Origin: the human T2T-CHM13v2.0 reference genome, Homo sapiens
Length of the DNA: 64,000 nucleotides
Strand: one strand, 5' to 3'
NCBI RefSeq assembly: GCF_009914755.1
Contig: NC_060933.1
Shown here: positions 1 through 64,000 of the stretch, in pieces
Layout: each line of letters opens with the position of its first letter
Position numbering within the stretch: position 1 is the first letter of the stretch
The notes under the pieces: model-generated
Told to the model about the DNA's origin: nothing
Databases searched by the model: none
The model's input: only the letters and a program-made list of their open reading frames with translations
Translations under genes and position numbers: made by a program

Positions 1-3000
1 AAGTGACGGACAAGCATTTAGACCTCAGCAGAAGTATTCTGGAATCCTATGTAAGTTACAAACATTGAAACAACAGCGGGAGTGTTCTGGAATCCTTTAT
101 TGCAAACAAACTTTCAGACCCTCGTCGCAGTGCTCTGGAGTTCTATGTGAGGGAGAAAGACTCAGAACCCAGCAGCAGTGCTCTGGAATCCTATGTGACA
201 GACACACATGTATACCCCAGCAGCAGTGTTCTGGAATCCTATGTGAGGGACAAACATTCAAACAACAGTGGGAGTGTTCTGGAATCCTATGTTACAGACA
301 AACATTCAGGCTCTCATCACAGTGTTCTAGAATGCTATGTGAGGGAGAAACACCCAGAACCCAGCAGCAGTGTTCTGAAATCCTATGTGACAGACATACA
401 TGAAGACCCCAGAAGCAGTGCTGTGGAACGCTATGTGAGGAATATTCATTCAGACCCCAGCAGCAGTGTTCTGGAATACTGTGTGAGGGACAATCATTGG
501 GAACCTCGTATCAGTGTTCTGGAATTCTGTGTGAGGGACAAACTTTCAGACCACAGCAGGAGTGTTCTGGAATCCTATGTGATGGACAAACACTCAGAAG
601 ACAGCTGGACTATTTTGCAATCCTATGTGAGAGACAATCATTCAGACCCTCGTAGCAGTGTTCTGGAGTCCTGTGTGAGGAACAAGCATTCAGACCACAG
701 CAGGAGTATTCTGGAATCCCCTCTGAAGAACAAACATTCAGGCTATCGTAGCAGTGTTCTGGAATCCTGTGTGACTGACAAACATTGAGACCCCAGCAGC
801 AGTGTTCTGGAGTGTTATGTGAGGGACAAACATTCAGACACTAGTAGCAGTGTTCTGGAATCCTGTGTGAGGGACAAACACTCAGAACCCAGCAGCATTT
901 TTCTGGGTCCCTATATGAGGGACAAACACTCGGAACACAGCTTCAGTGTTTTGCAATCCTATGTGAGGGACAAACATTCAGACCCTCGTAGAAGTGTTCT
1001 GGAATCCTATGTGAGGGACAAACTTTCCGACAATTATAACAGTGTTCTGCAATCCTACTTTAAGGACAAATATGCAGACCCTCGTAGCAGTGTTCTGGAA
1101 TCCTATGTGAGGGACACACATTCAGACAATCGTAGCAGTTTTCTGGAATCCTATGTGAGGGACAAACATTCAGACCCCAACACAAGTGTTCTGCAATCCT
1201 ACGTTAAGGACAAATATTCAGACCCTCGTAGCAGTGTTCTGGAATCCTATGTGAGGGACACACATTCAGACAATCCTAGCAGTTTTCTGGAATCCTATGT
1301 AAGGGAAAAACATTGAATCAACAGCGGGAGTGTTCTGGAATCCTATGTTATGGACAAACATTCAGACGCTCATTGCAGTGTTCTGGAATTGTACGTGAGG
1401 GAGGAACACTCAGAACCCAGCAGCAGTTTTCTGGAATCCTATATGATGGACATACATGTAGACCCCAGCAGCAGTGTTCTGGAATCCCATGTGAGGGACA
1501 AATATTCAGACCTTCGTCGAATTGTCTGGAATCCTATGAGAAGGACAAACACTCGGAAACCAGCAGCAGCATTCAGGAACCCTATGTGAGGGACAAACAT
1601 TCAGACAACAGCAGGATTGTTCTGGACTCCGATGTGAGGGATATACACTCAGAAAACAGCAGGAGTGTTTTGGAATCCTATGTGAGGGACAAACATTCAG
1701 ATCGTCGTAGCAGTGTCCTGGAATTCTTCATGAGGGATAAACATTCAGACCCCCATAGCAGTGTTCTGGAATCCTATGTGAGGGACAATCATTCAGACCA
1801 CAGCAGGAGTGTTCTGGAATCTCCTGTGAGGAACAGACATTCAGACCCCTAACAGTGTTCTGAAATCCTATGTGATGGACAAACATTTAGACGCCAGCAG
1901 TGCTCTGGAATGCAATGTGAGGGACAAACATTGAGACCCTCGTAGCAGTGTTCTGGTATCCTATCTGAGAGACCAACTCTCAGAAACAAGCAGCGGTGTT
2001 CTGGAAAATTATGTAAGGGACAAAGATTCAGGCCAAAGCAGGTATGCTCTGGAATTCTATGTGAGGAACGAACTCTCAGAATACTGCAGGAGTGTTTTAG
2101 TATCCTATGTGAGGGACAAACATTCAGACCCTCGTAGCAGTGTTCTGGAATCCCATGTGATTGACAAACATTCAGACCACAGCAGGAGTATTCTGGAATC
2201 CCCTGTGAGGATCCAACATTCAGACCCCCATACCAGTGTTCTGGAATCCTATGTGAGGGACAAACATTTAGACCCCAGCAGCAATGTTCTGGAATCCTAT
2301 GTGAGGAACAAACATTCAGACCCTCGAAGCAGTGTTCTGGAATCCTATGTGAGGGACAAACATTCAGAACCAAGCAGCAGTGTTCTGGAACTCTGTATGA
2401 GGGACAAACATTCAGAACACGGCAGGATTGTTCTGCAATCCTATGTGAGGGAGAAACCCTCAGAAAACCATAGGAATGTTTTGGAATCCTACGTGAGGGC
2501 CAAACAATCAAACCCTCGTAGCTGTGTTCCAGAATCCTATGTGGGGGCAAACACTGAGACAATCGTAGCAATTTTCTGGAATCCTTTGTGAGGGACAAAC
2601 ATTCATTCCCTCATAGCAGTGTTTGGGAATCCTGTATGAAGGACAAACATTCAGACCACACAGTTCTGGAATCCCCACTGTGGGAAAAACATTCAGACCC
2701 TCCTAGCAGTGTTCTGGAATCCTATGTGATGGACAAAGATTTAGACCACAGCAGCAGGGTTCTGAAATCCTATGTGAGGAACAAACATTCAGATCCTCGA
2801 AGCAGAGTTCTGGAATCCTATGTAAGGTACAAACATTCAGACAATAGCAGCAGTGTTATGGAATTCTATGTGAGGAACAAACGTTCAGACCCACATAGCA
2901 ACGTTTTAGATTCCTATGTGAGGGACCGACATTCAGACAATCGAAGCAGTGTTCTGGAATCATATGTGAGGGACAAACATTCGGACACCAGCAGCAGTGT

Positions 3001-5823
3001 TCTGGAATCCTATGTGAGGGACAAACATACAAACAAGAGCGAGAGTGTTCTGGAATCCTATGTTGCGGACAAACATTCAGACGCTCGTCACAATGTTCTG
3101 GAATTCTATGTGAGGGAGAAACAGTCAGAACCCAATAGCAGTGTTCTGGAATCCTATGTGACGGACATACATGTAGACCCCAGCAGCAGTGTTTTGGAAT
3201 CCTATGTGAGGGACAGTCATTCAGACCCTCGTAGCAGTGTTCTGGAATTCTGTGTCAAGCACAAACTTTCAGACCCTCATAGCAGTGTTCTGGAATCCTA
3301 TGTGAGGGACAATCATCCAGGCCATAGCAGGAGTGTTCTGGAATCCCCTGTGAGGAATAAACGTTCAGACAGTCGTAGCAGTGTTCTGGAATGCTATGTG
3401 AGGGACAAACATTCAGACAATCGTAGCAGTGTTCCGTAATCCTATGTGAGGGACAAACATTCAAACAACAGCGGGATTGTTCAGGAATCCTATGTTATGG
3501 ACAAACATTCTAGACCCTCATCGCAGTGTTCTGGAATTCTATGTGAGCGAGAAACACTCAGAACCCAAAAGCAGTGTTCTGGAATCCTATGTGAGGGACA
3601 AACATTACGACCCCAGCGACAGTGTTCTGGAATCCTATGTGAGGGCCAATCATTCAGACACTCGTGCCAGTGTTCTGGAATTCTGCGTGAGGGACAAACA
3701 TTCTGACTCCTGTAGCAGTGTTCTGTAGTACTGTGTGAGGGAAAAACATTGAGACCACAGCAGGAGTGTTCTGGAATTCCCTGTGAGGAACAGACATTCA
3801 GACCCTCTTAGGAGGGTTCTGGAATCCGGTGTGATGGACAAAAATCTAGACCCTAGCAGCAGTGTTCTGGGATCCTATGTGAGGGTCAAACATTCAGACC
3901 CTTGTAGCAGTGTTCTGGAATCCTATGTGAGGGAGAAACACTCAGAACCCAGCAGCAGTGTTCTGAAACCCTATGTGAGAGACAAACATTCTGACAACAG
4001 GAGGATAGTTCTGGAATCCTAGGTGAGGGACAAACACTCAGAAAACAACAGGAGTGTTTTGGAATCCTAAATGAGGGACAGTCATTCAGATCGTCATAGC
4101 AGTGTTCTGGAATTTTGTGTGAGGGACAAACATTCACACCCCAGCAGAAGTGTTGTGGAATTCTAAATGAGGGACAAACATTCAGACCCTCATAGCAATG
4201 CTCTGGAATAGTGTGTGATGGAGAAACTTTTAGACCCCAGCAGCAGTGTTCTGTAATCCTTTGTAAGAGAAAAACAATCAGACCCTCATAGGTGTGTTCT
4301 GGAATCCCATGTGATGGACAACCACTCAGAACCCAGCAGCAGTGTTCTGTAACTATATGTGAGGGGCAAACATTCAGAACACAGCAGGATTGTTCTGTAA
4401 TCCCATGTGAGGGACAATCATTCAGACCCTCGTGGCTGTGTTCTGGAATCCTAAGTGAGGGACAAACATTCAGACAATCATAGCAGTGTTCTGGAATCCC
4501 ATGTGAGGGAAAAACATTCAGACCCTCCCAGCAGTGTTCTGGAATCCTATGTGAGGGACAAACATTCAGACAAACGTAGCAATGTTCTGGAAACCTATGT
4601 AAGGGAAAAACATTCAAACAACACCGAGATTGTTCTGGAATCCTATGTTACGGACAACCATTAATAATCTCTTCACAGTGTTATGGAATTCTACGTGAGG
4701 GAGAAACACACAGAACCCAGCAGCAGTGTTCCAGAAACCTATGTGAGGGACTCACATTCAGACCACGGCAGGATTGTTCTGGAATCCCATGTGAGGGACA
4801 AACACTCGGAACACAGCAGGAGTGTTTTGGATTCCTATGTGCGGAACAAACATTCAGAACCTCGTGACAGTGTTCGTGAATCCTATAGGAGGAACTAACA
4901 TTCAGAACACAGCAGGAGTGTTCTGGAATCCTATGTGAAGAACAAACATTCAGACCCCCGTAGCAATGTTTTGGAATCCTATGTGAAGGACAAACATTCA
5001 GACGATCGTAGCAGTGTTCTGGAATCCAATGTGAGGGACAAACATTTAAGCTACGGGGAGGGGGCGTTCTGGAATCCTATGTTACGGACAAACATTCAGA
5101 ACCTCGTCGCAGTGTTCTTGAATTCTATGTCAGGGAAAAACAGTCAGAACCCAGCAGCAGTGTTTTGGAATCCTATGTGACAGACACACATGTAGACCCC
5201 AGCAACAGTGTTCTAGGATCCTATGTGAGGGAAAAACATTCAGACCCCAGCAGCAGTGTCCTCGAATCCTATGTGAGGGACAATCATTCAGACCCTCGTA
5301 GCAGTGTTCTGGAATTCTGTGTGAGGGACAATCATTCGACTGTCATAGCAGTGTTCTGGAATCCTAAGTGTAGGACAAACATTCAGACAATCGTAGCAGT
5401 GATCTGGAAATCTATGTGAGGAACAAACATTCACACACTCTTAGGAGGGTTCTAGAATCCTATGTGAGGGACAAACATTCAGACAATAGTAGCAGTGTTC
5501 TGGAATCCTCTGTGAGTGACAAACATTCAGAATCCAGCAGCAGTGTTCTGGAATCCAATGTGAGGGACAAACATTTAAACAACAGGCGGGGGGTTCTGGA
5601 ATCCTATGTTACGGACAAACATTCAGAACCTCGTCGCAGTGCTATGGAATTCTATGAGAGGGAGAAACAGTCAGAACCCAGCAGCAGTGTTTTGGAATCC
5701 CACGTGACGGACATACATATAGACCCCAGCAGCAGTGTTCTGGGATCCTATGTGAGGGACAAACATTCAGACCCCAGCAGCAGTGTTCACCAATCCTATG
5801 TGAGGGACAATCATTCAGACCCC
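1..5823. repeat. 48-bp centromeric satellite (CER / D22Z3-type) array, about 120 divergent monomers, open at the left window edge
   Basis: Tandem 48-bp unit of consensus CCCAGCAGCAGTGTTCTGGAATCCTATGTGAGGGACAAACATTCAGAC throughout. The ORF track shows the matching 16-aa periodicity (SSVLESYVRDKHSDP). The family name is from recall of the CER consensus. Confidence 0.9.
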
Positions 5824-8800
5824 AAGGGCCCCAAATATCCACTTGCAGATTCTACTAAAAGAGTGTTTCCAAACTGCTCAATCAAAAGAAAGGTTCAACT
5901 CTGTCAGATGAATGCACACATCACGAAGAATTTTCTCAGATTGCTTCAGTCTAGATTTTATGTGAAGATATTTCCTTTTCTACCATAGGCAGCAAAGTGC
6001 TCTAAATGTCCACTTGCAGATTCTACAAACAGAAGCTTTCTAAATTTCTCAAGCAAAAGAAAAGTTTAACTCTGTGAGATGAATGCACACATCACAAAGA
6101 AGTTTCTCAGATTGCTTCTGTCTAGATTTTATGTGAATATATTTCCTTTTCTACCACAGGCGGCAAAGCGCTCCAAGTGTCCACTTGCAGATTCCACAAA
6201 AAGAGAGTTTCCAAACTGCTCAATAAAAGAAAGGTTCAACTCTGTGAGATGAACTCACACATCACAAGAAGTTTCTCAGAATTCTTCTGTCTAGTTTTTA
6301 TGGGAAGTTATTTCCTTTTAGAGCTTAGGCCTCAAAGCGCTCCATATGTCCACTTGCAGTTTCTACGAAAAGAGAGTTTCAAAACTACTCAATCAAAAGA
6401 AAGTTTTGCTTCTCTCTAGATTTTATGTGAAGACAATTCCTTTTCTACCATAGGCTGCAAAGCGCTTCAAATGTTCACTTGCAGATTCTACAAAAAGAGT
6501 GTTTCCAAACTGCTCAATCAAAAGAAAGGTTCAACTCTGTGAGATGAATGCACACATAACAAAGAAGTTTCTCAGATTGCTTCTGTCCAGTTTTTATCTG
6601 AAGATATTTCCTTGCCACCATAGGCCTCAAAGGCTAAAAATGTCCACGTGCAGATTCTACAAAAAGAGTTTCAAAACTGCTCAATCAAAAGAAAGGTTTA
6701 ACATTGTGAGATGAATGCACACATCACAAAGAAGTTTCTCAGAATTATTCTGTCTAGTTTTTATGTGAAGATATTTCATTTTCCACCATAGGCCTCAAAG
6801 CGTTCCAAATGTACTCTTGCAGATTCTGCAAAAAGAGAGTTTCAAAACTGCTCAATCAAAAGAAAGGTTTAACTCCACGAGATGAATGCACAAGTCACAA
6901 AGAAGTTTCTCAGATAGCTTCTGTCTAGATTTTATGTGAAGATAATTCCTTTTCTACCATAGGCCACAAAGCACTCCAAATGTCCATTTGCAGGTTCTAC
7001 AAAAACAGTGTTTCCACACTGCTCAATTGAAAGAAAGGTTCAACTCTGTGAGACAAACGCACACATCACAAAGAACTTTCTCAGAATTCTTCTGTCCAGT
7101 TTTTATGTGAAGATATTTCCTTTCCACCATAGGCCTCAAAGCGCTAAAAATGTCCACTTGCAGATTCTACAAAAAGAGTTTTGAAACTGCTCAATCAAAA
7201 GAAAGGTTTAACTCTGTGACATGAGTTCACACATCACAAAGAAATTTCTCAGAATTTTTCTGTCTAGTTTTTATGTGAAGATATTTCCTTTTCCACCATA
7301 GGCCTCGAAGCGTTCCAAATGTACTCTTGTAGATTGTACAAAAAGAGTTTCAAAGCTGTTCAATCAAAAGAAAGGTTTAACTCTGTGAGATGAATGCACA
7401 CATTGCAAAGAAGTTTCTCAGATTGCTTCTGTCTACATTTTATATGAAGATATATCCTTTTCTACCGTAGGCCTCAAAGTGCACCAAATGTCCACTTGCA
7501 GTTTCTACAAAAAGAGTGTTTCCAAACTGCTCAATCAAAAGAAAAGTTGAACTCTGTGAGATGAATGCACACATCACAGGGAAGTTTCTCAGATTGTTTC
7601 TGTCTAGATTTTATGTGAAGATATTTCCTTTTCTACCGTAGGCTGCAAAGCGCTCCAAATGTCCACTTGTAGATTCAACAAAAAGAGTGTTTCCAAACTG
7701 CTCAATCAAAAGTCATGTTCAACTCTGATCAATGAATGCACGCATCACAAAAAAAGTTTCTCCAAATTCTTCAGTCTAGTTTTTGTGTGATGATATTTCC
7801 TTTTTAATCATAAGACTCAAAGCACTCCAAATGTCCACTACCACATTCTACAAAAAGAGAGTTTCAAAACTGCTCAATCAAGATGAAGTTTTAACTCTAT
7901 TAGATGAATGCACACATCACAAAGAAGTTTCTCAGGTTGCTTCTGTGCAGATTTTATGTGAAGATATTTCCTTTTCTACCACAGGCCGCAACGTGCTCCA
8001 AATATCTACCTGCAGATTCTACAAAAAGAGTGTTTCCAAATTGCTCAATCAAAAGAAATGTTGAACTCTGTGAGACGAATGCATGCATCACAAAGAAGTT
8101 TCTCAGATTGCTTCTGTCTAGATTCTATGTGAAGATATTTCCTTTTCTAGCAAAGGCTGCAAAGCACTCCAAATGTCCACTTGCAGATTTTACAAAAAGA
8201 GTGTTTTCAAACTGCTCAATCAAAAGAAAGGCTCAAGTCTGTGAGATGAATGCACACATCACAAAGAATTTTCTCAGAATTCTTCTGTCTAGTTTTTAAG
8301 TGAAGATATTTCCTTTCCACCATAGGCCTGAAGACGCTCCAAATGTCCACTTGCAGATTCCACAAAAAGAGAGTTTCAAAACGCCTCAATCAAAAGGAAG
8401 GGTTAACTCTGTGAGATGAATGCACACATCACAAAGAAGTTTTTCAGATTGCTTCTGTCTGGATTTTATGTGAAGATGTTTCCTTTTCTACAGTAGGCCA
8501 CAAATCGCTCTAACTGTCCAGTTGCAGATTCTACAAAAAGCGTGTTTCCAATCTGCTTAATAAAAAGAAAGCTTCAACTCTGTGAGATGAACGCACATAT
8601 CACAATGAAGTTTCTCAGAATTCTTCTGTCTAGTTTTACATGAAGATATTTCCTTTTCCAGCTGAGGCCTCCAAGTGTTCAGATTGTCCACTTACAGATA
8701 CTACAAAAAGAGAGTTTCAAAACTGGTCAGTCAAAAGAAAGGCTTAACTCTGTGAGATGAATGCACACATCACAAAGAAGTTTCACAGATTGCTTCTTTC

Positions 8801-11800
8801 TAGATTTTATGTGAAGATATTTCCTTTTCTACTATAGGCTGCAAAGCGTTCCAAATATCCACTTGCAGATTCTACAAACAGAGGCTTTCCAAACTGCTCA
8901 ATAAAAAGAAAAGTTTAACTCTGTGAGATGAATGCACAAATCACAAAGAAGTTTCTCAGAATTCTTCTGTCTAGTTTTTATGTGAAGATATTTCCTTTTC
9001 CACCATAGGCCTCAAAGCGCTCCAAATGTCCACTTGCAGTTTCTACAAAAAGAGAGTTTCAAAACTGCTCAATCAAAAGAAAGGTTTAACTCTATGAGAT
9101 GAATGCACACATCATAAAGAAGTTTCTCAGATTGCTTCTGTCTAGATGTGATATGAAGATATTTCCCTTTCTACAACAGGCCGCAAAGCACTCCAAATGT
9201 CCACTTGCAGATTCTACAAAAAGAGTGATTCCAAACTGCTCAATCAAAAGAAAGGCTCAACTCTGTGAGACGAATTCACATATCACAAAGAAGTTTCTCA
9301 GAATTCTTCTGTCCAGTTTTTATGTGAAGATATTTACTTTTCCACCATAGGCCTCAAACCGCTCCAAATGTCCACTTGAAGATTCTACAGAAAGAGTTTC
9401 AGAACTGCTCAATCAAAAGAAAGGTTTAACTCTGTGAGTTGAATACACATATCACAAAGAAGTTTCTCAGATTGCTTCTGTCTAGGTTTTATGTGAAGGT
9501 ATTTCCTTTTCTACTGTAGGCCACAGAGTGCACCAAATGTACACTTGCAGGTTGTACAAAAAGAGTGTTTCCAAACTGCTCAATCAAAAGAAAAGTTCAA
9601 CTCTGTGAGATGAACACACGTATCACAAAGAAGTTTCTCATAATTCTTCTGTCTAGTTTTTATGTGAAGATATTTCCTTTTCCACCATAGGCCTCAAAGG
9701 GCTCCAACTGTCCACTTGCAGATTCTGCAAAAAGAGAGTTTCAAAACTCCTCAATCAAAAGAAATGTTTAACTCTGTGAGATGAATGCACATGTCAGAGA
9801 GAAGTTTCTCAGATTGTTTCTGTCTAGACTTTATGTGAAGATATTTCCTTTTCTTCCACAGGCTGCAAAGTGCTCCAACTGTCAACTTGCAGATTCTACA
9901 AAAAGAGTGTTTCCAAACTGTTGAATCAAAAGAAATTTTCAAATCTGTGAGATGAAAGCACACATCACAAAGAAGTTTGTCAGAATTCTTCTGTCTAGTT
10001 TTTATGTGCAGATATTTCCTTTCCACCTTAGGCCTCAAAGCGCTCCAAATGTCCACTTGCAGATTCTAAAAAAGGAGAGTTTCAAAACTCCTCAATCAAA
10101 AGGAAAGTTTAACTCTGTGAGATGAATGCACACATCACAAAGAAGTTTCTCAGATTGCTTCTGTCTAGATGTTATGTGAAGATATTTCCTTTCTACTATA
10201 GGCTGCAAAGCGCTCTAAATTTCCACTTGCAAATACTAAAAAAAGAGTGTTTCCAAACTGCTCAATCAAAAGAAAGGTTCAACTGTGATCGATGAATGCA
10301 CGCATCACAAAAAAAGTTTCTCCAATTTCTTTAGTCTAGTTTTTATGTGATGATATTTCCTTTTTAATCATAAGACTCAAAGCACTCCAAATGTCCATTA
10401 GCAGACTCTACAAAAAGAGAGTTTCAAAACTGCTCAATCAAGAGAAAGTTTTAACTCTATTAGATGAATGCACACATCACAAAGAAGTTTCTCAGGTTGC
10501 TTCTGTGCAGATTTTATGTGAAGATATTTCCTTTTCTACCACAGGCCACAAAGTGCTCCAAATGTCTACTTGCAGATTCTACAAAAAGAGTGTTTCCAAA
10601 CTGCTCAATCAAAAGAAATGTTGAACTCTGTGAGATGAATGCACGCATCACAAAGAAGTTTCTCAGATTGCTTCTGTCTAGATTTTATGTGAAGATATTT
10701 CCTTTTCTACCAAAGGCTGCAAAGCACTCCAAATGTCCACTTGCAGATTTTACAAAAAGAGTGTTTTCAAACTGCTCAATCAAAAGAAAGGCTCAAGTCT
10801 GTGAGATGAATGCACACATCACAAAGAATTTTCTCAGAATTCTCCTGTCTAGTTTTTAAGTAAAGATATTTCCTTTCCACCATAGGCCTGAAGGCGCTCC
10901 AAATGTCCATTTGCAGATTCTACAAAAAGAGTGTTTCCAAACTGCTTAATAAAAAGAAAGGTTCAACTCTGTGAGATGAATGCACATATCACAGTGAAGT
11001 TTCTCAGAATTCTTCTGTCTAGTTTTACATGAAGATATTTCCTTTTCCAGCTGAGGCCTCAAAGTGCTCAAATTGTCCACTTGCAGATACTACAAAAAGA
11101 GAGTTTCAAAACTGCTCAGTCAAAAGAAAGGCTTAACTCTGTGAGATGAATGTACACATCACAAGGAAGTTTCACAGATTGCTTCTTTCTAGATTTTATG
11201 TGAAGATATTTCCTTTTCTACCATAGGCTGCAAAGCGTTCCAAATACCCACTTGCAGATTCTACAAACAGAGGCTTTCCAAACTGCTCAATAAAAAGAAA
11301 AGTTTAACTCTGTGAGATGAATGCACACATCACAAAGAAGTTTCTCAGAATTCTTCTGTCCAATTTTTATGTGAAGATATTTCCCTTTCCACCATAAGCC
11401 TCAAAGCGCTCCAAATGTCCACTTGCAGATTCTACAAAAAGAGAGGTTCAAAACTGCTCAATCAAAAGAAAGGTTTAACTCTATGAGATGAATGCACACA
11501 TCATAAAGAAGTTTCTCAGATTGCTTCTCTCTAGATTTGATGGGAAGATATTTCCCTTTCTACCATAGGCCCCAAAGTGCTCCAAATGTCTACTTGCAGA
11601 TTCTACAAAAAGAGTGTTTCCAAACAGCTCAGTCAAAAGAAAGGCTTAACTCTGTGAGACGAACACACACATCACAAAGAAGTTTCTCAGAATTCTTCTG
11701 TCCAGTTTTAGTGTGAAGATATTTACTTTTCCACCATAGGCCTCAAACCACTCCAAATGTCCGCTTGAAGATTCTACAGAAAGAGTTTCAGAACTGCTCA

Positions 11801-14800
11801 ATAAAAAGTAAGGTTTAACTCTGTGAGTTGAATGCACACATCACAAAGAATTTTCTCAGATTGCTTCTGTCTAGATTTTATGTGAAGGTATTTCCTTTTC
11901 TACTGTAGGCCACAGAGCGCCCCAAATGTACACTTGCAGTTTGTACAAAAAGAGTGTTTCCAAACTGCTCAATCAAAAGAAAAGTTCAACTCTGTGAGAT
12001 GAACACACATATCACAAAGAAGTTTCTCAGAATTCTTCTGTCTAGTTTTTATGTGAAGATATTTCCTTTTCCACCATAGGCCTCAAAGGGCTCCAAATGT
12101 CCACTTGCAGATTCTGCAAAAAGAGAGTTTCAAAACTCCTCAATCAAAAGAAATGTTTAACTCTGTGAGATGAATGCACACGTCACAGAGAAGTTTCTCA
12201 GATTGTTTCTGTCTAGATTTTATGTGAAGATATTTACTTTTCTTCCATAGGCTGCAAAGTGCTCCAAATGTCAACTTGCAGATTCTACAAAAAGAGTGTT
12301 TCCAAACTGTTGAATCAAAAGAAATTTTCAAATCTGTGAGATGAAAGCACACATCACAAAGAATTTTGTCAAAATTCTTCTGTCTAGTTTTTATGTGCAG
12401 ATATTTCCTTTCCACCTTAGGCCTCAAAGTGCTCCAAATGTCCACTTGCAGATTCTAAAAAAGGAGAGTTTCAAAACTCCTCAATCAAAAGGAAGGTTTA
12501 ACTCTGTGAGATGAATGCACACATCCCAAAGAAGTTTCTCAGATTGCTTCTGTGTAGATTTTATGTGAAGATATTTCCCTTTCTACCGTAGGCCACAACG
12601 TGCTCCAAATATCCACTTGCAGATTCTACAAATAGAGTGTTTCTAAACTGCTCAATCAAAGGAAAGGTTCAAATCTGTGAGATGAACAAACACCTCACAA
12701 ACAAGTTTCTCAGAATGCTTCTGTCTAGTTTTTATGTGAAGATATTTCATTTTCCACCATAGACTCAAGACGCTCGAAATGTCCACTTGCAGATTCTACA
12801 AAAAGAGTATTTTAAAGCTGGTCCAACAAAAGAAAGGTTCAACTCTGGGAGATGAATGCACACATCACAAAGAAGTTTCTCAGATTGCTTCTGTCTAGAT
12901 TTTATGTGAAGATATTTCGTTTTCTACCACAGGCCACAAAGCACTCGAAATGTCCACTTGCAGATTCTACAAAAAGAGTGTCTCCAAACTGCTCAATCAA
13001 AAGAAAGTTTCAAATCTGTGAGATGAACACATACATCACAAAGAAGTTTCTCAGAATTCTTCTGTCTAGTTTTTATGTGAAGATATTTCCTTTTCCACAT
13101 TAGACCTCTAAGCACTCCAAATGTCCATTTGCAGTTTCTAGAAAAAGAGAGGTTCAAAACTGCTCAATCAAAAGAAACGTTTAACTCTGGGAGATGAAGG
13201 CACACATCCAAAGACGTTTCTCAGAATGCTTCCGTCTAGTTTTTATGTGAAGTTATTTCCTTTCCACCATAGGCCTCAAAGTGCTAAAAATGTCCGCTTG
13301 CAGATTCTACAAAAAGAGTTTCAAAACTGCTCAATCAGAAGAAAGGTTTAACTCTGTGAGATGACTGCACACATCACAAAGAAATTTCTCAGAATTCTTT
13401 TGTCTACTTTTTATGTGACGATATTTCCTTTTCGACCATAGACGTCAAAGCGCTAAAAATGTCCACTTGCAGATTCTACAAAAAGAGAGTTTCAAAACTT
13501 CTCTATCAGAAGAAAGGCTTAACTGTGTGAGATGAATACACACATCACAAAGAAGTTTCTCAGATTGCTTCTGTCTAGATTGTATGTGAAGGTATTTCCT
13601 TTTCTACTGTAGGCCTCAAAGCACACAAAATGTCCACTTGCAGTTTCCACAAAAAGAGTGTTTCCAAACTGCTCAATGAAAAGAAAAGTTGAACTCTGTG
13701 AGATGAAAGCACATATCACAAAGAAGTTTCTCAGAATTCTTCTGTCTACTTTTTATATGAAGATATTTCCTTTTCCACCTTAGGCATCAAAGCATTAAAA
13801 ATGTCCACTTGCAGATTCTACAAAAAGAGAGTTTCAAAACTCCTCAATAAAAAGAAATGTTTATCTCTGTGAGGTGAATGCACACATCACAGAGAAGTTT
13901 CTCAGATTGTTTCTGTCTAGATTTTATGTGAAGATACTTCATTTTCTTCCATAGGACAAAAAGTGCTCCAGATGTCCATTTGTAGATTCAACAAAAAGAG
14001 TGTTTCCAAACTGATGAATCAAAAGAAATTTTCAAATCTGTGAGATGACAGCACACATCACAAAGAAGTTTGTCAGAATTCTTCTGTCTAGTTTTTATGT
14101 GAAGATATTTCCTTTCCACCGTAGGCGTCAAAGCGCTCCAAATGTCTACTTGCAGATTCTACAAAAAGAGAGTTTCAAAACTCCTCAATCAAAATGAAGG
14201 TTTAACTCTATGGGAAGAATGCACACATCACAAAGAAGTTTCTCAGATTGCTTCTGTCTAGATGTTATGTGAAGATATTTCCTTTTCTACCATAGGCTGC
14301 AAAGCGCTCTAAATGTCCACTTGCAGATTAAAAAAAAAAGTGTTTCCAAACTGCTCAATCAAAAGAAAGGTTCAACTCTGAGCGATGAATGCACACATTA
14401 CAAAGAAGTTTCTCCAAATTCTTCAGTCTAGTTTTTGTGTGATGATATTTCCTTTTTAATCATAAGACTCAAAGCACTCCAAATGTCCACTAGCAGATTC
14501 TACAAAAAGAGAGTTTCAAAATTGCTCAATCAAGATAAAGTTTTAACTCTATGAGATGAATGCACACATCACAAAGAAGCTTCTCAGATTGCTTCTGTCC
14601 AGATTTTATGTGAAGATATTTCCTTTTCTACCAGAGGCTGCAAAGTTCTCCAAATGTCTACTTGCAGATTCTACAAAAAGAGTGTTTCCAAACTGCTCAA
14701 TCAAAAGAAATGTTGAACTCTGTGAGATGAATGCACGCATCACAAAGAAGTTTCTCAGATTGCTTCTGTCTAGATTTTATGTGAAGATATTTCCTTTTCT

Positions 14801-17800
14801 AACATAGGCCACTAAGCACTCCAAATGTCCACTTGCAGATTCTACAAAAAAGAGTGTTTCCAAACTGCTCAATCAAAAGAAAGGTTTAACTCTGTCAGTT
14901 GAGTGCACACATCACAAAGTAATTTCTCAGAATTCTTCTGTCTGTTTTTTATGGGAAGATATTTCCTTTTCCACCATAGGTGTCAAAGCGCCCCAAATGT
15001 CCACTTGCAGATCCTACAAAAAGAGAGTTTCAAAACTGCTCAATGAACAGAAACGTTAAACTCTGAGAGACAAATGCACACATGACAAAGAAGTTTCTCA
15101 GAATTCTTCTGTCTAGTTTTTATGTGAAGATATTTCCTTTTCTACCATAGGAAGCAAAGCACACCAAATTTCCACTTGCAGATTCTGCAAAAACAGTGTT
15201 TCCATCCCGGTCAATCAAAAGAGACGTTCAACTCTGTGCAAAGAAGGCACCCATCACAAAGAAGTTTCTCAGAATTCTTCTGTCTAATTTTTATGTGAAG
15301 ATATTTCATTTTCCACCATAGGCCTCAAAGTACTCAAAATGTCCACTTGCAGATACTACAAAAGGAGTATTTCAAGGCTGCTCCATCAAAAGAAATATTC
15401 AACTCTGGGAGATGAATGCACACATCACAAAGAAGTTTCTCAGAATGCTTCCATCTAGTTTTTATTTGAAGATAATTCCATTTCCACCATAGGCCTCAAA
15501 GCACTACAAATGTCCACTTGTAGACTCTACAAAAAGAGAGTCTCAAAACTGCTCAATCAAGAGAAAGAGTTAACACTGTGAGATGAATGCACACATCACA
15601 AAGAAGTTTCTCAGATTGCTTCTGTCTAGATTTTATGTGAAGATATTTGCTTTTCTTCCATTGGTTGCAAAGCGCTGCAAATCTCCACTTGCATATTCTA
15701 CAAAAAGAGTGTTTCCAGACTGCTGAATCGAAAGAAAGGTTCAACTCTGTGAGATGAATGCACACATCACAAGGACGTTTCTCAGAATTCTTCTGTCTAG
15801 TTTTTATATGAAGATATTTCCTTTTTTACCATAGGTCTCAAAGCGCTACAAATGTCCACTTGTAGATTATACAAAAAGAGAGCTTCAACACTGCTCTATC
15901 AAAAGAAACGTTTAACTCTGTGAGATGAATGCACACATCACAAAGAAATTTCTCAGACTGCTTCTGTCTAGATATTATTTGAAGATATTTCCTTTTCTAC
16001 TGTAGGCCACAAAGAGCTCCAATTTCCACTTGTAGATTGTACAAAAAGTGTGTTTCCAAACTGCTCAATCCAAAGAAAGATTCAACTCTGTGAGATGAGC
16101 ACATGCATCACAAAGAAGTTTCTCAGAAATCTTCTGTCTAGTTTTTAAGTGAAGATATTTCGTTGTCCAACATAGACCTCAGAACGCTCCAAATGTCCAC
16201 TTGCGGATACTCCAAAAGGAGTGTTTCAAAACTGTTCAATCCAAAGAAAGTTTTACCTCTGTGAGATGAATGTACAGTACTCCAAATGTCCTCTTGCAGA
16301 TTCTACAAAAAGAGTGTTTCCAAACTGCTTAATCAAAAGAAAGGTTCAACTGTGTGAGATGAATGCACACATCACAAAGAAGTTTGTCAGAATTCTTCTG
16401 TCTAGTTTTCATGTGAAGATATTAACTTTTTCACCATAGGCCACAAATTGATCCAAATGTCCACTTGCAGATTCTACAACAAGAGAGTTTCAAAACTCCT
16501 CTATCAAAAGAAAGGTTTAATACAGTGAGGTGAATGCACATATCATAAAGAAGTTTCTGAGATTGCTTCTGTCTAGATATTATGTGAAGATATTTTGTTC
16601 TCTACCATAGGCTTCAAAGCGCTCCAAATGTCCACTGACAGATTCTACAAAAGGAGTATTTCCAAACTGCTCAAAGAAAGTTTCAACTATGAGATGAATG
16701 CACACATCACAAAGATGTTGTTCAGAATTCTTCTGTCTAGTTTTTATGTGAAGATATTGCCTTTTCCACCACAGGCCTCAAACTGCTCCAAATGTCCACT
16801 TCCAGATCCTACAAAAAAAGAGTTTCAAAACTGCTCAATCAAAAGAAAGATTTAACGCTGTGAGATGAATGCACATATAAGATAGAAGTTTCTCAGATTG
16901 CTTTTGTCTAGATTTTATGTGAAGATATTTCCTTTTCTACCTTAGGCCGCAAAGCGCTCCAAATGTCCACTTGCAGATTCTACAAAAAGAGTGTTTCCAA
17001 ACTGCTCAATCAAAAGAAAGGTTCAACTCTGTGAGATGAATGCACACATCACAAAGAAGTTTCTCAGAATTCTTCTTTCTAGTTTCTATGTGAAGATATT
17101 TCCTTTTCCACCATAGGCCTCAAAGCGCTCCAAATGTAAACTTGCAGAATCTACAAAGGAAGCGTTTCAAAACTGCCAATCAAAAGAAACTTTTAACTCT
17201 GTGAGATGAATGCATACATCACAAAGAAGTTTCTCAGATTGCTTCTGTCTATTTTTTATGTAGAGCTATTTCCTTTTCTACCATAGGCCCCAAAATGCTC
17301 CAAATGTCCACTTGCAGATTTTACAAAAAGAGTGTTTCCAAACTGCTAAATCAAAAGAAAGGTTCAATTCTGTGAGATGAATGCACACATCACAAAAAGT
17401 TTCACAGAATTCTTCTGTCTAGTTTTTATGGGAAGAAATTACCTTTCCCACCATTGGCCTCAAAGTGCTCCAAATGTCCACTTGCAGATTCTACAAAGAG
17501 AATTTCAAAACTACTCAAAAGAAAGATTTCACTCTGTGAGACGAATGCACATATCACAAAGAAGTTCTCAGGTTGCTTCTCTTGAGCTTTTATGTGAAGT
17601 TATTTCCTTTTCTACCATTGACCGCAAAGTGCTCCAAATGTCCAACTGCAGATTCTACTAAGAGTGTTTCCAAACTGCTCAATCAAAAGAAAGATTCAAC
17701 TCTGTGAGATGAACCTGCACATTCCAAAGAAGTTTCTCAGAGTTCTTCTGTCTAGTTTTTATGTGAAAATATTTCCTTTTCCACCGTAGGCCTCAAAGCA

Positions 17801-20800
17801 CTAAAAATGTGCATTTGTAGATTCTATAAAAAGAGAGTTTCAAAACTGATCAATGAAAAGAAAGGTTTCCTCTTTGAGATGAATGCACATATAACAAAAA
17901 ATTTATCAGATTGCTTCTGTCTAGATTTTATGTGAAGATGTTTCCTTTTCTACCATAAGCCACAAAGCGCTCCAAATGTCCACTTGCAGATTCTTGAAAA
18001 AGAGTGTTTCCAACAGCTCAATCAAAAGAAAAGTTCAACTCTGTGAGATGAATGAACACATCACAAACAATTTCTCAGAATGCTTCTGTCTAGTTTTTAT
18101 TTGAACATATTTCCTTTTCCACAATAATCCTGAAAGCGCTCCAAACATCCAATTGCAGATTCTACAAAAAGAGTGTTTCAAAACTGCTCATCAAAAGAAA
18201 GGTTCAACTCTGTGAGATTAATGCACACATCACAAAGAAATTTCTCAGAATTCTTCTGTCTAGCTTTAATGTGAAGATATTTTCTATTCCCCAATAGGCC
18301 CCACAACAGGCCTCGAAGCCCTCCAAATATCCACCTGCAGACTCCACAAAAAGAGTGCTTCCAACTGCTCAATCAAAAGAAAGGTTCAACTCTGTGAGAT
18401 GAATGCACACATCACAAAGAGGTTTCTCAGAATTCTTCTGTCTAGTTTTTATGTGAAGATATTTCCTCTTCCACTACAGGTCTCAAAGTGCCCCAAATGT
18501 CCACTTTCAGATTCTAGAAAAAGAGAGTTTCAAAACTGTTGAATCAGAAGAGAGGTTTAACTCTGTGAGATGAATGCGCACATCACAAAAGTAGTTTCTC
18601 AGATTGCTTCTTTCTAGATTTTATGTGAAGATATTTCTTTTTCTACCATAGGCTGCAAAGCGTTCCAAATGTCCACTTGCAGATTCTACAAAACGAGTGT
18701 TTCCAAACTGCTCAATTAAAAGAATGATTCAACTCTGTGAGATGAACACACACATCACAAAGTTTCTGAGCATTCTTCTGTCTAGTTTTTATGTGAAGTT
18801 ATTTCCTTTTCCACCATAGGCCTCTATGCACTCCAAATGTCCACTTGCAGATTCTTGAAAAAGAGAGTTTCAAAACTGCTCAATCAAAAAAAGGTTTAAC
18901 TCTGTGAGATGAATGCACACATAACAGAAATGTTTCTCAGATTGCTTCTGTCTAGATTTTATATGAAGATATTTACTTTTCTACCATAGGCCGCAAAGCA
19001 CACAAAATGTCCACTTTCAGATACTCCAAAAAGAGTGTTTCCAAACTTCTCAATGAAAAGAAAGTTTCAACTCTGAGAGACGAACGCTCACATCACAAAG
19101 AAGTTTCACAGAATTCTTCAGTGTAGTTTTTATGTGAAGATATTTCCTTTTCCATCACAGGTCTCAAAGCGCTCCAAATGTCCACTTGCAGATGCTACAA
19201 AAAGAGAGTTTCAAAACTCCTAAATCAAAAGAAAGGTTTTACTCTGTGAGATGAATGCCCACATCGTAAAGAAGTTTCTCAGATTAGTTCTATCGAGATT
19301 TTATATGAAGATATTTCCTTTTCTACCATAGGCAGCAAATCGCTCCAAATGTCCACTTGCAGATTCTACAAAAAGAGTGTTTCCAAACTGCTCAATAAGA
19401 AGAAAGGTTCAACTCTGTGAGATGAATGAGCACATGAGAAAGACGTTTCTCAAAATTCTTCTGTCTAGTTCTTATGTGAAGATACTTATTCTTCCACCAT
19501 AGGCCGCAAAATGCTCTAAATGTCCACTTGCAGATTCTACAAAAAGAGTATTTCCAAGTTGCTCAATCAAAAGAAAGGTTCAACTCTGTGGGAGGAACAC
19601 ACACAACACAAAGAAGTTTCTCAGAATTCTTCTGTGTAGTTTTTATGTGAAGATATTACCTTTTCCACCATAGGCCTCAAATCGCTCCAAATGTCCACTT
19701 GCAGATTCTACAAAAAGAGAGTTTCAAAACTGCTCAATAAAAAGAATGGTTTAACTCTGAGATATATGCACACACCACAAAGAAGTTTCTCAGATTGCTT
19801 CTGTCTAGATTTTATGTGAAGATATTTCCTTTCCTACCATAGGCTGCAAAGCCCTCCAAATGTCCACTTGCAGGTTGTACAAAAAGAGTGTTTCCAAACT
19901 GCTCAATCAAAAGAAAGGTTCAACTCTCTGAGATGAACGCACACATCACAAAGAAGTTTCTTAGAATTCTTCTGTCTAGTTTTTATGCGAAGATATTTCC
20001 TTTTCCAAAATAGGCCTGAAAGCGCTCCAAATGTGCACTTGCAGATTCTACAAAAAGACAGTTTCAAAACTGCTTAATCAAAAGAAAGGTTTATCTCTCT
20101 GAGCTGAGTGCACACATCGCAAAAAATTTCTCAGATTGCTTCTGTCTATATTTTATGTGAAGATGTTACCTTTTCTACCATAGGCTACAAAGCACTCCAA
20201 ATGTCCACTTGCAGATTCTACAAAAAGAGTGTTTCCAACAGCTCAATCAAAAGAAATGTTCACCTCTGTGAGATGAATGAACACATCTCAAGCAAGTTTC
20301 TCAGAATGCTTCTGTTTAGTTTTTATTTGAAGATATTTCCTTTTCCACAATAGTCCTGAAAGCGCTCCAAACATCCACTTGCAGATTGTACAAAAAGAGT
20401 GTTCCAAAACTGCTCAATCAAAGAAAGGTTCAACTCTCTGAGATTAATGCACACATAACAAAGAAGATTCTCAGAATGTTTCTATCTAGTTTTAATGTGA
20501 AGATATTTCCTATTCCACAATAGGCCCCACAATAGGCATCAAAGCCCTCCAAATATCCTCCTGCAGATTCCACAAAAAGGATGTTTCAAAACTGCCCAAT
20601 CAAAAGTAAGTTTCAACTGTGTGAGATGAATACACATATCACAAAGAAGGTTGTCAGAATGCTTTGGTCTAGTTTTTATCTGAAGATATCTCCTTTTCCA
20701 CCATAGTCCTAAAAGTGCTCCAAATGTCCACAAGCACATTGTACAAAAAGAGCATTTCCAAACTGCTCAATGAAAAGAAAGGCTCAGCTCTGTGAGATGA

Positions 20801-23800
20801 ATGCACAGATCACAAAGAAATTTGACAGAATGCTTCTGTTTAGTTTTTATGTGAAGATGTTTTCTTTTCCACCAGAGGCCTCAAAGCGCTCCCAATGTCC
20901 ACTTGCAGATTTTATGAAAGGAGTGTTTCAAAGCTACTCCAACAACAGAAAGGTTCAACTCTGTGAGTTGAATGCACACATCACAAAGAAGTTTCTGAGA
21001 ATGCTTCTGTCTAGTTATTATGTGAAGATATTTCGTTATCCACCATAGACCTCAAAGCACTCCAGATGTCCACTTGCAGATTCTGCAAAAAGAGTGTTTC
21101 AAAACTGCTCAATTGAAAGTAAAATTCAACTCTGTGAGATGAATTCACACTTCACAAAGAAACATCTCGGAATGCTTCTGTCTAGTTCTTATGTGAAGAT
21201 ATTTCTATTTCCACCATAGGCCTCAAAGCGCCCCAAAAGTCCACTTGCAGATTCTACAAAAAGAGATTTTCAGAATTGCTCAGTGAAAAGAAAAAGTTAA
21301 CTCTGTGAGATGAATGCACACATCACAAAGAAGTTTTTCAGACTGCTTCAGTCTAGATGCTATATGAAGATATTTCCTTTTCTACCTTAGACAGCAAAGC
21401 GCTCCAAATGTCCAATTGCAGATTATACAAAAACAGTGTTTCAAAACTGTTCAATCAAAAGAAAGGTTCAACACTGTGAGATGAACGCACACATCACAAT
21501 GATGTTTCTCAGAAATCTTCTGTCTAGTTTTTATGTGAAGATATTTCCTTTTACACCATAGGCCTCAAAGTGCTAAAAATGTCAACTTGCGTTTTCTACA
21601 AAAACAGAGTTTCAAAACTGCACAATCAGAAGAAAGGTTTAACTCTGTGAGATGAATAGACACATCACAAAAAGTTTCTCAAATTCCTTCTGTCTAGATT
21701 TTATGTGAAGATATTTTCTTTACTGCCATAGGCTGCAAAGCGCTCCAAAGGTCCGCTAGCAGAATCATCAAAAAGATTGTTTCCAAAATGCTAAATAAAA
21801 GAAAGTTTCGACTCTGTGAGATGACCGCATAAATCACAAAGAAGTTTCTCAGAATTCTTCTGTCTAGTTATTATGTTAAGATATTCTCTTTTCCAGGATA
21901 GGCCTCAAACCGCTCCAAAGGTCTACTTGCAGCTTCTACAAATGAGAGTTTCAAAACTGCTCAATCCAAAGAAAGGTTTAACATGGTGAGATAAATGCAC
22001 ACATCACAAAGAAGTTTCTCAGATTCCTTCTGTCTAGATTTTATGTGAGGATATTTCCTATTCTACCATAGCACACAAAGCGCTTTAAATGTCCACTTGC
22101 AGATTCTTCAAAAAGAGTATTTCAAAACTGGTCCTTCAAAGGAAAGATTCAACTCTGGGAGGTGAATGCACACATCACAAAGAAGTTTCTCAGAATGCTT
22201 CTATCTAGTTTTTATATGAAGATATTACCTTTTCCACATTGGCCTCAAAGTGCTCAAAATGTCCACTTGCAGATTCTACAAAAAGAGTGTTTCCAAACTG
22301 CTCAATCAAAAGAAAGGTTCAACTCTATGAGATGAACACACACATCACAAATAAGTTTGTCATAATGCTTCTGTCTAGATTTTATGTGAAGATATTTAAT
22401 TTTCCATAATAGGCCTCAAAGTGCTCCAATGTCCACTTGCAGATTCTACAAAAAGAGTGTTTCAAAGCTGCTCAATCAAAAGAAAGTTACAACTCTGTGA
22501 GATGAATGCACACATCACAAAGAAGCTTGTCAGGATGCATCTGTCTAATTTTTATGTGAAAATATTCCCTTTTCCACCATAGGCCTCAAAGTGCTCCAAA
22601 TGTCCACTTGCAGATTCTACAAAAAGCGTGTTTCAAAGCTGCTCAATCAAAAGAAAGTTTCAAGTCTGGGAGATGAATGCACACATCACAAGGAAGTTTG
22701 TGAGAATGCTTCTGTCTAGTTTTCATGTGAAGATCTTTCCTTTTCCACCAGAGACCTCAAGGCGCTCCAAATGTCCACTTGCAGATTCTACAAAAAGAGA
22801 GATGCAAGACTGCTCAATGAAAAGTAACGTTCAATTCTGTGAGGTGAATGCACACATCACAAAGAAGATTCTCAGAATTTTTCTGTCTAGTTTTTATGTG
22901 AAGATGTTTCATTTTCCACCATAGACCCCAAGACGCTCGAATGGTTCACTTGCAGATTCTACAAAAAGATTGTTTCAAAGCTGCTCAAACAAAGGAAAGG
23001 TTCAACTCTCTGAGATGAATGCACATGTCACAAAGAAGTTTTTCAAAAAGCTTCTGTCTTGTTTTGATGTGAAGATATTTTCTTTTCCACCATAGGCCTC
23101 AAAGTGCTGCAAATGTCCACTTCCAGATTCTACAGAAAGAGTGTTTCAAAGCTGCTCAATGAAAAGTAAGGTTCAACTCTGTGAGATGAATGCACACATC
23201 ACAAAGAAGTTTGTCAGAATGCTTCTGTCTAGGTTTTATGTGAAGATATTTCCTTTTCCATGATAGGCCCCAAAGCACTCCACAGGTCCAGTTGTAGATT
23301 CTACAAAAAGAATGTTTCAAAGCTGCTCAATCAAAAGAAACGTTCATCTCTGTGACATGAATGCACACATCACAATGAAATTTATCAGAATGCTTCTGTC
23401 TAGTTTTTTTGTGAAAATATTTCCTTTTCCACCATAGGCCTCAAAGTGCTCCAAATGTCCACTTGTAGATTCTACAAACAGAGTGTTTAAAAACTGCTAA
23501 ATGAAAAGAAAGATTCAACTCTGTGAGATGAATACACACATCACGAAGAAGTTTGTCAGAATGCTTCTGTCTAGTTTTTATATGTTGATATGTCCTTTTC
23601 CACAATAGGCCAGAAAGTGCTCCAAATGTCCACTTGCAGATTCAACAAAAAGAGTGTTTCAAAGCTGCTCAATGTAAAGAAAGGTTCAACACTGTGAGCT
23701 GAATGACCACATCTCAAAGAAGTTTGTAAGAATGCTTCTGTCTAGTTTTTATGTGAACATATTTCCTTTTCCACCATAGGCCTCAAAGGGCTCCACATGT

Positions 23801-24259
23801 CCTCTTGCTGATTCTACAAAAAGAGGGTTTCAAAGCTGCTCAATTAAAAGAACAGTTCAACTCTGTGTGAGATGAATGCAAACATCACAAAGAAGTTTCT
23901 CATAATGCTTCTGTCTAGTTTTGTTGGGAAGATATTTCCTTTTCCACCATATGCCTCAAAGCGCTCCAAATGCACACTTGCAGATTCTACAAAAATGGTG
24001 TTTCAAAACTGACCAATCAAAAGTAAGGTTCAACTCTTTGAGATGAATGCAGACATCACAAAGTAGTTTTTCAGAATGCTTCTGTCCAGTTTTTATGTGA
24101 AGATAAGTCCTTTTCTACTATAGGCCTCAAAGCACTCGAAATGTACACTTGCAGATTCTACAAAAAGTGTGTTTCAAAGCTGCTCAATCAAAAGAAAGGT
24201 TCAATTCTGTGAGATGAATGCATGCATCATGAAGAAGTTTGTCAGAATGCTTTTGTCTA
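5824..24259 (-). repeat. Alpha satellite, divergent layer of A-type (pJalpha-box) monomers, old SF4-like class
   Basis: ~171-bp tandem units; the + strand is the reverse complement of the usual ALR/Alpha consensus (CTTCTGTCTAGTTTTTATGTGAAGATATTTCCTTTTCCACCATAGGCCTCAAAGCGCTCCAAATGTCCACTTGCAGATTCTACAAAAAGAG...). Old-layer signatures are GAGATGAATG, GCTCAATC and TTCTCAGA. No CENP-B box seen. The SF label is inference. Confidence 0.95.
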
Positions 24260-24274
24260 TTTTTTTTTTTTTTT

Positions 24275-24613
24275 GTGAGCAACAAGGCTGTTTATTTCAC
24301 CTGAGTGCAGGTGGGCTGAGTCCAAAAAGAGAGCAAAAGGTGATTGGATTATCATTAGTTCTTATAGGTTTTGGAATAGGCAGTGGAGTTAGGAGCAATG
24401 TTTTGCGGGCAGGAGTTGGATCTCACAAAGTACATTCTCAAGGGTGGGGAGAATTACAAATTACAAAGAACCTTCTCAAAGGTGAGGGAGATTAAAAAGA
24501 ACTTTCTTAAGGGTGGGGGAGATTACAAAATACATCAGTTAGTGTGAAGCAGAAACAAAACACAATGGTGGAATGTCATCAGTTAAGGCTATTTTCACTT
24601 CTTTTGTGGATCT
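24275..24613 (-). mobile_element. HERV-H LTR fragment (LTR7B-like), partial U3 plus R, ending at its poly(A) site
   Basis: Minus strand reads AGATCCACAAAAGAAGTGAAAATAGCCTTAACTGATGACATTCCACCATTGTG ... CCTATAAGAACTAATGATAATCC ... GGACTCAGCCCACCTGCACTCAGGTGAAATAAACAGCCTTGTTGCTCACA-poly(A). This matches my recall of LTR7-family sequence. U5 and the first part of U3 are absent. Confidence 0.85.
24291..24296 (-). terminator. AATAAA polyadenylation signal of the LTR, used by the retrocopied transcript
   Basis: TTTATT on + at 24291-24296, 16 nt from the start of the T tract at 24274. Confidence 0.85.
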
Positions 24614-24805
24614 GGGACGTGAGGAGTGCCTCTGCCTGGACGCCCATTGTCTGGGATGTGAGGAGCGCCTCTGCCCGGCCGCCCCATCTGGGAAGTGAGG
24701 AGCTCCTCTGCCTGGCCACCCCGTCTGAGAAGTGAGGAGCGCCTCTGCCCGGCCGCCCCATATGGGAAGTGAGGAGCGCCTCTGCCTGGCCACCCTGTCT
24801 GGGAG
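24612..24805 (+). repeat. SVA/LAVA-type GC-rich VNTR, about 5 units of 38-40 bp
   Basis: Units of TCTGGGAAGTGAGGAGCGCCTCTGCCCGGCCGCCCCA with variants. Confidence 0.92.
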
Positions 24806-24835
24806 GTCTACCACAGAGGCCAGACGCAGTGTGGG

Positions 24836-24943
24836 GGCTGGACGTGGTGGCTCACGCCTGTAATCCCAACACTCTGGGAGGCCAAGGTGGGTTGATCACT
24901 TGGGGCTAGGGGTTCGAGACCAGCCTGGTCAACATGGCAAAAC
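24836..24943 (+). mobile_element. Alu left-arm fragment (AluS-type), part of the composite
   Basis: GGCTGGACGTGGTGGCTCACGCCTGTAATCCCAACACTCTGGGAGGCCAAGGTGGGTTGATCAC...GTTCGAGACCAGCCTGGTCAACATGGCAAAAC; no right arm. Confidence 0.9.
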
Positions 24944-25289
24944 ATATGAAAATTACAACAAACCAAACAACCAATCAACCAACCCAGCAACAACAAAACA
25001 GGTCTACCCTGGAGTCATACTCTAAATTTTTCTATTTTCCTCCCTTTCTGATCCTTTATCCCACTTTCTTTTTCTTCCTCTTCCTTCTCCTTCTTGTCAA
25101 AGACATAGAGGATTGAGTTATTATCATTGATCAATACAAAGTCCCTCTCTCATTTATTTTCTTTCATTCCCACCCCCCATTTCTATTCCCCATCTTCCTG
25201 TGTGCAACCTTCCTAATATGTTTGATATGCTTCTTTTTGTATATATTTTTAGAAAATGTTAAATAAAAAAAATTTAAGAAAGCCCTGCA

Positions 25290-27217
<1,928 letters not shown>

Positions 27218-27322
27218 CCTTTCACAGCTGGGGAGTGGAGACTGGGCCTGTGGTGGTGCTGTGTGCCTCCCAGCGCCTGGGGCGGTGCTCTGCACCTCCC
27301 GGTGCCTGCGGCGGTGCTGTGC
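27218..27322 (-). repeat. First exon of the chimera, with about 2.5 copies of a 29-bp GC-rich repeat (TAR1/subtelomeric 29-mer-like)
   Basis: Minus strand: GCACCGCCGCAGGCACCGGGAGGTGCAGA / GCACCGCCCCAGGCGCTGGGAGGCACACA / GCACCACCACAGGC. The TAR1 resemblance is from recall. Confidence 0.55.
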
Positions 27323-27900
27323 CTTTTGTCTACTTTTTATATGAAGATATTTCCTTTTCCACCATAGGCCTCCAATTGCTCCAAATGTCCGCTTACAGAT
27401 TCTACAAAAACAGTGTTTCAAAACTGATCAATGAAAAGTAAGGTTCAACTCTGTGAGATTAATGCACACATCACAAAGAAGTTTGTCAGAATGCTTCTGT
27501 CTCGTTTTTATGTGAAGATATTTTCTTTTCTTCTATAGCCTTCAAAGTGCTCCAAATGTCCACTGACAGATTCTCCAAAAAGAGTGTATCAAAGCTGCTC
27601 AATCTAAAGAAATGTGCAACTCCGTGAGATGAATGCATACAACTCAAAGAAGTTTGTCAGAATGCTTCTGCTTAGTTTTTATGTGAAGATATTTCCTTTT
27701 CCACAATAAGGCTCAAGGCACTCCAAATGTCTACCTCCAGATACTACAAAAATAGTGTTTCAAAACTGCTCAATGAAAAGTAAGGTTAAACTCTGTGAGA
27801 GGAATGCACACATCACAAAGAAGTTTGTCAGAATGCTTCTATCTAGTTTTTCATGTGAAGATATTTCCTTTTCCACCATAGACCACAAAGTGCTCCAAAT
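27323..27900 (-). repeat. Alpha satellite, continuation of the old A-type layer after the retrocopy
   Basis: Resumes in monomer register at the TSD, with the same AAGTTTGTCAGAATG and GCTCAAT signatures as 22.3-24.2 kb. Confidence 0.9.
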
Positions 27901-30900
27901 ATCCACTTGCAGATTCTACAAAAAGAGTGTTTCAAAACTGCTCTATCAAAAGAATGGTTCGACTCTGTTAGTTGAGTACACACATCACAAACATGTTTCT
28001 AAGAATGCTTCTGTCTAGTTTTTATGGGAAGATATTTCCTTTTTCACCACAGGCCACAAAGCTCTCCAAATGTCCACTTTGAGATACTACAAAATGAGTG
28101 TTTCAAACCTGCTCTATGAAAGGAATGTTCAACTCTGTGTCTTAAATGCAAACATCACCAAGAAATTTCTGAGAATGCTTATGTCTACTTTCTAAATGAA
28201 GCTATTCCCGTTTCCAACGAAATCCTCAAAGCTATGCAAATATCCACATGAAGATTCTACAAAAAGAGTGTTTCAAAACTGATGTCTCAAAAGAAAGTTT
28301 CAATTCCATTAGCTGAGTACACACAAAACAAACAAGTTTCTGAGAATGCTTCTGTCAACTTTTTATGGGAAGATATTTGCTTTTTCACCATAGGCTTCAA
28401 AGCGCCCCAATTGTTTACTTACAGATACTACAAAAAGAGTGTTTCAAACCTGCTCTATGAAAGGAAATGTCCAACTCTGGAGCTTGTATGCAAACATCAC
28501 AAAGATGTTTCTGAGAATCCTTCTGTGTAGATTTTACATGAAGATATTCCCGTTTCCGACGAAATTCTCAAATCTATGCAAATATCCACATGCAGATTCT
28601 ACAAAAAGAGTGTTTCAAAACTGCTCTATGAAAAGACATGTTCAACTCCGTTACTTGAGTACACACATCACAGACAAGTTTCTGAGAATGCTTCTGTCTA
28701 GTTTTCATGGGATGATATATCCTTTTTCAAAATAGGCCTCAAAGTGCTCCAAATGTCCACTTCCAGATACTACAAAAAGAGTGTTTCAAACCTGCTCTAT
28801 GAAAGGAAGGTTCAACTCTGTGACTTGCATGGAAACGTCACAAAGAAGTTTCTGAGAATGCTTCTGTCTACTTTTTAAACGAAGATATTCCCATTTCCAA
28901 CGAAATCCTCAAAGCTATGCAAACATCCACTTGCAGATTCTACAAAAAGAGTGATTCAAAACTGCTCTATCAAAAGAAAGGTTCAACTCTGTTAGTTGAG
29001 TACAAACATGACAAACAAGTTTCTGAGAATGATTCTGTCTAGTTTTTATGGGAAGATGTTTCCTCATTCACCACAGGCCTCAAAGCGCTCCAAATTTCCA
29101 CTTCCGGATACTACAAAAAGAATGTTTCAAACCTGCTCTATGAAAGGGAAGGTTCAAATCTGTGACCTGAATGCAAACATCAGAAAGAAGTTTCTGCGAA
29201 TGCTTCTGTCTACTTTTTATATTGGCATTCCCATTTCCAACGAAATCCTCAAAGCTATCCAAATATCCACTTGCAGATTCTATAAAAAGATTTTTTCCAA
29301 ACTGTTCTATCAAAAGAAAGGTTCAACTCTATTAGTTGGGTACACACATAATAAACAAGTTTCTGAGAATGCTTCTGTGTAGTTTTTAAGGGAAGATATT
29401 TCCTTTTTCACCATAAGCCACAGAGCTCTCCAAATGTCCACTTCCAAATACTACAAAAAAAGTGTTTCAAACCTGCTCTATGAAAGGGAATGTTTAACTC
29501 TGTGACTTGAATGCAGACATCACAAAGATGTTTCTGAGAATGCTTCTGTATAGATTTTATATGAAGATATTCCCATTTCCAACGAAATCCTCAAAGCTAT
29601 CCAAATAACCACTTGCAGATTCTACAAAAAGTCTGTTTCGAAACTGCTCTATCAAAAGAAACGTTCAACCCTGCTAGTTGAGTACACACATCGCAAACAA
29701 GTTTCTGAGAGTTCTTCTGTTTATTTTTATGGGAAGATGTTTCCTTTTTCACAGTAGGACTCAAAGCGCTCCAAATGTCCACTTCCAGATACTACGAAAA
29801 TTGTGTTTCAAACCTGCTCTATGAAAGAGAATGTTCAAATCTGTGACTTGAATGCAAACATCACAAAGAAGTTTCTGAGAATGCTTCCACTTTTTATATG
29901 AATATAATACGTTTCCAACGAAATCCTCAAAGCTATCCAAATATCCACTTGCAGATTCTACAAAAAGAGTGTTTCAAAACTGCTCTATCAAAAGAAAGGT
30001 TCAACTCTGTTAGTTGAGTACACACATCACAAACAAGTTTCTGAGAATGCTTCTGTCTAGTTTTTATGCGAAGATATTTCCTTTTTCACCATAGGCCACA
30101 AAGCGTTCCAAGTGTCCAGTTCTAGATACTACAAAAACAGTGTTTCAAACCTGCTCTAGGAAAGTGAATGTTCACTTCTGTGACTTGAATGCAAACATCA
30201 TGAAGATGTTTCTGAGAATGCGTCCTTCTAGATTTTATGTGAAGATATTCCCTTTCCCAACGAAATCCTCAATCTATCCAAATATCCACTTGCAGACTCT
30301 ACAAAAAGAGTGTTTCAAAACTGCTCTATCAAAAGAAAGGTTCAACTCTGTTAGTTGAGTACACACATCACCAACAAGTTTGTGAGAATGCTTCTGTCTA
30401 GATTTTATATGAATATATTCCCATTTCCAACGAAATCCTCAAATCTATCCTAATATCCACTTGCAGATTCTGCAAAAAGAGTGTTTCAAAACTGCTCTAT
30501 CAAAAGAAAGGTTCAACTCTGTTAGTTGATTACACACATCACAAACAAGTTTCTGAGAATGTTTCTGTCTAGTTTTTATGGGAAGATATTTCCTTCTTCA
30601 CTATAGGCCAAATAGCGCTCCAAATGTCCAGTTGCAGATACTACAAAAAGAGTGTTTCAAACCTGCTCTATGAAAGGGAATGTTCAACTCTGTGACTTCA
30701 ATGCAAACATCACAAAGAAGCTTCTGAGAATTCTTCTGTCTAGATTTTATATGAAGATATTCCCTTTCCAACGAAATCCTCAAAGCTCTCGAAATATCCA
30801 CTTGCAGATTCTACAAAGAGTGTTTCAAAACTGCTCTATCAAAAGAAAGGTTCATCTCTGTTAATTGAGTACACACATCACAAACAATTTTCTGAGAATA

Positions 30901-30911
30901 CTTCTGTCTGG
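27901..30911 (-). repeat. Alpha satellite, regular A/B dimer block (SF2/SF02-like), about 17 monomers
   Basis: Alternation of ...CCTTTTTCACCATAGG...AAACCTGCTCTATGAAAGGGAATGTTCAACTCTGTGACTTGAATGCAAAC with ...CCCGTTTCCAACGAAATCCTCAAAGCTATCC...CTCTGTTAGTTGAGTACACACATCACAAACAAG. The SF2 (D1/D2) likeness is from recall. Confidence 0.8.
28206..28222 (-). other. First intact CENP-B box in the window
   Basis: TCCCGTTTCCAACGAAA, the reverse complement of TTTCGTTGGAAACGGGA (consensus YTTCGTTGGAARCGGGA). Confidence 0.9.
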
Positions 30912-31123
30912 TTTTTTTTTTATGCTTTTATTTTTAGGGTACCTCTGCACATTGTGCAGGTTAGTTACATATGTTTACATGTGCCATGTTGGTGCTCAGC
31001 ACCCACTAACTCGTCATCTAGCATTAGGTATATCTGCCGAAGCTATCCCTGCCCCCTCCCCCCACCACACAACAGTCCCCAGAGTGTGACATTCCCCTTC
31101 CTGTGTCCATGTGACCTCATTGT

Positions 31124-35264
<4,141 letters not shown>

Positions 35265-35327
35265 TATGATGTTAGCTGGTGATTTTGCTCGTTACTTGAT
35301 GCAGTTTCTTCCTAGTCTCGATGGTCT

Positions 35328-36343
35328 TTACATTTTGGCATGATCTTGCAGCGGCTGGTACTGGTTGTTCCTTTCCATGTTTAGTGCTTCCTTCAGGAGC
35401 TCTTGTAAGGCAGGCCTGGTGGTGACAAAATCTCTCAGCATTTGGTTGTCTGTAAAGTATTTTATTTCTCCTTCACTTATGAAGCTTAGTTTGACTGGAT
35501 ATGAAATTCTGGGTTGAAAATTCTTTTCTTTAAGAATGTTGAATATTGGCCCCCACTCTCTTCTGGCTTGTAGGGTTTCTGTCGAAAGATCCGCTGTTAG
35601 TCTGATGGGCTTCCCTTTGAGGGTAACCCGAACTTTCTCTCTGGCTGCCCTTAACATTTTTTCTTTCGTTTCAGCTTTGGTGAATCTGACAATTATGTGT
35701 CTTGGAGTTGCTCTTCTGGAGGAGTATCTTTGTGGCGTTCCCTGTATTTCCTGAATCTGAATGTTGGCCTGCCTTGCTAGATTGGGGAAGTTCTCCTGGA
35801 TAATATCCTGCAGAGTGTTTTCCAACTTGGTTCCATTCTTCCCATCACTTTCAGGTACACCAATCAGACGTAGATTTGGTCTTTTCACATAGTCCCATAT
35901 TTCTTGGAGGCTTTGCTCATTTCTTTTTATTCTTTTTTCTCTAAACTTCCCTCCTTGCTTCATTTCATTCATTTCATCTTCCATCGCTGATACCCTTTCT
36001 TCCAGTTGATCGCATTGGCTCCTGAGGCTTCTTCATTCTTCACGTAGTTCTCGAGCCTTGGTTTTCAGCTCCATCAGCTCCTTTAAGCACTTCTCTGTAT
36101 TGGTTATTCTAGTTATACATTCGTCTAAATTTTTTTCAAAGTTTTCAACTCTTTGCCTTTGGTTTGAATGTCCTCCCATAGCTCAGAGTAATTTGATCTT
36201 CTGAAGCCTTCTTCTCTCAGCTCATCAAAGTCATTCTCCATCCAGCTTTGTTCCGTTGCTGGTGAGGAACTGTGTTCCTTTGGAGGAGGAGAGGCGCTCT
36301 GCTTTTTAGAGTTTCCAGTTTTTCTGTTCTGTTTTTTCCCCAT
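35328..36343 (-). pseudogene. L1 ORF1, frameshifted
   Basis: MGKKQNRKTGNSKKQSASPPPKE... from 36343 shifts frame near 36150. The C-terminal part ...RPALQELLKEALNMERNNQYQPLQDHAKM* ends at 35328. Confidence 0.93.
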
Positions 36344-37237
36344 CTTTGTGGTTTTATCTACTTTTGGTCTTTGATGATGGTGATGTACAGACGGGTTTTT
36401 CGTGTGGATTTCCTTTCTGATTGTTAGTTTTCCTTCTAACAGAGAGAACCCTCAGCTACAGGTCTGTTGGAGTACCCTGCCGTGTGAGGTGTCAGTGTGC
36501 CCCTGCTGGGGGGTGCCTCCCAGTTAGGATGCTTGGGGGTCAGGGGTCAGGGACCCACTTGAGGAGGCAGTCAGCCCATTCTCAGGTCTCCAGCTTCATG
36601 CTGGGAGAACCACTGCTCTCCTCAAAGCTGTCAGACAGGGACATTTAAGTCTGCAGAGGTTACTGCTGTCTTTTTGTTTGTCTGTGCCCTGCCCCCAGAG
36701 GTGGAGACTACAGAGTCACGCAGGCCTCCTTGAGCTGTGGTGGGCTCCACCCAGTTCGAGCTTCCTGGCTGCTTTGTTTACCTAAGCAAGCCTGGACAAT
36801 GGCGGGTGCCCCTCCCCCAGCCTCACTGCCGCCTTGCAGTTTGATCTCAGACTGCTGTGCTAGCAATCAGCGAGACACCGTGGGCTTAGGACCCTCTGAG
36901 ACAGGTGCGGGATATAATCTCGTGGTGAGCCGTTTTTTAAGCCCGTAAGAAAAGCACAGTATTCAGGTGGGAGTGACCCGATTTTCTAGGTACCATCCTT
37001 CACCCCTTTCTTTGACTCGGAGAGGGAACTCCCTGACTCCTTGAGCTTCCCAAGTGAGGCAATGCCTTGCCCTGCTTCGGCTCACGCATGGTGCATGCAC
37101 CCACTGACCTGCGCCCACTGTCTGGCACTCCCTAGTGAGATGAACCCGGTACCTCAGATGGAAATGCAGAAATCATCCATCTTCTGCGTCGCTCATGCTG
37201 GGAGCTGTAGACCAGAGCTCTTCCTATTCGGCCATCT
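36344..37237 (-). promoter_or_regulatory. L1 5'UTR with sense and antisense promoter region; extreme 5' end and part of the YY1 site missing
   Basis: Recognisable 5'UTR. Minus strand starts AGATGGCCGAATAGGAAGAGCTCTGG rather than GGGGGAGGAGCCAAGATGGCCG. Confidence 0.8.
36799..36948 (+). pseudogene. L1 antisense ORF0, truncated to 49 aa
   Basis: ATG at 36799 gives MAGAPPPASLPPCSLISDCCASNQRDTVGLGPSETGAGYNLVVSRFLSP*. Canonical ORF0 is 71 aa with the same N-terminus. Confidence 0.85.
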
Positions 37238-40200
37238 ACACACACATCACAAAGAAGTTTCTGAGAATGCTTCTGTCTAGTTTCTATGTGAGGATATTTC
37301 CTTTTTCACCATAGGCCTCCAAGTGCTGCAAGTGTCCACTACCAGATACAACAAAAAGAGTGTTTCAAAGCTTCTCTATGAAAAGGAATGTTCAACTCTG
37401 TGAGTTGAATGCAAACATCACAAAATAGTTTCTGAGAATGCTTCTGTCTGGTTTTTATGTGAAGATAATCCAGTTTCCAATGAAATCCTCAAAGCTATCC
37501 AAATATCCACTTCCAGATTCTACGAAAAGAGTGTTTCAAAACTGCTCTATCAATAGAAGAGTACAACTCTGTGAGTTGAGTACACACATCCCAAGGAAGT
37601 TTCTGAGAATTCTTCTGTCTAGTTTTTATGCGAAGATATTTCCTTTTACACCATAGGCCTCTAAGCGCTCCAAATGTTCACTTACAGATTCTACAAAAAG
37701 AGTGTTTCAAAACTGCTCTATGAAACGGAATGTTCAACTCTGTGATTTGAATGCAAACATCACAAAGAAGTTTCTGGGACTGCTTCTGTCTAGTTTTTAA
37801 GTGAAGGTATTCTCGTTTCCAACGAAATCCTCATAGCATTCTAAATATCCACTTGCAGATTCTACAAAAAGGGTGTTTCAAAACAGCTCTATCAAAAGAA
37901 AAGTTCAACTCTGAGAGTTGAGTACACATATCACAAAGAAGTTTCTGAGAATTCTTCTGTCTAGTTTTTATGGGAAGATATTTCCTTTTTCACCATAGGC
38001 CTCAAAGGGCTCCAAGTTTCCACTTACAGATTCTACAAAAAGAGTGTTTCAAAACTGCTCTAGGAAAACGAATGTTCAACTCTGTGAGTTGAATGCAAGC
38101 ATCACAAAGTAGTTTCTGACAATGCTTCTGTCTAGTTTTTATGTGAAGAGATACCTGTTTCCAACGAAGGCCTCAAAGCTGTCCAAATATCCACTTGCAA
38201 ATACTACAACAAAAGTGTTTCCAATCTGCTCTATCAAAAGAAAGATTCAACTCTGTGAGTTGAATGCACACATCACAAAGAATTTTCTGAGAATGCTTCT
38301 GTATAGTTTTTAATTGAAGATATTCCTGTTTCCAGTGAAATCCTCAAAGCTATCCAAATATCCACTTTCAGATTCTACAAAAAGAGTGTTTCAAAACTCC
38401 TGTCTCAAAAGAAATGTTCAACTCTGTGAGTTGAGTGCACACATCACAAAGAAGTTTCTGGGAATGCTTCTGTCTAATTTTTATATGAAGATGTTTCCTT
38501 TTTCACCATAAGGCACAAATCGCTCCAATTGTCCACTTCCAGATACGACAAAAAGAGTGTTTCAAAACTGCTCCATGAAAAGGAATGTTCATCTCTGTGA
38601 GTTGAATGCAAACATCACAAAGAAGTTTCTGAGAATGCTTCTCTCTAGTTTTTATGTGAAGATATTCCCGCTTCCAATGAAATACCCAAAGCTATCCAAT
38701 TATCCATTTTGAGTTTCTCCAAAAAGAGTGTTTCAAAACTGCTGTATTAAGGAAAGGTTCAACTCTCTTTGTTGAGTACACACATCATAAAGAAATTTCT
38801 GAGAATGCTTCTGTCTAGTTTTTATGTGAAGATATTTCCTTTTTCACCATAGACCTCAAAGCGCTCAAAATGTACACTTCCAGATACTACAAAAAGAGTG
38901 TTTCAAAACTGTTCTATGAAAAGGAATGTTCAACACTGTGAGTTGATTGCGAGCGTCACAAAGAAGTTTCTGACAATGCTTCTGTCTAGTTTTTCTGTGA
39001 AGATATTCCCGTTGCCAACAAAAGCCTCATAGCTATCCGAATATCCACTTGCAGATTCTACAAAAAGAGTGTTTCAAAACTGCTGTATCAAAAAAAATGT
39101 TCAACTATGTAAGTTGAGTACACACATCACGAAGCAGTTTCTGAGAATACTTCTGTCTAGTTTTCTGTGAAGATATTTCCTTTTTAACCAAAGGCCTCAA
39201 AGCGCTGCAAATCTCTACTTTCAGATACTACAAAAAGAGTGTTTCAAAACTGCTCTATGAAAGGGAATGTTCATCTCTGTGAGTTGAATGCAAATATCAC
39301 AAATTAGTTTCTTAGAATGTTTCTGTCTCGTTTTTATGTGAAGATATTCCCACTTCCAAGGAAATACTCAAAGCGATCCATATACCCACTTGCAAACCCT
39401 ACAAAAAGAGTGTTTCAAAACTGCTCTTTCAAAAGAAAAGTTCAACCCTATAAAGTTGAGTACACACATCACAAAGAAGTTTCTGAGAATTCTTCTGTCT
39501 AGTTTTTATGGTAAGATATTTTCAACATAGCCCTCAAAGCGCTCCAAGTTTCCACTGACAGGTTCTTCAAAAAGAGTGTTTCAAAACTGCTCTATGAAAA
39601 GGAACGTTAAACTCTGTGAGCTGAATGCAAGCATCACAAAGAAGTTTCTGAGAATGCTTCTGATTAGTTTTTATGAGAAGATATTCCCGTTTCCAACGAA
39701 ACCCTTAAAGCTATCCAAATATCTACTTGCAGATCCTACAGAAAGAGTTTTTCAAAACTGCTGTATGAAAAGAAAGGTTCAACTCTGTGAGTTGAGTACA
39801 CACATGACCAAGAAGTTTCTGAGAATGCTTCTGTCTCCTTTTTATGTGAAGATAATTCCTTTTTCACTGTAGGACCCAAAGCGCTCCAAATGTCCACTTG
39901 CAGATACTACGAAAAGAGTGTTTCAAAAATGCTCTATGAAAGGGAATGTTCAACTCTGTGAGATGAATGCAAACATCACAAAGACATTTCTGAGAACGCT
40001 TCTCTCTAGTTTTTATGTGAAGATATTCACTTTATCAACGAAATCCTCAAAGCTATCCAAATATCCACTTGCAGATGCTACAAAAAGAGTGTTTCAAATC
40101 TGCTCTATCAAAAGAAAAGTTGAACTCTGTGAGTTGAGGACTCACATGACAAAGAATTTTCTGAGAATGCTTCTGTCTAGTTTTTATATGAAGATATTTC

Positions 40201-43200
40201 CGTTTCCAACGAAAGCCTCAAAGCTGTCCAAATATCCACTTGCAGATTCTACAAAAAGAGTGTTTCAAAACAGCTCCATTAAAAGAAATGTTCAAATCTG
40301 TGAGTTGAGTACACACATCACAAGGAAGTTTCTGAGAATTCTTCTGTCTAGTTGTTATGGGAAGATATTTCCTTTTTCACCATAGGCCTCAAAGTGCTCC
40401 AAGTTTCCACTTACAGATTCTACAAAAAGAGTGTTTCAAAACCGCTCTATGAAAAGGAATGATCAATTCTGCGAGTTGAATGCATGCATCAAAAAGTAGT
40501 TTCTGAAAATGCTTCTGTCTAGTTTTTATGTGAAGATATACCCAATTCCAGCAAAGGCCCCAAAGCTGTCCAAATATCCACTTGCAAATTCTACAAAAAG
40601 AGTGTTTCCAACCTGCTCTACCAAAGGAAAATTTCATCTGTGTGAGTTGAATGCACACATCACAAAGAAGTTTCTGAGAATTCTTCTCTCTAGTTTTATG
40701 TGCAGATATCCCCGTTTCCAACGAAATCCTTTATGCTGTCCTTATATGCACTTGTAAATTCCACAAGAAGAGTGTTTCAAAACTGCTGTATCAAAGGAAA
40801 GGTTTAACTCTGTGAGTTGAGTACGCACATCACAAAATAGTTTCTGAGAATACTTCTGTCTACTTTTTATGTGAAGATACTTCCTTTTTCACCATAGGTC
40901 TCAAATCGCTCCAAATGTCCACTTGTAGATTCCATAAAAAGAGTGTTTCAAAACTGCTCTATGAATAGGAATTTTGAACTCTGTGAGATGAATGCAAGCA
41001 TCACAAATAAGTTTCTGAGAATGCTTCTCTCTGGTTTTTATGTGAAGATATTCCCTTTTCCAACGAAATCCTCAAAGCTATCCAAATATCCACTTGCACA
41101 CCCTACAAAAAGAGTGTTTCAAAACTGCTCTATCAAAAGAAAAGTTCAAATCTGTGAGTTGAGTACACTCATCACAAAGAAGTTTCTGAGAATTCTTCTG
41201 TCTAGTTTTTATTAGAAGATATTTCCTTTTTCAGCATATGCCTCAAAGAACTCCATGTTTCCACTTACAGATTCTTCAAAAAGAGTGTTTCAAAACTGCT
41301 CTATGAAAAGGAATGTTCAACTCTGTGAGTTGAATACAAGCATCAAAAAAAGTTTCTGAGAATGCTTCTGTCTGGTTTTTATGTGAAGACATTCCCGTTT
41401 CCAACGAAAGCCTCAAAGCTATCCAAATATCCACTTGCAGATTCTACAAAAAGAGTGCTTCAAAACTGCTCTATCAAAAGAAAGGTTCAACTCTGTGAGT
41501 TGAGTACACACATCACAAGGAAGTTTCTGAGAATTCTTCTGTCTAATTTTTATTGGAAGATATTTCCTTTTTCAGCATATGCCTCAAAGAGCTCCAATTT
41601 TCCACTTACAGATGCTTCAAAAAGAGTGTTTCAAATCTGCTCTATGAAAAGGAATGTTCAACTCTGTGAGTTGAATAAAAGAATCACAAAAAAGTTTCTG
41701 AGAATGCTTCTGTCTAGTTTTTATGTGAAGACATTCCCGTTTCCAACGAAAGCCTCAAAGCTACCCAAATATCCACTTTCAGATTCTACAAATAGACTGT
41801 TTCCAAACTGCTGTATCAAAAGAAAGGTTCAACTCCATGATTTGAGTACACACATCACAAAGAAGTTTCTGAGAATGCTTCTGTGTAGTTTTTATATGAA
41901 GATATTTCCTTTTTCAGCATAGGCCTCAAAGCGCTCCAAATGTCCGTTTCCAGGTACTACAAAAAGAGTGTTTCAAAACTGCTCTATGAAGGGGAAAGTT
42001 TAACTCTGTGAGTTGAATGCAAACATCACAAAGAAGTTTCTGAGAATGGTTCTGTCGAGTTTTTGTGTGAAGATATTTCCGTTTCCAACAAAAGCCACAA
42101 AGCGCGTCAAATGTGCACTTGCAGATTCCACAAAAAGAGTGTTTCAAAACTTCTCTAAGAAAAGAAAGGTTCAAATATGTGAGTTGAGTGCAGACTTCAC
42201 AAATAAGTTTCTGAGAATGCTTCTGTCCTAGTTTTTATATTATTTCCTGTTTCACAATAGGCCACAAAGCACACCAAATGTCCACTTGCACATTCTACAG
42301 AGTGTTTCAAAACTGCTGTATCAAAAGAAAGGTTCAACTCTGTGAGTTGAATGCACACATCACAAAGATGTTTCTGATAATGATTCTGTCTAGTTTTTAT
42401 GTGGAGATATTCCCGTTTCGAACGAAGGCCTCAAAGTGCTACAAATGACAACTTGCAGATTCTGCGAAAAGAGTGCTTCAAAACTGCTCTATGAAAAGAA
42501 ATGTTCAACTCTGTGAGTTGAATGCAAACCTCACAAAGAAGTTTCTGAGAATGCTTCTGTCTGGTTTTTATGTGAAGATATTACCATTTCCAACGAAAGC
42601 CTCAAAGCTGTCCTAATATCCACCTGTGAATTCTACAAGAAGAGTGTTTCAAAAGTGCTCTATCAAAGGAAAGGTTTAACACTGTGAGTTGAGTACACAC
42701 ATCACAAAGCAGTTTCTTAGAATGCTTCTGTCTAGTTTTTATATGAAGATATTTCCTTTTTCACCATAGGCCTCAAAGCACTCCGAATGTCCACTTCCAG
42801 ATACTGCAAAAAGAGTGTTACAAAACTGCTCTATGAAAGAGAATATTCAACTCTGTGAGTTGAATGCAAACATCACAAAGAAGTTTCTGTGAACGCTTCT
42901 GTCTAGTTTTTATGTGAAGATATTCCCGTTTCGAACGAAGACGACAAAGCACTCCAAATGTCCACCTGCAGATTCCAGAAAAAGAGTGTTTCAAATCTCC
43001 TCTATCAAAAAAATGCTTAAACTCTGTCAGTTGAGTACACACATCACAAAGAAGTTTCTGTGAATTCTTCTGTGTAATTTTTATGGGAAGATATTTCCTT
43101 TTTCACGATAGGCCTCAAAGAGCTCCAAAAGTCCACTTGCAGATACTACAAAAAGTGTGTTTCAAAACTGCCCTATGAAAAGGAATATTCAACTCCGCGA

Positions 43201-46200
43201 GTTGAATGCTAACATCAAAAACAACTTTCTGAGTATGCTTCTGTCTAGTTTCTATGTGAAGATATTCCCGTTTCCAGCGATGGTCTCAAAGCTGTGCAAT
43301 ATCCACTTGCAAATTCTACAAGAAGAGTTTTTCAAATCTGCTGCATCAAAACAAAGGTTCAACTCCGTGAGTTGAATGCACACATCACAAAGAATTTTCT
43401 TAGAATGCTTTTGTTTAGTTATTATGAGAAGATATTCCCGTTTCCAACGAAAGACTCAAAGTTGTCCAAATATGCACTTGTAAATGTTTCAAAAAGAGTG
43501 ATTCAAAACTGCGCTATCAAAAGAAAGAATCATCTCTGTGAGTTGAGTACACACATCACAAGGAAGTTTCTGAGAATGCTTCTGTCTAGTTTTTATGGGA
43601 AGATATTTCCTTTTTCACCATAGGCCTCAAAGCACACAAAATGTCCACTTGCTGATCCTACAAAAAGAGTGTTTCAAAAATGCTCTATCAAAAGAAAGGT
43701 TAAACTCTGTTAGTTGAGTACACACATCACAAACAAGTTTCTGAGAATGCTTCTGTCTAGTTTTAATGTGAAGATATTCTCGTTTCCAACGAAAGCCTCA
43801 AAGCTATCCAAATATCCACTTGCAGACACTACAAAAAGATTGTTTCAAAACTTCTCTATCAAAAGAAAGGTTAAACTCAGTGAGTTGAGTACACACATCA
43901 CAAAGAAGTTTCTGAGAATGCTTCCGTCTAGTTTTTATGTGAAGATATTCCCGTTTCCAATGAAGGCCACAAAGCGCTCTAAATGTGCACTTGCAGATTA
44001 CACAAAAAAAGTGTTTCAAATCTGCTCTATCAAAAGACAGGTCCAAATACGTGAGTTGAGTGCTCACATCACAAATAAGATTCTGACAATGCTTCTGTCT
44101 AGTTTTTATGTTAAGATACTTCATTTTTCACCATAGGCCTCAAAACACACCAAAATGTCCACTTGCAGATCCTACAAAGAGAGTGTTTCATAACTGCTCT
44201 ATAAAAAGACGGATTCAACTCTGTGAGTTCAATGCACATATTGCAAAGATATTTCTGATAATGATTCTGTCTAGTTTTTATGTGAAGGTATTCCCTTTTC
44301 GAACGAAGGCCTCAAAGTGCTCCAAATGACCACTTGCAGATTCTACAAAAAGAGTGTTTAAAAACTACTCTGTGAAAAGGAATGCTCAAATCTGTGTGTT
44401 GAATGCAAACATCACAAAGAAGTTTCTGAGAATGCTTCTGTCTAGTTATTATGTGAAGATATTCCCGTTTCCAACGAAAGCCTAAATCCTATCCAAATAT
44501 CCACTTGCAGATTCTACAAAAAGAGTGTTTCAAAACTGCTCTATCAAAAGAAAATTCAACACTGTGATTTAAGTACACACATCACAAAGAAGTTTCTGAG
44601 AATACTTCTGTCTAGTTTTTATGTGAATATATTTCCTTTTTCACCATGGTCCTGAAAGCGCTCCAAATGTCCAATTCCAGATACTACAAAAAGAGTGTTT
44701 CAAAACTGCTCTATGAAAGGGAATTTCCAACTCTGTGAGGTGAATGCAAACTTCACTAAGATGTTTCTGAGAATGCTTCTGTCTCGTTTTTATATGAAGA
44801 TATACCCGTTTCCAACGAAGGCCACAAAGCACTCCAAATGTCCACTTGCAGATTCCACAAGAAGAGTGTTTCAAATCTCCTCTATCAAAAGAAAGGTACA
44901 ACACTGTGAGTTGAGTACACACATCACCAAGAAGTTTCTGAGAGTTCTTCTGTCTAGTTTTTATGTGAAGATATTTCCTTTTTCACTATAGGCCTCAAAG
45001 CGTACCAAAAGTCCACTTGCAGATACTACAAAAAGTGTGTTTCAAAACTACCCTATGAAAAGGAATGTTCAACTCCATGAATTGAATGCAAACATCACAA
45101 GGATGTTTCTGAGTATGCTTCTGTCTAGTTTTTATGTGAAGATATTCCCGTTTCCAGCGAAGGTCTCAAAGCTGTCCAAATATCCACTTGCAAATTCTAC
45201 AAAAAGAGTGTTTCAAATCGGCTCTATCAAAAGAAAGTTTCAACACTGTGAGTTGAATGCACACATCACAAAGGAGTTTCTGAGAATGCTTCTGCCTAGT
45301 TTTTATGTTAAGATGTTTCCTTTTACACCATGGGCCTCAAAGCACACAAAATGTCCACTTGCAGATCCTATAAAAAGAGTGTTTCAAAAATGCTCTATCA
45401 AAAAAAGGGTTCAACTCTGTGAGTTGATTGCACACATAACAAAGGTGTTTCTGATAATGATTCTGTCTAATTTTTATGTGAAGTATTCCCGTTTCGAACG
45501 AAGGCCTCAGAGTGCTCCAAATGACCTTTAGCAGATTCTACAAAAAGAGTGTTTCAAAACTGCTCTATGAAAAGGAATTTTCAACTCTGCGAGTTGAATG
45601 CAAGCATCACAAAGAAGTTTCTGAGAATGCTTCTGTCTAGTTTTCATGTGAAGATATTTCCTTTTTCACCATAGTCCTCAAAGCGCTCTAAATCTCCACT
45701 TACAGATACTACAAAAAGAGTGTTTCAAAACTGCTCTATCAAAAGAAAGGTTCAACTCTGTGAGTTGAGTGCACACATCACAAATATGTTTCTGAGAAGG
45801 CTTCTGTCTAGTTTTTATGTTAAGATATTTCCTTTTTCACCAAAGGCCTCAAAGCACACCAAATGTCCACTTGCAGATTCTACAGAGTGTTTCAAAACTG
45901 CTCTAGAAAAGAATGGTTCAACTCTGTGAGTTGAATGCACACATCAGAAAGGTTTTTCTGATAATGCTTCTGTCTAGTTTTTATGTGAAGATAGTCCCAT
46001 TTTGAACGAAGGCCTCAAGGCGCTCCAAATGAACACTTGAAGATCCTACAAAAAGAGTGTTTCAAAACTGCTCTATGAAAGGGAATTTTCAACTCCGTGA
46101 GTCGAATGCAAACATCAAAAAGAAGTTTCTGAGAATGCTTCTGTCTAGTTTTTATGTGAGGATATTCCCGTTTCCATGGAAATCCTCAAAGCTATCCAAA

Positions 46201-49200
46201 TATCCACTTGCAGATACTACAAAAAGATTGTTTCAAAATTGGTCTATCAAAATAAAGTTCAACTCTGTGAATTGAGTACACACATCACAAAGAAGTCTCT
46301 GATAATTCTTCTGACTAGTTTTTATTAGAAGATATTTCCATTTTCACCATAGGCCTCAAATCGCTCCAAATGTCCACTTCCAGATACTACAAAAAGTGTG
46401 TTTCAAAACTGCTCTATGTAAGCGAATTTTCAAATCTGTGAGTTGAATGCAAACATCACAAAGAAGTTTCTGAGAATGCTTCTGTCTAGTTTTTATGTGA
46501 AGCCATTCCCGTTTCCTACGAAATCCTCAAAGCTATCCAAATATCCACTTGCAGATTCTACAAAAAGAGTGTTTCAAAACTGCTCAATCAAAAGAATAGT
46601 TCACCTCTCTGAGTTGAGTACACACCTCACAAAGAAGTTTCGGAGAATTCTTATGTCTATTTTTTATGGGAAGATATTTCCTTTTTTATCATAGACCTCA
46701 AAGCCCTCCAAGCTTCCACTTATGTATTCTACAAAAAAAGTGTTTCAAAACTGCTCTATGAAAAGGAATGTTCAATTCTGTGAGTTGAATGCAAGCATCA
46801 CAAAGAAGTTTCTGACAATGCTTCTGTGTAGTTTTTATGTGAAGATATACCCATTTCCAGCGAAGGCCTCCAATCTGTCCAAATATCCACTTCCAAATTC
46901 TACAAAAAGATTGTTTCCAATCTCCTCTATCAAAAGAAAATTTCAACTCTGTGAGTTGAATGCACACATCACAAAAAAGTTTCTGAGAATGCTTCTGTCT
47001 AGTTTTTTGTGAAGATATTCCCTTTTCCAAAGAAATCCTCAATGCTGTCTTAATATCTACTTGTAAATTCTACAAGAAGAGTGTTTCAAAACTGCTGTAT
47101 CAAAGGAAAGGTTTAACTCTGTGAGTTGAGTACACACATCACAAAGTAGTTTCTGAGAATGCTTCTGTCTACTTTTTATGTGAAGATATTTTATTTTTCA
47201 CCATAGGTCTCAAATCGCTCCAAATATCCAATTGCATATTCCTCAAAAAGAGTGTTTCAAAACTGCTCTATGGAAAGGAATGTTCAACTCTGTGAGATGA
47301 ATGCAAGCATCACAAATAAGTCTCTGAGAATGCTTCTGTCTAGTTTTTATGTGAAGATATTCCCGTTTCCAATGAAATTCTCAAAGCTATCCAAATATCC
47401 ACTTGCACACCCTACAAAAAGAGTGTTTCAAAACTGCTCTATCAAAAGAAAAGTTTAACTCTGTGAATTGAGTACACACATCACAAAGAAGTTTCTGAGA
47501 GTTCTTCTGTCTAGTTTTTATTGGAAGATATTTCCTTTTTCAGCATATGCCTCAAAGAGCTCCATGTTTCCACTTACAGATACTTCAAAAAGAGTGTTTC
47601 AAAACTGCCCTATGAAAAGGAATGTTCAACTCTGTGAGTTGAATACAAGCATCAAAAAAAAGTTTCTGAGAATGCTTCTGTCTAGTTTTTATGTGAAGAC
47701 ATTCCCGTTTCCAACGAAAGCCTCAAATTTATCCAAATATCCACTTGCAGATTATACAAAAAGAATGTTTCAAAACTGCAGTATCAACAGAAAGGTTCAA
47801 CTCTGTGAGTTGAGTACGCACATCACAGAGAAGTTTCTGAGAATGCTTCTGTCTAGTTTTTATGTGAAGATATTTCCTTTTTCAGCATAGGCCTCAAAGC
47901 GCTCCAAATGTCCTTTTCCAGGTACTACAAAAAGAGTGTTTCAAAACTGCTCTATGAAAGGGAATATTCAACTGTGTGAGTTGAATGCAAACATCACGAA
48001 GAAGTTTCTGAGAATGCCTCTGACTAGTTTTTATGTGAAGATATTCCCGTTTCCAACGAAAGCCTCAAAGGTGTCCAAATATTCCCTTGCAGATCCTACA
48101 AAGAGAGTGTTTCAAAACTACTCTAAAAAAAGAAATGTTCAACTCTGTGAGTTGAGTACACATATCGCAAAGAAGTTTCTTAGCATGCTTCTGTCTTGTT
48201 TTTATTTGTAGATCTTCCGGTTTCCAGTGAAGGCCTCAAAGCTGTCCAAATATCCACTTGCAAATTCTACATAAAGAGGGTTTCCAATCTGCTCTATCAA
48301 AAGAAATGTTCAACACTGTGAGTTGAATGCACTCATCACAAAGTAGTTTCTGAGAATGCTTCGATCTAATTTTTATGTGAAGATATTTCCTTCTTCATCA
48401 TAGGCCTCAAAGCGTTCAAAATATCCACTTCCAGATACTACAAAAAGAGTGTTTCAAAACTGCTCCATGGAAAGTAATGTTCAACTCTGTGAGTTGAATG
48501 TACACATCACAAAGAAGTTTCTGAGAATGCTTCTGTCTAGTATTTATGTGAAGATATTTCCTTTTTCAACAATGGCCTCAAAGTGCTCCAAAAGTCCCCT
48601 TGCAGATACTACAAAAATATTGTTTCAAAACTGCTCTATGAAAGGGAATGTTCAACTCTGTGAGTTGAATGCACACATCACAAAGAAGTTTCTGAGAATG
48701 CTTCTGTCTAGTTTTCATGTGAAGATATTTCATTTTTCACCATAGGCCTCAAAGCACTCCAAAAGTCCGCTTGCAGATACTACAAAAGGAGTGTTTCAAA
48801 ACTGCCCTATGAAAAGTAATGTTCAACTCTGTGAGTCGAATGCAAACATCACAAAGAAGTTTCTGAGAATTCTCATGTCTACTTTTTATGTGAAGATATT
48901 CGCGTTTCCCATGAAAAACTCAAAGTTATCCAAATATCCACTTGCAGATTCTACAAAAAGAGTGTTTCAAAACTCTCTATCAAAAGAAAGTTTCAACTCT
49001 GTGAGTTGAGTACACACATCACAAAGAAGTATCTTGGAATTCTTCTGTCTAGTTTTTATGGGAAGATACACCCGTTTCCAATGAAAGCGTCAAAGCTGTC
49101 CAAATATCCACTTGCAAATTCTACAAAAAGAGTGTTTCAAATCCGCTCTATCAAAAGTAAGTTTCAACTCTGTGAGTTGAATGCACACATCACAAAGATG

Positions 49201-52200
49201 TTTCTGAGAATGCTTCTGTCCAGTTTTTATGTGAAGATACTCCCGTTTCCCATGAAAGCGTCAAAGCTGTCCAAATATTCATTTGCAAATTCTACAAAAA
49301 GAGTGTTTCCAATCTGCTCTATTTAAAGAAAGTTTCAACACTGTAAGTTGAATGAACATATCCCAAAGAAGTTTCTGAGAATGCTTCTATCTAGTTTTTA
49401 TATGAAGATATTCCCGTTACCAACCAAAGCTTCAAAGCTGTCCAAATATCCACTTGTAAATGCTTCAAAAATAGTGATTCAAAACTGCTCTAGCAAAGGA
49501 AAGATTCATCTCTGTGAGTTGAGTGCACACATCACAAAGAAGTTTCTGAGAATGCTTTTGTCTAGTTTTTATGTGAAGATATTTCCTTTTTCACCATAGG
49601 CCACCAAGTGCTCCAAATCTCCACTTGCAGATTCTACAAAAAGACTGTTTCAAAACTGCTCTATGAAAAGGAATGTTCATCTCTGTGAGTTGAATGAAAG
49701 CATCACAAAGAAGTTTCTGAGTATGCTTCTGTCTGGTTTTTATGTGAAGATATTCCCATGTCCAAGGAAAGCCTTAAAGGTGTCCTAAGAGCCACTTGTA
49801 AATTCTACAAGAAGAGTGTTTCCAAGCTGCTCTATCAAAAGAAGGGTTTAACTCCGGGAGTTGAGTACACACATTATAAAGATGTTTCTGAGAATGCTTC
49901 TGTCTAGTTTCTATGTGAAGATATTCCCGTTTCGAACGAAGGCCTCAAAGTGCTCCAAATGACAACTTACAGATTCTGCAAAAAGAGTGTTTAAAAAATG
50001 CTCTATGAAAAGGAATGTTCAACCCTGTGAGTTGTGTGCACACATCACAAATAAGTTTTTGAGAATGCTTTTGACTAGTTTTTATGTGAAAATATTCTCG
50101 TTTCCAACGAAAGCCTCAAAGTTGTCCAAATATTCCCTTGCAGATCCTATAAAGAGAGGGTTTCAAAGCTGCTCTATGAAAAAGAAATGTTCAACTCTGT
50201 GAGTTGAGGACACGCATCACAAAGATGTTTCCCAGAATGTTTCTGTCTTGTTTTTATGTGAAGGTATTCCCGTTTCCTGTGAAGGCCTCTAAGCTGTCCA
50301 AATATCCACTTGAAAATTCTACAAAAAGAGTGTTTCCAATCTGCTCTATGAAAAGAAAGGTTCCACTGTGTGAGTTGAATGCACACATCACAAAGAGGTT
50401 TCTGAGAATGCTTCTGTCTACTTTTTATGTGAAGATATTACCTTTTTCACCATAGGACTCAAAGCGCTCCATATATCCAATTCCAGATACTACAATAAGA
50501 GTGTTTCAAAACTGCTCTATGAAAGGGAATGTTCACCTCTGTGGGTTGAATGCAAACATCACCAAGAAATTTCTGAGAATGCTTCTGTCTAGTTTTTATG
50601 TGAAGATATTCCCGTTTCCAATGAAGGCCACAAAGCACTCCAAATGTCCACGTGCAGATTAAACAAAAAGGGTGTTTCAAAACTGCTGTATCAAAAGAAA
50701 GGTTCCACTCTGTGAGTTGTCTGCACACATCACAAATAAGTTTCTGACAATAATTCTGTCGAGTTTTTATATTAAGATATTTCCTTTTTCACCATAGGCC
50801 TCAAAGCACACCCAATGTCCACTTGCAGATACTATAAAGAGAGTGTTTCAAAACTCCTCTAACAAAAGAAAGGTTTAATTCTGTCAGTTCAATGCGCACA
50901 TCACAAAGATGTGTCTGGTAATGATTCTGTCTAGTTTCTATGTGAAGATATTCCTGTTTCAAAAGAAGGCCTCAAAATGCTCCAAATGACCACTTGGAGA
51001 TTCTACAAAAAGTGTTTCAAAACTCCTCTATGAAAAGAAATGATCAAATCTGTGAGTTGAATGCAAACATCACAAAGAAGTTTCGGAGAATGCTTCTGTC
51101 TAGTTTTTATGTGAAGATATTCCCGTTTTTAAGGAAAGCTTGAAAGGTGTCCTAATATCCACTTTTAAATTTTACAAAAAGAGTGTTTCAAAACTGCTCT
51201 ATCAAAAGAAAGCTTTATCTCTGTGAGTTCAGTACACACATTACAAACCAGTTTCTGAGAATGCTTCTGTCTAGTTTTTATGTGAAGATATTTCCTTTTT
51301 CACCATAATCCTCAAAGCGCTCCAAATGTCCACTTCCAGATATTACAAAAAGAGTGTTTCAAAACTGCTCTATGAAAAAAAATGTTCAACTCTGAGAGTT
51401 GAATGCAGACATCACAAAGAAGTTTCTGAGAATGCTTCTGTCTAGTTTTTATGTGAAGATATTTCCTTTTTCAACATAGGCCTCAAAGCACAACAAATGT
51501 CCACCTGCCGATTCTACAAAGAGAGTGTTTCAAAGCTTCTCTATCAAAAGAAGGTTTCAACTCTGTGAGTTGAATGCACACTTCACAAAGGTGTTTCTGA
51601 CAATGCTTCTGCCTAGTTTTTATGTGAAGATATTCCCGATTCGAACAAAGGCCTCAAAGCGCTACAATTGACCACTTCCAGATTCTACAAAAAGAGTGTT
51701 TCAAATCTGCTCTATGAAAAGCAATGTTCAATTCTGTGAGTTGAATGCAAACATCACAAAAATTTTCTGAGAATTCTTCTGTTTAGTTTTTATATGACGA
51801 TATTTCCTTTTTCACCATAGACCTCAAAGGGCTCCAAGTGTCCACTTACAGATTCTACAAAAAGAGAGTTTCAAAACTGCTCTATGAAAAGTAATGTTCA
51901 ACTCTGTGGGTTGAATGCAAACATCACAAAGTAGTTTCTGAGAATGCTTCTGTCTAGTTTTTATGTGAAAATATTCCCATTTCCAGCGAAGGCCTCAAAG
52001 CTGTCCAAATATCCACTTGCAAATTCTATAAAAAGAGTGTTTCAAATCTGCTCTATCAAAGGAAAGTTTCAACTCTGTGAGTTGAATGCGCACATCACAA
52101 AGAAGTTTCTGAGAATGCTTCTCTCTGCTTTTTATGTGAAGATATTCCCGTTTCCAACGAAAGCCTCAAAGCTGACCTAATATCCACTTGTAAATTCTAC

Positions 52201-55200
52201 AAAAAGTGTGTTTCAGCACTGCTCTATCAAAAGAAAGCTTTTACTCTGTGAGTTGAGTACACACATAGCAAAGTAGTTTCTGAGAATGCTTCTGGCTACT
52301 TTTTATGTGTAGACATTTCTTTTTTCACCATAGGCCTCAAATCGTTCCAAATGTCCACTTGCAGATTCTACAAAAAGAGTGTTTCAAAACTCCTCTATGA
52401 AAAGGAATGGTCAACTCTGTGAGTTGAATGCAAACATCACAAAGATGTTTCTGAGAATGCTTCTGCCTAGTTTTTATGTGAAAATATTCCGTTTCCAATG
52501 AAAGCCTCAAAGCTGTCCAAGTATTCCCTTGTAGATCCTACAAAGAGAGTGTTTCAAAACTGATCTATGAAAAAGAAACGTTAAACTCTGTGAGTAGAGG
52601 ACACACATCACAAAGAAGTTTCTTAGAATGCTTCTGTCTTGTTTTTATGTGAAGATATTCCTGTTTCCAGTGAAGGCCTCGAAGCTGTCCAAATATCAAC
52701 TTGCAAATTCTACAAAAAGAGTTTTTCCAATCTGCTCTATGAAAAGAAAAGTTCAACTCTGTGAGTTTAATGCACACGTTTCAAAGAAGTTTCTGAGAAT
52801 GTTTCCATCTGGTTTTTATGAGAAGATATTTCATTTTTCACCATAGGCCTCAAAGCGCTCCAAATGTCCACTTCCAGATGTTACAAAAAGAGTGTTTCAA
52901 ACCTGCTCTGTGAAAAGGAATGTTCAACTCGGTGAAATGAATGCAAACATCACAAAGAAGTTTCTGAGAATTCTTCTGTCTATTTTTTTGTGTGAAGATA
53001 TTTCTTTCCCACCATACTCCTCAAAGCTCTCCAAATGTCCACTTTCAGATTCCACAAAAAGGGAGTTTCAAAACTGCTCTGTCAAAAGAAAGGTTCAACT
53101 CTGTGAGTTGAGTGCACACATCACAAACAAGCTTATGAGAATGCTTCTGACTAGTTTTTATTTTAAGATATTTCCTTTTTCACCATAGGCCTCAAAGCAC
53201 ACCAAATGTCCACTTGCAGATTCTACAAAGACAGTGTTTCAAAACTGCTGTATCAAAGGAGCGGCTCAACTCTGTGAGTTGAAGGCACACATCACAAAGA
53301 TGATTCTGATAATGATTCTGTCTAGCTTTTCTGTGAAGATATTCCCTTTTTGAACGAAGGCCTCAAAGCGCTCCAAATGACCACTTGCACATTCTACAAA
53401 AAGAGTGTTTCAAAACTGCTCTATGAAAAGGAATGTTCAACTCTGTGAGTTGAATGCAAACATCACAAAGAAGTTTCTGAGACAGCTTCTGACTTGTTTT
53501 TATGTGAAAATATTCCCGTTACCAATGAGAGCCTCAAATCTCTCCAAATATCAACTTGCAGATCGTACAAAGAGTGTTTCAAAATTTCCCTATCAAAAGA
53601 AATGTTCCACTCTGTGAGTTGAGGACACACATCACGAAGAAGTTTCTTAGAATGCTTCTGTCTTGTTTTTATGTGAAGATATTCCCGTTTCCTGTGAAGG
53701 CCTCAAATTTGTCCAAATACCCACTTGTAAATACTACAAAAAGAGTGTTTCCAATCTGCTCTATCAAAAGAAAGGTTTAACTCTGTGAGTTGACTGCACA
53801 CATCTCAAAGAAGTTTCTGAGAATGCTTCTGTCTAGTTTTCATATGAAGACATTTCCTTTTTCACTGTAGGTCTCATAGCACAACAAATGTCCACTTGCA
53901 GATTCTACAAAGAGAGTGTTTCAAAACTGCTCTATAAAAAGAAAGGTTCATCTCTCTGACTTCACTACACACATCACAAAGAAGTTTCCGAGGATGCTTC
54001 TGTCTAGTTTTCATGTGAAGGTATTTCCTTTTTCGCCATAGGCCTCAAAGCCCCCCAAATATCCACTTCCAGATACTACAAAAGAGTGTTTCAAAACTGC
54101 TCTATGAAGAGGAATGTTCAATTCTGTGAGTTGAATGTAAGCATCACAAAAAGTTACTGAGAATGCTTCTGTCTAGTTTTTTTGTTAAGATATTTCTTTT
54201 TCACCGTAGACCTCAAAGCACACCAAATGTCCACTTGCAGATCTACAAAGAGAGTGTTTCAAAACTGCTCTATCAAAAGAAGGGTTCAACTCTGTGAGTT
54301 GGATGCACACATCAGAAAGATGTTTCTGATAATGATTCTGTCTAATGTTTATGTGACGATATTTCCTTTTTCACCTTAGGCCTCAAAGCGCTCCAAATGT
54401 CCCCTTCCAGATACTACAAAAAGAGTGTTTCAAAACTGCTCTATCAAAAGAAAGGTTCAAGTCTGTGAGTTGAGTGCACACATCACAAAGAAGTTTCTGA
54501 GAATGCTTCTGTCTAGTTTTTATGTGAAGATAGTCCCGTTTCCAAAGAAAGCGTCAAAGCTGTCCAAATATCCAATTGCAAATACTACAAAAAGAGTGTT
54601 TCCAATCTGCTCTATTAAAAGAAAGTGTCAACACCGTGAGTTGAATGCACACTTTACAAAGAAGTTTCTGAGAATTCTTCTGTCTAGTTTTTATGTGAAG
54701 ATACTCCCGTTTCCAATGAAAGCCTCAAAGCTGTCCAAGTATCCACTTGGAAATGCTTCAAAAGGAGTGATTCAAAACTGCTGCAGCAAAAGAAAGGTTC
54801 AACTCTGTGAGTTGAGTACACACTTCACAAAGAAGTTTCTGAGAATGCTTTTGTCTCGTTTTTATGTGAAGATATTTCCTTTTTCACCATAGGCCACCAA
54901 GCGCTCCAAATGTCCACTTGCAGATTCCAGAAAGAGTGTTTCAAAACTGCTCTATAAAAAGGAATGTTCAACTCTGTGAGTTGAATGCAAACATCACAAA
55001 GAAGTTTCTGAGAATGTTTCTGTCTGGTTTTTATATGAAGATATTCCCATTTCCAAGGAAAGCCTCAAAGCTATCCTAATATCCACTTGCAAATTCTACA
55101 AGAAGAGTGTTTCAAAACTGCTCTATCAAAGGAAAGATTTAAATCTGTGAGTTGAGTACACATATCACAAAGAAGTTTCTGAGAATGCTTCTGTCTAGTT

Positions 55201-58200
55201 TTTATGTGAAGATATTTCTTTTCACCATTGGCCTCAAAGCGCTCCAAACGTCCACTTCCAGATTCTACAAAAAGAGTGTTTCAAAACTGCTCTATGAAAG
55301 GGAATGTTCAACTCTGTGAGTTGAATGTCAACATCACAAAGAAGTTTCTGAGAATGCTTCTGTCTAGTTTTTATGTGAAGATATTCCCGTTTCCAACGTA
55401 GGCCACAAAGCGTTCCAAATGTGCGCTTGCAGATTCCACAAAAAGAGGGTTTCAAAATTTCTCTCTCAAAAGAAAGGTTCAACTATGTGAGCTGAGTGCA
55501 CACATCACAAATAAGTTTCGGAGAATGCGTCTGTCTAGTTTTCATGTTAACATATTTCCGTTTTCACCACAAGCCTCAAAGCACACCAAAAGTCCACTTG
55601 CAGATTCTACAAAGAGAGTGTTTCAAAACTGCTCTATCAAAAGAAGAGTTCAATTCTCTGAGTTGAATGCAGAAATCACAAAGATGTTGCTGATAATAAT
55701 TCTGTCTAGTTTTTAAATGAAGATATTCCTGTTTCGAACGAAGGCCTCAAAGTGCTCCAAAGGACCACTGTAGATTCTGCAAAAAGAGTGTTTCAAAACT
55801 GCTCTATGACAAGGAATGTTCAACTCTGTGAGTTGAATGCAAATATCACAATGAAGTTTCTGAGAATGCTTCTTTCTAGTTTTTATGTGAAGATATTCTC
55901 GTTTCCAACGAAGGCCACAAAGTGCTCCTAATGTCCAGGTGCAGATTGCACAAAAATAATGTTTCAAAACTGCTCTATCAAAAGATAGGTTCAACTCTGT
56001 GAGTGGAGTGCACACATCACAAATAAGTTTCTGAGAATGCTTCTGTCAACTTTTTATGTTAAGATATTTCCTTTTGCATGATAGGCCTCATGCACAACAA
56101 ATGTCCACTTGCACATACTACAAAGAGAGTGTTTCAAACTGCTCTATCAAAAGAAGGGTTCAACTCTGTGAGTTTAATGCACACATCACAAAGTTGTTTC
56201 TGAAAATGCTTCGATCTAGTTTTTATGTGAAGATATTCCCGTTTTGAAGGAAGGCATCAAAGCACTCCAAATGACCACTTGCAGATTCTACAAAAAGAGT
56301 GTTTCGAAACTGCTCTATGAAAAGGAATGTTCAACTCTGTGAGTTGGCAGCACACATCGCAAAGTAGTTTCTGAGAATGCTTCTGTCTGGTTTTTATGTG
56401 AAGATATTCCCTTTTCCACCATAGGCCTCAAAGCACTCCAAATGTCCAAGTGCAGATTCTACAAAAAGAATGTTTCAAAACTGCTCTATGAAAAGAAATG
56501 CTCAACTCTGTGAGTTGAACGCAAAAATCAAAAAGCAGTTTACTAGAACGCTTCTAACTAGTTTTTATGTGAAGATACACCCGTTTCCAAAGAAGGCCTC
56601 AAAGCTGTGCAAATATCCACTTGCAAATTCTACAAAAAGAGTGTTTCCAATCTGCTCTATCAAAAGAAAGTTTCAACTCGGTGAGTTGAATGCACATGTC
56701 AGAAAGCAGTTTCTGAAAATGCTTCTGTCCAGTTTTTATGTGAAGATACTCCCCATTCCAATGAAATCCTCAAACCTGTCAGAATATTTAATTGTAAATT
56801 CTACAAGAAGAATGTTTCGAAACTGCTCTATCAAAAGACGGTTTAACTCTGTGAGTTGAGTACACACAACACAAAGGAGTTCCTGAGAATACTTCTGTCT
56901 AGTTTTTATGTGAAGATATTTCCTTTTTCAACATAGGCCTCAAAGCGCTCGAAATGTCCACTAGCAGATACTACAAAAAGAGTGTTTTAAAACTGCTGTA
57001 TGAAAAGAAATGCTGAACTCTGTGAGCTGAATGCAAACATCACAAAGAAGTTTCTGAGAATGCTTCTGTCTAGTTTTTATGTGAACATATTCGCGTTCCC
57101 AATGAATGCCACAAAGCTGTCCAAATATCCACTTGTAATTGCTTCAAAAAGAGTGAATCAAAACTGCTCTAGCAAAAGAGAGATTCATCTCTGTGAGTTG
57201 AGTACACACATCACAAAGAAATTTCTGAGAATGCTTTTGTCTAATTTTTATGTGAAGATATTTCCTTTTTCACTGTAGGCCTCCAAGCGCTCCAAATGTC
57301 CATTTGCAAATTGTACAAAAAGGGTTTTTCAAAACTACTCTATGAAAAGGAATGTTCAACTCTGTGATTTGATTGCAAACATGAGAAAGAAGTTTCTGAG
57401 AATGCTTCTGTCTGGTTATTATATGAAGATATTCCCGTTTCCAACGAAAGCCTCAAAGCTGTCGAAATATCCACTTTAAATTCTACAAGTAGAGTATTTC
57501 AAAACTGCTCTATCAAAAAAAAGGTCTAACCCTGTGAGTTGAGGGCACACATCACAAAGAAGTTTTTGAGAATGCTTCTGTCTAGTTTTTATGTGAAGAT
57601 ATTTCCTTTTTCCCCATAGACCTCAAAGCGCTCAAAATGTCCACTTCCAGATATTAGAAAAACTGTGTTTCAAAACTGCTCTATGAAAGGGAATGTTCAA
57701 CTCTGTGAGTTGAATTCAAACATCACAAAGGAGTTTCTGAGAATGCCTCTGTGTAGTTTTTATGTGAGGATATTCCCGTTTCCAACGAAGGCCACAAAGC
57801 GCTCCAAATGTCCTCGTGCAGATTCCACAAAAAGAGTGTTTCAAAACTGCTCTATCAAAATAAAGGTTCAACTCTGTGAGTTGAGTTAACACTTCACAAA
57901 TAAGTTTCTGAGAATGCATCTGCCTAGTTTTTATGTTAAGATATTTCCTTTTTCACCATAGGCCTCAAAGCACACCAAATATCCACTTGCAGATTCTACA
58001 AAGAGAGTGTTTCAAAACTGCTCTATCAAAAGAAGGGTTCAACTCTGTGAGTTCAATGCACACATCACGAAGATGTTTCTGATAATGCTTCTGTCTAGTT
58101 TTTATGTGAAGATATTCTCCTTTTGAACGAAAGCCTCAAAGAGCTCCAAATGAACGCTTGCAGAGTCTACAAAAAGAGTGTTTCGAAACTGCTCTATGAA

Positions 58201-61200
58201 AAGGAATTTTCAACTCTGTGAGATGAAGGTAAACATCACAAAGAAGTTTCTGAGAATGCTTCTGTCTAGTTTTTATGTGAAGATATTTCCGTTTCCAACG
58301 AAAGCCTCAAAACTATCCAGATATCCACTTGCATTTTCTACAAAAACAGTATTTAAAAACTGCTCTATTAAAAGAAAGGTTCAACTCTGTGAGTTGAGTA
58401 CACACATCACAAAGAATTTCTGAGAATTCTTCTGTATAGTTTTTATGAGAAGATATTTCTTTTTTCACCATAGCCCTCAAAGTCCTCCAAGTGTCCATTT
58501 ACAGATTCTACAAAAAGATTGTTTCAAAACAGCTCTATGAAAAGGAATATTCAACGCTGTGAGTGGAATGCAAACATCACAAAGCAGTTTCTGAGAGTGC
58601 TTCTGTGTAGTTTTTATGTGAAGATATACCTGTTTCCAGTGAAGGCCTCAAAGCTGTCCAAATATCCACTTCAAAATACTACAGAAAGAGTGTTTCAAAT
58701 CTGCTCTATCAAAAGGAAGTTTCAACTCTGTGAGTCGAATGCACACATCACAAAGTAATTTCTGAGAATGCTTCTGTCTAGTTTTTATATGAAGATATTT
58801 CCTTTTTCACCGGAGGCCTCAAATCGCTCCAAATGTCTGCTTGCAGATCCTACAAAAAGAGGGTTTCAAAACTTCTCTATGAAAAGGAATGTTCAACTCT
58901 GTGAGTTGAATGCAAACATCACAAAGAAGTTTCCGAGAATGCTTCTCTCTAGTTTTTATGTGAAAATATTCCGGTTTCCAACGAAAGCCTCAAAGCCGTC
59001 CAAATATCCACTTGCAGATCCTACAAAAAGAGTGTTTCAAAACTGCTCTATCAAAAGAAATGTTCAATTCTCTCAGGTGAGGACACACATCAATAACAAG
59101 TTTCTTAGAATGCTTCTGTCTTGTTTTTATGTGAAAATATTCCCGTTTCCATTGAAGGCCTCAAAGCTGTCCAAACATCCACTTGCAAATTCTACGAAAT
59201 GAGTGTTTCCAATCTGCTCTATCAGAAGAAAAGTTCAACTCTGGTTGTTGAACGCACATATCACAAAGAAGTTTCTGAGAATGCTTCTGTCTAGTTTTTA
59301 TTGGAAGATATTCCCGTTTCCAACGAAGGCCACTAAGCGCTCCAAGTGTCCACTTGCAGATACCACAAAAAGAGTGTTTCAAAACTGATCTCTCAAAAGA
59401 AAGTTTCAACTCTGTGAGTTGACTTCAGATATCACAAAGATGTTTCTGAGAATGCTTTTGTCTAGTTTTTATGTGAAGATATTTCCTTTTTCATCATAGG
59501 CCTCAAAGAACAACAAATGTCCACTTGCAGATTACACAAAAAGAGTGTGTCAAAACTGCTCTGTAAAAGAAGGGTTCAAATCTGTGAGTTAAATGCACAC
59601 ATCACAAAGAAGTTTCTGAGAATGCTTCTGTTATTTTTTATGTGAAGATATTCCCGTTTCGAATGAAGGCCTCAAAGCACTCAGGATGACCACTTGCAGA
59701 TTCTACAATAAGAGTTTTTCAAAACTGCTGTATGAAAAGGAATGTTCAACTCTTTGAGTTGAATGCAAACATCACAAAGATGTTTCTGAGAATGCTTCTG
59801 TCTAGTTTTTATGTGAAGATATTTCCATTTTCTCTATAGGCCACAAAGCTGTCCAAATGTCCACTTGCAGATACTACAAAAAGAGTGTTTCAAAAGTGCT
59901 CAATGAAAAGGAATGTTCAACTCTCTGAGTTGAATGCAAACATCACAAATAAGTTTCTGAGAATGCTTCTGTCTAGTTTTTATGGGAAGATACTCCCGTG
60001 TCCAGCGAAGGCTTCAAAGCTTTCGAAATATCCACTTGCAAATTCTACAAAAAGAGTGTTTCAAAGCTGCTTTATCAATAGAAAGTTTCAACTCTGTGAG
60101 TTGAATGAGCACATCACAAGGAAGTTTCTGAGAATGCCTTCAGTCTGGTTTTTATGTGAAGATATTCCCGTTTCCATCGAAAGCTTCACACGTGGTCCTA
60201 ATATCCACTTGTATATTCTACAAGAAGAGTGTTTCAAACTGATGTATCAAAAGAAATGTTTAACTCTGTGAGTTGAGTACACAGATCACAAAGAAGTTTC
60301 TGATAATGCTTCTATCTAGTTTTTATGTGAAGATATTTCCTTTTTCACCGTAGGCCTCAAAGCGCTCCAAATGTCCACTTGCAAATAATATGAAAAGAGT
60401 TTTTCAAAACTGCTCTATGAAAAGGAATGTTCAACTTTGTGAATTGAATGAAAACATCACAAAGAAGTTTCTGAGAATCCTTCTGTCTAGATTTTATGTG
60501 AAGATATTCCCGTTTCCAATGAATGCCTCAAAGCTGTCCAAATATCAACTTGCAGATTCTACAAAGAGAGTGTTTCAAAACTGCTCTATCAAAAGAAGGG
60601 TTCAACTCTGTGAGTTAAATGCACACATCACAAAGAAGTTTCTGACAATGCTTCTGTATAGTTTTCATGTGAAGATACTCCCGTTTCCAAAGAAGGTCAC
60701 AAAGCACTCCAAGTGTCCACTTGCAGATTCCACTTAAAGAGTGTTTGACAACTGCTCTATCAAAAGAAAGGTTCAGCTCTGTGAGTTGAGTACACACATC
60801 ACAAAGAAGTTTCTGAGAATGATCCTGTCTAGTTTTTATGTGAAGATATTTCCTTTTTCACCATAAACCAAAAACACACCAAATGTCCACTTGCAGATTC
60901 TACAAAGAGAGTGTTTCAAAACTGCTCTATCAAAAGAAGAGTTCAAATCTGTGAGTTGAAAGGACACATCAGAAAGAAGTTTCTGATAATGCTTCTGTCT
61001 AGTTTTTATGTAACGATATTCCCATTTCGAGCGAAGGCCTCAGAGCGCTCCAAATGTCCACTTGCAGATTCTACAAAAGGAGTGTTTCAAATCTGCTCTA
61101 TGAAAAAGAATTTTCAACTCTGTGAGTTGAATGTACACATCACAGAGAAGTTTCTGAGAATGCTTCTGTCTAATTTTTATTTGAAGATATTTTCTTTATC

Positions 61201-64000
61201 ACCATAGGACTCAAAGTGCTCCAAATGTCGACTTGCAGATACTATAAAAAGAATGTTTCAAAACTACTCTATGAAAACGAATGTTCAACTCTTTGAGTTT
61301 AATCCAAACATCAGAAAGATGTTTCCAAGAAATCTTCTGTCTAGTTTTTATGAGAAGATACTCCCGATTCAAGTGAAAGCCTCAAAGTTGTCGAAATATC
61401 CACTTGCAAATTCCACAAAAGCAGTGTTTCAAATCTGCTCTATCAAAATAAAAGTTTCAACTCTGTGAGTTGAATGCAAACATCGCAAAGAAGTTTCTGA
61501 GAATGCTTCTGTCTAGTTTTTTGTGAAGTTATTCCCGTTTCCAATGAAGGCCACACAGCACTCCAAATGTCCACTTGCAGATTCCACAAAAAGAGTGTTT
61601 CAAAACTGCTCTGTGAAAAGAAAGGTTCAACTCTGTGAGTTGAGTGCACACATCACAAACAAGTTTTTGAGAATGCTTCTGTCTAGTTTTTATGTGAAGA
61701 TATTCCCGTTTCCAATGAAAGCCTCAAACCTGTCCAAATATTCATTTGCAGTTTCCACAAAGACAGTGTTTCAAAACTGCTTTATCAAAAGAAAGATTCA
61801 ACTCTGTGAGTTGAGTACACACATCACAAAGAGGTTTCTGAGAATGATTCTGTACAGTTTTTATGTGAAGATATTCCCGTTTCCAACGAAGACTTCAAAG
61901 CGTTCCAAATGTCCACTTGCAGATTCTACAAAAAGACTGTTTAAAAACGCTCCATCAAAGAAAATTTTCAACTCTTTTTGTTGAGTGCGCACATCACAAA
62001 GATGTTTCTGATAATGATTCTGTCTGGTTTTTATGTGAAGATATTTCCTTTTTCTCCAGAGGCCTAAAAGTGCTCCAAATGTCCACTAGCAGATACTACA
62101 AACAGAGTGTTTCAATACTGCTCTATTGAAAGGAATGTTCAACTATGTGAGTTGAATGTAAACATCACAAAGATGTTTTTGAGAATACTTCCGTCTAGTT
62201 TTTATGTGAAGATACCCCGGTTTCCAGCGAAGGCGACAAAGCTGTCCAAATATCCACTTGCAATTTCTACAAAAAGAGTGTTTCAAATCTGCTCTATCAA
62301 AAGAAAGTATCAACTCTTTGAGTTGAATATACACATCACAAAGAAGTTTCTGAAAATGCTTCGGTCTAGTTTTTATGTGAAGATATTCCCTTTTCCAAGG
62401 AAAGCCTCGAAGCTGTCCAAATATCCACTTGTAAATGCTGCAAAAAGAGTGTTTCAAAACTGCTACAGCAAAAGAAAGGTTCATCTCTGTGAGTTGAGTA
62501 TACACATCATGAAGAAATTTCTGAGAATGCTTCTGTCTAGTTTTTATGTGAAGATATTTCCTTTGTCACCATAGGCCTCCAAGCGCTCTGAATGTCCACT
62601 TGCAGATGCTACAAAAAGAGTGTTTCAAAACTGCTCAATCAAAAGGAATGTTCAAATCTGTGAGATAAATGCAAACATCACAAAGAAGTCTTTGAGAATG
62701 CTTCTGTCCAGTTTTTATGTTAAGATATTTCCTATTTCACCATACGTCTCAATGCACACCAAATGTCCACTTGCAGATGCTACAAAGAGAGTGTTTCAAA
62801 ACTTCTAGATCAAAAGAAGTGTTCAACTCTGTGAGTTGAGGACACACATCAGAAAGAAGTTTCTGAGAGTGTTTCTGTCTAGTTTTTATGTGAAGATATT
62901 CCCGTTTCCAACGAAAGCCTCAAAACTATCCCAATATCCACTTGCACATTCTACAAAAAGAGTGTTTCAAATCTGCTCTATCAAAATAAAGGTTCAACTC
63001 TGTGAGTTGAATACACACAACACAAAGAAGTTTCTGAGAATGCTTCTGTCTAGTTTTTATGGGAAGATATTTCCTTTTTCAACATAGGCCTCAAAGCGCT
63101 CCAAATGTCCACTTGCAGAATCTACAAAAAGAGTTTTTCAAAACTCCTCTATGAAAAGGAATGTTCAACTCCGTGAGTTTAATGCAAAGATCACAAAGAA
63201 GTTTCTGAGAATGCTTCTGTCTAGCTTTTACCTGAAGATACTTCCGTTTTCAGTGAAGTCTTGAAAGCTGTCCAAATATCCACTTGCAAATTCTACAAAA
63301 AGAGTATTTAAAAGCTGCTCTGTCAGTAGAAAGTTTCACCTCTGTGAGTTGAATGCGCACATCACACAGAAGTTTCTGAGAATGCTTCTGTCTGGTTTTT
63401 AGGTGAAGATATTCCCGTTTCCAACCAAAGCCTCAAAGCTGTCCAAATATCCATTTGCAGATTCTACAAGGAGAGTGTTTCAAAACTGCTCTATACAAAG
63501 AAAGGTTCTACTCTGTGAGTGGAGTACACACATCACAAAGAAGTTTCTGAGAATGCCTCTGTCTAGTTTTTATGTGAAAATATTTCATTTTCCAAAATAG
63601 GCTTCAAAGCGCTCCAAATGTCCACTTCAGATTTTACAAAAAGAGTGTTTCAAAACTGCTCTATGAAAAGGAATGTTCAACTCTGTGATTTCAAGGCAAA
63701 CTTCACAAAGAAGTTTCTGAGAATGCTTCTCTCTAGTTTTTATGTGAAGATATTCCCGTTTCCGACGAAAGCCTCAAAGATATCCAAATATCCACTTGCA
63801 GATTATACAAAAAAGGGTTTCAAACTGCTCTGTCAAAACAAAGATTCAAATCTGTGTGTTGAGTACACACATCACAAAGAAGTTTCTGAGAATGCTTCTA
63901 TCTAGTTTTAATGTGAACACATTTCCTTATTCACAGTGGGCCCCAAAACCCTGCAAATGTCCACTTGCAGATTCTACAAAAAGTGTTTTTCAAAACTGCT
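37238..64000 (-). repeat. Alpha satellite, irregular mix of A- and B-type monomers (SF5 R1/R2-like) with scattered CENP-B boxes, open at the right window edge
   Basis: 171-bp units with GAGTTGAATG/GAGTTGAGTA, GCTCTAT and TTCTGAGA. Intact TCCCGTTTCCAACGAAR starts at 39685, 41393, 41735, 43436, 44463, 47703, 48045, 52146, 57433, 57774, 59312, 61875 and 62900. No homogeneous HOR seen. Confidence 0.93.

What the first reader, a model, noticed from the sequence alone, without database searches (positions are those of the whole stretch)
24612..25281. LAVA-like element (described as gibbon-specific) in an apparently human sequence
Seen: an SVA-type VNTR joined at ...GGGAG|GTCTACCAC to unique DNA, an Alu left arm, more unique DNA and an A-rich tail, with no SINE-R. 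Established: LAVA shares the VNTR with SVA but has a U1-AluSz-U2-L1ME5 3' end acquired by splicing, and is reported as restricted to gibbons. The AluYa5 and SF2/SF5-like alpha satellite in the same window point to human. Inference: this is a relic showing LAVA was assembled before the gibbon/great-ape split, and it would be hidden by piecemeal annotation as SVA + Alu + L1M. I cannot confirm that it is unreported.
Basis: partly seen in the sequence, partly recalled or inferred. Interest (0 to 1): 0.85.

Follow-up and report, generated by a model that had tools for sequence, protein, structure and literature searches.

The report
LAVA-type fossil inside a human retrocopy
The human genome does hold a short SVA-type repeat array fused to the same HSD17B3-intron piece that forms the tail of the "gibbon-only" LAVA element, but it is a dead passenger inside a larger copied-and-pasted chimeric RNA, not a LAVA insertion of its own.

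Summary
Window 24611-24804 is five 37/39-nt SVA-type VNTR units. They join at GGGAG|GTCTACC to 456 nt that are 90% identical to one other human locus, which I take to be the HSD17B3 intron 2 "LAVA 3' progenitor". An A-rich tail follows.

The junction looks like RNA splicing. The VNTR breaks in phase before GTGAGG, and the human progenitor reads tatAG| just before GTCTACC.

It is not a free-standing LAVA. No hexamer or Alu-like region precedes the array, it has no target-site duplication of its own, and it ends about 21 nt before the LAVA 3' end.

It lies antisense inside a 3,063-nt minus-strand processed retrocopy (24260-27322). That retrocopy has a poly(A) tail, a 10-bp duplication in alpha satellite, and an LTR-supplied poly(A) signal. 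It copies a chimeric LSP1-STRN-(antisense ANKRD36) transcript.

CHM13 has six copies: three on chr9 by segmental duplication, and one each on chr3, chr5 and chr13. The chr3 and chr13 copies have their own duplications, and the copies differ by whole exons.

Carbone 2012 already counted six human copies of the 3' module, but the text I read does not mention an attached VNTR.

Divergence puts the retrocopies near the gibbon/great-ape split. Shared origin with LAVA versus parallel capture remains open.

The parts
24250..24259 (.). Left copy of the target-site duplication CTTTTGTCTA, in alpha satellite
   Evidence: The same 10-mer lies at 27323-27332. Joining the two flanks restores a continuous alpha-satellite monomer.
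24260..24274 (-). Poly(A) tail of the 3.06-kb retrocopy, read as poly(T) on the + strand
   Evidence: All six copies start with a T run here, but the left flanks differ between chr9, chr5, chr3 and chr13.
24275..24610 (-). Last ~335 nt of a retroviral LTR (LTR12/ERV9-like; the name is recalled). It carries AATAAA 17 nt before the tail and is the 3' end of the retrocopied RNA.
   Evidence: 2,408 first-look candidates genome-wide. 40 were scored; the 33 copies beyond self, the five paralogs and one chrX copy are 87-89% identical. Three generic copies continue differently beyond 24610.
24611..24804 (+). SVA-type VNTR, five units of 37/39 nt. It is cut on the left at a 4-nt ATCT microhomology with the LTR, and ends on the right in phase before the unit's GTGAGG.
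   Evidence: The other copies have 3-6 units by eye (119-234 nt).
24805..24836 (+). U1-like unique sequence. Homology to the HSD17B3-intron progenitor begins here.
   Evidence: The progenitor reads ...aaaatatAG|GTCTACCAC, and homology starts at that point.
24837..24945 (+). Alu left arm (the AluSz part of the LAVA 3' module)
   Evidence: Rfam Metazoa_SRP match, E 1.5e-07.
24946..25260 (+). U2 plus the L1ME5-derived part, named by homology to the progenitor locus. It ends at GAAAATGTT.
   Evidence: 90% identity to C9:108435613-108436070. Primer matches. The progenitor continues tattgttctgtgtgca, where the LAVA primer L1M5_R lies.
25261..25281 (+). A-rich tail with an embedded AATAAA: the relic poly(A) of the VNTR-HSD17B3 fusion RNA
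   Evidence: Absent from the progenitor and present, with variation, in all six copies.
25282..27003 (+). ANKRD36-like upstream region and first coding exon (name recalled). It is antisense within the retrocopied RNA.
   Evidence: 87% identity to C2:88773474-88775175, and that homology stops exactly at 25282. An ORF fragment ...[13 protein letters not shown]... appears.
27004..27081 (-). STRN-derived exon
   Evidence: 99% identity to C2:36912677-36912757. Pfam Striatin E 2.5e-16 on the longer chr5 isoform.
27082..27322 (-). LSP1-derived exons (name recalled), including a 29-nt repeat. This is the 5' end of the retrocopied RNA.
   Evidence: Exon-wise matches at C11:1972626-1972761 and in chr1 and chr2 duplicates, where the two pieces lie about 4.4 kb apart. 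TRF.
27323..27332 (.). Right copy of the target-site duplication CTTTTGTCTA
24260..27322 (-). The whole L1-type processed retrocopy, 3,063 nt

Best explanation
Proposed history, with what is shown and what is inferred.

1. Inferred from the junction: in an ancestor, an RNA with an SVA-type VNTR was spliced from the GTGAGG donor at a repeat-unit boundary to a cryptic AG acceptor in HSD17B3 intron 2. That RNA was polyadenylated and copied into the genome by LINE-1. The product is a VNTR-U1-Alu-U2-L1ME5-A(n) fusion of the same kind as the 3' half of gibbon LAVA.

2. Inferred: that single fusion copy lay upstream of an ANKRD36-like duplicate, next to an antisense LTR, at a locus I could not find in CHM13.

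3. Shown: a spliced chimeric RNA on the opposite strand was then retrotransposed. It runs LSP1-like exons, STRN-like exons, antisense ANKRD36 region, antisense fusion, LTR poly(A) site. The chr9, chr3 and chr13 insertions have clear target-site duplications; chr5 has its own flanks but an unclear duplication. The chr9 insertion went into alpha satellite and was later duplicated with its flanks to three chr9 sites, one of which is this window.

The feature at 24612-25281 is therefore a non-functional, 5'-cut, antisense passenger copy of a LAVA-type fusion. It is not a mobile element in its own right. It still shows that the VNTR-to-HSD17B3-intron capture happened in the human ancestry.
For: Fusion and splice signals:
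- All six copies read TCTGGGAG|GTCTACC.
- Every preceding VNTR unit continues ...GGGAN|GTGAGG, so the break is exactly at a donor-like site.
- The human progenitor has tatAG| immediately before GTCTACC.
- Homology with the progenitor ends where an A-rich tail begins.
- VNTR donors are used experimentally: Damert 2020 (PMC7353768, passages) reports splicing from the SVA VNTR into a reporter cassette.

Passenger status:
- All six copies share both flanks, while the progenitor shares neither.
- The shared unit begins at a T run and ends about 3 kb away.
- Target-site duplications: chr9 CTTTTGTCTA, chr13 GTGCTAAATTTTTT, chr3 ATTTTCACTT.

Processed RNA:
- Copies differ by whole blocks at fixed boundaries: +256 nt in chr5, +178 nt in chr13, and +21 nt in chr5 and chr3.
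- The parent exons lie 0.4 to 10 kb apart at C11:1.97 Mb and C2:36.91-36.93 Mb.
- Pfam Striatin E 2.5e-16.

Age:
- Non-CpG terminal branches are 0.009-0.015 substitutions per site.
- In the 466 kept columns shared with the progenitor, the progenitor branch is 0.041 against tips of 0.018-0.045.
Against: - No LAVA sequence beyond its VNTR could be read. The consensus in Carbone's supplement was cut at 400 characters. Identity of the junction with LAVA's therefore rests on Meyer 2016's verbal description.
- The source locus is absent from CHM13, so step 2 cannot be seen directly.
- The fusion has no target-site duplication.
- Its right edge coincides with an AG in the ANKRD36-like paralog, and its left edge with an AG in the LTR. 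I cannot explain either fully.
- The chr5 target-site duplication is unclear.
- Gene and repeat names (HSD17B3 placement in CHM13, LSP1, ANKRD36, LTR12, L1ME5) are recalled or taken from papers, not from an annotation tool.
Confidence: 0.8

Rival explanations
1. Parallel capture. The human fusion arose by its own splice event in the great-ape stem or later, using the same donor type and the same cryptic acceptor, and shares no ancestor element with gibbon LAVA.
For: - The fusion ends about 21 nt before the LAVA 3' end. The LAVA primer L1M5_R matches only the progenitor and 0 of 6 fusion copies. The fusion matches 456-458 nt of the progenitor, against 479-481 nt given for LAVA.
- The human progenitor has an AG acceptor, whereas Meyer 2016 reports AT in all gibbons analysed.
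[quoted passage not shown] I saw only the title, plus one term search that found no relevant text.
- The chr5 branch is short, 0.0087 non-CpG.
Against: - The progenitor branch is about twice the tip length. That places the fusion well before the retrocopies, which are themselves near the age of the split.
- Meyer 2016 cites 17-18 My for the oldest LAVA subfamilies, 'very close' to the split.
- A 21-nt loss could be a later deletion.
Confidence: 0.4
2. One reading: a 5'-truncated LAVA element inserted by itself at this chr9 site before the gibbon/great-ape split.
For: VNTR, U1, Alu, U2, L1ME5 and an A-rich tail lie in the LAVA order.
Against: - No target-site duplication flanks 24611-25281.
- The same two flanks accompany it at six loci on four chromosomes.
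- The duplications and the poly(A) belong to the 3.06-kb minus-strand unit.
Confidence: 0.04
3. DNA-level juxtaposition: a segmental duplication of part of HSD17B3 intron 2 landed next to an unrelated SVA VNTR.
For: The region is a pericentromeric duplication mosaic, and three chr9 copies arose by duplication.
Against: - Both edges of the HSD17B3 piece are RNA-like: an AG acceptor on the left and an A-rich tail on the right.
- The VNTR breaks at a GT donor in unit phase.
- No further HSD17B3 flank is carried along.
Confidence: 0.03
4. An SVA2 element, meaning a VNTR plus SVA2's own unique 3' sequence, known from macaque and human.
For: [quoted passage not shown] Here too only a VNTR precedes the 3' part.
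Against: - The 3' part is the HSD17B3-intron module that the papers assign to LAVA.
- Only seven places in the genome hold it.
- SVA2 units are mostly 40 and 39 nt (Lupan 2015), whereas here they are 37 and 39 nt.
- No SVA2 sequence was available to align.
Confidence: 0.02

Closest known systems
LAVA (L1-Alu-VNTR-Alu-like), a gibbon VNTR composite retrotransposon
   Same: A GC-rich VNTR is followed by the U1-AluSz-U2-L1ME5 module copied from HSD17B3 intron 2. The order and orientation match. The A-rich tail carries AATAAA. Four LAVA/human qPCR primers match.
   Different: No CT-hexamer or Alu-like 5' region. Only 3-6 VNTR units. It ends about 21 nt earlier at the 3' end. It has no duplications of its own. 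It occurs only as a passenger, with one origin and six copies. It is in human.
PVA and FVA, and spliced non-canonical SVAs
   Same: The 3' end was acquired by splicing out of the VNTR into a host transcript. This is described for PVA and FVA in the meeting report PMC3520738 (passage).
   Different: Those are families that amplified as such. This fusion left a single genomic copy, which spread only by hitch-hiking.
Processed pseudogenes and chimeric retrocopies made by LINE-1
   Same: The 3.06-kb carrier has a poly(A) tail, T-rich nick sites, 10-14-bp duplications, missing introns and several splice isoforms.
   Different: The template was a fusion transcript of a duplication mosaic (LSP1-like, STRN-like, antisense ANKRD36-like) ended by an LTR poly(A) signal, and its source locus is not in CHM13.
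[quoted passage not shown] 2012)
   Same: Almost certainly the same loci: the progenitor plus the retrocopies. CHM13 has seven.
   Different: In the passages I read, the paper does not mention the attached VNTR, the shared flanks or the retrocopy. Meyer 2016 later speaks of one ancestral copy only.

Membership tests
LAVA | 5' CT-rich hexamer repeat | tested here: not met
   Upstream of the VNTR lies an antisense LTR fragment in all six copies.
LAVA | SVA-type Alu-like region 5' of the VNTR | tested here: not met
   Absent. The VNTR starts at 24611, at a junction with the LTR.
LAVA | Central VNTR of GC-rich units of about 35-50 nt | tested here: met
   Units of 37 and 39 nt, 3-6 per copy by eye.
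LAVA | 3' module U1-AluSz-U2-L1ME5 homologous to HSD17B3 intron 2 | tested here: met
   90% identity over 456 nt to the single VNTR-free copy at C9:108.43 Mb. Primer matches. Alu arm by Rfam.
LAVA | VNTR/U1 junction at the same nucleotide as in LAVA | tested here: inconclusive
   Homology with the progenitor starts at GTCTACC, after an AG. This fits Meyer 2016's 28-nt U1 and its remark on the dinucleotide before U1. No LAVA sequence across the junction could be read.
LAVA | 3' end of the L1ME5 part as in LAVA | tested here: not met
   The L1M5_R primer site is present in the progenitor (3 mismatches) and absent from 6 of 6 fusion copies. The fusion matches 456-458 nt of the progenitor, against 479-481 nt for LAVA.
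LAVA | Own poly(A) tail and target-site duplications | tested here: not met
   An A-rich tail is present, but no duplication flanks 24611-25281.
SVA | SINE-R 3' domain after the VNTR | tested here: not met
   The VNTR is followed by the HSD17B3-intron homolog. No alignment to a SINE-R sequence was run.
SVA2 | SVA2-specific unique 3' sequence | not testable with these tools
   No SVA2 sequence is held. The arguments against are indirect.
LINE-1-mediated processed retrocopy (for the unit at 24260-27322) | Poly(A) tail, target-site duplication, loss of introns | tested here: met

The most novel reading that the evidence does not exclude
The VNTR-to-HSD17B3-intron-2 splice capture that defines the LAVA 3' end took place in the common ancestor of gibbons and great apes. 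It may even have started from an SVA2-like, VNTR-only RNA. Gibbon LAVA and this human fossil would then descend from the same proto-element or master locus. LAVA would have been assembled before the split and only amplified in gibbons. The human progenitor still carries the AG acceptor that Meyer 2016 had to postulate for gibbons.
Probability: 0.45. Interest if true: 0.65.

Novelty: new variant of a known kind. Interest (0 to 1): 0.55.

Why it matters
LAVA is described throughout the papers I read as restricted to gibbons, and Meyer 2016 says the steps leading to its origin are 'still not entirely clear'.

A human fossil that joins a VNTR to the LAVA 3' module at splice signals does three things.
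- It favours the splicing model over precise insertion.
- It shows the cryptic acceptor is intact in human.
- It gives four datable loci (chr9, chr3, chr5, chr13) whose presence or absence in siamang, orangutan and macaque complete assemblies would settle whether the capture predates the split.

It also explains why human DNA gave signal in LAVA qPCR assays, where human was taken as six copies. And it is a worked example of a composite element surviving only as a passenger in a chimeric retrocopy, where piecemeal repeat annotation would probably hide it.

Tried and rejected
Hypotheses dropped:
- SINE-R with twin priming. From memory I first read 24275-24610 as an inverted SINE-R and considered a 5' inversion of one SVA. 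I dropped this because the right-hand part is not SINE-R and the left part ends at an LTR poly(A) site.
- Simple insertion of the fusion into an LTR. Not supported: three generic LTR copies and the chrX copy continue tcagttgcttcagg... after gtggatct, which is not the sequence found at 25282 onward.
- Splicing on the minus strand for the edges of the HSD17B3 piece. Rejected: neither AG nor GT sits at the required places in the antisense progenitor (read).
- Splicing for the VNTR|LTR junction. Unresolved: the LTR side has ...GAAG|ATCC, but the antisense VNTR side has no GT. A 4-nt ATCT microhomology suggests DNA-level joining.

Sources that gave nothing:
- A literature search for the U1 sequence found 51 papers; none of the 10 listed concerns LAVA.
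- Ianc 2014 is not held.
- The LAVA consensus in Carbone's supplement is cut at 400 characters and shows VNTR only.
The primers and LAVA_C sequence of Meyer 2016 and the repeat-unit sequences of Lupan 2015 were therefore not seen, and they may bear on the junction.
- A search for LAVA together with ANKRD36, STRN or LSP1 found one paper, which is irrelevant.
- The T2T repeat preprint mentions LAVA once, only as an example of a composite retroelement.

Dating caveat: all-site dating in the CpG-rich ANKRD36-like part is not clock-like, and the chr9 copies run about twice as fast. I used non-CpG columns instead.

Full report
**What is at 24612-25281**

The + strand reads as follows.
- Alpha satellite runs up to 24259.
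- A T run lies at 24260-24274.
- An antisense retroviral LTR fragment lies at 24275-24610.
- Five VNTR units of 39, 37, 37, 37 and 36+1 nt lie at 24611-24804.
- GTCTACCAC... begins at 24805.

Rfam finds an Alu/SRP left arm at 24837-24945 (E 1.5e-07). The stretch ends in AAATAAAAAAAATTTAAGAAA at 25261-25281.

**Is the 3' part the LAVA module?**

No LAVA or repeat library is on hand, so I used the papers and the window's own assembly.

Meyer 2016 (PMC5174737, passages) and Carbone 2012 (PMC3606032, passages) describe the LAVA 3' end. It is U1 (24-28 nt), a 3'-truncated AluSz, U2 and an antisense L1ME5 piece. It is homologous over 479-481 nt to one locus in HSD17B3 intron 2 on human chromosome 9, in the gene's orientation.

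A search of the assembly with 24805-25281 gave 43 listed matches.
- Seven cover at least 456 of the 477 nt.
- The other 36 cover only the Alu part.
- Six of the seven are the window itself, C9:42.41 Mb (100%, 99.6% by BLAST), C9:47.59 Mb (97%), C5:29.03 Mb (94%), C3:75.44 Mb (92%) and C13:24.23 Mb (92%).
- The seventh, C9:108435613-108436070 on the minus strand (90%), has no VNTR and none of the shared flanks. I take it to be the HSD17B3 progenitor. The placement is my inference from chromosome, strand and uniqueness.

The four qPCR primers that Carbone 2012 designed to fit both gibbon LAVA and the human copies (Table S1) match the window with 0, 1, 3 and 0 mismatches. The 3' module is therefore the LAVA module.

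**The junction**

All six copies read TCTGGGAG|GTCTACC. A 35-nt junction pattern hits exactly these six places and none for the reversed control.

Split by unit, each VNTR unit ends ...GGGAN and the next begins GTGAGG (GTGGGG in two units). The array breaks exactly where the next GTGAGG would start. On the other side the human progenitor reads ...caaaatatAG|GTCTACCAC.

A GT donor in phase and an AG acceptor at the exact breakpoints are what splicing predicts. They are not what a DNA-level duplication predicts. Damert 2020 (PMC7353768, passages) reports that SVA VNTRs splice into a downstream cassette.

Meyer 2016 states that in all gibbons analysed the two nucleotides before U1 are AT, and it postulates a lost AG allele. 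Human has AG if U1 starts at GTCTACC. I could not see a LAVA sequence across the junction, so sameness of the boundary is inferred, not shown.

**The 3' end differs from LAVA**

Homology with the progenitor stops at GAAAATGTT (25260), where the A-rich tail begins. The progenitor goes on tattgttctgtgtgca....

The LAVA primer L1M5_R lies in that continuation. It matches the progenitor with 3 mismatches and none of the six fusion copies. The fusion matches 456-458 nt of the progenitor, against 479-481 nt for LAVA. The human fusion therefore ends about 21 nt earlier. The cause could be a different poly(A) site or a later deletion.

**It is not an insertion of its own**

All six copies share both flanks.
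- On the left: the same LTR fragment and a T run.
- On the right: GCCCTGCAAAGG... for another 2 kb.

The shared unit runs from the T run to about 27322. Beyond it the flanks differ.
- The three chr9 copies have alpha satellite on both sides.
- The chr5 and chr13 copies have unique DNA.
- The chr3 copy sits in another LTR.

The unit is bounded by direct repeats: CTTTTGTCTA on chr9 (24250-24259 and 27323-27332), GTGCTAAATTTTTT on chr13 and ATTTTCACTT on chr3. The chr5 repeat is unclear. Joining the two chr9 flanks restores an alpha-satellite monomer.

On the minus strand the unit ends ...GGTGAAATAAACAGCCTTGTTGCTCAC followed by A(15). That is an LTR poly(A) signal with a tail 17 nt after it.

The LTR part belongs to a large family. 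There were 2,408 first-look candidates, of which 40 were scored. The 33 copies beyond self, the five paralogs and one chrX copy are 87-89% identical. I recall the family as LTR12/ERV9.

The unit at 24260-27322 is therefore a minus-strand LINE-1-type retrocopy, and the VNTR fusion lies antisense within it.

**What RNA was copied**

Aligned, the copies differ by whole blocks at fixed points.
- chr5 has 256 extra nt.
- chr13 has 178 of those extra nt.
- chr5 and chr3 have 21 extra nt at the edge of the ANKRD36-like part.

The chr5 version gives a 178-aa open frame. Its second half is Striatin family (Pfam E 2.5e-16). Its first half weakly resembles Caldesmon (E 0.0054, below the cut-off). From memory, the first half is the C-terminus of LSP1 and the second is STRN exons.

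The pieces match exon by exon.
- C11:1972626-1972761 and C11:1973129-1973209.
- C2:36932243-36932347, C2:36923206-36923291 and C2:36912696-36912761.
- They also match pericentromeric duplicates on chr1, chr2 and chrY.

Window 25282-27003 is 87% identical to C2:88773474-88775175. On the + strand it encodes ...[13 protein letters not shown]..., which I recall as the ANKRD36 N-terminus.

The template was thus a spliced fusion transcript of a duplication mosaic, in this order:
- LSP1-like exons;
- STRN-like exons;
- a long terminal part running antisense through an ANKRD36-like upstream region and through the VNTR fusion;
- the LTR poly(A) site.

Different isoforms were copied at chr9, chr3, chr5 and chr13. 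No intron-containing source locus with the fusion is found in CHM13.

**Unexplained edges**

The fusion has no duplication of its own.
- Its left edge shares ATCT with the LTR. Generic LTR copies continue gtggatct|tcagttgc.
- Its right edge falls exactly where homology with the chr2 ANKRD36-like paralog begins, after caaccAG| in that paralog.

I favour a 5'-truncated insertion joined by microhomology, with loss of target DNA. This is inference.

**Age**

On 2,039 non-CpG columns, leaving out the LTR, the VNTR and the tail, the terminal branches are as follows.
- chr5: 0.0087.
- chr13: 0.0147.
- chr3: 0.0154.
- chr9: 0.0057 on the stem, then 0.010 to 0.014.

From memory, a human lineage accumulates roughly 0.016-0.017 non-CpG changes per site since the gibbon split. 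On that figure the chr3, chr13 and chr9 insertions are about as old as the split and chr5 is younger. Errors are around 20-30%.

In the 466 kept columns shared with the progenitor, the progenitor branch is 0.041 and the tips are 0.018-0.045. Under a clock this puts the fusion about 1.4 times as deep as the retrocopies.

Meyer 2016 cites 17-18 My for the oldest LAVA subfamilies, 'very close' to the split. A pre-split fusion is therefore likely, but not shown.

The CpG-rich part is not clock-like, and the chr9 copies run about twice as fast.

**What is already in print**

[quoted passage not shown] The paper aligned them with 18 gibbon elements and used 6 as the human copy number in qPCR.
- Its discussion, and Meyer 2016, speak of one copy on chromosome 9.
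- Lupan 2015 (Background section read) and Okhovat 2020 (bioRxiv 10.1101/765230, passages) state that LAVA is restricted to gibbons.
- In my seven searches I found no paper that describes a VNTR on the human copies or the carrier retrocopy.
- Ianc 2014, the paper on the splicing origin, is not held. The supplements of Meyer 2016 and Lupan 2015 could not be opened.

**Verdict**

The element is a passenger fossil, not a LAVA insertion, and part of the fact is already published. Whether it shares an ancestor with gibbon LAVA is open, at roughly even odds, and can be tested directly on complete ape assemblies.

Noticed in passing
L003:217-753 (+), i.e. C5:29031940-29032476: The chr5 retrocopy keeps a 178-aa stop-free frame that fuses an LSP1-like C-terminus in frame to STRN-like exons (Pfam Striatin E 2.5e-16). 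The other copies carry shorter isoforms of the same fusion.
   Followed up: partly
C9:108435613-108436070 (L006, reverse strand): The human HSD17B3-intron progenitor reads tatAG immediately before GTCTACC. Meyer 2016 reports AT before U1 in all gibbons and had to postulate a lost AG allele.
   Followed up: partly
C23:151956272-151956609 (L010:4270-4613): One chrX copy of the LTR is 93% identical to the retrocopy's LTR part. That is as close as the retrocopies are to each other, against 87-89% for the other 33 copies scored. It may be the nearest relative of the LTR that supplied the poly(A) site. Nothing else of the unit lies within 4 kb of it.
   Followed up: partly
window 26983-27003, with the chr5 and chr3 copies (alignment columns 2788-2808): Copies differ by exactly 21 nt at the edge of the ANKRD36-like exon. 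The shorter form starts after an AG on the antisense strand, which looks like two alternative 3' splice sites used by the antisense transcript.
   Followed up: partly
window 25282-27003 compared with the chr5, chr3 and chr13 copies: The chr9 copies, embedded in alpha satellite, have lost CpGs much faster. Against the four-way majority they show 76 differences, 53 of them in CpG columns. The chr5 copy shows 35 and 25. The rooted tree gives chr9 about twice the root-to-tip length.
   Followed up: partly
window 27246-27322; C22:22711642-22711860: The 29-nt tandem repeat at the 5' end of the retrocopy also occurs as a longer array on chr22 and next to LSP1-like duplicates on chr1, chr2 and chr16.
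   Followed up: no
C9:47590423-47595889 (L002) compared with the window: The third chr9 copy shares the alpha-satellite flanks and the duplication but is 2.8% diverged at non-CpG sites. The C9:42.41 Mb copy is 0.75% diverged. The chr9 segment was therefore duplicated at least twice, once long ago and once recently.
   Followed up: no
C24:27221097-27221808 and C24:27265917-27266021: chrY holds LSP1-like, ANKRD36-like and STRN-exon-like pieces within 45 kb. It is a mosaic of the kind the source locus must have been, but it lacks the VNTR fusion.
   Followed up: no
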